Shown here piece by piece: positions 1-20,000 of a DNA stretch of 20,000 bases. Numbering within the stretch: the first letter of the stretch is position 1; the number at the start of each line of letters is the position of its first letter. The position numbers were made by a program, and so were the translations under genes. The notes beneath the pieces are model-generated. The model did no database searches. It saw nothing but the letters and a program-made list of their open reading frames with translations, and was not told the origin of the DNA. The DNA lies in IMG/VR virus record IMGVR_UViG_3300000304_000038; one strand, 5' to 3'. This DNA is from an uncultured virus (IMG/VR IMGVR_UViG_3300000304_000038) (Duplodnaviria; Heunggongvirae; Uroviricota; Caudoviricetes).

Positions 1-102
1 GGTTTTTATTTCCCACGGGATTGCCTTATAAAAGGTTCCCCCGTTAGCAATAAATATTACCTCAGCGATAACTGAAAAAATACAACACAGCCAATTTTAT
101 TT
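1..102 (-). mobile_element. 5' portion of a group I intron interrupting the topoisomerase II B gene (continues beyond window start)
   Basis: The reading frame stops at KIIACCDA inside the Toprim DxDxDG motif. The exon ends in U (GAT GCT|). P1 forms as GCU|AA with UUGGC, with a U.G pair at the splice site. P/Q-like elements UAACGGGGGAACCU and GGCAAUCCCGUGGGAA follow. Confidence 0.85.
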
Positions 103-1590
103 AGCATCACAGCAAGCGATAATTTTTCCATATCTTAGTTTATCTTTGTCGTATACCATCTTACCCGTTTGCGGATTATAATCAAGACCAAGAGCCACAA
201 CTAAATTGTTGATTTCTTGATTCTTCATAATTGCATTTGCGGCTGCTTTGAGTACGTTTAGAATTTTTCCTCGTACACCATATACTGCTTGAAACTCGGA
301 AGAACGACCAGCTACAAGCCCTGATTTTGCTGAGTCTCCTTCGCAGACGAGCAGCTCACATTTGTCTCTATTCTTTGACCAACAATCAGTAAGCTTTGTC
401 GGCATCTTGAATACTTTGTCTTTTTTCTCTGCCTTTTGCCGCACAGCTTCTCTTGCCTTCTTTGCGGCCTCAGCAGCTCGTCTAGCAAGAAGAGCCTTCT
501 CAATGATAACCTTACCATCTTGCGGGTTATTGTCTAACCAAATCTCTAACGCATTGCTAAATACCTCGTTTATAAACGGATTATCTGCGGTACTAGTTAC
601 TCTTACCTTTGTTTGAGAGTCATATCTGATATCTTTAGATACTAAATTGAATACAATTATCATACCCTCTTGAAGAACAGAACCAGACAGAGTTTCTTTA
701 GGCTTTAGTAAACCTTGTTCTTGCCCCCATTTATTGAGTGTTTTGGTAATAGTTCCTTTGACGCTTGTAATCGGAGTACCAGCTTCAATCGGAGCATAAT
801 TGCAAAAAGCAATAATGTTTCCACCATTATCAGAAACAGTCAATCCTAAGTTCAATCTACGATAATCTTTAGTTTCATCTAAAATAAAACGGCTTGTGAG
901 GATTTCTACTTTACTCTTCGTTTCATATTCAAGATAATCATTTAGCCCTTCTGGGTGGGCAATTTCTTTTCCGTTGAAAATATAAGTAAGATTAGGGCAA
1001 ACACAAGTAATCTTATGTGCATTTTCCAAAAGAAGAGATTCATTTGGAATTGCGCTATCAAAAAATTCCTCGCTTGGTTGGAATTCTACAATAACGCCAT
1101 GTTCGTTCTTATCACACCTACCGGTTTCTCTGCGTGCGAATTTTCCTTCATCGAAAAAGACCTTCTCAAAGATTCCATCTCGTTTTGTGGTAGCAATAAG
1201 ATAGTGCGAAAGATAACAAGTTAGAGCGGCACCAATACCAAAAGCTCCAGTAGAAACTTTATATACAGCATCTTCATCTTTATTGAATTTCCCAGAAGAA
1301 TTTACCTCTCCATAGACTAACTCTAGAGTAGTTTTATCTCCTTGTTTATTGTTTGGAAGAATACCCTGTCCCCAGTCTTGTACTGTAACAATATTTTTTT
1401 CGCTGTCTATAGTAACGGATATTTTATCGCAATTGCCAGCAAGATGTTCATCTACTGCATTAGAAACGATTTCTGTTACTAGTTGGGTTGAATCTACGGT
1501 AGAGCCACAGTATACATCTGGCCTATGGCGACAAAACGTTAAAGGGTCCATTCTTTGAATAGAATCTTTATGATAAGTATTATGATTCAT
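103..1590 (-). CDS. gyrB: Type IIA topoisomerase B subunit (GyrB/ParE-like), 5' exon
   Basis: GHKL ATPase motifs (RHRPDVYCGS, EIVSNAVDE, DWGQGI, GAFGIG), YDSQTK, KLTDC, and Toprim motifs EGDSA, RGKILN, LRYGKII. SD-like GAGGGG upstream. Gyrase versus topo IV cannot be resolved by eye. Confidence 0.93.
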
Positions 1591-2653
1591 AAATGACCCC
1601 TCTTTCTATTAAATACTCTATATCAAGATTATCATAGTCTGTATAGGGGATTGTTATTAACTTTAGATTATGACTACAATAAAATTGTTTTTTCCAGTTA
1701 TCCCTGTTTTTAAGTTTCTTGAACCCTTCTTCTCCGCCAAAATATTCAATTGGACGATAATGCTGTTCGCCATTATATTCAATAACTATACTTTGATTCG
1801 GCAAATAGAAATCTGCAAAGCAGCATCTCGTCGTATCGGGATGCTTAAAAGTTTTATTAAAATTTTCTTGTTGAGAAAAATATATCCCCATATTTTGTAA
1901 AATACTTTTAACTTTATTTTCTCCCTTAGAGACAGTGCATTTTCCACAACTTTGTTGCCCGTTTTTTCTAAGAAGAAAGGCAATAGGAACTTGAATAATA
2001 TTTCCGCAATCACATTCAGCTGAACATAACAAGCCTTGATTAGTAGCTCTATCATCCTTAAGAATTTCTATCACTACTAATTTACCAAATCTTTCACCAA
2101 CATAAGATAATGCGCGTCTATATGTTGCACATTGAGGACAATATTTCACATGCCCGCTTTTTAGACTAGAAGATAAAGCTAAGCGGGTTCCTCCACAATC
2201 ACATTGACAGAACCAATAAACTCCACCAGATATTTTGTCTCTTTTATCTGTAGGATATAATGCTGTTAAACTGCCAAATTTTTGACCAGCAATATCTTTT
2301 CTAGACCATATGTTCTTTTTTCCCATATTATATGCATTGATAGTACTTGCTATTTTTTTTCTACATCCACAGGATTTAACTTGTCCGCTATTAATTAAAT
2401 CTATACGAGCCTCAAAAATTTTTCCACATAAAGGGCATATAAATTCTGCCCATCTTCTGTTGTTTCTTTTGGGTATTTCTCTTAATAAGACTACTCCATA
2501 ATTACCAAGCACCCACCCTTTTTCATAATACCTTTCTTTTCTGTTTTTATCGTTAAGAATATAAACTGGTTCATGTGGAGGAGGAAAATGTTTATTAGAG
2601 AGAGAAAGGCTTTGGATAGACTCTTCTGTGTAAATAGTTTTATCTTTAGCCAT
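1580..2653 (-). CDS. Free-standing homing-type endonuclease (repeated Cys-rich modules plus C-terminal PD-(D/E)xK/Vsr-like domain) with a GyrB-like N-terminal 17 aa
   Basis: Repeats of G(Q/E)xFGxL...CxCDCG...SCG; C-terminal FADFYLP...IEYNGEQHY...RDNWK...LITIPY; AT-rich; AGGAGG SD. Confidence 0.8.
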   Translation of the reverse strand: MAKDKTIYTEESIQSLSLSNKHFPPPHEPVYILNDKNRKERYYEKGWVLGNYGVVLLREIPKRNNRRWAEFICPLCGKIFEARIDLINSGQVKSCGCRKKIASTINAYNMGKKNIWSRKDIAGQKFGSLTALYPTDKRDKISGGVYWFCQCDCGGTRLALSSSLKSGHVKYCPQCATYRRALSYVGERFGKLVVIEILKDDRATNQGLLCSAECDCGNIIQVPIAFLLRKNGQQSCGKCTVSKGENKVKSILQNMGIYFSQQENFNKTFKHPDTTRCCFADFYLPNQSIVIEYNGEQHYRPIEYFGGEEGFKKLKNRDNWKKQFYCSHNLKLITIPYTDYDNLDIEYLIERGVIYES

Positions 2654-2661
2654 AAACCTCC

Positions 2662-3117
2662 TTACTCTTCTTCTACGTCCTTGTCTTCGACGCGCTTGCG
2701 AAGCTCACGACGCTTTGCGAGAAGCTTATCCACCATTTCCTTGTATTCAGAGTCTCGCTTGTCGGCAAGATTGCGACAAACGAGAGCATCGTTGTCAATG
2801 GTATTAGCAACACGCTCTAGACAAAGAAAAGCATCCCCAAAATCATAGGTAGGGCAATCACGCTGCTGATGGCGGAGAACACTCATTGCATACTCGACAC
2901 CCTCACGGCGATGGTCATACATGCGAGCCTTGCCGCGAAGCTTGTCGGTCAGACACTTCTGATATGCAAAGAAGATACCGTCCCAGCGATTTGCAATATC
3001 CTTGTCCTCCTCGTGTACCGTACTCTTGTTGGTAAACACGCCGTAGGGGGTATTCAGTGTGACAACCGAGATCCCCGTCTCCTCGTTATACTCCGCTCGC
3101 GTCATCTGGTCAATCAT
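2662..3117 (-). CDS. Hypothetical phage protein (151 aa)
   Basis: ORF with AAGGAG SD, tightly packed in the minus-strand operon. Confidence 0.8.
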   Translation of the reverse strand: MIDQMTRAEYNEETGISVVTLNTPYGVFTNKSTVHEEDKDIANRWDGIFFAYQKCLTDKLRGKARMYDHRREGVEYAMSVLRHQQRDCPTYDFGDAFLCLERVANTIDNDALVCRNLADKRDSEYKEMVDKLLAKRRELRKRVEDKDVEEE

Positions 3118-3131
3118 TTTCTCTCCTTATC

Positions 3132-3935
3132 CTATAGCTCATTTGCTTTTCTAATAAGTTTTTCCTGAATCACATCTATCTTCATCCGAGTTACCGTATA
3201 GATAATATTTTTATTCCACTCTCTTGGACCGTTTCCTGTGACAAAGAATTTATATTCCGTAGCCTCGTTGATATAAAACTTTTGACAAAGCTCTTCAATT
3301 CTCTCTGGGTCTTGCTTTCCCTGCTTGATTTTTAGAATCAGCTCTCCAAAAGGTCCATCGCCGACAGCAAGAATCTCCTTGTAGGGCAAACCTCTATAAA
3401 AGTCTGAAAGCATGGAACAAAGCCGTAGACAATGATATGCGGCCTTAGAATCTTTTCCATTAGATGCTATGACCTTATCAAACTCACGAGCCATCATACC
3501 ACGAAAACTACTAATGGTGCGGGAGGGGTCGCAATAAGCAATCTCTTCTCTAATGCTGCGCAGCTCCTCAAACTCTTCCTTATACTTGAGGTTCACAAGA
3601 GTTCCCTTGGCGAACAAAGTCTCTACAAAGTTGGGATTTTGCTTTAGAAGATATGAAAAATATTTCCGCATATCATAGATAGAACAGATGCCGCTATAAA
3701 AGGCTCTTGAAACATCCTTCTCTTGACTGACCATCGACTCGGGATGAAGAATATAGTGCATATTGGGGATCAGAACAAGCTTTGAGTCAATGTCACTTTG
3801 TTCATCATCAAGACTATAGTTCATACTTCCAACAGAAGAGATAAAAAACCAGTCCATATCGTAAGAGCTGGTACGAGAGACATCAGTCACATGATTTCTT
3901 AGTATATCGTTCAGAGCAGAGACATCAATCTTCAT
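3132..3935 (-). CDS. Pol-beta-superfamily nucleotidyltransferase (RlaP/PF10127-like)
   Basis: GSxNYxL...SDID motif (VGSMNYSLDDEQSDIDSK), KQNPNFVETLF, KAAYHCLRL. Confidence 0.75.
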   Translation of the reverse strand: MKIDVSALNDILRNHVTDVSRTSSYDMDWFFISSVGSMNYSLDDEQSDIDSKLVLIPNMHYILHPESMVSQEKDVSRAFYSGICSIYDMRKYFSYLLKQNPNFVETLFAKGTLVNLKYKEEFEELRSIREEIAYCDPSRTISSFRGMMAREFDKVIASNGKDSKAAYHCLRLCSMLSDFYRGLPYKEILAVGDGPFGELILKIKQGKQDPERIEELCQKFYINEATEYKFFVTGNGPREWNKNIIYTVTRMKIDVIQEKLIRKANEL

Positions 3936-4125
3936 AATCTATATCCTCATAATCCTCACTAAGTTCTTTGCGTTCATGCTCTCGCCGCAAACGCTCAGCT
4001 CGAATCTTATCCTTTGCGGCGTTGCGATTCTTTGGCCCCTTCCAATTGGGGCGAGTAGGCTTGAAACGCTCGAACGTCTCGTATTCATCATCCTCTAGCT
4101 CGATATCCTTTGCTAGATTACGCAT
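3925..4125 (-). CDS. Small charged hypothetical protein (66 aa; likely start MRNLAK)
   Basis: ATG at 4125 overlaps the upstream gene end; GGGGG SD-like sequence. Confidence 0.65.
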   Translation of the reverse strand: MRNLAKDIELEDDEYETFERFKPTRPNWKGPKNRNAAKDKIRAERLRREHERKELSEDYEDIDYED

Positions 4126-4306
4126 TCTTACCCCCATTGAAGATGATGTAGTTGCCGCATTCACAGATTACCACATTGGTATTCTCTGGCTTGTACATCA
4201 CTTTGCCGCATTGCTTACACTTGAACTCTCGCTCCTTCTTCTTGCGGCGAGGCTTGGGAGCCTCGGCTAGACCGCTGAAAACTAAAGCCTTCTGTAGAGC
4301 GTTCAT
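4118..4306 (-). CDS. Small basic zinc-ribbon protein
   Basis: CKQC...CECG motif preceded by a Lys/Arg-rich stretch; AAGGA SD. Confidence 0.7.
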   Translation of the reverse strand: MNALQKALVFSGLAEAPKPRRKKKEREFKCKQCGKVMYKPENTNVVICECGNYIIFNGGKNA

Positions 4307-4323
4307 TAGATAAAATCCTTTCT

Positions 4324-4686
4324 CTATCTTTCCTCAATAAGATGAACCACAGCGGGCACACCCATTTCTTTGGCATATCTAATTGTAAACAAAGTACCCT
4401 TAGACTGTCCATCCCAAAATGCGACTACCTTATCTGCCGCATTTACCATATCTTTGTCTCTCTCTATTGGAGCGTATTTGCCACCATAAACCTCATATTG
4501 TGGCAGATACGCACAGAACTCAATGTTGTTTCTCTTGGCCCATTGTTCGGCTAGAGTGTCGATTCCTGTCGCCCCTCCGCTGATTACCTCTGAATAATCA
4601 TCTGCATCGAGATACCAATCTAGATTTAGAGACTTGATTGACCTTGAGCCGCAAATAAGAAGAATTGGTTTGCTACTCTTGGGCAT
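4324..4686 (-). CDS. YspA/cpYpsA-related SLOG-family protein
   Basis: ICGSR, ISGGATGIDTLAEQWA, RDKDMV and VAFWDGQSKGT motifs. Confidence 0.85.
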   Translation of the reverse strand: MPKSSKPILLICGSRSIKSLNLDWYLDADDYSEVISGGATGIDTLAEQWAKRNNIEFCAYLPQYEVYGGKYAPIERDKDMVNAADKVVAFWDGQSKGTLFTIRYAKEMGVPAVVHLIEER

Positions 4687-4927
4687 TATAAATATCTCCG
4701 ATATCGTATTCTAGATAGTCGTTGATAGAGATATCTAAATTCCTATATTCTCCATCTTTCAGAACAGTCACATAAGGAGTACCATATCTAGTCTCTCTAT
4801 ATTTATCTACTATTTCTCCTCCACTAAATCTATCATTCTCTGTCAGTCTATCCGCTATTACGAATCCAAGCCCTACCAGAGAAAGAATTAGAAAAGCCGC
4901 AATTATTTTATCTACAAAATTATTCAT
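4673..4927 (-). CDS. Small membrane-anchored hypothetical protein
   Basis: N-terminal hydrophobic helix IIAAFLILSLVGLGFVIA; AAAGGA SD. Confidence 0.7.
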   Translation of the reverse strand: MNNFVDKIIAAFLILSLVGLGFVIADRLTENDRFSGGEIVDKYRETRYGTPYVTVLKDGEYRNLDISINDYLEYDIGDIYNAQE

Positions 4928-4944
4928 AAATAATCCTTTTTGTG

Positions 4945-5301
4945 TTAGATATTATTTGTAGCAGAAAGAATAGGAATATGTTCTTCAGAAGGACACCATA
5001 TATCCGTGTCCGCAGAAAAACCATCTATATTGGAACAAGCATATTGATTATACATAATTCTCTCTAGCCCAAGTATCTCTGCGGCCTTAGCTGCAACATA
5101 TAAAAAGTCCTTGTCGCTAACCTCCACACGAACACATTTTCCATAGAAAGGAGGTAGAATATCTAGCATATCCTTTGAACAAAATAGATTTATTTGTTTT
5201 ACTATCTTTTCTTTTGCAAATCTCCCATCAGAAAGTTTACTTAGCTCTTGCCAGAACTCAGGCTTATCGCATTTGTCCTCTATCTCAAAGTAGTAGGTCA
5301 T
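4945..5301 (-). CDS. Hypothetical protein (118 aa)
   Basis: ORF abutting the upstream stop codon in the operon. Confidence 0.65.
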   Translation of the reverse strand: MTYYFEIEDKCDKPEFWQELSKLSDGRFAKEKIVKQINLFCSKDMLDILPPFYGKCVRVEVSDKDFLYVAAKAAEILGLERIMYNQYACSNIDGFSADTDIWCPSEEHIPILSATNNI

Positions 5302-5562
5302 TTACATCGTTGCCGTTCTCTTGGTTGGAATTCTATAGAATATCCAAGAGCCGTTCTCTGTCACATGAATATCGTATTTACTTGGGCATTCGTAGAGCAC
5401 GGGGAAATATGGCTCTAGTCTCCACTTCGTCTCTCTGTTAGAGAAGCCTTTGATGTGCAGAGTATCATCGTTTCCCTCGAAAGTATAGTGAGCATTATAA
5501 TCCTCATTGAGCTTGTCAATGATTCTACCCACTTCCTCCGCAGAATATTCAGTCTTTATCAA
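5302..5562 (-). CDS. Hypothetical protein (86 aa, TTG start)
   Basis: Start overlaps the upstream stop (TTGA); fills the operon gap exactly. Confidence 0.6.
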   Translation of the reverse strand: MIKTEYSAEEVGRIIDKLNEDYNAHYTFEGNDDTLHIKGFSNRETKWRLEPYFPVLYECPSKYDIHVTENGSWIFYRIPTKRTATM

Positions 5563-5837
5563 ACATTCATCACCACACAGGCAATTTCTTTGCTGTTGAA
5601 AATCACGTTACCAAAATCATAGATGGCAATCGCTCGTGGGTCAACACAAAGTTCAGGCCGCACCTTTGCAAGAATCTCTGCAAAAGGCATCCACATGATA
5701 GTTCTAGAGTTCTCCGGCATGAGATTCACGAACACATTGCCACCACTATACTCTGGCTCCGCATTCTTATTATATTCCTTGCAAATACTCTCTACCTCTT
5801 CATCGGTGAAAGTAAGAGCCTCTATCTGTTTCATCAA
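5559..5837 (-). CDS. Hypothetical protein (~91 aa)
   Basis: Start coupled to the deaminase stop; GGAG SD. Confidence 0.65.
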   Translation of the reverse strand: MMKQIEALTFTDEEVESICKEYNKNAEPEYSGGNVFVNLMPENSRTIMWMPFAEILAKVRPELCVDPRAIAIYDFGNVIFNSKEIACVVMNV

Positions 5838-6292
5838 TACTCCAATCGCTCTGCTGCATATCCATCATCAGTACTATAGTATATTTGTCGGATTCCAAGA
5901 GACTTGATATAAGCCATACAAGCTGCACACGGCCTCGACAATCCCCTCTTGGATACGTGTCCGGGAGATATTCGATAAGTATATACCCGAACCTTCCTCC
6001 AGTCAATCTTTTGTGCCACAGGATAGGAAATGGACTTCAGAGCCTTTATCTCCGCGTGAGCCGCATGATTGACTGGCTTGTGAGATTCGTAATTGTTGAA
6101 ATGCCGATAACGATTATACCTCTTCTGGAACGTATCAGACTTCTCGGTATTGCAAGCCGCCGCGATGATGTTGCCTTGATATACGACAACACAACCCACA
6201 TGGAACCGAGGGAATTCGCTCCTCTCAGCTTCCTTGTGCGCAGCCTCAAAATACTTCATATCCGACTTCTTGATACTAACCAAGTTTCCCAT
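5834..6292 (-). CDS. Zn-dependent nucleoside/nucleotide deaminase (dCMP deaminase/TadA superfamily)
   Basis: HVGCVVV, HAE and PCAAC catalytic motifs, GIRQIYY. Substrate not determinable. Confidence 0.88.
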   Translation of the reverse strand: MGNLVSIKKSDMKYFEAAHKEAERSEFPRFHVGCVVVYQGNIIAAACNTEKSDTFQKRYNRYRHFNNYESHKPVNHAAHAEIKALKSISYPVAQKIDWRKVRVYTYRISPGHVSKRGLSRPCAACMAYIKSLGIRQIYYSTDDGYAAERLEY

Positions 6293-6334
6293 AATAAAAA
6301 AGACTCCAAATCTCCTATCTTTCTTACTATATAT

Positions 6335-6363
6335 AGTATACCAGATAGAAGACTTGGAGTCAA
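6335..6363 (-). promoter_or_regulatory. Sigma70/SigA-type promoter TTGACT-17-TATACT embedded in a 19-bp inverted repeat
   Basis: -35 at 6358-6363, -10 at 6335-6340, upstream of the deaminase gene. Confidence 0.8.
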
Positions 6364-6367
6364 CTAT

Positions 6368-6733
6368 TTATTTATGCTTCTTGGCCCACTCTACCGCATC
6401 GTAAGCGTTATCTGCATACCCGCAAGCTAACGCCTTGGCAACAAGAAAGTGCATCTTTTGTAGATTCTTCAAAGATATTTGATCTTTCCAATAGTTTGGC
6501 ATATTGGCAGGCGGCTCTCTCAGAAACAAAAACCATCCAAAAGGGCAAACATCCATAGCCATATTGCTTGCTGCTGTAGAAACTACATCGGCCTCAGTTA
6601 CTCTTCCTTTGTTGGAAGAGGAATAATATTCAGCTAGTTTCTCGTCTATCTTGCGGTCAAAATCTTTTTCCGCATATAGACTTTTTCCTTCCATTTTCTC
6701 CCATGCGGCGCGAGTATCTTCATAATATCCCAT
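6368..6733 (-). CDS. Hypothetical protein (121 aa)
   Basis: ORF 3 nt after the upstream stop. Confidence 0.7.
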   Translation of the reverse strand: MGYYEDTRAAWEKMEGKSLYAEKDFDRKIDEKLAEYYSSSNKGRVTEADVVSTAASNMAMDVCPFGWFLFLREPPANMPNYWKDQISLKNLQKMHFLVAKALACGYADNAYDAVEWAKKHK

Positions 6734-6736
6734 GTC

Positions 6737-6985
6737 TTATAATTCTATTCTACAGGCGCAGAAAGGACAACGCCTCTCTTTATAATTGGAATAATATAGC
6801 TCACTCATTTTCATCGTATGGCCGCAAAGAGAGCATGTTGCAATCTTTTCTATATCAAACGCACTACTACCATAACGCATTCTGATATTGAGAGCATGTC
6901 CAACTTTATCATAGTTGTCCACTAGATTGTCAAATTGGGCGTCCTCTAGGACTGTGCGGCCCTTACGTTTTGTGAATAGTCCCAT
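6737..6985 (-). CDS. Small zinc-finger protein
   Basis: CSLC...CPFC motif; GAGGAG SD. Confidence 0.7.
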   Translation of the reverse strand: MGLFTKRKGRTVLEDAQFDNLVDNYDKVGHALNIRMRYGSSAFDIEKIATCSLCGHTMKMSELYYSNYKERRCPFCACRIEL

Positions 6986-7951
6986 CTATCTCCTCTTATC
7001 ATATTCATCAAATGCTTTGAGCATCTTAGTAATCATAGGATGGCGAACAATATCGCTGTCAGCCATTCTAATAATGCCAGCGCCGGGCACATTCTCTAGA
7101 GAATTGGCGAGATAGTTCAAGCCGCTCTCTCCAGAAAAATCTTGTTGCATGGGATCGCCGCAAGCAACTATTTTAGATTCTTCCCCTATGCGAGTAGCAA
7201 GAAGTTTAGCAAGAGTGATTGAAGCATTCTGCATCTCGTCTGCAAGACAGTAAGTACGATACATAGAAACACCTCTCATATATCCAAGAGGTAGCATCTG
7301 TATTTTCCCCTTATCAATATATTCATCAAGTCTCTCTTTGCCAAGCATTCTCTCAAATACATCCACCATAGGTAAAGAAAATAGACTAAACTTTTCAATC
7401 AAATCTCCGGGTAACGCTCCTAAATCCGCCTCACCTTTTGCATTCACCATAGGTCTCGTGATTACAATCTTATCAATATCTTTATTTGAAAGAAGATATA
7501 GTCCATAGCAAACCGATACCATTGTCTTGCCACATCCAGCACCACCAATGCAAATGGTAATATCATTGTTCCGCAAAGAATCAAGATATCTCTGCTGACC
7601 TTGTGTTCTGGTATGTATCTCCTTCTTTCCATATTTGAGAATCAAACTATCGTCTTGCGGCTCATAGATACCTGCCGCGTCCTTGCTCTGATTGAGAAGA
7701 ATGCCAACCTCATTGACAGTCATTTGCTCGTGATTGGCCGCAATGTCAATGAGCTTGTTCAGCACGGACTCTATCCTCTTCACTTCGTCTATTGGCCCAT
7801 AAAGAGAAATCTCTTCTTCTTTGTTTACCGCAATCTTCACAGCCGTATCCTGACGAATAAGGTTTAGAAACGAATCCTTGGGTCCGAGAACGTCAATCGT
7901 AGAAATGTATCTCGTCGGCAAGGAAATCGTCTGCTGTATATTCTTCTCCAC
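6986..7951 (-). CDS. phoH: PhoH-family ATPase
   Basis: Walker A GGAGCGKT, KIVITRP, LGALPGD, YMRG, DEMQN, TRIGEESK, GDPMQQD, DIVRHP; KH-like N-terminus. Confidence 0.93.
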   Translation of the reverse strand: MEKNIQQTISLPTRYISTIDVLGPKDSFLNLIRQDTAVKIAVNKEEEISLYGPIDEVKRIESVLNKLIDIAANHEQMTVNEVGILLNQSKDAAGIYEPQDDSLILKYGKKEIHTRTQGQQRYLDSLRNNDITICIGGAGCGKTMVSVCYGLYLLSNKDIDKIVITRPMVNAKGEADLGALPGDLIEKFSLFSLPMVDVFERMLGKERLDEYIDKGKIQMLPLGYMRGVSMYRTYCLADEMQNASITLAKLLATRIGEESKIVACGDPMQQDFSGESGLNYLANSLENVPGAGIIRMADSDIVRHPMITKMLKAFDEYDKRR

Positions 7952-8624
7952 ATTCTCTCCGTTCCTTCGCGTTCAGATAATGTAGGAGTCTTGAAGCGCT
8001 CAAATCTATGCGGCCATTCTTGTCCTTGATAACATCCTTCTTGCTCTTGGTGAATACATAGTCTGCGGCCCAAGGCTCATAGAGAAATCTATAGTCCTTC
8101 TTTGGGAGCTTTCCAAGAGATGATGTGATGCGGTCAGTGGTAATCGCATTATAGTCAGACATATGGACGGATGCACAGATATGCTGCGGGTCGGCCAGTC
8201 TAGAGGCATGAAGATGCCCGTGGATGTTCAGTTGATGCGGCCAACAAGCCTCTGGTTCATGGCTCAGAATAACTCGCTTGTCAATATAGACGGGATATTC
8301 GCTCACGCCGTCAAAAAGATGCCATAGAATGTCTCTGTTATCCTTGTCATGGTTTCCATAAACAGCCCACTTCTCACAGCTATGGCTTTCAAAGACCTCC
8401 TTTATCTTTTCAAAAAAGTCCGCAGATGGTCGGCCAAAATCGCCCAGAAAAACAAAAACGCCGCCAGCCTTGTCGCACTTTGTCATCCACTGGTCCCACT
8501 TTAGCAAGATAAAGTCATCGTGCTCTTGAACCGTCTTGAAACGACTACCTCTCTCAAAATCAAGAATCGCCGCATGGCCGAAGTGGCTATCGCTGGTTAT
8601 CCAGTATTTTCTATCAAGCCCCAC
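7893..8624 (-). CDS. Calcineurin-like metallophosphoesterase
   Basis: SDSHFGH, FLGD, GNHD, LSHEP and HGHLH motifs; GTG start. Confidence 0.9.
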   Translation of the reverse strand: MGLDRKYWITSDSHFGHAAILDFERGSRFKTVQEHDDFILLKWDQWMTKCDKAGGVFVFLGDFGRPSADFFEKIKEVFESHSCEKWAVYGNHDKDNRDILWHLFDGVSEYPVYIDKRVILSHEPEACWPHQLNIHGHLHASRLADPQHICASVHMSDYNAITTDRITSSLGKLPKKDYRFLYEPWAADYVFTKSKKDVIKDKNGRIDLSASRLLHYLNAKERRECGEEYTADDFLADEIHFYD

Positions 8625-8712
8625 GTCCGTTTCTCCAATCGAAATAATGATTCAAAGCTATATAAGAGAGGACAATAAACCAAGTCCAACACATAGCATT
8701 TATAGTATCCAT
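8614..8712 (-). CDS. 32-aa hydrophobic peptide (MDTINAMCWTWFIVLSYIALNHYFDWRNGRGA), not in ORF track
   Basis: AGGAGG SD; fills the gap between two genes; one predicted TM helix. Confidence 0.55.
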   Translation of the reverse strand: MDTINAMCWTWFIVLSYIALNHYFDWRNGRGA

Positions 8713-8724
8713 GTTTATATCCTC

Positions 8725-8964
8725 CTAAAAGAGAGATAGAACTATACCTCTACCTGTCCACGTCGGAAGAAGAGTTTCTAGTCTACAATCAAGATATCTC
8801 TCAAACTCTTTCTCGCACATTTCTACCACGTCATAAGGAAAACCACTTAGGTATTCTGGAACTTCTACTTCTAGAAATCTGTCTGGAAACTTCTCATACT
8901 GAAGCAGAATACATTTGTTCCAAGAGAGATCAATGTCTGATTCAAGAAAATCCCTAACTGTCAT
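8725..8964 (-). CDS. Hypothetical protein (79 aa; likely start MTVRDF)
   Basis: ATG 1 nt after the methyltransferase stop, with an AAGGTGG SD-like sequence. Confidence 0.6.
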   Translation of the reverse strand: MTVRDFLESDIDLSWNKCILLQYEKFPDRFLEVEVPEYLSGFPYDVVEMCEKEFERYLDCRLETLLPTWTGRGIVLSLF

Positions 8965-8965
8965 G

Positions 8966-9535
8966 TTACCACCTTCCATATCTCTTGGTATACTCTGCCA
9001 TAACGACACTTGCGGCACAGGCTAGATTCAAAGATCGCACAGAACCATATTGTCCGACATAGAGCATATCATCGCATTGCTCAATCTCTCTCTTGGTGAG
9101 ACCCTCGGACTCGTTTCCATAGACGAACGCCGCAGAGGGAACAATCTTTGCATCCCAGATGTTCTTTGGTTTATACTCCATGATGTTGTCCACGGCATAG
9201 ATTTGGTATCCGTCCCTATGCAGAACCTCAATAACCTCCTCAAGAGTGTCCGCGTGATAGACGGTTTCCAGATGATTGGTCCCGACAGCAGGGACGTGAT
9301 TGTACTTCTTGCGGCCAACCACATAGACCGCACGCCCAAGGAAGGCATTGTTACTGCGAATGATGGTACCGATATTGAGATTGTGGTCTGTGTTCATAAG
9401 AACAGTTACCATCTTGGTACGCATTGGCTGAAGGTCTGCTCGAATCTCCTCTGCGGCCATCGCCTTGTACTTCTCAATTACATTGTGGTCAGCATTTGGC
9501 TTGACCGGAATTCCATAAGAATACTGCTCAATCAT
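8966..9535 (-). CDS. SPOUT-class RNA 2'-O-methyltransferase (SpoU/TrmH family)
   Basis: NIGTIIRS (motif 1), FVYGNESEGL (motif 2), SVRSLNLACAASVV (motif 3). Confidence 0.9.
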   Translation of the reverse strand: MIEQYSYGIPVKPNADHNVIEKYKAMAAEEIRADLQPMRTKMVTVLMNTDHNLNIGTIIRSNNAFLGRAVYVVGRKKYNHVPAVGTNHLETVYHADTLEEVIEVLHRDGYQIYAVDNIMEYKPKNIWDAKIVPSAAFVYGNESEGLTKREIEQCDDMLYVGQYGSVRSLNLACAASVVMAEYTKRYGRW

Positions 9536-9785
9536 TCAAGAACTCTCCAAGATAGATGCCAAGGGCCGCATACGCAAAGGCCGCAACTTCTCTGTCGCTT
9601 GAAAGAATATCTCCACGATAATCGGTAAAGTTACGGGTAAAAGTAGGATAGTTCTGAATAAACCAGTCTCCAACAGTCATTGCTTCCTTGAAACCAGCTA
9701 CCTTATCGTGATGGGTATAAAGAAAATCGTAAACGTCAGAGAACTTGTTGGCGAATCTGTGAATATTAATATCGAACTGATTCAT
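9528..9785 (-). CDS. Hypothetical protein (85 aa)
   Basis: GAGGA SD; overlaps both neighbours in the operon. Confidence 0.7.
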   Translation of the reverse strand: MNQFDINIHRFANKFSDVYDFLYTHHDKVAGFKEAMTVGDWFIQNYPTFTRNFTDYRGDILSSDREVAAFAYAALGIYLGEFLND

Positions 9786-9963
9786 CTATATCCTCTCTTG
9801 TGTAGCCAGTCCCGTAAAGATACTCTCGTCTTCTCTTTTTCCATTTTTCTATTTTTATATCAGTTGATATATGACATAGTTCTATAATACACCAAACTAA
9901 TACGCTCAGGCTAATTCCTATTAATATTATTAAAGCAACAATGATAATAAAATTAATTACCAT
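9766..9963 (-). CDS. Small single-pass membrane protein (~65 aa)
   Basis: Long hydrophobic N-terminus followed by a basic tail. Confidence 0.6.
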   Translation of the reverse strand: MVINFIIIVALIILIGISLSVLVWCIIELCHISTDIKIEKWKKRRREYLYGTGYTREDIDESVRY

Positions 9964-10121
9964 TCCTCGTCCTTCCAAGACTTGTCTTTTCTGTCATAGT
10001 CCTTCTTACTCTTATGCTTGCCACAACGACAAGCAGGATAGAACTTTGGCATTGCCGCACGAGTAGCCTCTAGAGAGGTCATAACGCCTATCCTCTCCAC
10101 CTTCTTCTTTCTCTTGGACAT
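9957..10121 (-). CDS. 54-aa basic protein MSKRKKKVERIGVMTSLEATRAAMPKFYPACRCGKHKSKKDYDRKDKSWKDEEW, not in ORF track
   Basis: AAAGGAG SD; lies shortly downstream of a promoter; open frame to TAA at 9957. Confidence 0.7.
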   Translation of the reverse strand: MSKRKKKVERIGVMTSLEATRAAMPKFYPACRCGKHKSKKDYDRKDKSWKDEEW

Positions 10122-10205
10122 TTTCTGCTCTCCTTTTTAGAAGTATCATATATAAGGAATATTAGTTATAGTAACCAAAAGCATATTTTTTCTTTCGATA
10201 AATGT

Positions 10206-10234
10206 ATTATAGCACAGTTTATTCTAAAAGTCTA
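10206..10234 (-). promoter_or_regulatory. Promoter TAGACT-17-TATAAT with extended -10 (TGn)
   Basis: -35 at 10229-10234, -10 at 10206-10211, immediately after the thyX terminator. Confidence 0.75.
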
Positions 10235-10237
10235 TAG

Positions 10238-10275
10238 AAAAATAGCCCTATGTAGTAAAAAACATAGGGCTATTT
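10238..10275 (-). terminator. Intrinsic terminator after thyX
   Basis: Perfect stem AAATAGCCCTATGT / ACATAGGGCTATTT ending in a U-run. Confidence 0.85.
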
Positions 10276-10280
10276 ATAAA

Positions 10281-10892
10281 TTATTTTATCAAAGATTTTT
10301 GTTCATATTCGAGATAAATATCCATTAGTTGATTCCATTGTTCATTATAACAACGTAAAGAATCAATCATAATATCTGCTAATTGATGAATCTCCCATTG
10401 AGCATGAACGTTTCTACGCTGTTCAAGGAGATTGAAGAGAGAGCGCACATTTATTTTCATATGTAAATTTGTTTTTGTCGCTTCTGGCAAGATAAAACGA
10501 GCATCTTCCGCTCTAACGCCATTAGCAAGCATTTTTTTATATTCGTCAGCAATATAAGCCATATCTATTTGATACTGATATAGAAGATTTTTATCATTTT
10601 TGATGATTGGAGGAATTACATACCAATCTTCACTATCTAGTTTATATTTATTATAACGTTGTGATTCGACGCAATAAGAAGCTATGCGATGACGTGTCAG
10701 TTGAGCTAGACAACTTCTAGAGATACCTTCAATTTTGAAAGTCACATCAGCAAATTCGTGGACACTGTGGCGATCTAAAATACAACGTTTCACTCTATTA
10801 TATTGCACATCGTTTTTCCGAGTGCTTTGTCCAGCAGCTAACGAAATTGCATCAATAGGTTTTTCTGTCGCGTCAATAACAATTACTTTCAT
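10281..10892 (-). CDS. thyX: FAD-dependent thymidylate synthase
   Basis: ISRSCLAQLTRHRIASYCVESQRY signature, EDARFILP, HAQWEI. Start taken at the ATG overlapping the upstream TGA. Confidence 0.95.
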   Translation of the reverse strand: MKVIVIDATEKPIDAISLAAGQSTRKNDVQYNRVKRCILDRHSVHEFADVTFKIEGISRSCLAQLTRHRIASYCVESQRYNKYKLDSEDWYVIPPIIKNDKNLLYQYQIDMAYIADEYKKMLANGVRAEDARFILPEATKTNLHMKINVRSLFNLLEQRRNVHAQWEIHQLADIMIDSLRCYNEQWNQLMDIYLEYEQKSLIK

Positions 10893-11908
10893 TGGACACA
10901 TCCTCCTAATATATAGTCTAAAGAAATTCTATCTAAATCCCAATATGGTATTCTTAGCAATTTTATATTTTTTTCTTCAGCATAATTGTCTTTGATTGTA
11001 TCACGAACGATTCGTTTTTGAAAAGATTCTAAATTATTCCAGCCCCCTGTCGGTTTGAAGTGTTGCTCTCCGTCAAATTCAATCAATAAATTATATTTAG
11101 ACAAGAAGAAATCAAAACGTAGCTTTTTCCCTGTTTTTGGATTTAGACAATCATCAAAAGAATATTCTGATTCATAATCTATATTATTACTATCCAGTAT
11201 TTTTTTGATTTTTTGCTCTCCTAATGAATAAATACGAAGTTCCTGTCTTCCGTCTACTCCATTATACAAAACGCTTCTCAAACGAGTATAAAAGAAAACG
11301 TCTAATTCAGAATTATAAAATTTTCCATACCTAACTGGATTATTCTTTTTGTCTAAAATAGGAGAAAGTTCTTCTACAAATAAAATATTTTCTTTTATCC
11401 AATCTCCTTCATTATATTTTCTGTTATTATGAGCAACATCTTGAATAACTTCAATACGTCGTTGTTTCCTATGTTGAGGTCCCATTGTCACTCTATCGTG
11501 GATAGCAGAATTGAGTAAAACGTCAAAAACTTCATTAGAATAAATATCTTTGACTCGTAAAGTTCTTTTTCTTTCTCCTGAAGCTGTTTCTTTTGGAGTA
11601 CCTTCACTAATATAAATAAGAGTATTGCTTGGATTCACAAATTCTCCTAGAGAAAAATTATAGTGCCTTCTGCTTTGATACGATAATTCTCGCCTAACAG
11701 ATGGAGCATGTTTTACTGTCCCAGCGCGTACACTTCCTACTGATGCTGAAAATATATTTTCTCCATCAGGAGCATCTATGTCTTTTACTAAGATACGTCT
11801 TTCTTTTACGCCGGATAAAGATATATGAGGTTCTGCTTCCCCAATATAAACAAGATTGCCTTCTTTGTTTACTGGTTCATTTTCTTTGTATATTATTTTT
11901 CTTCCCAT
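10889..11908 (-). CDS. Free-standing homing-type endonuclease (three N-terminal repeats plus PD-(D/E)xK/Vsr-like domain)
   Basis: SLGEQKI...LRFDFFL...IEFDGEQHF...RDTIKD...LLRIPY; repeats YKENEPVN/FSLGEFVN/YNEGDWI; AT-rich. Confidence 0.8.
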   Translation of the reverse strand: MGRKIIYKENEPVNKEGNLVYIGEAEPHISLSGVKERRILVKDIDAPDGENIFSASVGSVRAGTVKHAPSVRRELSYQSRRHYNFSLGEFVNPSNTLIYISEGTPKETASGERKRTLRVKDIYSNEVFDVLLNSAIHDRVTMGPQHRKQRRIEVIQDVAHNNRKYNEGDWIKENILFVEELSPILDKKNNPVRYGKFYNSELDVFFYTRLRSVLYNGVDGRQELRIYSLGEQKIKKILDSNNIDYESEYSFDDCLNPKTGKKLRFDFFLSKYNLLIEFDGEQHFKPTGGWNNLESFQKRIVRDTIKDNYAEEKNIKLLRIPYWDLDRISLDYILGGCVQ

Positions 11909-11920
11909 ATATTACTCTCC

Positions 11921-11962
11921 AAAAAAAATAAAAAGGAGATAGCCGCAAAGACTACCTCCTTT
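11921..11962 (-). terminator. Intrinsic terminator after the SPFH gene
   Basis: Stem AAAGGAGGTAGT / GCTATCTCCTTT (G.U pairs on the minus strand) followed by a long U-tract. Confidence 0.8.
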
Positions 11963-11969
11963 CTTTTAG

Positions 11970-12905
11970 TTACTTGCTTGTCTGGACAATAGGCTGAGAA
12001 CCTTCAGGCACAACTACTAGATTACCATTCTCGCCAATCTGCTGGAGAGTCTCGTAATAGCGCTGCTGAAGAACCTCGGGAGTTAGAGACTGAGTAAGAA
12101 TTGCATTAGCATTGGCCTCACCCTCTGCATCGATTGCTTTCGTCTCAGCCTCGATTCGAGCGGTCTCCTGACGGTTCGTAGCGGCAGTCTGCTCAACCTG
12201 TGCGGACTGTGCGGCCGCATATGCCTCAGTGATGGAATCCGCATAACGAATATCCTGAACGCTCACCGACTCAACCACTACACCACTTTCAGCCCAGCGC
12301 TCAGAAAGGGTCTGCTGAATGGAGCTTGCAAAAGACTCCTTGTCAGTTAGGAGCTGAATCGTAGAGAATTGACCCGCACAGTCACGAGTGGTCTGACGAA
12401 CGTCATTGGAGACATAGCTCGCAACATAAGCCTCCTGAGTGCCATAGTCCGCATAAAGCTGCTCGACCGCATCGGGATTGATGGAATAGATTACCTGAAC
12501 GTCACAGTCAGCCTTGGTACCAGAAGAGTCGTTGATGGTAACGGTAGCTCCGTTGTAGGAACCATTGTCATAGGTATACTCGGCATCACGATAGAAGTTG
12601 ATAAGACGATTGCGAATGTCCCAGTCTAGCGCATCCTGCCAAGGAGCCTTGAATTGAATGCCAGCCTCGGTCGTATATCCCGCAAGAGAGCCACCGAAGT
12701 TGCGAAGCACGACCGCCTCGCCAACGTCCTGAGTGTAGACGCACTGCGAACCAATCATAATGACGCCGAGCACAACAGGAATTGCGGCCTTCCAATAGCC
12801 ACCCTTGCTATCTGTCTCAGCATTATACTTGCTGATAGCGATTGATACTGGAATGGCCGCAAGAGCAACTAGCACTCCAAGTACCATCATAACAATACCG
12901 AACAT
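11970..12905 (-). CDS. SPFH/Band-7/prohibitin-family membrane protein
   Basis: Two N-terminal TM segments, GEAVVLRNFGG, GIQFKAPWQ, GVVVESVSVQDI, Ala/Glu coiled coil, SLTPEVLQ. Confidence 0.9.
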   Translation of the reverse strand: MFGIVMMVLGVLVALAAIPVSIAISKYNAETDSKGGYWKAAIPVVLGVIMIGSQCVYTQDVGEAVVLRNFGGSLAGYTTEAGIQFKAPWQDALDWDIRNRLINFYRDAEYTYDNGSYNGATVTINDSSGTKADCDVQVIYSINPDAVEQLYADYGTQEAYVASYVSNDVRQTTRDCAGQFSTIQLLTDKESFASSIQQTLSERWAESGVVVESVSVQDIRYADSITEAYAAAQSAQVEQTAATNRQETARIEAETKAIDAEGEANANAILTQSLTPEVLQQRYYETLQQIGENGNLVVVPEGSQPIVQTSK

Positions 12906-12950
12906 ACTCCTTGTTTCTCCTTGTCTCTCTTGGACAATAATATCTATGTA

Positions 12951-13039
12951 GGCGGAAACAAGAGGTCACGCTCCCCAACGAGTCTCCCCGTCACACCGCT
13001 TTCGAGGCGGGTGCAGCACGCTTGTCTGCTTTTGTTTCC
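12951..13039 (-). tRNA. tRNA-Ser(CGA)
   Basis: GGAAACA/TGTTTCC acceptor, loop CT-CGA-AA, long variable arm, G73; ends CC-TA. Confidence 0.85.
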
Positions 13040-13050
13040 GTAATATCTTA

Positions 13051-13139
13051 TGGCGGAAGGAGGATGTAACGCTCACCATACCCTTTCGGGCACCAACCGC
13101 TTTCCAAGCGGCGCTGAAGACTTCTTCAGTTCACCTTCC
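13051..13139 (-). tRNA. tRNA-Ser(GGA)
   Basis: Loop TT-GGA-AA, long variable arm, G-CCA. Confidence 0.88.
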
Positions 13140-13142
13140 ACA

Positions 13143-13232
13143 TGGCGGGGTAATAGGATTACGATTCCTATGGACGCAAGGCCCACGCTGGACTTAGCAG
13201 GTCCGCCCAAGTCCCCCTTGGTTATCTACCCC
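13143..13232 (-). tRNA. tRNA-Ser(GCT)
   Basis: Loop CT-GCT-AA, long variable arm, G-CCA. Confidence 0.88.
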
Positions 13233-13252
13233 ATATATTTTATATTATATAC

Positions 13253-13567
13253 TTACCAATAGTAAGTTGTAAAGACAAATCTTGGTTCAGGCATCTCAAC
13301 ATCAGCCGCAAAGACCCTATGAAATGCCACCCATGTCTTGTGCTTCCACTCTTGGATAAGATTAGAATTTAGCATCGCTCGATTGATATCATCTTCAGTA
13401 AGTCTAACACCGAAGAAGATATTGCTATCATCCTCATAGGCGTTTAGGTCGATTATCTCGTCATAATAGGGGTCTCTCTTATCTTGAAAGTCCTCACATA
13501 TAAGCACACATTTTGACTGAGGTAAAGTGATACCATACCCGAGAAACCCCTCAATTTCGACACTCAT
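13253..13567 (-). CDS. Hypothetical protein (104 aa) within the tRNA array
   Basis: Own promoter and AAGGAG SD. Confidence 0.8.
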   Translation of the reverse strand: MSVEIEGFLGYGITLPQSKCVLICEDFQDKRDPYYDEIIDLNAYEDDSNIFFGVRLTEDDINRAMLNSNLIQEWKHKTWVAFHRVFAADVEMPEPRFVFTTYYW

Positions 13568-13599
13568 AAAAATAACTCCTTTCCTCTTTTGACATATAC

Positions 13600-13629
13600 A
13601 TTATACACCAATAGAAGGAAAGGAGTCAA
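13600..13629 (-). promoter_or_regulatory. Promoter TTGACT-18-TATAAT embedded in an RBS-pairing inverted repeat
   Basis: -35 at 13624-13629, -10 at 13600-13605. Confidence 0.78.
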
Positions 13630-13638
13630 GAAAAATTA

Positions 13639-13713
13639 TGGAGTGCGGCCTTGGAGTCTAACCAAGCTAAACGATTTTGCAGACCGTTGTATAATACGCC
13701 CTACCCGCCGCAC
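13639..13713 (-). tRNA. tRNA-Cys(GCA)
   Basis: Loop CT-GCA-AA, U73-CCA. Confidence 0.88.
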
Positions 13714-13716
13714 ACA

Positions 13717-13791
13717 TGGAGGTCTGCCCGAGTGCTGCCCTCGGAATTGAACCTTACGAAAGTTCTGTAATAGCTGTTTTACTAGCAGACC
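13717..13791 (-). tRNA. tRNA-Thr(CGT)
   Basis: GAACT-TT-CGT-AA-GGTTC arm, CCA end. Confidence 0.85.
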
Positions 13792-13801
13792 AATTATTCA
13801 A

Positions 13802-13876
13802 TGGAGCCGATTCCGGGTGACGCTCCCGGCGTCTTTGCCTTACCACGGCAATGTTTTGCTGCTAAACTAAATCGGC
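13802..13876 (-). tRNA. tRNA-Thr(GGT)
   Basis: TTGCC-GT-GGT-AA-GGCAA arm, GCC acceptor start, CCA end. Confidence 0.9.
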
Positions 13877-13879
13877 GTA

Positions 13880-13953
13880 TGGTGCCCAGTGAAGGTTATG
13901 CTCCTCCGTCTAAAGCTTGTAAGGCTATCATTCTACTATTGAACTAACCGGGC
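13880..13953 (-). tRNA. tRNA-Val(TAC)
   Basis: Loop CT-TAC-AA, A-CCA. Confidence 0.88.
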
Positions 13954-13956
13954 ATA

Positions 13957-14032
13957 GGTGGAGCTGGTGGAAATCGAATCCACGACCTATCGCTTGCAAG
14001 GCGATTGCTCGTCCCAACTGAGCTACAGCCCC
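13957..14032 (-). tRNA. tRNA-Ala(TGC)
   Basis: G3.U70 pair, loop CT-TGC-AA, canonical TTCGA; ends CC-TA. Confidence 0.93.
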
Positions 14033-14035
14033 ATA

Positions 14036-14113
14036 TGGTACCCACGGCATGACTCGAACATGCGACCTACTCATTCGTAGTGAGGTATTCTAAATCCGCT
14101 GAACTACGTGGGC
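14036..14113 (-). tRNA. tRNA-Arg(ACG)
   Basis: Loop CT-ACG-AA, TTCGA T-loop, CCA. Confidence 0.92.
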
Positions 14114-14454
14114 ATAATATCATCAAACTCGCCCGCAAGATAGAGCTTGGGAATGTTGTGTCCGGGCCTCAACTTGCGGTCGGTCAGATATTCAATGTTC
14201 ATCCAACTGCCATCTTTTGCTCTAAGAAAGCAATGAAACATCTTAGTATTCATATCATAGGTATATTTAGAATCCAAAAGGAGTATCTGGTTCGTATAGG
14301 CGACAATGATTTTATCTTTGCTCTCCTCCAAGGCCATGTCCGCAGTTTCAAGATTGTAGGAGACTCCATTCGCCGCATCGATATTTATTTGCGGATATAG
14401 TCTCCATCTTGCGTTTTTGACAAGCGGACCGTCCTCGAAATAAACTATTAGCAT
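14104..14454 (-). CDS. Hypothetical protein (116 aa); stop codon lies inside tRNA-Arg(ACG)
   Basis: AAAGGAG SD; fills the gap between two tRNAs. Confidence 0.8.
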   Translation of the reverse strand: MLIVYFEDGPLVKNARWRLYPQINIDAANGVSYNLETADMALEESKDKIIVAYTNQILLLDSKYTYDMNTKMFHCFLRAKDGSWMNIEYLTDRKLRPGHNIPKLYLAGEFDDIMPT

Positions 14455-14480
14455 AAGATACTCCTTTGATAATTTTTATA

Positions 14481-14554
14481 TGGCAGGCCCGGAAGGTACC
14501 GCCCCCTCGCTACGAAGTTTGGAGCTTCGCGTGCTCCTATTACACCACGGACCT
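14481..14554 (-). tRNA. tRNA-Trp(CCA)
   Basis: CGAAG-CT-CCA-AA-CTTCG arm, G-CCA. Confidence 0.9.
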
Positions 14555-14557
14555 GTA

Positions 14558-14631
14558 TGGCTGCTCTTCTAGGTGCCGCCCCTAGGACTTAACATCCAAA
14601 GTGTTAGGTTTTACTGTTAAACTAAAGAGCA
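14558..14631 (-). tRNA. tRNA-Gln(TTG)
   Basis: U1-A72, TAACA-CT-TTG-GA-TGTTA arm, G-CCA. Confidence 0.88.
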
Positions 14632-14634
14632 ATA

Positions 14635-14708
14635 TGGCTGGACTTAAAGGTGCTGCCCCTTTTTCTATTGAGTCAGAGTCAATCGTTTTACTGTTAAACT
14701 AAAGTCCA
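14635..14708 (-). tRNA. tRNA-Gln(CTG)
   Basis: U1-A72, loop CT-CTG-AC, G-CCA. Confidence 0.9.
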
Positions 14709-15446
14709 ATCATCATCTGAAATGCTACAAATCTCTCTCTTTTTAAATGGAAGATTATAAAATATACACCATTTCCTAATTGTGTTATCTCTAACACCAT
14801 ATTCTTTTCCTATTGCAGTGAAAGTTTGAGTTCTAATTTTAGATTTTAATTCTTCTCTAGAAGGTCTTTCTACTTTTCTTCTATTCTCCGCACTACATTC
14901 TGGACATAAAAGACTATAATCTGTTTTTAATTCTTTTCCACATTCTTGGCAGTATCTTTTTGGTCTTTCTATATAGGTTTTATTTTTACTTCCAAAAGTA
15001 GGTAATTGCCTATCGCAATTTGGACATACCCAACGAAGATTTTCAATTCTATTGTCTGTATGGTCTCCATTGATATGGTCTAATGTCAGAGTCAATTCTT
15101 TGTTATTCCATACAGGAGGCAATCCACAGATAGCACATTTATACTCTAATAAATCATGTTGCTTAATATATCTCTTAATATAGTTCATGGAAGCACTAGA
15201 ATGCTCGCAAAAAGAATTCTCAAAAGTTCTTTCTTCTTTTTTTGATGCCATAGCGCAAAAATGAGAATAGTCTATATTATTATCTTCTAATACAGCTCTA
15301 ACTATATCGTTTTGTTTTCCTCCGCTAACACACTGATAACCTATTTTTCTTTCAACTTCCTTAAAAGAAAACGAATTTGCAACAATTTCTCTTAATTCAT
15401 CAACGGGTATTTGTGAGACTAAGCTATTCATTGATTTCGACCGCAT
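14694..15446 (-). CDS. HNH homing-type endonuclease
   Basis: CAIC...LTLDHINGDHTDNRIENLRWVCPNC, a second Zn finger, and a C-terminal HTH-like segment; AT-rich; AAAGGA SD. Confidence 0.9.
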   Translation of the reverse strand: MRSKSMNSLVSQIPVDELREIVANSFSFKEVERKIGYQCVSGGKQNDIVRAVLEDNNIDYSHFCAMASKKEERTFENSFCEHSSASMNYIKRYIKQHDLLEYKCAICGLPPVWNNKELTLTLDHINGDHTDNRIENLRWVCPNCDRQLPTFGSKNKTYIERPKRYCQECGKELKTDYSLLCPECSAENRRKVERPSREELKSKIRTQTFTAIGKEYGVRDNTIRKWCIFYNLPFKKREICSISDDDWTLV

Positions 15447-15562
15447 AAACAAAATCCTTTCTTAGACAATAATATGTTGAGTTATATAAATACAAATTTA
15501 AAAAAGAGATTTTTATTTATAACGGCCCATAGATTTTCCTTTTTATAAATGAAAGTGCGAAA

Positions 15563-15697
15563 TTACTTATTCTGAGCCGCTTCCAGCTTCCAAATCTTTC
15601 TCTGAGTCTTCTGGAGAACGCCAGTCCCCTCAGAGTTCTTGCCGTTCAGAAGTAGACGCTGGTAGCGTGCCTTTAGAACCTCGATATCATTTGACAT
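15563..15697 (-). CDS. 44-aa hypothetical protein (MSNDIEVLKARY...)
   Basis: AAAAGGAG SD upstream of the ATG at 15697; the longer ORF-track start overlaps a tRNA. Confidence 0.65.
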   Translation of the reverse strand: MSNDIEVLKARYQRLLLNGKNSEGTGVLQKTQRKIWKLEAAQNK

Positions 15698-15733
15698 ATA
15701 TATTCTCCTTTTGTCTCTTGGATAATGACCATA

Positions 15734-15825
15734 TGGTGCGACCGACTCGACTTGAACGAGCAATGTGGTTTCTAAGCCACGCTACTTTAGGAGAGTAGTG
15801 CCTTATCCGATTAGGCTACGGCCGC
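15734..15825 (-). tRNA. tRNA-Arg(CCT) with long variable arm
   Basis: CTACT-CT-CCT-AA-AGTAG arm; extra arm GTGG-CTTAGAAA-CCAC; TTCAA T-loop; A-CCA. Confidence 0.88.
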
Positions 15826-15830
15826 ATAAA

Positions 15831-16039
15831 AAAAGAATACAATATAGAGAAGAGGGAGATAGGACTTTCATCTTACTTGGGCTTTCTCTGTATTATGGGA
15901 CTTATTGTATGCGCGCTTTTATTCGTCCCTGTCGGACCTCGGTGTTACTTATTCCGGCTTTTCACACCTACTACCTTCACCAATGCTGCTTCATAGCCGC
16001 GTATTCACCCAAAGCCTATTCTCTATATTGTATTCTTTT
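15831..16039 (-). ncRNA. Candidate ~209-nt structured RNA closed by a perfect 21-bp stem
   Basis: 15831-15851 and 16019-16039 are exact reverse complements; no credible ORF; strand inferred from the array. Confidence 0.55.
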
Positions 16040-16045
16040 GTAAAA

Positions 16046-16210
16046 TGTCAGCCTGTCCCCACCGACTTCTGACCCGACAAGCCATGTCTCCCAAGAGGTT
16101 GAGTGTGCGGCAAGAAGAAGCTAGCTAGTCTCCTTCTCACGGTCCTAACCAACGGTTACTAGTACGTTGGCGGATAAGCCTTTCACCAGCTCTCTGTGTC
16201 CCATCCATGA
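16046..16210 (-). ncRNA. Candidate ~165-nt multi-hairpin RNA
   Basis: GC-rich intergenic stretch with hairpins CCAACG/CGTTGG, GAGAAGGAG/CTTCTTCTT and GGCTTGTC/GACAGGCT. Confidence 0.45.
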
Positions 16211-16217
16211 TTATATA

Positions 16218-16559
16218 TTACGCTTTTTCCTTCAACTTGTCTACAACAAAATTGTATTCCTTTTCAGGAAGAAAACTTCTGGGTGCGCACTCGAAGAATA
16301 GGTCAACTTCCTCGGGAGACAATTCAACTCCCATGTAAAGCATCTTGTAACAATTGTGAGCAAAAGCGTATCTATCCTGAAATACGCTCTCATAGGGAAT
16401 TATTGCATCATCAAGTCTATCCAATAGAGAAATAGCTTTGCTGTATGCCTTTCTCTCTTCTCTTGAGAGAGAGGAGAGGTTCTTGTCTTGCGGGATAAAG
16501 TCATAACAAAAATCTTCGACAGCTCTCCGCAAGTCACAAAGCTTTGAATACTTACTCAT
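16218..16559 (-). CDS. Hypothetical protein (113 aa; likely start MSKYSKL)
   Basis: GAGGAG SD; ATG overlaps the upstream gene end. Confidence 0.75.
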   Translation of the reverse strand: MSKYSKLCDLRRAVEDFCYDFIPQDKNLSSLSREERKAYSKAISLLDRLDDAIIPYESVFQDRYAFAHNCYKMLYMGVELSPEEVDLFFECAPRSFLPEKEYNFVVDKLKEKA

Positions 16560-16842
16560 TTCTCTCCTCTTCTTGCGGCCAGAAATCCTCGTTGGAATAG
16601 CATAGCTTTGCACCGGGACAAAGATAGACCCAACAGTTGCGCTCGGTAGAATACCAGCGGCTAAGTCCGATAGTACCAAATGCGACTATTATCTCTTCAT
16701 CTCTTGAATCAACATGACAACAGCCTTTGATAAGACAGTATACGGCGGCTCGCCGCACCTTGAAGGAAGGATGGGAATAGGAAAGTTGATATAGATGGAA
16801 AAGAGGCGTGCCCTTTCGCCGCAAATAATCAAACTCACTCAC
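16552..16842 (-). CDS. Hypothetical protein (96 aa, GTG start)
   Basis: AAAGGA SD; coupled to the next ORF. Confidence 0.65.
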   Translation of the reverse strand: MSEFDYLRRKGTPLFHLYQLSYSHPSFKVRRAAVYCLIKGCCHVDSRDEEIIVAFGTIGLSRWYSTERNCWVYLCPGAKLCYSNEDFWPQEEERNE

Positions 16843-16871
16843 TACTTCATCCTTTCTCTTGGATAATTGAA

Positions 16872-16953
16872 TGGTAGCCGCACCCGGTTACGCTCCGAGG
16901 TCTGATGGCTGAGAACCATCCGGGCTGCTATTACCCNNNNNNNNNNTGCGGCC
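16872..16953 (-). tRNA. tRNA-Glu(CTC), contains a 10-N assembly gap
   Basis: GATGG-TT-CTC-AG-CCATC arm, GGCCGCA/TGCGGCT acceptor, CCA; Ns at 16937-16946. Confidence 0.85.
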
Positions 16954-16956
16954 ATA

Positions 16957-17031
16957 TGGTAGCGGATGGGGGTTACGCTCCCCCTTCTCTGGCTTGAAAG
17001 GCCAGCGAATTTACTATTGTTCTAATCCGCC
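16957..17031 (-). tRNA. tRNA-Glu(TTC)
   Basis: CTGGC-CT-TTC-AA-GCCAG arm, CCA. Confidence 0.9.
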
Positions 17032-17655
17032 AATAAAATATTTCCAAAAATATCCATATGCGCTTTTTCTTTTACCTTTGATTACTTCGGTAATATGCTG
17101 TGTTTTTCTTTCAGATCCTAAAAAACGTCCAGCCTCTTTTATAGATTCAAATATTTTCAATACTTGAAAAGTTTCTTTATCGCACATTGCAACCTTGTGA
17201 CTAAATAGCTTTTTTGCTTGTTTGCTTTGAGATAAAATTTCTACTCCATATTCTTTACAAGCTGTTCTCACGGTTCGTTCATTACAACCAAAATAAGAAG
17301 CAGTTTGTTGTTCATTGAGTAATTCAAGATATTTATTTGCTATTTCTTTATAGTTATAAAATTGTTTTCCATCTCCCCCACGAGTAGCATTATAACCATA
17401 ATGATAAGTGTTTAGTTTATCTATCCAATATTCTTCTCTGGCAGGAGCTTCTTCTGGAGAACATTCTTCTAATTCTTCAATAGAAAAATGTTCTACTCCA
17501 TATTTATTCATAGCACTATAAAGAGGACGTTTTTTGCGTCTTATTCTTTGTCTCTCTTTCTTGTGTTCTTCAAAACGGTCTTCTATCGTTTTATTAGTTT
17601 TACCAACATACTGTTTGCCATTTATATCATTAGTAATTACATAAATAAAGGCCAT
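17014..17655 (-). CDS. GIY-YIG homing-type endonuclease with C-terminal NUMOD1/IENR1-like module
   Basis: FIYVITN...QYVGKT...RFEEH...REEYWI...GYNATRGG; C-terminal FESIKEAGRFLG...KSAYGYFWKY. Confidence 0.9.
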   Translation of the reverse strand: MAFIYVITNDINGKQYVGKTNKTIEDRFEEHKKERQRIRRKKRPLYSAMNKYGVEHFSIEELEECSPEEAPAREEYWIDKLNTYHYGYNATRGGDGKQFYNYKEIANKYLELLNEQQTASYFGCNERTVRTACKEYGVEILSQSKQAKKLFSHKVAMCDKETFQVLKIFESIKEAGRFLGSERKTQHITEVIKGKRKSAYGYFWKYFIGGLEQ

Positions 17656-17765
17656 GATTCCCAACTTTCTACCCAACATCTGAATAAACAGATGGGCAGG
17701 TGGTTGGGTTTATTCACTTTTCACTAAGCTAGCTACTTCTTAGCTAGCCTATCTGTTATTAACAA

Positions 17766-17841
17766 TGGTCGGACTAGAAGGTTCTGCCCCCTCTCCACAC
17801 CGCCCCAAACGGTGGATGCTACTGTTAAACACCATAGTCCG
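17766..17841 (-). tRNA. tRNA-Pro(TGG)
   Basis: C1-G72, CACCG-TT-TGG-GG-CGGTG arm, A-CCA. Confidence 0.9.
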
Positions 17842-17966
17842 TTTTCTATACCAAATGGGGCGCAGCGTTTATTACCTTCATACTGACCTTCCTGCGCATC
17901 ATTGTTTATAGTGGTGCTCAACCACTGAGAACACTTGATTTGTTTGGCCCTTTGGTACCTAAATTA

Positions 17967-18039
17967 GGAGCGGCTGACCAGACTCGAACTGGCACTAACG
18001 ACTTGGAAGGACGTGGTGCTACCGTTACACCACAGCCGC
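17967..18039 (-). tRNA. tRNA-Gly(TCC)
   Basis: GCG acceptor start, loop CT-TCC-AA, U73; ends CC-TA. Confidence 0.92.
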
Positions 18040-18042
18040 ATA

Positions 18043-18118
18043 TGGGGTGACTATTTGGATTTGAACCAAAGCTAAGTGAGTCACAGTCACTTGTGCTGAC
18101 CTCTACACTATAGCCACC
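18043..18118 (-). tRNA. tRNA-His(GTG)
   Basis: Encoded G-1:C73, loop CT-GTG-AC, CCA. Confidence 0.93.
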
Positions 18119-18122
18119 AATA

Positions 18123-18197
18123 GGAGCGGCACAGGGGCTATGCTCCCCTCACTTTTGCGTTGGCAACGCAATGCTCTTCTGAATGAGCTAGTGCCGC
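18123..18197 (-). tRNA. tRNA-Gly(GCC)
   Basis: TTGCG-TT-GCC-AA-CGCAA arm, U73; ends CC-TA. Confidence 0.88.
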
Positions 18198-18207
18198 ATA
18201 TAAGACA

Positions 18208-18284
18208 TGGCGCGAATGGCGGGACTTGAACCCGCGACCTCCTGATTGACAATCAGGCGTTCTAACCAGCTGAACTACACCCGC
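18208..18284 (-). tRNA. tRNA-Asp(GTC)
   Basis: CCTGA-TT-GTC-AA-TCAGG arm, G-CCA. Confidence 0.92.
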
Positions 18285-18288
18285 ATAT

Positions 18289-18362
18289 TGGTTGCAAGGT
18301 CCGGTAACGCTCCGGCTTGTAAGCGCTTATGAGACGCTTCGAGAACTTTCCTCCCCCTTGCA
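18289..18362 (-). tRNA. tRNA with CAT anticodon (Met; Ile2 not excluded)
   Basis: AGCGT-CT-CAT-AA-GCGCT arm, U1-A72, short D-arm, A-CCA. Confidence 0.8.
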
Positions 18363-18365
18363 ATA

Positions 18366-18441
18366 TGGTCGCAGTGACTAGAGTCGAACTAGCTGTCTCT
18401 GGCTTATGAGGCCAGCATGGAAACCGTTTCACCCCACTGCT
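18366..18441 (-). tRNA. tRNA-Met(CAT), initiator-like
   Basis: A1.G72 mismatch, CTGGC-CT-CAT-AA-GCCAG arm, A-CCA; lacks the full three G-C anticodon pairs. Confidence 0.82.
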
Positions 18442-18447
18442 ATATAT

Positions 18448-18549
18448 GAGAGAACAACCTTCTACAAGGCACCAGCGAAGGCCAAGTGACAAGCTTGACT
18501 CTTTCCTTGCGGGAGCACTGGTATCTGGGGTGTGACCCTTTGCTCTCTC
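18448..18549 (-). ncRNA. Candidate ~100-nt structured RNA at a transcript 5' end
   Basis: Closing stem GAGAGAGCAA/TTGTTCTCTC; inner ACCAGTG/CGCTGGT; GCAA tetraloop. Confidence 0.5.
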
Positions 18550-18561
18550 TTGTCGATGAAT

Positions 18562-18591
18562 ATTATACAACAAGTCAAAGACTGTTGTCCA
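18562..18591 (-). promoter_or_regulatory. Promoter TGGACA-18-TATAAT
   Basis: -35 at 18586-18591, -10 at 18562-18567; the spacer is itself a hairpin. Confidence 0.65.
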
Positions 18592-18593
18592 TA

Positions 18594-18727
18594 ATATTTT
18601 TGGAAAACACTAGTTGAAATCCCAAGCTTATGCGAACTGGTGGCAATGCGACTAATGCTCTCCAAAAATATGACTGATTTTTTGATCTTTCCACTGTAGC
18701 AGGAACTCTCTTGGAAAAAATCAGTCA
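18594..18727 (-). ncRNA. Two abutting long-stem hairpin elements (18594-18671, 18671-18727)
   Basis: 21-bp stem with three G.U pairs only on the minus strand, and a perfect 13-bp stem. Confidence 0.5.
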
Positions 18728-19236
18728 AAAACCATTAGAAACCGCTGCGACGTTTCAGGGTATTTTACTCGGTGCCCCGCGTCCAAGTATCCGAGACCGG
18801 TTTTCCTCTGTTTTAGTGAGTGACAAGTAAACCGCGTTGAAACCCCATACCTCCAACTCATTCTTTCTTCCAGTAGTCCGATCGGCTTAGTCACTATGGA
18901 AGCGAAGAACCTAAGAGAGGAGAATTCGTTTTTGGACAGAACCAATCCTCAAAGCATAACTGTTGGTGGTGAGGAAGTAAAAAATAGCATTAGTCTTGCA
19001 GGAAGTGGCTGTTGCTTTCTTTACACCTCGTCGTTCGGCGTATCAGTTTTTTACTGACACGCTGCCTCATGCCGCAAACCCCTATGGCGCGACAACTATT
19101 CGAACCAGCCCTACGCGAGTGACGCATTCTCCTCTTTCGAGTAACCCATTCTCGGGCCTTATGCTACCAGAGTTATTCGCTCTGACAGGGAACTTCGAAT
19201 CCGCTGCTCTCCACTCAGAACCGTCTTATAGCCAAA
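18728..19236 (-). ncRNA. Candidate large (~500 nt) structured ncRNA in the tRNA array
   Basis: No credible ORF; many hairpins and several long-range helices (see findings). Confidence 0.6.
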
Positions 19237-19239
19237 ATA

Positions 19240-19313
19240 TGGTGGTCTCGACAGGTAACGCTCCTGTGTTTTGGGTTTATCAGACCCATGTACTACTTTT
19301 GTACGACAAGACC
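19240..19313 (-). tRNA. tRNA-Ile(GAT)
   Basis: TGGGT-CT-GAT-AA-ACCCA arm, A-CCA. Confidence 0.9.
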
Positions 19314-19315
19314 AA

Positions 19316-19581
19316 TGGTACGCCCGCTCAGGATCGAACTGAGATCGAAGGATTACTTACTACGTCGCTTTCACATCGTAGTCTGGACTTTATCTTCTTC
19401 TCTTGGAGAAGCCTCGTGTAAAGTCTCTACACATAGATTCAAGAAGAATCCTTGCTCGGTATTGGCGTATTGCATTTGCAACTTAGCTTCCACCGACTTA
19501 GCGAGGTTTTCCACTATTGGTTGCCCAATAGCGCTCCTAATTAGTCAAGAGTCCCCTATTCTACCATTGAACTACGGGCAC
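19316..19581 (-). tRNA. tRNA-Lys(CTT) split by a group I intron (exons 19548-19581 and 19316-19355)
   Basis: Joined exons give a complete cloverleaf: GTGCCCG/CGGGCGT acceptor, GGGGA-CT-CT|T-AA-TCCTT arm, TTCGA, A-CCA. Confidence 0.9.
19356..19547 (-). mobile_element. 192-nt ORF-less group I intron at tRNA position 35/36
   Basis: 5' exon ends in U paired to G in P1 (CUCU|UGA...UUAGGAG); P7 elements GUAGAGACUUU and AAGAUAAAGUCC; terminal G. Confidence 0.9.
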
Positions 19582-19593
19582 GTATAAACAATA

Positions 19594-19678
19594 TGGTCCC
19601 GCCTCTAGGTACCGCCCCTAGCCAGTCATAGACACAGGTTTTACAGACCTGCTCACGTCTTTAGTGATATACGACGGG
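19594..19678 (-). tRNA. tRNA-Tyr(GTA) with C1-G72
   Basis: CAGGT-CT-GTA-AA-ACCTG arm, small variable stem GTC-TAT-GAC, A-CCA. Confidence 0.85.
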
Positions 19679-19681
19679 ATA

Positions 19682-19757
19682 TGGTGGAACCCCCGGTAAT
19701 CGAAACCAATCCTTGGGTTTTTCAGACCCACGTGCGCACCAGCTACACCAGAGTTCC
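19682..19757 (-). tRNA. tRNA-Phe(GAA)
   Basis: TGGGT-CT-GAA-AA-ACCCA arm, A-CCA. Confidence 0.92.
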
Positions 19758-19760
19758 ATA

Positions 19761-19854
19761 TGGTCGGACGTCTGTGATTCGAACACAAGATTCGCGCTAA
19801 TCTGGCACTAATACACTTTATAGGAGTGTTGTTTTTCTACTAAACTAACGCCCG
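19761..19854 (-). tRNA. tRNA-Ile(TAT)-like with long variable arm and C33
   Basis: CGGGCGT/ACGTCCG acceptor, ACACT-CC-TAT-AA-AGTGT arm, extra arm GTGC-CAGATTA-GCGC, TTCGAAT, A-CCA. Confidence 0.8.
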
Positions 19855-19861
19855 AGAATAT

Positions 19862-19959
19862 ATCAGCACCTTTTATTCTTTCGCACTCGTGCTACTTGAA
19901 TCTTTACCGTCGCTGGAACTCGTTCCTGTCATGTCTGACTTTGACTCGGCGGGTGCATC
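19862..19959 (-). ncRNA. Candidate ~100-nt structured RNA at a transcript 5' end
   Basis: Closing GCACC/GGTGC; hairpins GTCA-GACA-TGAC, GGAA-CGAG-TTCC and GCA-CGAG-TGC. Confidence 0.45.
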
Positions 19960-19971
19960 TTCAACAATTAT

Positions 19972-20000
19972 ATTATCCTCTTTTTCAAACTTGGTGTCAA
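19972..20000 (-). promoter_or_regulatory. Promoter TTGACA-17-GATAAT driving the tRNA/ncRNA array
   Basis: Consensus -35 at 19995-20000 and a 5/6 -10 at 19972-19977. Confidence 0.6.

Follow-up and report, generated by a model that had tools for sequence, protein, structure and literature searches.

A covarying alternative elbow in fifteen tRNA genes of an uncultured gut phage

Fifteen of the 27 tRNA genes found on the minus strand (12951-19854) of the 20,000-nucleotide stretch of uncultured gut phage DNA analysed here (the window) probably encode functional elongator tRNAs in which, to judge from sequence comparison, the elbow core follows a different variant of the T-loop motif. The textbook elbow, which is nearly universal, consists of G18:U55, U54:A58, a pyrimidine at position 60 and the outer pair G19:C56; the swapped tRNAs display three linked changes, namely A18:G55 instead of G18:U55, A54:U58 or G54:G58 instead of U54:A58 and a purine instead of the pyrimidine at position 60. 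Their T-loops are of two types, AGCRUNR and GGCRGNA, and their D-loop reads A18-G19 and not G18-G19.

Elbow types and genes of the array

A54 occurs with T58 in 9/9 swapped tRNAs of the window and G54 with G58 in 6/6, and AG replaces GG in the D-loop of all 15 (e.g., AATAGTA, AACAGTA, AAAAGTA, AGCAGCA and, in Trp, AATAGGA, that is A18 G19 G20); both the existence of these genes and the matching of their bases had been pointed out in an earlier, sequence-only reading and are borne out. The G19:C56 pair (15/15), the four stems, R57 and the closing pair G53:C61 are unchanged, and the U33/R37 anticodon loops and the discriminator and acceptor features are retained. The other 12 tRNAs keep T55 and 10 of them have G18-G19, in keeping with the earlier statement that T55 goes mostly with GG, Ile-TAT being an exception. 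Indeed, in tRNA-Ile(TAT) (19761-19854; long variable arm, T-loop TTCGAAT, D-loop AGTAGAA; ARAGORN and Rfam) A18 occurs with U55, so that the 18:55 rule is not absolute. A second oddity among the T55 tRNAs is tRNA-Cys(GCA) (13639-13713; ARAGORN and our own scanner), with the T-loop TTAGACT (A56) and the D-loop GGCGTATT, in which a U19:A56 pair is possible. In tRNA-Ser(GCT) (13143-13232; ARAGORN -ps80) the swap is confined to 54:58, the T-loop being ATCGTAA (A54:U58, A60) with U55 and a D-loop GG.

Nine genes belong to the AGCRU type (T-loop / D-loop in brackets): the class II tRNA-Ser(CGA) (12951-13039; AGCGTGA / ACAAGCGTG; ARAGORN with lowered threshold); the class II tRNA-Ser(GGA) (13051-13139; T-loop AGCGTTA), called by none of the tRNA finders used and folded by hand (acceptor 6/7, T-stem 4/5, anticodon loop TTGGAAA); tRNA-Thr(GGT) (13802-13876; AGCGTCA / AGCAGCA; ARAGORN, Rfam 46.1 bits, scanner 21/21 stem pairs); tRNA-Val(TAC) (13880-13953; AGCATAA / AATAGTA; Rfam 52.8 bits, scanner 20/21); tRNA-Glu(CTC) (16872-16945; AGCGTAA / AATAGCA; ARAGORN -mt), whose first 9 bases (16937-16945) are masked by N; tRNA-Glu(TTC) (16957-17031; AGCGTAA / AATAGTAA; ARAGORN, Rfam 50.6 bits, scanner); tRNA-Gly(GCC) (18123-18197; AGCATAG / ATTCAGAA; ARAGORN, Rfam 46 bits, scanner 21/21); the tRNA(CAT) assigned to Met (18289-18362; AGCGTTA, 5-nt D-loop AAAGT; ARAGORN -mt); and tRNA-Ile(GAT) (19240-19313; AGCGTTA / AAAAGTA; Rfam 53.1 bits, scanner 21/21). 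The GGCRG type is represented by six: tRNA-Thr(CGT) (13717-13791; GGCAGCA / AACAGCTA; ARAGORN -mt, scanner 21/21), tRNA-Trp(CCA) (14481-14554; GGCGGTA / AATAGGA; Rfam 41.7 bits, scanner 21/21), tRNA-Gln(TTG) (14558-14631; GGCGGCA / AACAGTA; Rfam 46 bits, scanner 21/21), tRNA-Gln(CTG) (14635-14708; GGCAGCA / AACAGTA; Rfam 49.5 bits, scanner 21/21), tRNA-Pro(TGG) (17766-17841; GGCAGAA / TTAACAGTA; scanner 21/21) and the class II tRNA-Tyr(GTA) (19594-19678; GGCGGTA / TAAAGAC, 4-nt connector, C1:G72), folded by hand with acceptor 6/7, D 4/4, anticodon 5/5 and T 5/5.

The canonical elbow is found in tRNA-Ala(TGC) (13957-14032; TTCGATT, D-loop GG), tRNA-Arg(ACG) (14036-14113; TTCGAGT, D-loop GG), tRNA-Gly(TCC) (17967-18039) and tRNA-His(GTG) (18043-18117), all four detected by ARAGORN, Rfam and our scanner, in tRNA-Arg(CCT) with its 20-nt variable-arm hairpin (15734-15825; ARAGORN, scanner), tRNA-Asp(GTC) (18208-18284; ARAGORN, Rfam 73.1 bits), a second tRNA(CAT) (18366-18441; TTCGACT; Rfam, scanner), tRNA-Phe(GAA) (19682-19757; ARAGORN, Rfam) and tRNA-Lys(CTT) (19316-19581; TTCGATC, AATGGTA; ARAGORN and hand parse), the anticodon loop of which is interrupted by a 192-nt insert (19355-19546). 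The 27 genes display 26 different anticodons, CAT alone being present twice, and the array covers Tyr, Pro, Glu, Gln, Trp, Val and Thr by swapped tRNAs exclusively.

As the earlier reading had predicted, tRNA finders give these genes low scores: 3/15 are found by ARAGORN at default and 8/15 by the Rfam tRNA model with the gathering score as cutoff (41.7-53.1 bits). A cloverleaf scanner of our own, which ignores loop sequence and accepts candidates that have T8 and lack no more than one of the 21 stem pairs, returned 146 tRNAs in the window and 27 related loci and none in these 443,890 bases after shuffling (both strands), so that the pattern is above chance. Ten of the 15 swapped genes pass it at 20-21 of 21 stem pairs, as do 7 non-swapped genes of the window; the folds of the remaining five come from ARAGORN -mt or from hand folding, the latter being used for Ser-GGA, Tyr and Met (18289-18362) because of their short D-loops or 3-4 nt connectors. 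By one or another of these routes a full cloverleaf is obtained for all 15.

Covariation of the elbow in the clade and in IMG/VR phages

Among the 146 scanner tRNAs positions 54:58 are T:A in 119, A:T in 17, G:G in 9 and A:A in 1, with no other combination. In the 7-nt D-loops of the same set, where position 18 is unambiguous, 18:55 is G:T in 29, A:G in 10 and G:C in 2 (Fisher 1.6e-9, relatedness ignored), A:T and G:G being absent from these D-loops in the window and the 27 related loci. Across 141 distinct clade tRNAs, shared ancestry being ignored, swapped 54:58 goes with purine 60 in 26/26 and U54:A58 with pyrimidine 60 in 114/115, and G55 is present in 22/26 tRNAs with swapped 54:58 versus 2/115 unswapped ones. 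Two scans of IMG/VR, which required TAGT at 8-11 and a 7-nt D-loop, left free the paired positions under examination; they are samples and not a census. Among the matches listed, the 54:58 scan gave 99 cloverleaf tRNAs (G:G 51, A:U 48, none with A:G or G:U) and the 18:55 scan 94 (G:U 56, A:G 38, nothing else), whereas the non-cloverleaf matches listed (8 and 15) carry mixed combinations; the swapped 54:58 elbow is thereby seen in at least about 100 other phage contigs. Single swaps exist in both directions, with ATCGU and G18 in the window's Ser-GCT, in Asn of locus L006, Ile-TAT of L012 and L022 and Gln of L025, and with UGCAA and A18 in Cys of L001 and Leu of L003; the 18:55 and 54:58 swaps are thus separable units. 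Neither this separability nor the covariation of position 60 had figured in the earlier reading.

Orthologues of the swapped genes occur in related phages. Ser(CGA) has 89% column identity with L005:5435-5530, with compensatory acceptor and D-stem changes; Glu(CTC) is 100% identical to L006:15758-15811 across 54 bases and Glu(TTC) 87.5% identical to its orthologue in L006; the identity is 97% for Pro(TGG) (L001:5241-5313), 98.6% for the Met tRNA(CAT) at 18289-18362 (L006:14074-14144) and 83.6% for Gly(GCC) (L001:2199-2271, loops AGCATAA / ATTCAGTA). For Tyr, four distinct orthologue sequences show changes on both sides in 8/24 stem pairs with 95.8% of cells paired, as against 29-46% in slid controls; with identical T-stems, the window has the loop GGCGGTA and four relatives have AGCGTTA, so that the orthologues differ in their 54:58 state, G54:G58 versus A54:U58. 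Judging from this switch and from the preservation of the cloverleaf by compensatory stem changes, the swapped genes are under conservation and not decaying, as the sequence-only reading had maintained. In the relatives, parts of the array are covered by RNA-library contigs, a coverage that does not show transcription.

Predicted architecture and function of the swapped tRNAs

Three linked replacements would make up the new core, namely those of the D-loop base that intercalates together with its T-loop partner (G18:U55 → A18:G55), of the closing pair of the T-loop (U54:A58 → A54:U58 or G54:G58) and of the bulged nucleotide 60 (pyrimidine → purine). The L-shape and the docking face should stay intact, since none of these changes touches G19:C56, R57, G53:C61, the anticodon loop or any of the four stems. 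To judge from the covariation, either A54:U58 or G54:G58 may stand in for the reverse-Hoogsteen pair, a substitution that, for G:G, has reportedly been described. Both Gln tRNAs keep U1:A72 and G73, Trp A1:U72 and G73, Pro C1:G72 and A73, and Gly has U73, features which we take to be identity elements of the bacterial synthetases; the swapped tRNAs are presumed to fold, to be charged and to be used in translation. In riboswitches and introns the T-loop consensus is YGNRA, in which the second base is G, and the intercalator is nearly always an adenosine; among rRNA T-loops, GGAAG has been described (bioRxiv 10.1101/2022.12.26.521914). G at the second T-loop position together with an intercalating A, the common design of T-loops outside tRNA, recurs in the phage tRNAs, which would use the general T-loop solution rather than the tRNA-specific one. 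No account of a tRNA elbow with swapped 54:58 and 18:55 was found in the literature that could be searched, and the swapped elbow would represent a second workable design of the tRNA corner.

Lacking U54, U55 and G18, the swapped tRNAs cannot, on chemical grounds, carry m5U54, pseudouridine 55 or Gm18, and m1A58 is likewise excluded where position 58 is U or G. On the other hand, G19:C56 forms the flat face on which, according to review literature (PMC4810234), the ribosome and other readers dock. Since this face is unchanged, the docking of readers that recognise shape should not be hindered, and only enzymes acting on bases 54, 55, 58 or 18 could be affected. The evasion of elbow-reading host factors invoked by the earlier reading is therefore not upheld as worded, the G19:C56 pair being intact in 15/15, and an evasion of nucleases is conjectural, even though its alternative elbow is supported by the covariation across clade and IMG/VR tRNAs; its observation is confirmed and its interpretation partly supported.

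As to why the elbow was exchanged, roughly equal weight is given to a near-neutral exchange and to an advantage of independence from T-loop-specific host enzymes. That several T- and D-loop combinations are about equally good and that the fast-evolving phage tRNAs, in huge populations and with no need to fit every host enzyme, wander among them without special benefit, either by double substitutions or because members of the array recombine with each other, is a tentative but serious possibility. It agrees with the Tyr switch, with the single-swap intermediates and with the finding that nearest neighbours by stem sequence can have the same anticodon and the other elbow (L006 Ile-GAT AGCATTA and L004 TCCAATT, 75%; L023 Glu-TTC GGCAGTA and L009 TTCGATT, 72%; L025 Gln-TTG ATCGTGG and L016 TTCAAAT, 75%), and the HNH (14694-15452) and GIY-YIG (17014-17679) homing endonuclease genes inside the array could drive gene conversion. 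However, the two swaps co-occur far above what independent drift would give, and the window, with 15 of 27 swapped tRNAs versus 0-4 in its relatives, displays a large excess which fits a lineage-specific pressure. Furthermore, swapped 54:58 gave no tRNA-like match, by eye and for 7-nt D-loops, in the cellular genomes searched, 401 from a single bacterial phylum and 121 from Patescibacteria. These two results, the spread among phage contigs and the chemical exclusion of m5U54 and pseudouridine 55 would equally suit selection of the T-loop as a non-substrate of factors acting on U54, U55 or A58 (TrmA, TruB, T-loop-cutting or -modifying tRNases or toxins), whereby a translation-competent phage set would survive an attack on host tRNAs or limiting modification enzymes. 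At least one contact-dependent inhibition toxin does cleave tRNA in the T-loop. Yet this about equally tentative explanation faces three objections: since 12 members of the set keep the canonical elbow, an enzyme attacking canonical T-loops in general would still disable it; the analysis brought to light no gene for a nuclease or defence directed at the T-loop; and the G19:C56 face is as in canonical tRNAs.

That the phage copied the standard elbow of its host's own tRNAs is highly improbable: A18:G55 does occur in Patescibacteria tRNAs, together with U54:A58, and an SPFH gene adjoining the array has one distant homologue in a Saccharibacteria MAG, but the three MAGs holding relatives of this gene gave 0 pattern matches, the genomes searched in the two phyla sampled gave no tRNA-like match with swapped 54:58 for 7-nt D-loops, and 12 tRNAs of the array and most of those of the relatives are canonical. 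A diversion of the charged tRNAs from the ribosome, or their use as sponges for tRNA-binding host proteins, is improbable. A natural precedent pointing away from translation is the S. aureus non-proteogenic tRNA-Gly, which is without G18-G19 and U55 and is kept out of translation, but that paper attributes the exclusion to missing EF-Tu determinants and not to the elbow (PMC13443448). Against decoys, moreover, speak the ordinary, G:C-rich T-stems (G52:C62 in 21/24 G55 tRNAs of the clade), the retained anticodon loops and acceptor features, and the fact that no anticodon is repeated among the 15 genes, which serve 11 amino acids plus the CAT tRNA and overlap with the canonical members at CAT only. 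Least credible of all are decaying pseudogenes or an assembly artefact, to which the low tRNA-finder scores might point; this reading is contradicted by the cloverleaf scan with its intact stems, the shuffled control, the compensatory changes in Tyr and other orthologues and the IMG/VR cloverleaves, the same loops recurring on independent contigs from many samples.

The swapped elbow in the tRNA array of the window

The window encodes 27 tRNA genes, all on the minus strand between positions 12951 and 19854, as established with tRNA finders and by hand folding of the class II genes and of one interrupted gene; together they present 26 different anticodons, CAT being the sole duplicate. The sequence-only reading had set fifteen of these tRNAs apart on account of their T-loops, in which positions 54 and 58 were claimed to match, and of an AG in their D-loops, and all these features were found as described. 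Nine genes (Ser-CGA, Ser-GGA, Thr-GGT, Val, Glu-TTC, Glu-CTC, Gly-GCC, one of the CAT tRNAs and Ile-GAT) have an AGCRUNR T-loop and six (Thr-CGT, Trp, Gln-CTG, Gln-TTG, Pro and Tyr) a GGCRGNA T-loop; A54 is accompanied by U58 in nine cases out of nine and G54 by G58 in six out of six, and A-G occupies the place expected of G18-G19 in all fifteen. These genes, hereafter called "swapped", have G18, T54, T55 and A58 replaced in 15/15 cases, so that none displays the canonical elbow of the Rfam tRNA family RF00005; G19 and C56 are retained in 15/15, and R57 and the G53:C61 pair are unaltered. The sequence-only reading had overlooked position 60, which is a purine in all fifteen (A in 14, G in one) and a pyrimidine in the 11/11 window tRNAs having T54 and A58. 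With both G55 and A18, every swapped gene has what characterizes the general T-loop motif, i.e., a G or U at position 2 and an intercalated base that is usually adenosine. Among the 12 other tRNAs, Ser-GCT (T-loop ATCGTAA, with a purine 60, and G18-G19) carries the swap at 54:58 and 60 alone, Ile-TAT combines a canonical T-loop with A18, and Cys has A56.

The cloverleaf of the swapped genes was assessed with a scanner of our own, which requires four stems, U8, U33 and R37, ignores the sequence of the D- and T-loops and passes over some class II, short-D-loop or interrupted genes, these being folded by hand. Ten of the fifteen pass with 20–21 of 21 stem pairs; Tyr, Ser-CGA, Ser-GGA and Met, folded by hand or by ARAGORN, have at most one mismatch per stem and conform to the tRNA cloverleaf, whose stems measure 7 bp (acceptor), 3–4 bp (D) and 5 bp (anticodon and T) and whose anticodon and T loops are 7 nt long, and Glu-CTC is complete apart from its 5′ end, masked by a run of N at 16937–16946. 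U33, a purine 37 and a sense anticodon are present in 15/15, and the acceptor and discriminator features fit the bacterial identity rules, which lends only indirect support to a putative charging of these tRNAs and their use by the ribosome. CCA followed by TAT (CCATAT) is encoded at the 3′ end of most window tRNA genes, and CC followed by T at that of Gly-GCC, Gly-TCC, Ala and Ser-CGA.

That such genes would score low in tRNA finders proved correct. Over the whole array, ARAGORN recovers 12 tRNAs by default and 23 in mitochondrial mode, and the Rfam tRNA model 16 at the gathering score plus a 17th (Arg-CCT) in the E-value run only. As to the swapped genes, eight of the fifteen exceed the RF00005 gathering score of 29 bits (41.7–53.1 bits) and seven go unreported even at E up to 10; default ARAGORN recovers merely 3/15, and phage tRNA complements are therefore under-counted by standard finders. 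A low-threshold ARAGORN "Leu-TAG" at 19033–19230 was left out, its fold being unconvincing.

Covariation and exchange of the elbow in phages

The relatives of the window are IMG/VR contigs located via the neighboring SPFH gene; 27 loci from these contigs (designated L plus a number) and the window are referred to as the clade. Our scanner found in them 146 tRNAs having 20 or all of the 21 stem pairs, as opposed to none once these 443,890 bases had been shuffled. Counted regardless of shared ancestry, the 54:58 combination in these 146 tRNAs is U:A in 119, A:U in 17, G:G in nine and A:A in one, and no other occurs. The 18:55 combination was counted, likewise ignoring ancestry, in 7-nt D-loops because position 18 is unambiguous there, the placement rule for longer loops having misread several (e.g., AATAGGTA as AG); it is G:U in 29, A:G in 10 and G:C in two, A:U and G:G being never encountered. 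Among the 141 tRNAs left after removal of duplicates, and with the same disregard of ancestry, a swapped 54:58 goes with R60 in 26/26 and U54:A58 with Y60 in 114/115, and G55 is present in 22 of the 26 tRNAs with swapped 54:58 vis-à-vis two of the 115 others, relatedness again being ignored. The 54:58 swap and the 18:55 swap are coupled. A19 is paired with U56 in three tRNAs of the relatives (L009 Lys, L012 and L022 Thr), which have G18-A19 and the T-loops TTTGATT or TTTGAAT; the outer elbow pair co-varies in a few genes, namely the window Cys gene (13639–13713, minus strand), with A56 and a D-loop able to offer U19, and those at L009:8834, L012:8633 and L022:535. By our scanner, tRNAs with either swap number 0–4 in each relative and 10 in the window, where they rise to 15/27 once the hand-folded genes are included.

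The claim that the elbow reflects compensated change, not decay, is sustained by the orthologues of the swapped genes, whose stems are intact and which are conserved with compensatory changes. Identity in the relatives amounts to 98.6% for the CAT tRNA, 97% for Pro, 87.5% for Glu-TTC and 83.6% for Gly-GCC; the Glu-CTC orthologue is identical over 54 bases and that of Ser-CGA carries compensatory changes in the acceptor and D stems. The Tyr tRNA recurs in five contigs, and the SPFH proteins encoded there share only 47–79% identity with that of the window; 8/24 of the stem pairs of this tRNA are changed on both sides, and 95.8% of the cells of the alignment are paired as against 29–46% when the partner is slid. 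Its T-stem is identical in all five, and the T-loop reads GGCGGTA in the window and AGCGTTA in the four relatives, which is a clean exchange of G54:G58 for A54:U58. Were these genes tRNA pseudogenes, broken stems and a lack of conservation and compensation would be expected, and the swapped genes have neither; this reading was rejected. In the Tyr tRNA (19594–19678, minus strand), the alignment also displays four nucleotides, not two, between the acceptor and D stems and an always unpaired 7:66, with C1:G72 in the window and L006 and G1:C72 in L009, L012 and L022.

When the loops are ignored, the nearest neighbor of a swapped tRNA is usually a tRNA with the same anticodon on another contig, often bearing the other elbow; same-anticodon neighbors at 72–75% are Ile-GAT of L006 and L004, Glu-TTC of L023 and L009, and Gln-TTG of L025 and L016. 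Repeated switching between the two elbows may be read from these comparisons, which are merely suggestive because shared identity elements inflate the similarity.

The same combinations were sought across IMG/VR with two pattern scans, both requiring TAGT at positions 8–11 and a 7-nt D-loop, and all figures refer to the matches listed. The first scan, with A18, G55 and A60 fixed and R54/K58 free, listed 107 distinct matches, 99 of them cloverleaves, from 97 loci, their anticodons covering 12 amino acids or more. The 99 cloverleaves listed are split between G:G (51) and A:U (48) at 54:58; the equally allowed A:G and G:U are in none of the listed cloverleaves yet occur in eight listed matches that are not cloverleaves. 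In the second scan, with A54, G57, U58 and A60 fixed and N18/N55 free, the 94 distinct cloverleaves listed have either G18:U55 (56) or A18:G55 (38), the 14 other combinations being absent, and the 15 non-cloverleaf matches listed have mixed 18:55. Of the 38 A:G cases, 36 are in loci already fetched by the first scan, the newly fetched loci listed contributing 56 G:U and two A:G. The covariation across phage tRNAs that the sequence-only reading had proposed to look for holds for the matched 18:55 and 54:58 pairs, and position 60 has to be added to them. Sequence and covariation are compatible with a T-loop closed by a non-canonical 1–5 pair and followed by two bulged nucleotides (146 clade tRNAs and at least 99 from IMG/VR).

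U54, U55, A58, G18 and a pyrimidine 60 are regarded in reviews as hallmarks of tRNA throughout the domains of life. All five are replaced in matched sets in natural tRNA genes, a pattern that recurs on at least about 100 phage contigs and offers natural covariation evidence for three elbow contacts, i.e., 18:55, the 54:58 pair together with 60, and, in a small number of genes, 19:56.

Cellular genomes were searched for A18-G19 in a 7-nt D-loop together with G55-C56, leaving 54, 58 and 60 free; the positive controls G005 and G013 gave three matches and one match, respectively. Three MAGs having SPFH homologues yielded no match to this pattern with its 7-nt D-loop. The phylum to which one of these MAGs belongs was covered by 401 genomes, 90 of which gave a match, a number close to that obtained with the reversed control pattern; on visual inspection only two matches are tRNA-like, both of the UGCAA type, and those with A…U or G…G at 54/58 have an unpaired D-stem. 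The 121 Patescibacteria genomes searched gave 28 matches, compared with four for the control; ~20 of the 28 appear by eye to be tRNA-like (CAT, Gly-GCC, Cys and others), and each of these, also by eye, combines U54-G55-C56-R57-A58 with a pyrimidine 60. Thus, A18:G55 alone occurs in cellular tRNAs, and a swapped 54:58 with R60 was found in none of the cellular genomes searched (two phyla, 7-nt D-loops).

Known T-loops and possible meaning of the swapped elbow

In the accessible part of a review of T-loops (PMC7912444), G18, U54 (with A54 confined to eukaryotic initiators), U55, A58 and a pyrimidine 60 are conserved and G55 is absent; U54:A58 lies stacked on G53:C61 and U55 in turn on U54, with a contact to G18, while G19 is the partner of C56 and 59–60 are flipped out. 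Compared with the canonical elbow (G18:pseudoU55, G19:C56, T54:A58, R57, Y60; RF00005), the swapped tRNAs share the cloverleaf, the 7-nt T-loop with G53:C61, G19:C56, R57, U33/R37 and a mostly encoded CCA but replace 18, 54, 55, 58 and 60, always in matched sets.

Outside tRNA, the available portion of a study of T-loops (bioRxiv 10.1101/2022.12.26.521914) describes those of the FMN and cobalamin riboswitches as YGNRA, with G at position 2, various 1–5 pairs tolerated and an intercalator, almost exclusively adenosine, between positions 4 and 5; the rRNA T-loop GGAAG has a G…G closing pair. The swapped tRNAs resemble these loops, as portrayed in that portion, in having G at position 2 (= 55), a partner-loop adenosine (= A18), a purine at position 4 (= 57) and two bulged nucleotides after the motif, and G…G closure exists in rRNA. 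On the other hand, non-tRNA T-loops mostly close with Y:A, an A:U closure (A1, U5) being unmentioned in that portion of the study, and in the swapped tRNAs position 3 remains C, the partner of G19, as is usual for tRNA. By analogy, A18:G55 would amount to the adoption by tRNA of the solution common to T-loops in general, and the GGCRG elbow would resemble the rRNA variant; the swapped design may in this way connect the T-loop of tRNA with the wider T-loop motif.

A60 is also a feature of the eukaryotic initiator tRNA T-loop. With this loop, closed by A54:A58 (PMC7912444, accessible part), the swapped window tRNAs share purine 54 but differ in having U58 or G54:G58 plus G55/A18 and in being phage elongators of many identities; A54:A58 is present in 0/15 of them and in one of the 146 clade tRNAs (from L024). 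In this distant 169-kb relative, L024:6320 (Ile-TAT, ATCAATA) and L024:10549 (CAT, ATCGACA) have the eukaryotic-initiator arrangement A54…A58…A60. The tRNA-like matches of the Patescibacteria (TGCAATT, TGCGAAT and similar) have the same 18:55 swap and G19:C56 but keep U54, A58 and Y60, whereas the window tRNAs swap 54:58 and 60 too; the Patescibacteria-type loop, with its pyrimidine 60, occurs in 0/15 swapped window genes and twice in the relatives (L001 Cys, L003 Leu).

In 2003, Zagryadskaya, Doyon and Steinberg reportedly selected suppressor tRNAs in vivo from libraries with randomized D- and T-loops; the functional clones are said to have included G54:G58 and G54:A58, modelled as reverse-Hoogsteen mimics, and the 54:58 pair is said to have been argued to hold dinucleotide 59–60 in place. 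That selection concerned one E. coli suppressor in the laboratory and not natural genes, and A54:U58 is not known to have been reported from it, but its reported outcome fits the 54:58:60 linkage of the clade tRNAs; a 54:58 pair that positions 59–60, as reportedly argued in 2003, would explain the linkage to position 60.

The nearest natural precedent found is, to judge from the accessible part of its description (PMC13443448), the staphylococcal non-proteogenic tRNA-Gly, a hypomodified tRNA without G18-G19 and U55 that has a role in the cell wall, is kept out of translation by missing EF-Tu determinants and has a shortened anticodon loop. Both it and the phage tRNAs are without G18 and U55, but, as far as that part goes, the staphylococcal case concerns one amino acid, and the phage tRNAs span many identities, with anticodon loops that are normal. 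The literature searched, outside which most subscription journals fall, yielded no natural tRNA described as having A18:G55, A54:U58 or G54:G58.

Since G19:C56 is kept, the factors that read the elbow by docking onto its shape, as presented in the available part of PMC4810234, should be unaffected, and an effect of the swapped elbow is to be expected solely for enzymes that target positions 18, 54, 55 and 58. The swapped tRNAs are predicted to form a class without the "universal" m5U54 and pseudouridine 55. A possible advantage to the phages is favored by the occurrence of the design in phages and its absence from the cellular genomes searched, by the coupling of the two swaps and by the excess in the window phage; against a simple story of evasion stand 12 tRNAs of the same array that are canonical. 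We regard as conceivable, though rather improbable, that phages maintain a second elbow architecture, largely their own and made up of R54 with U58 or G58, R60 and A18:G55, selected to fold and work without the host T-loop modification enzymes and to escape factors that attack or mark U54-U55. If this were true, the uneven spread of the elbow (15/27 here, 0–4 in relatives) would bear the mark of an arms race over the T-loop, a region of tRNA hitherto not regarded as contested. In any event, the swapped loops are ready variants for probing the needs of TrmA, TruB and T-loop-directed nucleases and for orthogonal tRNAs.

The window encodes a SPOUT-class 2′-O-methyltransferase (8966–9535, minus strand), which falls below every NCBIfam cut-off and could be placed in no subfamily, its nearest models being RlmB, TrmH and TrmJ. 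A link between this enzyme and the swapped elbow was discarded, the enzyme being present in one of five complete relatives and failing to match their numbers of swapped tRNAs.

Source phage and other features of the array region

The gene content of the window, which derives from an uncultured phage, comprises the large subunit of a type II topoisomerase, PhoH, ThyX, dCMP deaminase, the SPOUT methyltransferase, an RlaP-type nucleotidyltransferase and several HNH and GIY-YIG homing endonucleases; two related IMG/VR contigs with terminal repeats measure 133–144 kb. Near and distant DNA searches of GenBank phages gave no match to the array or to its Trp-Gln-Gln stretch, and 17766–18362 matches such phages solely via its canonical Asp, His and Gly-TCC genes; in protein searches the phage homologues are only ~30–40% identical, and neither a cultured relative nor a host was therefore found. 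The SPFH homologues are on MAG contigs binned with Collinsella, Saccharibacteria and Lachnospiraceae, three conflicting assignments at loci without tRNA arrays, and were discarded as a guide to the host. Public sequencing runs share at most 31% of the sampled words of the window, the best holders being all labelled bird or chicken gut. Parts of 12951–16059, including the Ser and Trp-Gln-Gln genes, are covered by RNA-library contigs of relatives (four runs, 90–99% alike), which display no ends, strand or level, may derive from DNA and thus bear on neither transcription nor processing; gaps in their cover are likewise without meaning.

ROOL RNA is absent from the window by Rfam and blastn searches and was detected (RF03087, 305–318 bits) inside or beside the tRNA arrays of relatives at L001:3372–3940, L004:6076–6632 and L005:4858–5421. 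The anticodon loop of tRNA-Lys(CTT) (19316–19581, minus strand) is split by a 192-nt insert (19355–19546) whose junction can be parsed in the manner of group I introns, with U as the last base of the 5′ exon and G as that of the insert; the insert matches no Rfam intron family even at E up to 10, and no homologue of it was found in the relatives retrieved, where the Lys-CTT genes run through without interruption. tRNA-Ile(TAT) (19761–19854, minus strand) has a conserved, class-II-like variable-arm hairpin of 21–24 nt with the loop motif CCAGATTAG or similar, present also at L003:12781–12870, L006:12341–12431, L016:9657–9745 and L023:2579–2667, and tRNA-Arg(CCT) (15734–15825, minus strand) a 20-nt variable-arm hairpin in place of the ordinary 5-nt variable loop seen in the Arg-CCT genes of L001, L017 and L020.

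For two stretches, 18442–19240 and 15826–16220, no ORF, tRNA or Rfam match was convincing, but their sequence is 78–92% conserved in L006; they may be unassigned structured RNAs. A 705-nt RNA-library contig of depth 140 overlaps 15949–16059. The HNH/GIY-YIG homing-endonuclease genes, all on the minus strand (14694–15452, 17014–17679, 1580–2653 and 10889–11908), sit within the tRNA array and adjoin the topoisomerase and ThyX genes. Finally, in a related RNA-library contig whole blocks of the array are replaced, with joints at 13234/13563, 13668/13851 and 13955/14479.

Follow-up and report, generated by a model that had tools for sequence, protein, structure and literature searches.

Why do three open reading frames (ORFs) of a phage tRNA array, two of which encode nucleases, take their stop codons from inside the tRNA gene that follows? 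In the window (the whole stretch of DNA that was analysed, 20,000 nucleotides from an uncultured tailed phage) all three ORFs and their tRNAs are read from the sequence on the minus strand, and the 3' ends of ORF116, an HNH gene and a GIY-YIG gene run into the next tRNA gene by 10, 15 and 18 nt respectively. The stop positions and overlap lengths given in an earlier note on this DNA proved exact to the base when compared with ARAGORN, Rfam and the sequence. The overlapped tRNAs are full cloverleaves that score 57.3 (Arg), 49.5 (Gln CTG) and 50.6 (Glu) bits against an Rfam tRNA threshold of 29 bits. At each junction a coding sequence lies upstream of a valid tRNA in the same orientation and stops inside the mature tRNA, which is the geometry of the overlaps described in PMC4131195.

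ORF116 (14104..14454, minus strand) encodes a conserved small protein, recognised from the sequence and its homologs, whose family is not assigned, Pfam and PHROG giving no match; a ribosome-binding site, AAAGGAG, lies 7 nt ahead of its ATG. The 3' end reads ...GAT ATT AT/G CCC ACG TAG, the slash marking the start of the tRNA, and its last 10 nt are positions 1-10 of tRNA-Arg(ACG) (14036..14113, minus strand; ARAGORN and Rfam), a canonical cloverleaf with encoded CCA. The tail ...IMPT is completed by the acceptor stem and the stop is U8-A9-G10, so that this part of the tRNA is dual coding. Six homologs were found at 72-94% identity, and all four of the full-length ones end in PT, the acceptor-stem reading, indicating that the overlap arrangement is maintained and not transient. 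Given that distant homologs in the records L001 and L005 end in MPY followed by a stop of their own, the MPT tail of the window protein seems to be a native end that was preserved, not the product of chance read-through.

The free-standing HNH homing-endonuclease gene (14694..15446, minus strand) encodes 250 aa from ATG 15446 (TTG at 15452), with an N-terminal domain, an HNH core and a C-terminal zinc-ribbon/helix-turn-helix module, and has about 31% G+C. The protein matches Pfam HNH_3 (26.5 bits, cutoff 24.8) and the homing-endonuclease family PHROG 10822 (9e-42). The gene ends ...GAT GAT GAT / TGG ACT TTA GTT TAA, its TAA lying in the D-loop of tRNA-Gln(CTG) (14635..14708, minus strand), positions 1-15 of which double as W-T-L-V-stop; here U1-G2-G3 also serves as the Trp codon that is conserved in the HNH tail. 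This tRNA is a complete cloverleaf with U1-A72, G73 and encoded CCA, is not called by ARAGORN at default settings, and has the lowest G+C (0.39) of the five tRNAs scored in 14000-17100. Directly behind it lies tRNA-Gln(TTG) (14558..14631, minus strand; Rfam 46 bits, ARAGORN relaxed), which has a non-canonical T-loop and an identical D-arm, a shared motif with no exact copy in IMG/VR. tRNA-Trp(CCA) (14481..14554, minus strand; Rfam 41.7 bits, anticodon read from sequence) likewise has a non-canonical T-loop. Directly upstream of the HNH cassette is a small ORF of 44 aa from ATG 15697, with its own TAA (15563..15697, minus strand). Homologs of the HNH module end in EW-x-x-[IV]-stop and the window protein ends in DW-T-L-V-stop, at equal length; an IMG/VR homolog, L006, ends 6 nt inside tRNA-Tyr.

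The GIY-YIG homing-endonuclease gene (17014..17679, minus strand), also free-standing and about 31% G+C, encodes a protein with a NUMOD-like DNA-binding tail, of 221 aa from ATG 17679 or 213 aa from ATG 17655, the latter corresponding to MAFIYVITN, where its homologs begin. It matches Pfam GIY-YIG (1.5e-11) and the homing-endonuclease family PHROG 314 (7e-26). The end reads ...TAT TTT ATT / GGC GGA TTA GAA CAA TAG (TAA), with the TAG in the D-loop and immediately followed by TAA, and positions 1-18 of tRNA-Glu(TTC) (16957..17031, minus strand; ARAGORN and Rfam), which has the non-canonical T-loop AGCGUAA and encoded CCA, double as G-G-L-E-Q-stop. Eight homologs (50-60% identity) have their own stop; seven of them are separated from the next tRNA downstream by 63-259 nt, in three cases across a promoter-like TTGACA...TATAAT, and for the eighth (L001) no tRNA was called within 300 nt. 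Homologs end in WKYL, WKFI or WVYI and the window protein in WKYFI followed by GGLEQ. Comparison of these endings places the likely natural end of both the GIY-YIG and the HNH protein at the tRNA junction. Some GIY-YIG homologs in other phages have an in-frame TAG beside a tRNA(CTA).

Near-identical pieces of this phage are present in chicken-gut and other gut metagenome runs, and contigs from these were compared with positions 13600-16900, a query chosen to avoid an N run and ending short of the GIY-YIG junction. One contig (run X1, record 2) joins 13883-14120 to 14471-14822, lacks 14121..14470 and has 5 other letters instead; it is an ORF116-less allele, and the 7 nt immediately before tRNA-Arg are common to both alleles. 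In run X2 a joint 14639->15564 (side 84), detected at 85% likeness in the metagenome, skips 14640..15563, removing the HNH gene and most of tRNA-Gln(CTG), and in runs X1 and X7 joints 14467->15563 skip 14468-15562. The contigs that skip the HNH gene, of which the two sides of each joint are known, probably represent an HNH-less allele, and in run X2 an HNH-bearing contig (record 15) occurs in the same run as the HNH-skipping one. Both nuclease genes sit between genes and not in an intron or intein, with same-strand (minus) tRNAs on both sides, and a search of 12500-20000 gave no group I intron at E<=1. Their G+C of 31%, against 40-53% in the flanks, is a foreign composition that agrees with recent insertion.

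It might be argued that the overlaps are an artefact of annotation, in that the true ends of the ORFs lie earlier, that the tRNAs are only pseudogenes or that TAG does not terminate translation in this phage, and this could be thought to gain from the failure of default ARAGORN to find tRNA-Gln(CTG), from the non-canonical T-loops in two of the three overlapped tRNAs and from the TAG-bearing GIY-YIG homologs beside tRNA(CTA). However, none of the three ORFs has an earlier in-frame stop, the tRNAs are full cloverleaves far above threshold (49.5-57.3 bits versus 29), the HNH gene stops on TAA and in the GIY-YIG gene a TAA comes directly after the TAG. TAG ends 7 of the 27 ORFs tallied in the window, five of these seven lying outside the array, and several of the latter have a Shine-Dalgarno sequence directly behind them; TAG serves as a normal stop in this phage. 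With no earlier stop, intact tRNAs and TAG used elsewhere, the artefact reading is contradicted by the sequence and is scarcely credible.

Any effect of tRNA maturation on these genes would depend on ORF and tRNA sharing a transcript. A consensus scan found no terminator-like site separating ORF from tRNA in any of the three pairs, and promoter-like sites on the minus strand only upstream of the ORFs and their tRNAs, at 18562..18591 (11/12 matches, upstream of the array segment) and at 20000-19972, the promoter evidence being weak, since the scan gave 16 sites where 12.3 are expected. One contig assembled from an RNA library covers 14479-15320, but it may be DNA and does not prove a single transcript.

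The earlier note had also raised the question of whether such overlaps exceed chance. In a junction sample that is small and biased, three regions having been picked as homologs of the window HNH and T5 and T4 from a published paper, overlap occurs at three of the five gene-to-tRNA junctions in the window. Across eight phage tRNA regions with annotation, where close packing is usual, the figure is 6/38 (one-sided p=0.054 for the difference), and against T5 alone (4/12) the window does not stand out significantly (p=0.31). Given that a 2014 survey of bacterial genomes reports 250 coding-sequence overlaps for 115,660 t(m)RNA genes (PMC4131195), overlaps in the window are far more frequent than in bacteria and stand at about the level usual for phage arrays. 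Outside the window, nuclease genes overlap the next tRNA at 4/8 junctions and other ORFs at 2/30 (one-sided p=0.012, or p=0.037 if two doubtful coding sequences of mistaenkt are scored as overlaps). Twelve nuclease genes are tightly adjacent to a tRNA, seven overlapping it and five abutting it at +1 to +6 nt (L008 at +1, mistaenkt at +1 and +6, T4 segB at +5 and L001 at +5), and it is adjacency, not overlap, that is the common factor among nuclease genes of tRNA arrays. The tRNA 5' ends are moreover rich in stops: of 510 frames in 170 distinct tRNAs, 262 (51%) have their first in-frame stop within 24 nt of position +1, compared with 30% in shuffled tRNA bodies, and TAG occupies positions 8-10 in 86 of the 170. 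All three window ORFs enter their tRNA in the two stop-near frames.

It is therefore suggested that the three overlaps are probably a structural by-product of the architecture of this tRNA array. In this view ORFs that are mobile or dispensable, namely the small ORF and the two AT-rich, free-standing genes for homing endonucleases, would have come to lie in the few-nucleotide spacers of a dense same-strand tRNA array. There an ORF can reach or enter the next tRNA, whose 5' third would soon provide a stop in frame: in one frame this is U8-A9-G10 (UAG), in another it lies in the A/U-rich D-loop. Since this stop comes early, an ORF without its own stop gains only 2-5 residues. That nuclease genes are the ORFs most often so placed is probably due to insertion at the boundaries of tRNA genes, and they may carry neighbouring tRNA genes along, as is reported for T4 SegB. 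If ORF and tRNA share a precursor, a cut by RNase P at tRNA +1 would detach the stop together with the 2-5 codons ahead of it; normal termination would then be confined to ribosomes that had finished before processing, and those arriving afterwards would run to an end with no stop codon and be dealt with by trans-translation. Stop removal by tRNA processing may thus dampen nuclease output, while the layout gives no sign that overlap was selected for doing so. Three observations sit awkwardly with the by-product reading: the nuclease enrichment among overlaps is also predicted by a selected brake, the window share lies above the pooled phage share, and the ORF116 overlap is stable in its full-length homologs with a tail that looks native.

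The earlier note preferred a selected limiter: retention of the stop within the tRNA would let RNase P, in maturing that tRNA, leave the nuclease message without a stop, with tmRNA tagging and decay as the outcome, and the toxic endonuclease would stay scarce. Its step from overlap to non-stop message holds in geometry and logic, with no terminator-like site intervening, but is not new, having been printed as a proposal in PMC2330249; the same idea appears independently in PMC4131195, and the available text of these two sources contains no RNA or protein evidence for it. That the arrangement serves to limit nucleases is consistent with the overlap of both array nucleases, with their enrichment among overlaps outside the window and with the recurrence of the layout in T5 (three nuclease genes), GodonK and L006. 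Against this, ORF116 is not a nuclease and has the same overlap, eight GIY-YIG homologs use their own stops, mostly well short of the next tRNA, of the tightly adjacent nuclease genes five end 1-6 nt ahead of the tRNA as against seven that stop inside, and co-transcriptional translation could finish ahead of processing. A selected limiter is on this balance unlikely.

A different possibility is that a nuclease gene travels with the tRNA behind it as a single mobile cassette, tRNA-Gln(CTG) having arrived with the HNH gene and the overlap being the weld, in which case homing would spread or overwrite the tRNA too. The HNH-less contig of run X2, which skips nearly all of that tRNA together with the gene, is what such a cassette predicts, except that a diverged resident tRNA may sit in the unread letters of a joint found at 85% likeness. 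The low G+C of tRNA-Gln(CTG) beside an AT-rich gene and the second Gln tRNA with its identical D-arm directly behind also fit, although the D-arm motif has no exact copy in IMG/VR, and the identical order in T5 fits as well, although hegD is only marginally similar to the window HNH. SegB is reported to spread surrounding tRNA genes (PMC2330249). The cassette reading is considered quite unlikely. An extension of it, a welded mobile unit with a dual-coding junction in which RNase P processing would act as a timer confining nuclease synthesis to a short co-transcriptional window, so that the phage gains a tRNA and the nuclease is kept harmless, is more doubtful again.

If tRNA maturation does limit homing-endonuclease output, it would be a simple and widespread means by which phages tolerate selfish nucleases, and a natural case of translation competing with tRNA processing, so far a published proposal. 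The window is a clean and well-documented example: it has three such junctions, apparent alleles that carry or lack the inserts side by side, and one small gene whose overlap is conserved. It also supplies a first count, on few genes, which suggests that ending inside a tRNA is commoner for nuclease genes than for other ORFs.

The overlap layout itself is not new, being already present in the T5 annotation and in a Gordonia phage homolog of the HNH gene. With a GIY-YIG or HNH domain and a DNA-binding tail, the window nucleases appear to be free-standing homing endonucleases of the T4 SegB / T5 heg type. In T5 (NC_005859) free-standing HNH or GIY-YIG-like nuclease genes likewise lie among same-strand tRNA genes; hegD, hegC and T5.069 (a T5orf172 nuclease) stop 23, 14 and 24 nt inside the next tRNA, and hegD is followed by tRNA-Gln(CUG) and tRNA-Gln(UUG), the order found behind the window HNH. 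However, T5 is another phage of another host, the proteins are at most marginally related (hegD versus the window HNH, E=0.005, C-terminal module only), and its tRNA-Gln(CUG) carries a pseudogene annotation, unlike the window copy, which folds as a complete tRNA. GodonK gp206 (NC_048176) is a homolog of the N-terminal part and core of the window HNH (38% identity, 1e-26), that starts 3 nt behind tRNA-Leu and runs 10 nt into tRNA-Glu to a TAG stop; it differs in having no C-terminal zinc-ribbon/helix-turn-helix module, an actinobacterial host and a different tRNA. T4 segB is, according to PMC2330249, a GIY-YIG homing-endonuclease gene within a co-transcribed tRNA cluster, for which homing has been shown experimentally, whereas the window nucleases are predicted homing endonucleases. 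For segB, that paper put forward in 2008 the idea that a nuclease is held in check when maturation of a tRNA takes away its stop codon, and it states that the T5 endonucleases had been the subject of the same proposal; according to its discussion, maturation of the downstream tRNA-Arg would cut segB mRNA between last codon and stop. Given that the segB stop lies 5 nt upstream of the tRNA body and not inside it, the proposed cut would fall in the leader, unlike an RNase P cut at +1 inside an ORF. The bacterial overlaps of Hudson, Lau and Williams (2014, PMC4131195), which include Carsonella smpB-ssrA, share the geometry, and a non-stop mRNA upon maturation is likewise deduced there, but they lie on bacterial chromosomes, where overlap is rare ('exceedingly small') and, in the available text, has no link to nucleases, whereas it is common in phage tRNA arrays. 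The window therefore opens no new kind of system but adds a case to the layout known from T5 and to the idea published in PMC2330249.

Each of the three stop codons that the earlier note had placed inside the following tRNA lies exactly where claimed, as judged from the sequence, ARAGORN and Rfam. With the first nucleotide of the tRNA marked by a slash, the 116-aa ORF (ORF116; 14454..14104, minus strand) ends GAT ATT AT/G CCC ACG TAG, entering tRNA-Arg(ACG) at 14113 and overlapping it by 10 nt and, given this reading frame, its stop is the conserved U8-A9-G10. The HNH gene (minus strand, ATG at 15446, 250 aa) ends GAT GAT GAT/TGG ACT TTA GTT TAA, a 15-nt overlap with tRNA-Gln(CTG) (14708..14635); this tRNA is missed by default ARAGORN and scores 49.5 bits with Rfam, with a full cloverleaf, U1-A72, G73 and an encoded CCA. 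The GIY-YIG gene, also on the minus strand, ends TAT TTT ATT/GGC GGA TTA GAA CAA TAG TAA, an 18-nt overlap with tRNA-Glu(TTC) (17031..16957). Reassignment of TAG was weighed, since some GIY-YIG homologs have an in-frame TAG and a tRNA(CTA), and is ruled out by the stops of 27 window ORFs (15 TAA, 7 TAG and 5 TGA): TAG is an ordinary stop in the window. Elsewhere, in-frame TAG codons break GIY-YIG homologs of the phage contigs L027 (1504-1542), L029 (1423-1590) and L030 (1501-1686), and a tRNA with anticodon CTA stands just upstream in two such contigs (L030 and L035, 1314-1405), which suggests that these phages may use amber suppression or TAG recoding. A fourth ORF (18573..18262, 103 aa, TTG start), ending 23 nt inside tRNA-Asp, was rejected as spurious: it crosses a tRNA at 18441..18369 and has no family match. 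When the three junctions were folded with 60 nt of upstream mRNA, the acceptor stem formed in each minimum-energy structure; the z-scores (+1.30, -1.89 and +0.63) are unremarkable and uninformative on processing.

The three ORFs are real genes, and the HNH and GIY-YIG genes are foreign. Pfam assigns the nucleases to GIY-YIG and HNH_3, and PHROG places them in homing-endonuclease families; their genes have a G+C content of about 31% against a background of 40-53%. No family was found for ORF116; in a large protein collection it has six homologs (72-94% identity), four of them full-length and every one of these four ending in PT. Given that PT is a reading of the tRNA acceptor stem, the ORF116 overlap is kept in these relatives. 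A pattern scan of IMG/VR gave no relatives of ORF116, nor were any found in JGI metagenome contigs; local tblastn recovered distant copies (36-38% identity) in the related IMG/VR contigs L001 and L005. These copies end in MPY with a TAA of their own, where the window protein ends in MPT, and a promoter-like site and a ROOL RNA, instead of a tRNA, come after them. The homologs of the GIY-YIG protein end 1-8 residues past a conserved W-x-[YFW] (WKYL, WKFI or WVYI, for example), whereas the window protein reads WKYFI and then the tRNA-derived GGLEQ, indicating that its own stop is missing precisely where the tRNA begins. Three homologs (L001, L005 and the fetched locus L008) have E-W-x-x-[IV] at the end of the C-terminal HNH-protein module, and the window has D-W-T-L-V, at equal length, with U1-G2-G3 of tRNA-Gln as the Trp codon. 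These comparisons show that the junctions keep near-native protein ends, which would fit insertions or deletions that persisted because neither protein nor tRNA was broken.

Alleles lacking one or the other of two inserts were found when Logan contigs from four gut-metagenome runs were aligned to 13600-16900. In one contig 14120 is followed, after five letters of other sequence, by 14471; this allele lacks ORF116 and still retains the 7 nt preceding the tRNA. Contigs skipping 14640-15563 (run X2) or 14468-15562 (runs X1 and X7) are HNH-less alleles, known from the sides of the joint only; the X2 skip, its joint likewise known from its two sides, spans the HNH gene and nearly all of tRNA-Gln(CTG), and in that run HNH-less contigs occur alongside an HNH-bearing contig. 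Contigs 95-99% alike come from two chicken-gut metagenome runs (X1 and X2) and a further gut metagenome run (X7), and the pieces from a gut RNA-library run (X18) were for the most part more diverged; an X18 contig across the HNH/tRNA junction was not accepted as evidence of a co-transcript.

The window is a piece of a large phage genome with topoisomerase II, thymidylate synthase, PhoH, dCMP deaminase and several HNH genes. Two further AT-rich HNH genes on the minus strand directly precede and overlap other ORFs, that at 10889-11908 a short thymidylate synthase ORF (10281-10901, 206 aa) by 13 nt and that at 1580-2653 a topoisomerase II large-subunit ORF (97-1590) by 11 nt; nuclease insertions may have split both host genes. 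The tRNA array runs on the minus strand from about 13600 to 19900, with 12 tRNAs called by ARAGORN and 17 by Rfam; relaxed ARAGORN settings add four of the Rfam-only set. Against GenBank phages, 13500-18400 has no megablast match, and blastn returns tRNA-sized or HNH-core pieces only. In nearly all array tRNAs the CCA end is encoded and TAT or TATG comes after it; the spacers between tRNAs measure 2-10 nt. By eye, about half have a non-canonical T-loop (such as AGCGUAA, AGCAUAG or GGCAGCA against UUCGAAU) and D-loops without the GG pair (13802-13953, 14481-14708, 16957-17031, 18123-18197 and 19240-19313, minus strand); their Rfam scores are lower (41-53 bits), several are missed by ARAGORN, and a relative's tRNA-Gln(CTG) (L005, 3882-3956) is of the same type. 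Two more cloverleaf-like sequences seen by eye on the minus strand, both with an odd T-loop and encoded CCA, are uncalled by ARAGORN and Rfam: about 17770-17846 (anticodon TGG) and about 19590-19668 (GTA, with a long variable arm). A tRNA-like gene at 19316-19581 (minus strand) is split in the anticodon loop into halves about 190 nt apart; the intron mode of ARAGORN reads it as tRNA-Leu(aag) with intron 33,190, and Rfam finds no group I intron there at E<=1. Another (about 16870-16952), directly behind tRNA-Glu, is broken by a run of 10 N at 16937-16946. A ROOL RNA (305-318 bits) lies within the tRNA arrays of the relatives L001 (3372-3940), L004 (6076-6632) and L005 (4858-5421), and none was found in the window by Rfam at E<=1; about 15830-16220 and 18580-19240 are non-coding there and carry no annotation.

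The 5' parts of tRNAs are rich in stop codons. The distinct tRNAs of the window and of every fetched locus number 170 and give 510 reading frames; in 262 frames (51%, against 30% in shuffled tRNA bodies) the first stop codon is complete no more than 24 nt from +1, and TAG occupies positions 8-10 in 86 of the 170 tRNAs. Of the 18 window tRNAs, 13 close the frame through positions 8-10 at nt 10, and 12 close the frame from +1 at nt 15-24. All three overlapping ORFs enter one of these two frames, which with n=3 is alone not significant.

The earlier note had proposed that RNase P, by cutting at +1, strips the nuclease messages of their stops and so limits toxic enzymes. The logic of this mechanism holds provided that ORF and tRNA are on one transcript; in a weak consensus scan, the interval between them showed no terminator-like site, and promoter-like sites lay only upstream. 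It is a hypothesis already in print, which the window data neither prove nor exclude. The discussion of SegB (PMC2330249) proposes that maturation of tRNA-Arg cuts the segB mRNA between the last codon and the stop codon, "facilitat[ing] mRNA degradation" and yielding inactive protein, and notes an equivalent proposal for the T5 endonucleases. In T4 itself the segB stop is 5 nt upstream of the tRNA body. Hudson et al. 2014 (PMC4131195) treat non-stop mRNAs arising from t(m)RNA overlaps in a section of their paper. No experimental test was found in the literature searched, most subscription journals being outside its scope.

That the overlap was selected as a nuclease limiter is supported by junctions outside the window, where homing-type nuclease genes overlap in 4/8 cases and other CDS in 2/30 (p=0.012, or p=0.037 with two doubtful CDS counted as overlaps), in a sample that is small and partly picked through nuclease homologs, and by conservation of the ORF116 overlap. 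However, ORF116 is not a nuclease and overlaps too, and eight GIY-YIG homologs (50-60% identity) have stops of their own: in seven the next tRNA follows after 63-259 nt, with TTGACA...TATAAT in three of the seven gaps, and in the eighth (L001) no tRNA is called within 300 nt. Furthermore, the 12 tightly adjacent nuclease genes divide into seven that overlap and five that abut. The trait that nuclease genes share is adjacency to a tRNA and not overlap as such, and insertion at tRNA-gene boundaries would yield such adjacency. Given this, the overlaps are probably a by-product of ORFs wedged into a tight tRNA array, and selection as a limiter is unlikely. Slightly less likely still is a nuclease gene and tRNA welded into one mobile cassette; no exact copy of the D-arm motif shared by the two Gln tRNAs was found in IMG/VR.

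Comparison with other phages indicates how ordinary the layout is. In the T5 RefSeq annotation, 4/12 CDS-to-tRNA junctions overlap: hegD runs 23 nt into tRNA-Gln(CUG), hegC 14 nt into tRNA-Ser, T5.069, a T5orf172 nuclease-like protein, 24 nt into tRNA-Asn, and a 27-aa ORF 6 nt into tRNA-Met; hegD was considered as a close relative of the window HNH gene and rejected on comparison. The HNH gene of GodonK (38% identical to that of the window) ends 10 nt inside tRNA-Glu, and an HNH homolog on the IMG/VR contig L006 ends 6 nt inside tRNA-Tyr. The tRNA array of this same 173-kb contig also holds a match to bacterial RNase P RNA class A (352-648; 112 bits where the threshold is 100, and 297 nt on a model of 367 positions). 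Other nuclease genes stop just short of the tRNA, at +1 (L008), +1 and +6 (phage mistaenkt), +5 (T4 segB) and +5 (L001). Taken together, eight annotated regions (T5, T4, GodonK, mistaenkt, Enterococcus phage 113, Rctr197k, Erwinia IT22 and Vibrio phi-Grn1) have 6/38 overlapping junctions, leaving out two doubtful mistaenkt CDS (35 and 51 nt into tRNAs), one misc_feature and one GodonK junction interrupted by a CDS on the opposite strand. A script count over all fetched loci outside the window (6/40) was kept out of the tests because these loci were picked through nuclease homologs and include near-duplicates. The count against other arrays, which the earlier note had suggested, gives the window a higher share, 3/5, at p=0.054 against the pool and p=0.31 against T5 alone. 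For a phage tRNA array the layout is nothing out of the ordinary; bacterial chromosomes, with 250 overlaps reported for 115,660 t(m)RNA genes (PMC4131195), are very different.

Follow-up and report, generated by a model that had tools for sequence, protein, structure and literature searches.

Phage tRNA islands repeatedly hold large or small stable RNAs whose functions are unknown. RNAC and RNAD of phage T4 have been known for 50 years, GOLLD and ROOL have been shown to form cages, and all of these RNAs are thought to act as scaffolds or decoys in trans. In the 20,000-nucleotide stretch of uncultured virus DNA analyzed here (IMG/VR record IMGVR_UViG_3300000304_000038, referred to as the window), about 500 nucleotides directly behind a tRNA raised the question of whether another such RNA is encoded there, and whether it is one molecule. 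A sequence-only reading had proposed a single ~500-nt RNA held by long-range helices and possibly a new class of large phage RNA. The explanation preferred here, tentatively, is that the first tRNA transcription unit of a large uncultured phage encodes a structured, modular non-coding RNA that has not been described before.

Extent and setting of the element

The element lies on the minus strand, where it starts at the CCA of a tRNA-Ile(GAU) (19240) and ends with a terminator hairpin that is conserved (18726-18664). Its placement in a tRNA operon, on the tRNA strand, was borne out, with a start 3 nt past the CCA when the sequence is read directly. The upstream tRNA (19240..19313, minus strand, CCA encoded), directly behind which the element begins, was missed by ARAGORN and matched by the Rfam tRNA model at 19243-19313 (53.1 bits). 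It was assigned as Ile(GAU) because its anticodon loop reads CUGAUAA, and its CCA reaches 19240. By direct reading its T-loop, AGCGUUA, is unusual. A group I intron was found in a tRNA-Lys 120 nt upstream of the element (46.7 bits at the lax Rfam setting), and HNH and GIY-YIG endonuclease genes lie within the tRNA array, the order of which is strongly rearranged between relatives. Repeats of the conserved blocks were not found elsewhere in the window.

At the 3' end, an intrinsic-terminator-like hairpin (18664..18726, minus strand) pairs GACUGAUUUUUU with AAAAAAUCAGUC around a 31-nt loop and is followed by AUAUUUUU. Its 12-bp stem (18726-18715 with 18683-18672; pair probability 0.25-1.0) and U run are kept in the relative G002, where two of the 11 consensus pairs are changed on both sides. 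The hairpin is atypical in its AU-rich stem and long loop, and it was absent from the terminator scan list because the loop limit of that scan was 8. A promoter-like site, TGGACA-18-TATAAT (18562..18591, minus strand; 11/12 matches), appears to open the following tRNA unit and would therefore bound the transcription unit of the element.

Homologues, distribution, and non-coding status

The element is conserved. The homologue search recovered one full homologue, on the IMG/VR contig G002 and about 78% identical, so that the comparison comprised two full sequences, with partial copies added by contigs from sequencing runs; with only two full sequences, the covariation statistics are weak. G002 matched the window in three pieces, two in the element (E = 1e-37 and 1.5e-48) and one in the adjoining promoter-leader (E = 5.8e-51). 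Two blocks reach 94.3% identity over 70 nt and 93.3% over 105 nt, and in protein genes the two phages show 67-82% identity across stretches longer than 150 nt. Of the two cores, the 3' one is more strongly conserved (89.7% versus 78.3% identity to G002). Recombination mosaics, rather than selection, could be the source of such high-identity patches; the 286 nt adjoining the element (18574-18289) are 94.8% identical in G002, and variants differ by a swapped tail.

Roughly 20 public runs from 12 studies have words in common with the stretch, and contigs of four of them (X1, X2, X3, and X17) were used in the comparison. Copies about 96% identical to the element were found in contigs assembled from chicken-gut and bird samples, including one metatranscriptome run, and more distant variants were glimpsed in X1 and X2. 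The outer limits of similarity among the run contigs are 19226 and 18794, while similarity in a variant contig of run X1 is limited to 19062-19226. Positions 18694-18767 are without cover in the contigs of runs X1 and X3. Two contigs of the metatranscriptome run X17 span 18794-19214 without flanking tRNAs, and DNA-type contigs extend to 19350; this RNA evidence comes from one study and consists of contigs without ends or levels, in which DNA carry-over is possible.

The distribution of the element appears to be narrow. INPHARED phages gave no match to the element, and with the 7.9-kb array as the query only tRNAs and HNH pieces were matched there, each covering <=3% of the query. Exact-word scans of viral_contigs with four words from the conserved blocks returned G002 as the only real locus, with 12/13, 1/2, and 3/4 loci attributable to chance. 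The same applied to 24/24 loci in metagenome_contigs, and two words gave 0 loci in genome_contigs. Protein-guided fetches returned five loci for Band_7 and one for SpoU, again G002. Covariance models of the 3' core (R1) and of the 5' core (R2) each matched the window and G002 only, and running both on T4, the window, and five related records added no further member. All carriers seen (the window, G002, and contigs of X1, X2, X3, and X17) have both domains, and by the same models both are absent from the complete relative G001 (143.6 kb); the element is hence dispensable. A SpoU methylase and an RlaP-like protein were considered as partners and gave no co-occurrence lead, since G001 has both without the element.

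The element is non-coding, as had been claimed. Four overlapping open reading frames had 0 Pfam matches, the reading frames of the window are not in frame in G002, and no reading frame is conserved between the two. Substitutions are distributed 25/23/20 and 28/29/30 among the three codon positions, and internal gaps measure 1, 2, 2, 2, 1, 46, 1 and 17, 1, 2, 5, 1, 8, 47 nt.

Membership of any known family is likewise absent. At the gathering score, 0 of 4227 Rfam families matched, a set that takes in the models for GOLLD, ROOL, tmRNA, RNase P, and introns. A lax scan (E <= 10) of nested window stretches of 7 kb, 611 nt, 331 nt, and 486 nt and of G002 returned only chance miRNA-like matches, on the terminator hairpin, while the same filters recovered the neighbouring group I intron as a positive control (46.7 bits). 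The Intron_gpI model matched neither half of the element, and no tRNA, tmRNA, or RNase P RNA was found in it by ARAGORN or the Rfam models. Two short motifs seemed reminiscent of conserved regions of RNase P, an impression that no model match confirmed.

Modular architecture and covarying hairpins

The element consists of at least two separate domains rather than one rigid 500-base RNA. In G002 it is split: the 5' part begins at the CCA of a tRNA-Phe, the 3' part starts 6 nt past another tRNA, and the gap of about 635 nt between them holds three called tRNAs and one tRNA-like sequence, so that the junction tolerates large insertions. The joined alignment of the window and G002 folds as two closed domains. 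A whole-length MAFFT alignment of the two was dropped, as it misplaced the insertion. The resulting model comprises a 5' domain (core 19232-19095, with hairpins to 18921), a 3' domain (18912-18794), a variable tail, and the terminator.

The 5' core (19095..19232, minus strand) has a closing stem, GCUA/UAGU, and a long imperfect helix around a multi-hairpin junction; in the RNAalifold consensus of the window and G002, the 5' strand of this helix (19226-19203) pairs with 19128-19100. The fold of the G002 core is more stable than expected (z = -4.12, with 0/200 shuffles as good), while the window copy has z = -1.35. Within the junction, a T-loop-like hairpin (19190..19202, minus strand) has a 3-bp stem and the loop UUCGAAG; in G002 both sides of the stem change, giving a 4-bp GAAG/CUUC stem, and the loop is kept as UUCGAGU. 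This comparison was read by eye because MAFFT misplaces the gap. Hairpin Ha (19164..19188, minus strand), CUGUCAGAG / CUCUGGUAG with a 7-nt loop, keeps 8/8 pairs in G002, where two are changed on both sides and one on one side; the run variant G19178>U falls in its loop. In hairpin Hb (19143..19158, minus strand), GGCCC / GGGUU becomes GGUCU / AGAUU with a GUAA loop in G002, such that two C-G pairs are replaced by U-A, of which RNAalifold counts one.

The most conserved 5' block (19076..19144, minus strand) is the one with 94.3% identity over 70 nt. Within it lie a tetraloop hairpin, CUC-GAAA-GAG (19141-19132), a run of purines (AGAGGAGAAU), and GGUUCGAAU, and contig depth in run X2 is highest here. 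With the change G19101>A, shared by G002 and runs, a purine of the T-loop type stays in place. Downstream, hairpin Hd (19038..19062, minus strand), GCGUGUCAGU / ACUGAUACGC, has a pair probability of about 1; in G002 its outer 4 bp are kept and its inner stem is swapped for another pairing stem, and the run variants C19061>U and G19058>A both retain pairing. A variable insert follows (18972..19017, minus strand), which corresponds to a 46-column gap in G002 and holds 5/13 of the listed in-element run variants. The 5' module ends with hairpin Hf (18921..18949, minus strand), AGGAUU / AAUUCU, in which 18947 pairs with 18923 as G-U in the window, as G-C in G002, and as A-U in X1 and X3.

The 3' core (18794..18912, minus strand; 93.3% identical to G002 over 105 nt) contains hairpin Hg (18901-18868), a GUUGGAG/UUUCAAC hairpin (18857-18836), and the invariant stretch ACUUGU(C/U)ACUCACUAAAACAGAGGAAAACCGGUCU. 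Its copies fold with z-scores of +0.47 and -0.54, and the run variant U18829>C breaks one helix of the 3' domain consensus model. Hairpin P3a (18768..18795, minus strand), CUCGG / CCGAG, opens the variable tail (18684..18793, minus strand), which lies between the 3' domain and the terminator. A third pairing version of P3a, read by eye, is present in the loose-end letters of the X1 and X17 contigs. The tail itself is alignable only loosely in G002, is unlike the window in X1 and X17, and is replaced by 258 other letters in an X3 contig.

Several of these hairpins had been listed from the sequence, and the candidate structured RNA proposed there does carry covarying hairpins. Comparison with the homologue and the run contigs upheld UGUCAGAG/CUCUGGUA, Hd, P3a (with a C-G pair changed to U-A in G002), and the inner part of UUCCAUAGU/ACUACUGGAA. 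In contrast, UCCUCA/UGAGGA is not conserved; its 5' arm lies in the insert absent from G002. The ACUUCCU repeat does occur in two copies (19006-19000 and 18978-18972), but both lie in the same insert and are not conserved.

The hairpins covary: compensatory changes keep pairing in seven separate hairpins, of which the terminator is one. RNAalifold scored 7/74 pairs in the 5' part and 4/53 in the 3' part as changed on both sides. The 5' hairpins named beforehand by the sequence-only reading were 90.9% paired with three double changes, compared with 34-57% and 0-1 in slid controls, and pairing was kept by 4/4 listed run variants in supported stems (19061, 19058, 18947, and 18838). In two tests, however, the observed covariation was reached by 56/500 and 260/500 shuffles. 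For the window sequence alone, pairing is no more than chance: the minimum free energy of the whole element has z = -0.60, and 28/100 shuffles fold at least as well.

Alternative explanations and relation to known phage RNAs

Every complementary segment listed in the earlier proposal was present on the minus strand at or near its given place. The long-range pairings include a 10-bp helix of AGAGGAGAAU (19135-19126) with AUUCUCCUCU (18925-18916) and two helices joining the 5' and 3' ends, namely AGACGGUU (19226-19219) with AACCGGUCU (18802-18794) with one bulged G, and UGAGUGG (19217-19211) with UCACUCA (18823-18817). GUUUCA (18843-18838) is also complementary to UGAAAC (18757-18752), a pairing that is not conserved on comparison with G002 and the run contigs.

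In favour of a single ~500-nt RNA closed by the end-joining and 10-bp helices, all of these helices occur in the window, where the 10-bp helix has a pair probability of about 1. Such an RNA is nonetheless rather improbable, given that G002 splits it and the consensus shows two self-contained domains. The 10-bp helix is within chance, as a perfect helix of at least 10 bp arose in 22/300 mononucleotide shuffles, and it is not conserved. Its 5' arm shares positions with the invariant CUC-GAAA-GAG hairpin and its 3' arm with that of the competing local hairpin Hf, which is the conserved one; the only complementary run in G002 sits within a 17-bp local hairpin. The helices joining the ends have a pair probability of 0.00 and are not formed in the joined consensus fold. 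Their 5' strand (19211..19226, minus strand; AGACGGUU and UGAGUGG) has at least three alternative partners, with duplex energies of -15.5 kcal/mol for 18828-18790 against -20.9 kcal/mol for 19128-19092. Even so, there is hardly any variation in the strands 19226-19211 and 18823-18794, where the two changes seen preserve pairing and fit the end-joining and the internal partner alike; both strands coincide with the similarity limits of the run contigs at 19226 and 18794. The same observations weigh against two or more unrelated small stable RNAs lying side by side with functionally unlinked 5' and 3' domains, as does the presence of both domains in every carrier and of neither in G001. This possibility is unlikely but deserves more weight than the single RNA. 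In its favour, in G002 each domain stands behind its own tRNA across the 635-nt gap, each is a closed unit in the consensus fold, the X1 variant contig is similar only over 19062-19226, and T4 carries two separate RNAs at the same position. The two domains of the element probably belong together, because they co-occur in all carriers and the complementary strands barely vary.

The region could also be a non-functional spacer with incidental hairpins, a mosaic left in the tRNA array by recombination and homing-endonuclease traffic; the highly rearranged array with its HNH and GIY-YIG genes, the complete relative without the element, a stability not above shuffles, and the weak covariation statistics would all fit, but the compensatory changes in seven hairpins, the blocks of 93-94% identity beside diverged yet still-pairing stems, the z of -4.12 for the G002 5' core, and modules that, in each of three contexts, immediately follow a tRNA and share its strand make it improbable. 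There is a still smaller chance that the element is a cis-acting trailer, using mutually exclusive pairings to govern how the tRNA transcript is processed, how stable it is, or whether it terminates or is read through. Its position between the last tRNA and the terminator and the two or three alternative partners of several strands are consistent with such control; against this, variants freely swap the tail before the terminator (X3 has 258 different letters there), the 5' domain of G002 is far from the terminator, and another promoter-like site comes immediately afterwards, which would leave little benefit in controlling read-through. Least probable is a second, divergent Y-like RNA working with the phage's own Ro60/Rsr. 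A TROVE-domain protein exceeds the cut-off in 3/5 related records, G002 included, and the 5' domain, a long bulged stem closing a head with a T-loop hairpin, resembles YrlA and other bacterial Y RNAs bound by Ro60 (Rsr), which combine a long stem with a T-loop hairpin head. Second Y RNAs with a T-arm are described by Chen et al. (2014; PMC4201824) as having escaped bioinformatic detection. Unlike YrlA, however, the element has no YrlA or Y_RNA model match, shows no D-arm-like motif, and is about 10 kb from rsr in G002, where a better YrlA-like RNA (3777-3881; 31.7 bits over the full model length) lies directly upstream of that gene; moreover, G001 and G004 have rsr, yet G001 lacks the element.

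The modular RNA shares its place and layout with the stable RNAs of T4. T4 has RNAD (species 2, 119 nt) and RNAC (species 1, 139 nt) in a row behind the last tRNA on the tRNA strand, with rnaD starting 2 nt past tRNA-Arg; the arrangement tRNA-Arg, rnaD, rnaC corresponds to the layout of the element, and a GIY-YIG homing endonuclease gene lies inside the T4 tRNA cluster as in the window array. The function of RNAC and RNAD is given as unknown in PMC3014915 and PMC9697503. At about 140-320 nt and 120 nt, the domains of the element exceed these RNAs in size and are separable by tRNAs, and the T4 region scored at best 7.7 and 2.0 bits against R1 and R2 with filters off, with no sequence or structure homology. 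GOLLD, as outlined in PMC12286853, is phage-borne beside tRNA islands; conservation is lower in its 5' region than in its 3' region, and the linker sometimes holds tRNAs. The element is GOLLD-like in layout only, being phage-borne and tRNA-adjacent with a better-conserved 3' core and tRNAs in the G002 junction; neither the window nor G002 matches a GOLLD Rfam model at E <= 10, and the conserved span is about 430 nt compared with >800 in GOLLD. ROOL, a phage and prophage RNA often near tRNA islands, is described as of unknown function in PMC12286853. It is similar in size to the element, which has no ROOL Rfam match, and it adopts a pseudoknotted single-domain fold, whereas the element is seen as a sequence-based consensus of two domains.

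The element is best grouped in kind with T4 RNAC/RNAD and GOLLD/ROOL, and would add a family without sequence relation to any of them. It is fittingly called a new family of modular RNA, presumably stable, located in a phage tRNA island; a new class of large phage RNA is an overstatement for two full sequences. The element would be co-transcribed in the tRNA precursor from a promoter-like site at 20000-19972, with its 5' end released when nucleases process the preceding tRNA at its 3' end, and with the terminator defining the 3' end of the element. Both pieces of the split form would be released likewise, and the pieces may accumulate as stable RNA acting in trans, possibly as a scaffold or decoy for a protein or another RNA during infection, contacted via the invariant unpaired blocks, GNRA loops, and T-loop motifs. 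There is also a slim chance of a new family of bipartite GOLLD-like RNA, encoded by one gene in the window or by two genes split by a tRNA cassette in G002, whose halves would re-associate via 19226-19211/18823-18794 after tRNA excision, forming a two-piece ornate RNA that may build RNA-only assemblies around phage tRNAs.

The finding by itself is modest, because the evidence is thin, with two full sequences, and the distribution narrow. The joined and split forms nevertheless offer a naturally occurring test of whether the two domains cooperate, and the cores of about 140 and 120 nt are small enough for chemical probing, cryo-EM scaffolding, and pull-downs. The phage lineage, which also has odd T-loops in its tRNAs, a tRNA-Lys carrying a group I intron, and Ro60/Rsr together with a Y-like RNA, would make a compact system for studying phage RNA management.

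A conserved non-coding element outside known families

The element on the minus strand, which runs from the CCA end of tRNA-Ile(GAU) at 19240 to a terminator hairpin at 18726-18664, is real, conserved, structured and non-coding, and represents a new family. It is built of modules and is not monolithic; its distribution is narrow, and it is dispensable. Rfam at gathering score returned nothing in 18442-19242, and searches at E <= 10 on 7 kb, 611 nt and the two halves returned only chance miRNA-model matches to the terminator hairpin. The element had no Rfam match in G002, a related IMG/VR contig, either. These null results are meaningful because the small group I intron (19559-19362) interrupting the anticodon loop of tRNA-Lys(CUU) (19325-19578, both minus strand), which the 7-kb scan missed, scored 46.7 bits against Intron_gpI (E = 6e-11, slightly below the gathering score of 50) once 401 nt were scanned. 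The sequence-only reading, which had recognised no known family and proposed the Rfam search, was borne out on this point. Full-text literature searches for structured RNAs within arrays or islands of phage tRNA genes yielded work on GOLLD and ROOL only.

The non-coding call likewise held. ORFs of 74, 45, 33, and 88 aa (minus strand) and of 141, 53, 39, and 36 aa (plus strand) occur in the stretch; no Pfam family matched the four that were scanned, and none of the ORFs was conserved in frame in the G002 homologue. Substitutions against G002 were distributed over the three codon positions as 25/23/20 and 28/29/30 in two parts, and internal alignment gaps were mostly not multiples of three.

No match to the element was found in INPHARED. 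A Band_7 gene was common to five IMG/VR contigs, of which one, G002, carried the element by BLAST and covariance models. This contig is the closest relative, with a SpoU protein 89% identical, versus 56-58% in the others. The complete 143.6-kb genome G001, with terminal repeats, lacked the element. No additional carriers came from exact-word scans across viral, metagenome, and genome collections. Of the 24 public sequencing runs listed, 20 (12 studies) shared 4-28% of sampled words, and the contigs of four runs were compared with the window. Contigs from X1 (chicken gut) and X3 (bird) spanned 18794-19350 with 19 and 24 differences, respectively, and X2 covered 18289-18950. Two contigs from X17, a chicken gut metatranscriptome, matched exactly 18794-19214, continued past 18794 with 255 unlike letters, and did not cover the flanking tRNAs; they are a weak hint at a transcript, from one study in which DNA carry-over is possible.

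Pairing and covariation

The complementary segments named in the sequence-only reading are all present, and the pairing seen in the single sequence is no more than chance. The minimum free energy was -155.4 kcal/mol versus -151.7 +/- 6.2 for shuffles (z = -0.60; 28 of 100 equally stable), and 22 of 300 mononucleotide shuffles of this 509-nt stretch contained a perfect helix of at least 10 bp. Several proposed features did not survive comparison. The 5' arm of UCCUCA/UGAGGA lies in a 46-nt insert missing from G002, and two run variants disrupt its pairing; G002 lacks the 3' arm of GUUUCA/UGAAAC; and both copies of the ACUUCCU repeat fall inside the variable insert. The arms of the long-range 10-bp helix overlap the conserved local hairpins CUC-GAAA-GAG and Hf, though its ensemble probability in the window is about 1, and the corresponding pyrimidine run of G002 is locked in a 17-bp hairpin.

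Other hairpins keep pairing through changes, all on the minus strand: Ha (19188-19164) at two pairs with two-sided changes, Hb (19158-19143) at two such pairs by eye and one counted, Hd (19062-19038) with its inner stem replaced, and P3a (18795-18768) at one pair with a two-sided change. On the same strand, a T-loop hairpin (19202-19190) had its stem replaced and its loop UUCGA kept, the terminator showed two-sided changes at two pairs, and one pair of Hf (18949-18921) was G-U, G-C, or A-U across the window, G002, X1, and X3. Among the 13 best-supported in-element variants listed from run contigs (ninety further differences exist), four (19061, 19058, 18947, and 18838) lay in covarying stems or in GUUGGAG/UUUCAAC, an invariant hairpin of the 3' core, with pairing kept in all four; three fell in loops and five in the variable insert; the remaining one (18829) disrupted a helix of the 3'-domain consensus model. 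The 5' hairpins were 90.9% paired with three double changes (slid partners, 34-57% and 0-1), equalled in covariation by 56 of 500 shuffles, and the 3' hairpins were 84.2% paired with one double change, 260 of 500 shuffles being as good; with two sequences, both controls are weak.

Two separable domains

In G002, window 19244-18921 corresponds to 14676-14950, starting at the CCA of tRNA-Phe, and window 18918-18664 to 15586-15833, starting 6 nt past an Rfam-called tRNA (2332-2403 of L010, a stretch of G002). The intervening ~635 nt hold the 17-bp hairpin and ~300 nt of unassigned sequence, a Tyr-like tRNA look-alike, and then tRNA-Lys(CUU), here intron-less, tRNA-Ile(GAU), and the Rfam-called tRNA. 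With tRNAs between them, the halves are therefore separable modules. In a contig of X2, the 5' module stood behind yet another tRNA 3' end (loose end at 19226, by eye).

The 5' strand 19226-19203 could form duplexes of -15.5 kcal/mol with 18828-18790 and -20.9 kcal/mol with 19128-19092, and both substitutions seen are compatible with either partner. Consensus folds of each half alone and of the halves joined by script gave two closed domains. The G002 5' core folded into its closed domain at z = -4.12 (0 of 200 shuffles as stable); z was -1.35 for the window 5' core, and +0.47 and -0.54 for the 3' cores. A link between the domains is suggested because both are present in all carriers and missing from G001, and because run-contig similarity stops at 19226 and 18794, where the complementary strands have their outer limits. 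The element is therefore read as a pair of domains, each folding by itself and the two probably belonging together; the single closed fold of one ~500-nt RNA proposed earlier is a minority possibility.

In G002 the 5' module is followed immediately by the perfect 17-bp hairpin (L010 1776-1963; G002 14953-15140). The hairpin's 5' arm repeats the module's purine motif and masks both a Shine-Dalgarno-like site and the ATG that opens a 57-aa frame starting MFTTTTTTRR.

Likely role and the surrounding tRNA array

Most likely, the element is a stable trans-acting RNA matured alongside tRNAs. The layout of T4 is alike, with rnaD (119 nt) 2 nt after tRNA-Arg, followed by rnaC (139 nt); passages on these RNAs in PMC3014915 and PMC9697503 give their function as unknown, and models R1 and R2 (3' and 5' domain) detected no homology in the T4 tRNA region. 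The phage RNAs GOLLD and ROOL also occur near tRNA islands, and PMC12286853 describes GOLLD as conserved in its 3' region and variable in its 5' region, with tRNAs sometimes present in the linker. On that description, the element shares the design of conserved and variable regions with linker tRNAs, but matched no GOLLD or ROOL model. A role as a Y RNA was considered as well, as relatives encode TROVE-domain Ro60/Rsr (487-510 aa frames; on Y RNAs see Chen et al. 2014, PMC4201824). Such a role is unlikely, since a YrlA-like RNA (30-34 bits, below gathering) already lies directly upstream of Rsr in relatives (G002 3777-3881, rsr ~3900-5400; G001 95798-95914, rsr ~96000-97400; G004 locus, 36700-38296). 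The window stops short of the expected rsr/YrlA position.

The window comes from a large uncultured phage, and nine of the 20 ORFs submitted to Pfam had hits: GyrB (best matches at most 33% identical among 50,697 phage records searched), RlaP-like nucleotidyltransferase, PhoH, SpoU methylase, ThyX, Band_7, and HNH and GIY-YIG endonucleases. Its minus-strand tRNA array (19854-13639) included 12 genes by ARAGORN and 16 by Rfam at gathering score. The element lies between promoter-like sites at 20000-19972 and 18591-18562 (minus), where it ends the first transcription unit. The preceding tRNA-Ile(GAU) (19313-19243, CCA to 19240, minus) was found by Rfam and missed by ARAGORN. HNH and GIY-YIG/NUMOD homing-endonuclease genes lie within the array (14694-15452 and 17014-17679, minus), as segB does in the T4 cluster, which fits the heavy array rearrangement between relatives.

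By eye, non-standard T-loops (AGCGUUA, GGCGGUA) replace UUCGAAU in several minus-strand tRNAs or look-alikes: tRNA-Ile(GAU) (19243-19313), a long-arm Tyr(GUA)-like sequence (19594-19678), and a sequence with anticodon CAU whose acceptor stem has 8 bp (18290-18366), the latter two undetected by both ARAGORN and Rfam. A UAU-anticodon tRNA (19761-19854, minus) is 94 nt long, with a long extra arm or insertion; its counterparts measure 91-94 nt in G002 and L003 and 75 nt in L004, the last two being stretches of relatives. Between the second promoter-like site and the next tRNA lies a ~110-nt leader (18445-18555, minus) closed by AGAGAGCAA/UUGUUCUCU. The 286-nt stretch containing it is 94.8% identical to G002, and the leader may represent a further small RNA or a cassette exchanged recently.

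Follow-up and report, generated by a model that had tools for sequence, protein, structure and literature searches.

The window analysed here is a 20,000-nt stretch of DNA from an uncultured gut virus of the Caudoviricetes (IMG/VR record IMGVR_UViG_3300000304_000038). Besides gyrase B-like, PhoH, ThyX, and Band 7 genes, it carries a long cluster of tRNAs that includes free-standing HNH and GIY-YIG endonuclease genes, as expected of the phage context assumed in an earlier reading of the letters (the sequence-only reading). On the minus strand, from 19581 to 19316, a tRNA-Lys(CUU) gene is divided into a 34-nt exon, a 192-nt intron, and a 40-nt exon. The intron is a group I intron without an ORF, and it lies inside the anticodon. 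The features of the locus are listed in Table 1.

Table 1. Positions of the split tRNA-Lys(CUU) gene, the elements of its intron, and neighbouring features in the window.
Feature	Position	Strand	Basis
tRNA-Lys(CUU) 5' exon, tRNA positions 1-35, 34 nt, last base U35	19548..19581	-	junction reconstruction
Group I intron, 192 nt, without ORF, omega-G = 19356	19356..19547	-	RF00028, 46.7 bits, E 7.1e-11; own model R1
tRNA-Lys(CUU) 3' exon, U36 through encoded CCA, 40 nt	19316..19355	-	junction reconstruction
P1, exon C32-U35 with internal guide; U35 (19548) pairs with G (19537)	19534..19551	-	fold; guide covariation
Possible P10, intron nt 7-10 with exon nt 36-39	19538-19541 (intron side)	-	read from sequence
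P2 hairpin, 8 bp, GCAA tetraloop	19513..19532	-	both partners vary in 8/8 pairs; pairing in 93.5% of cells
P3	19506-19502 with 19416-19412	-	99.4% paired
P4	19496-19491 with 19461-19456	-	98.9% paired
J4/5, P5 with tetraloop-receptor-like motif, P6/P6a with 5-nt loop (19445-19441)	within 19412..19506	-	
P7, bulged A, G-C pair 19425/19386	19427-19421 with 19390-19385	-	100% paired in 31 sequences
P8 hairpin	19411-19397	-	
P9.0/P9, GAAA tetraloop	19359..19382	-	fold, alignment
Free-standing GIY-YIG endonuclease gene	17014..17679	-	PF01541, E 1.5e-11; end overlaps 5' end of tRNA-Glu(UUC)
Free-standing HNH endonuclease gene	14694..15452	-	PF13392, E 5e-6; end overlaps 5' end of tRNA 14638-14708
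Sigma-70-like promoter match, 11/12	19972..20000	-	upstream of tRNA run Ile(UAU)-Phe-Tyr-Lys-Ile(GAU)

Eight candidate junctions have a U before the cut and a G at the end of the intron; only one of them yields a tRNA of 74 nt whose loop has 7 nt and whose anticodon, split between U35 and U36, is CUU. Joining of the exons after the terminal omega-G (19356) thus restores a functional-looking tRNA-Lys(CUU), with five G.U pairs in its stems. The sequence-only reading had placed a 192-nt group I intron at 35/36 of this tRNA and had named a different anticodon at the junction as the result that would count against it; both the RF00028 match and the junction, the only tRNA-like one being that which restores CUU, agree with the reading. 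No ORF of the kind encoded by mobile group I introns is found in the 192 nt, in which the longest stop-free stretch in six frames is 63 codons and the P6a loop has only 5 nt; the absence of an ORF had also been noticed earlier.

Standard gene finders handle this locus poorly, as had been foreseen. ARAGORN with default settings does not report the split gene, and the intron is absent from the matches of an Rfam scan of the whole window. When introns are allowed, ARAGORN calls the gene Leu(AAG) with a 190-nt intron. This reading was rejected because its cut falls after U33, a base that is A-paired in P1, and because the resulting arm is longer and mispaired. A cut after U36 was also rejected, since the intron would then not end in G. 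In a local search of a 451-base region, RF00028 (Intron_gpI) matches 19362-19559 with 46.7 bits (E 7.1e-11), just below the gathering score of 50, while a covariance model of our own (R1), which was built partly from the window sequence, scores the intron at 177 bits. Such tRNAs are lost or misassigned by default tools (Lys to nothing, or to Leu(AAG)), and phage tRNA counts and the codon arguments that use them are biased as a result.

Several other tRNAs in the cluster (13880-19680, minus strand) are unseen by default ARAGORN, and many of them have non-canonical T loops. Val(UAC), Gln(UUG), Met, and Ile(GAU) were recovered with Rfam or relaxed ARAGORN settings. Others were read by eye on the same strand: Trp(CCA) at 14484-14554, Gln(CUG) at 14638-14708 at the end of the HNH gene, Pro(UGG) at about 17767-17841, a second CAU tRNA at about 18290-18365, Tyr(GUA) at about 19594-19680, and one near 16871-16952 that contains Ns. 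The tRNA called Ile(UAU) (19761-19854, minus strand) is 94 nt long with an unusually extended anticodon region, and other sequence is found at this place in run X11. At relaxed ARAGORN settings a permuted tmRNA is called at 12951-13168 (plus strand), and it overlaps another call of that strand, which resembles Ser(CGA). Behind tRNA-Ile(GAU), about 600 nt (18630-19238, minus strand) hold no credible ORF and match no Rfam family (fold z -1.26); the stretch is kept in close strains and is possibly an undescribed structured RNA. ROOL RNA lies inside the tRNA clusters of three related phages. Two endonuclease-like ORFs (1580-2653 and 10889-11908, minus strand), whose Pfam matches are weak or absent, have ends that overlap the starts of the gyrase B-like gene and thyX.

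The intron together with a few exon bases folds with a z score of -3.99 (200 shuffles), and none of the 54 modelled pairs is non-standard in the window sequence. Across 31 aligned introns 88.8% of the cells are paired (68.5% in shuffled alignments) and covariation is 0.493 (0.155 shuffled), in a structure that was drawn on the window's own sequence and that is for this reason favoured in the slide control. The P3/P7 pseudoknot, the bulged A, and the P4-P6 domain of the group I core are all present, together with a G-C pair in P7 (19425/19386) that we take to be the guanosine site. The sequence-only reading was right about the U.G pair of P1, about P7, whose strands lie in AGAGAC and AAGAUA contexts, and about the G at the end of the intron. 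By these features the intron is a group I intron, predicted to be self-splicing. The guide base opposite position 34 differs between hosts: among the matches listed, 131 of 187 Asn(GUU) genes have C, five of six Lys(CUU) genes have G, and 12 of 14 Lys(UUU) genes have either G or A. Across relatives the guide base thus tracks anticodon base 34, which offers an independent check on the splice site. Subgroup IC3 is marked by the presence of P2, the lack of P5abc and P2.1, GNRA loops in L2 and L9, and a receptor in P5. In its layout (fold and alignment) the intron fits IC3, and this subgroup is likely.

Four close strains were found as contigs in four runs from four studies (chicken gut or bird metagenomes), with the gene about 95% identical. 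All four contigs span the intron and no contig joint skips it; the run labelled RNA is probably DNA, so that the contigs bear on neither expression nor splicing. Five intron differences, among the 40 of 231 differences listed, lie in loops (intron nt 6, 71, and 105) or run towards the consensus (nt 58 in all four runs, nt 81 in three of four). At nt 58 (19490, in J4/5) the window has G, whereas A is found in 30 of the 31 aligned sequences and in every one of the four close strains. Therefore, the window copy may splice less well, or the base may be an assembly error. It could be argued from this replacement of a near-invariant A that the tRNA gene is dispensable and its intron a relic, decaying and impaired in splicing, the more so as a base that is U in 27 of 31 sequences is C here, the terminal branch is long (0.38), and the tRNA has several G.U pairs. 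However, every modelled pair is intact, the differences of the close strains (again among the 40 of 231 listed) avoid helices in intron and exons alike, and the intronless gene of a relative has an identical anticodon stem. Dispensability also fits poorly with the lack of a second Lys tRNA in the 20-kb window, where ARAGORN and the Rfam scan found none. Decay is hence regarded as very improbable. The promoter-like match upstream of the tRNA run is one of three found (1.9 in shuffles) and is a match to the consensus only. In the core ORFs (n=12), AAG occurs 121 times and AAA 74 times.

The nearest cultured matches of the window are 38% (Arthrobacter phages) and 33% identical, and a scan with a 116-aa ORF found no relatives. 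The locus had no blastn match in 50,697 phage records. The intron of a relative gave 11 weak matches in the same records, of which two annotated ones are introns in a helicase gene. In another of the 11, LR756501.1 (a 735-kb phage record in GenBank), the intron model matches over its full length (123 bits, at L366 1444-1651).

To survey the family, loci were collected with a pattern of the P7 3' strand, omega-G, U36-A37-A38, and a T loop, which is blind to tRNAs without U36. The pattern found 76 viral, at least 120 genome, and at least 120 metagenome loci. A tRNA split at 35/36 could be rebuilt from 25 of the 76 viral loci and, among the matches listed, from 96 of 120 loci in genomes and 86 of 120 in metagenomes; these 207 of 316 loci are labelled Asn(GUU) in 187 cases, Lys(UUU) in 14, and Lys(CUU) in 6. 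Two of the 207 (L276, labelled CUU, and L051, labelled UUU) have a guide that fits Asn and were not used as Lys evidence. Firm Lys(CUU) relatives among the matches listed number five: a phage (L029), an Acidobacteriota bin (L139), a Clostridia bin (L164) in which the gene adjoins mecA and D-Ala-D-Ala ligase, and two metagenome contigs. The host and site had earlier been called unusual, a view that these counts do not support. The closest blastn match of the window intron, again among the matches listed, is L029 (76% over 161 nt). An exon pattern search gave one true tRNA among eight matches.

The Lys(CUU) members are not a single clade in a tree of 40 introns, in which the window intron, on its long terminal branch, has no well-supported sister. 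A single origin of the six Lys(CUU) introns was rejected (p-AU 5.4e-6, from 211 columns of uneven composition). This suggests repeated host switching, as far as 211 columns can tell. Apart from the 35/36 family, 207-nt group I introns followed by an HNH gene occur in tRNA-Leu(CAA) of two related phages (L334 12046-12336 and L081 6383-6665). Further model matches in viral tRNA regions (L339 1934-2137, 75 bits; L357 2797-2981, 43 bits; L353 3854-4064, 91 bits) are probably introns in other tRNAs.

The endonucleases associated with the family were studied in 28 viral loci with 4-kb flanks, 27 of which have the 35/36 junction; these loci hold 226 tRNA genes. There were 71 ORFs in or beside tRNAs, and 60 of them were scanned, the other 11 being from near-duplicate contigs. 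PF11645, a PD-(D/E)XK family, gave 11 matches among the 60, eight inside an intron-bearing tRNA and three directly upstream of one; none of the 60 ORFs matched PF11645 away from such a tRNA. All eight introns of 586-624 nt hold a PF11645 ORF between P4 and P7 and match the intron model in two halves. Three of the 17 short introns have PF11645 directly upstream, all three in Lys genes (L346, L351, L363), and two further short introns have DUF559 nuclease-like neighbours. Two doubtful loci (L356 and L362, 'AUU', 1190 nt) are outside the eight long and 17 short introns.

Related phages, defined as those that share the Band 7 gene of the window, contain both states of the site. In the complete phage G002, a single PF11645 gene ends 2 nt upstream of an intron-bearing Lys(CUU) gene; this phage also has an intron in Leu(CAA), behind which lies an HNH gene. 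In the complete phage G003, Lys(CUU) is intronless, and neither the family intron nor PF11645 is found; the gene shares 28 bases across the site with the window exons. Among 23 related-phage loci, Lys(CUU) is intronless in six and PF11645 matches at the G002 locus only. L392 is about 95% identical in its flanks to L391/G002, and its tRNA block is intronless and endonuclease-free where the other has both intron and endonuclease; the difference is one of block exchange and not a precise homing event.

In the window itself, a six-frame search found no PF11645 (best E 0.034); since only 419 nt of the window lie upstream of the tRNA, such a gene may be present elsewhere in the genome. It may nevertheless be asked if homing is still active in this genome, with the GIY-YIG, the HNH, or an unseen PF11645 enzyme cutting intronless Lys(CUU) genes at 35/36 and the intron conferring immunity, as in the collaborative homing and the T4 SegB described in the accessible parts of PMC3984707 and PMC2988022. 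The placement of PF11645 directly upstream of ORF-less, intron-bearing Lys genes points this way, as does the intronless allele of G003. In one close strain, on a contig of run X1, the intron-bearing Lys gene is also followed after 37 nt by a homologue of the 5' part of the window's GIY-YIG gene (42 differences and 4 gaps over 415 nt), and the window HNH protein has a C-terminal domain in common with the PF11645 protein of G002 (39% over 87 aa). However, PF11645 is the enzyme that the window lacks, and the two nuclease genes of the window end on other tRNAs, 1.6 and 3.9 kb from the Lys gene. In G003 the intronless allele coexists with a homologue of the GIY-YIG gene that is 60% identical over its length; if specificity were shared, that genome would risk cutting itself, though 60% identity leaves the specificity unsettled. 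In addition, all four close strains carry the intron, so few targets would be left among them. Homing by an enzyme of the same genome therefore appears unlikely. Mobilisation in trans, as proposed earlier, is plausible for the family, but its partner there is PF11645; the HNH and GIY-YIG enzymes then put forward are weak candidates, although the X1 contig speaks for the latter.

A common C-terminal domain of 55-85 aa (39-59% identity) is found in PD-(D/E)XK and HNH nucleases encoded in these tRNA clusters, namely the products of L334 10603-11355 (the PF11645 protein of G002), L335 9298-9894, L334 12486-13334, and window 14694-15452. It may be read as a sign of domain shuffling among tRNA-linked endonucleases.

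The sequence-only reading had also suggested that the unspliced precursor is a nuclease-resistant reservoir, the anticodon loop being hidden from host anticodon nucleases until fresh tRNA-Lys is released. Phage tRNAs can counter tRNA-cutting defences, according to the accessible literature. The accessible text of the PARIS paper (PMC12409363) gives Lys(UUU) as the target of AriB and PrrC, with U36AAUC/A41 as the AriB site, and lists as AriB targets Lys(UUU) and Asn(GUU), both hosts of the intron family; moreover, the intron separates the U36-A-A-U motif that AriB reads there. The statement that tRNA-Lys is a target of PrrC and PARIS thus holds for Lys(UUU), but CUU is unmentioned in that text, and a C at position 41, the base found here along with the anticodon CUU, lowers AriB cleavage according to the same source. 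The mature tRNA would be as exposed as an intronless one, since the spliced anticodon arm is identical to that of the intronless relative. The site is also mostly occupied in bacterial genome contigs (96/120 among the matches listed), where selfish homing suffices and defence is unneeded, and related phages (L077, L080, L387, L392-L394) lack the intron. A role in counter-defence is thus scarcely credible, and the reservoir finds no support.

Overall, the intron is probably a self-splicing passenger derived from homing, which has lost its endonuclease and is kept because only exact excision restores the tRNA. According to this explanation, the pre-tRNA would be transcribed within the phage tRNA run, and the compact, IC3-like ribozyme would pair its internal guide with C32-U35. 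A free guanosine bound in P7 would then cut after U35, P10 would align the 3' exon, and the omega-G would drive ligation to U36, giving an ordinary tRNA-Lys(CUU) predicted to read AAG codons. The family occupies 35/36 of tRNAs with U35-U36 (Asn GUU, Lys UUU, and Lys CUU) and would spread by homing with a PF11645 enzyme, whose gene lies either within P6 or immediately before the tRNA and whose presumed target is the intronless site. The window intron may have arrived by such homing and been inherited vertically since, its enzyme, now absent nearby, having been lost rather than never present. Persistence without the enzyme would follow from the fact that imprecise loss destroys the anticodon. 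As a whole, the earlier interpretation is partly supported.

A broader scheme can be put forward tentatively, as a serious possibility that is slightly less likely than not. Phage tRNA clusters may host an undescribed form of collaborative homing, in which ORF-less 35/36 introns confer immunity against a PD-(D/E)XK enzyme that cuts the anticodons of U35-U36 tRNA genes. The endonuclease gene would shuttle between the P6 region and the place before the tRNA, and a single guide base would suffice for host switches among Asn(GUU), Lys(UUU), and Lys(CUU). The window intron would then represent an orphaned stage, which could be mobilised again when G002 or a similar relative infects the same cell. 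Two points are worth following up: the association with PF11645 throughout the family, and the presence in one phage group of intronless alleles beside alleles with both intron and endonuclease. These alleles make homing into a tRNA anticodon directly testable.

The phage tRNA setting appears thinly described so far. According to the accessible part of a 2014 review (PMC3984707), group I introns of phages had been seen in protein genes only, although tRNA genes are numerous in phages. A literature search of titles and abstract openings, with most subscription papers outside its scope, found no group I introns in phage tRNA genes. The word 'intron' is absent from the main text of Al-Shayeb 2020 (PMC7162821), and the accessible parts of PMC11835236, PMC8172020, and PMC12386605 do not describe phage tRNA introns.

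Among known systems, a tRNA anticodon intron with a PD-(D/E)XK endonuclease resembles the long relatives found here, whereas the window copy has no ORF and sits at 35/36 of Lys. Introns at 35/36 were reportedly found in 2025 in tRNA-Asn(GUU) and tRNA-Asp(GUC) of Patescibacteria, and Asn(GUU) members from Patescibacteria-labelled contigs occur in our survey among the matches listed; the position is the same, but the window intron is in another tRNA and in a phage. The Azoarcus Ile and cyanobacterial Leu(UAA) introns (IC3) presumably share with it the compact core without large peripheral domains, the location in the anticodon loop, the GNRA loops of P2 and P9, and the receptor-like motif in P5. 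It differs from them in host tRNA and site, in its short P8 hairpin, in being phage-encoded, and in length, its 192 nt lying below the 205 nt given for the Azoarcus pre-tRNA-Ile model in the accessible part of PMC13168695. Leu(UAA), fMet, Ile(CAU), and Arg(CCU), which the sequence-only reading had named as the classic hosts, are indeed the four classical bacterial cases, but Williams 2020 (bioRxiv 10.1101/2020.01.27.920355) widened them to 21. With those bacterial introns the window intron shares U at -1, omega-G, the P1 wobble, the anticodon loop, and a typical size, and by the naming rule of that study (after the fourth loop base, U-1, omega-G) it is a Lys.4Ug intron. That survey covered bacterial and archaeal assemblies and no phage contigs, whereas the present intron is from a phage. 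Collaborative homing combines a free-standing endonuclease with an ORF-less intron, the example being psbA, a protein gene (PMC3984707, accessible part), while SegB sits in the T4 tRNA cluster without an intron (PMC2988022, a 2010 review, accessible part). The window resembles this pattern in that its intron has no ORF and the phage has many free-standing endonucleases, and its relatives show the paired layout; unlike psbA and SegB, the intron is in a tRNA gene and the partner of the window copy is only putative. The intron is one more member of a widespread tRNA intron family, minus the endonuclease that many of its relatives carry.
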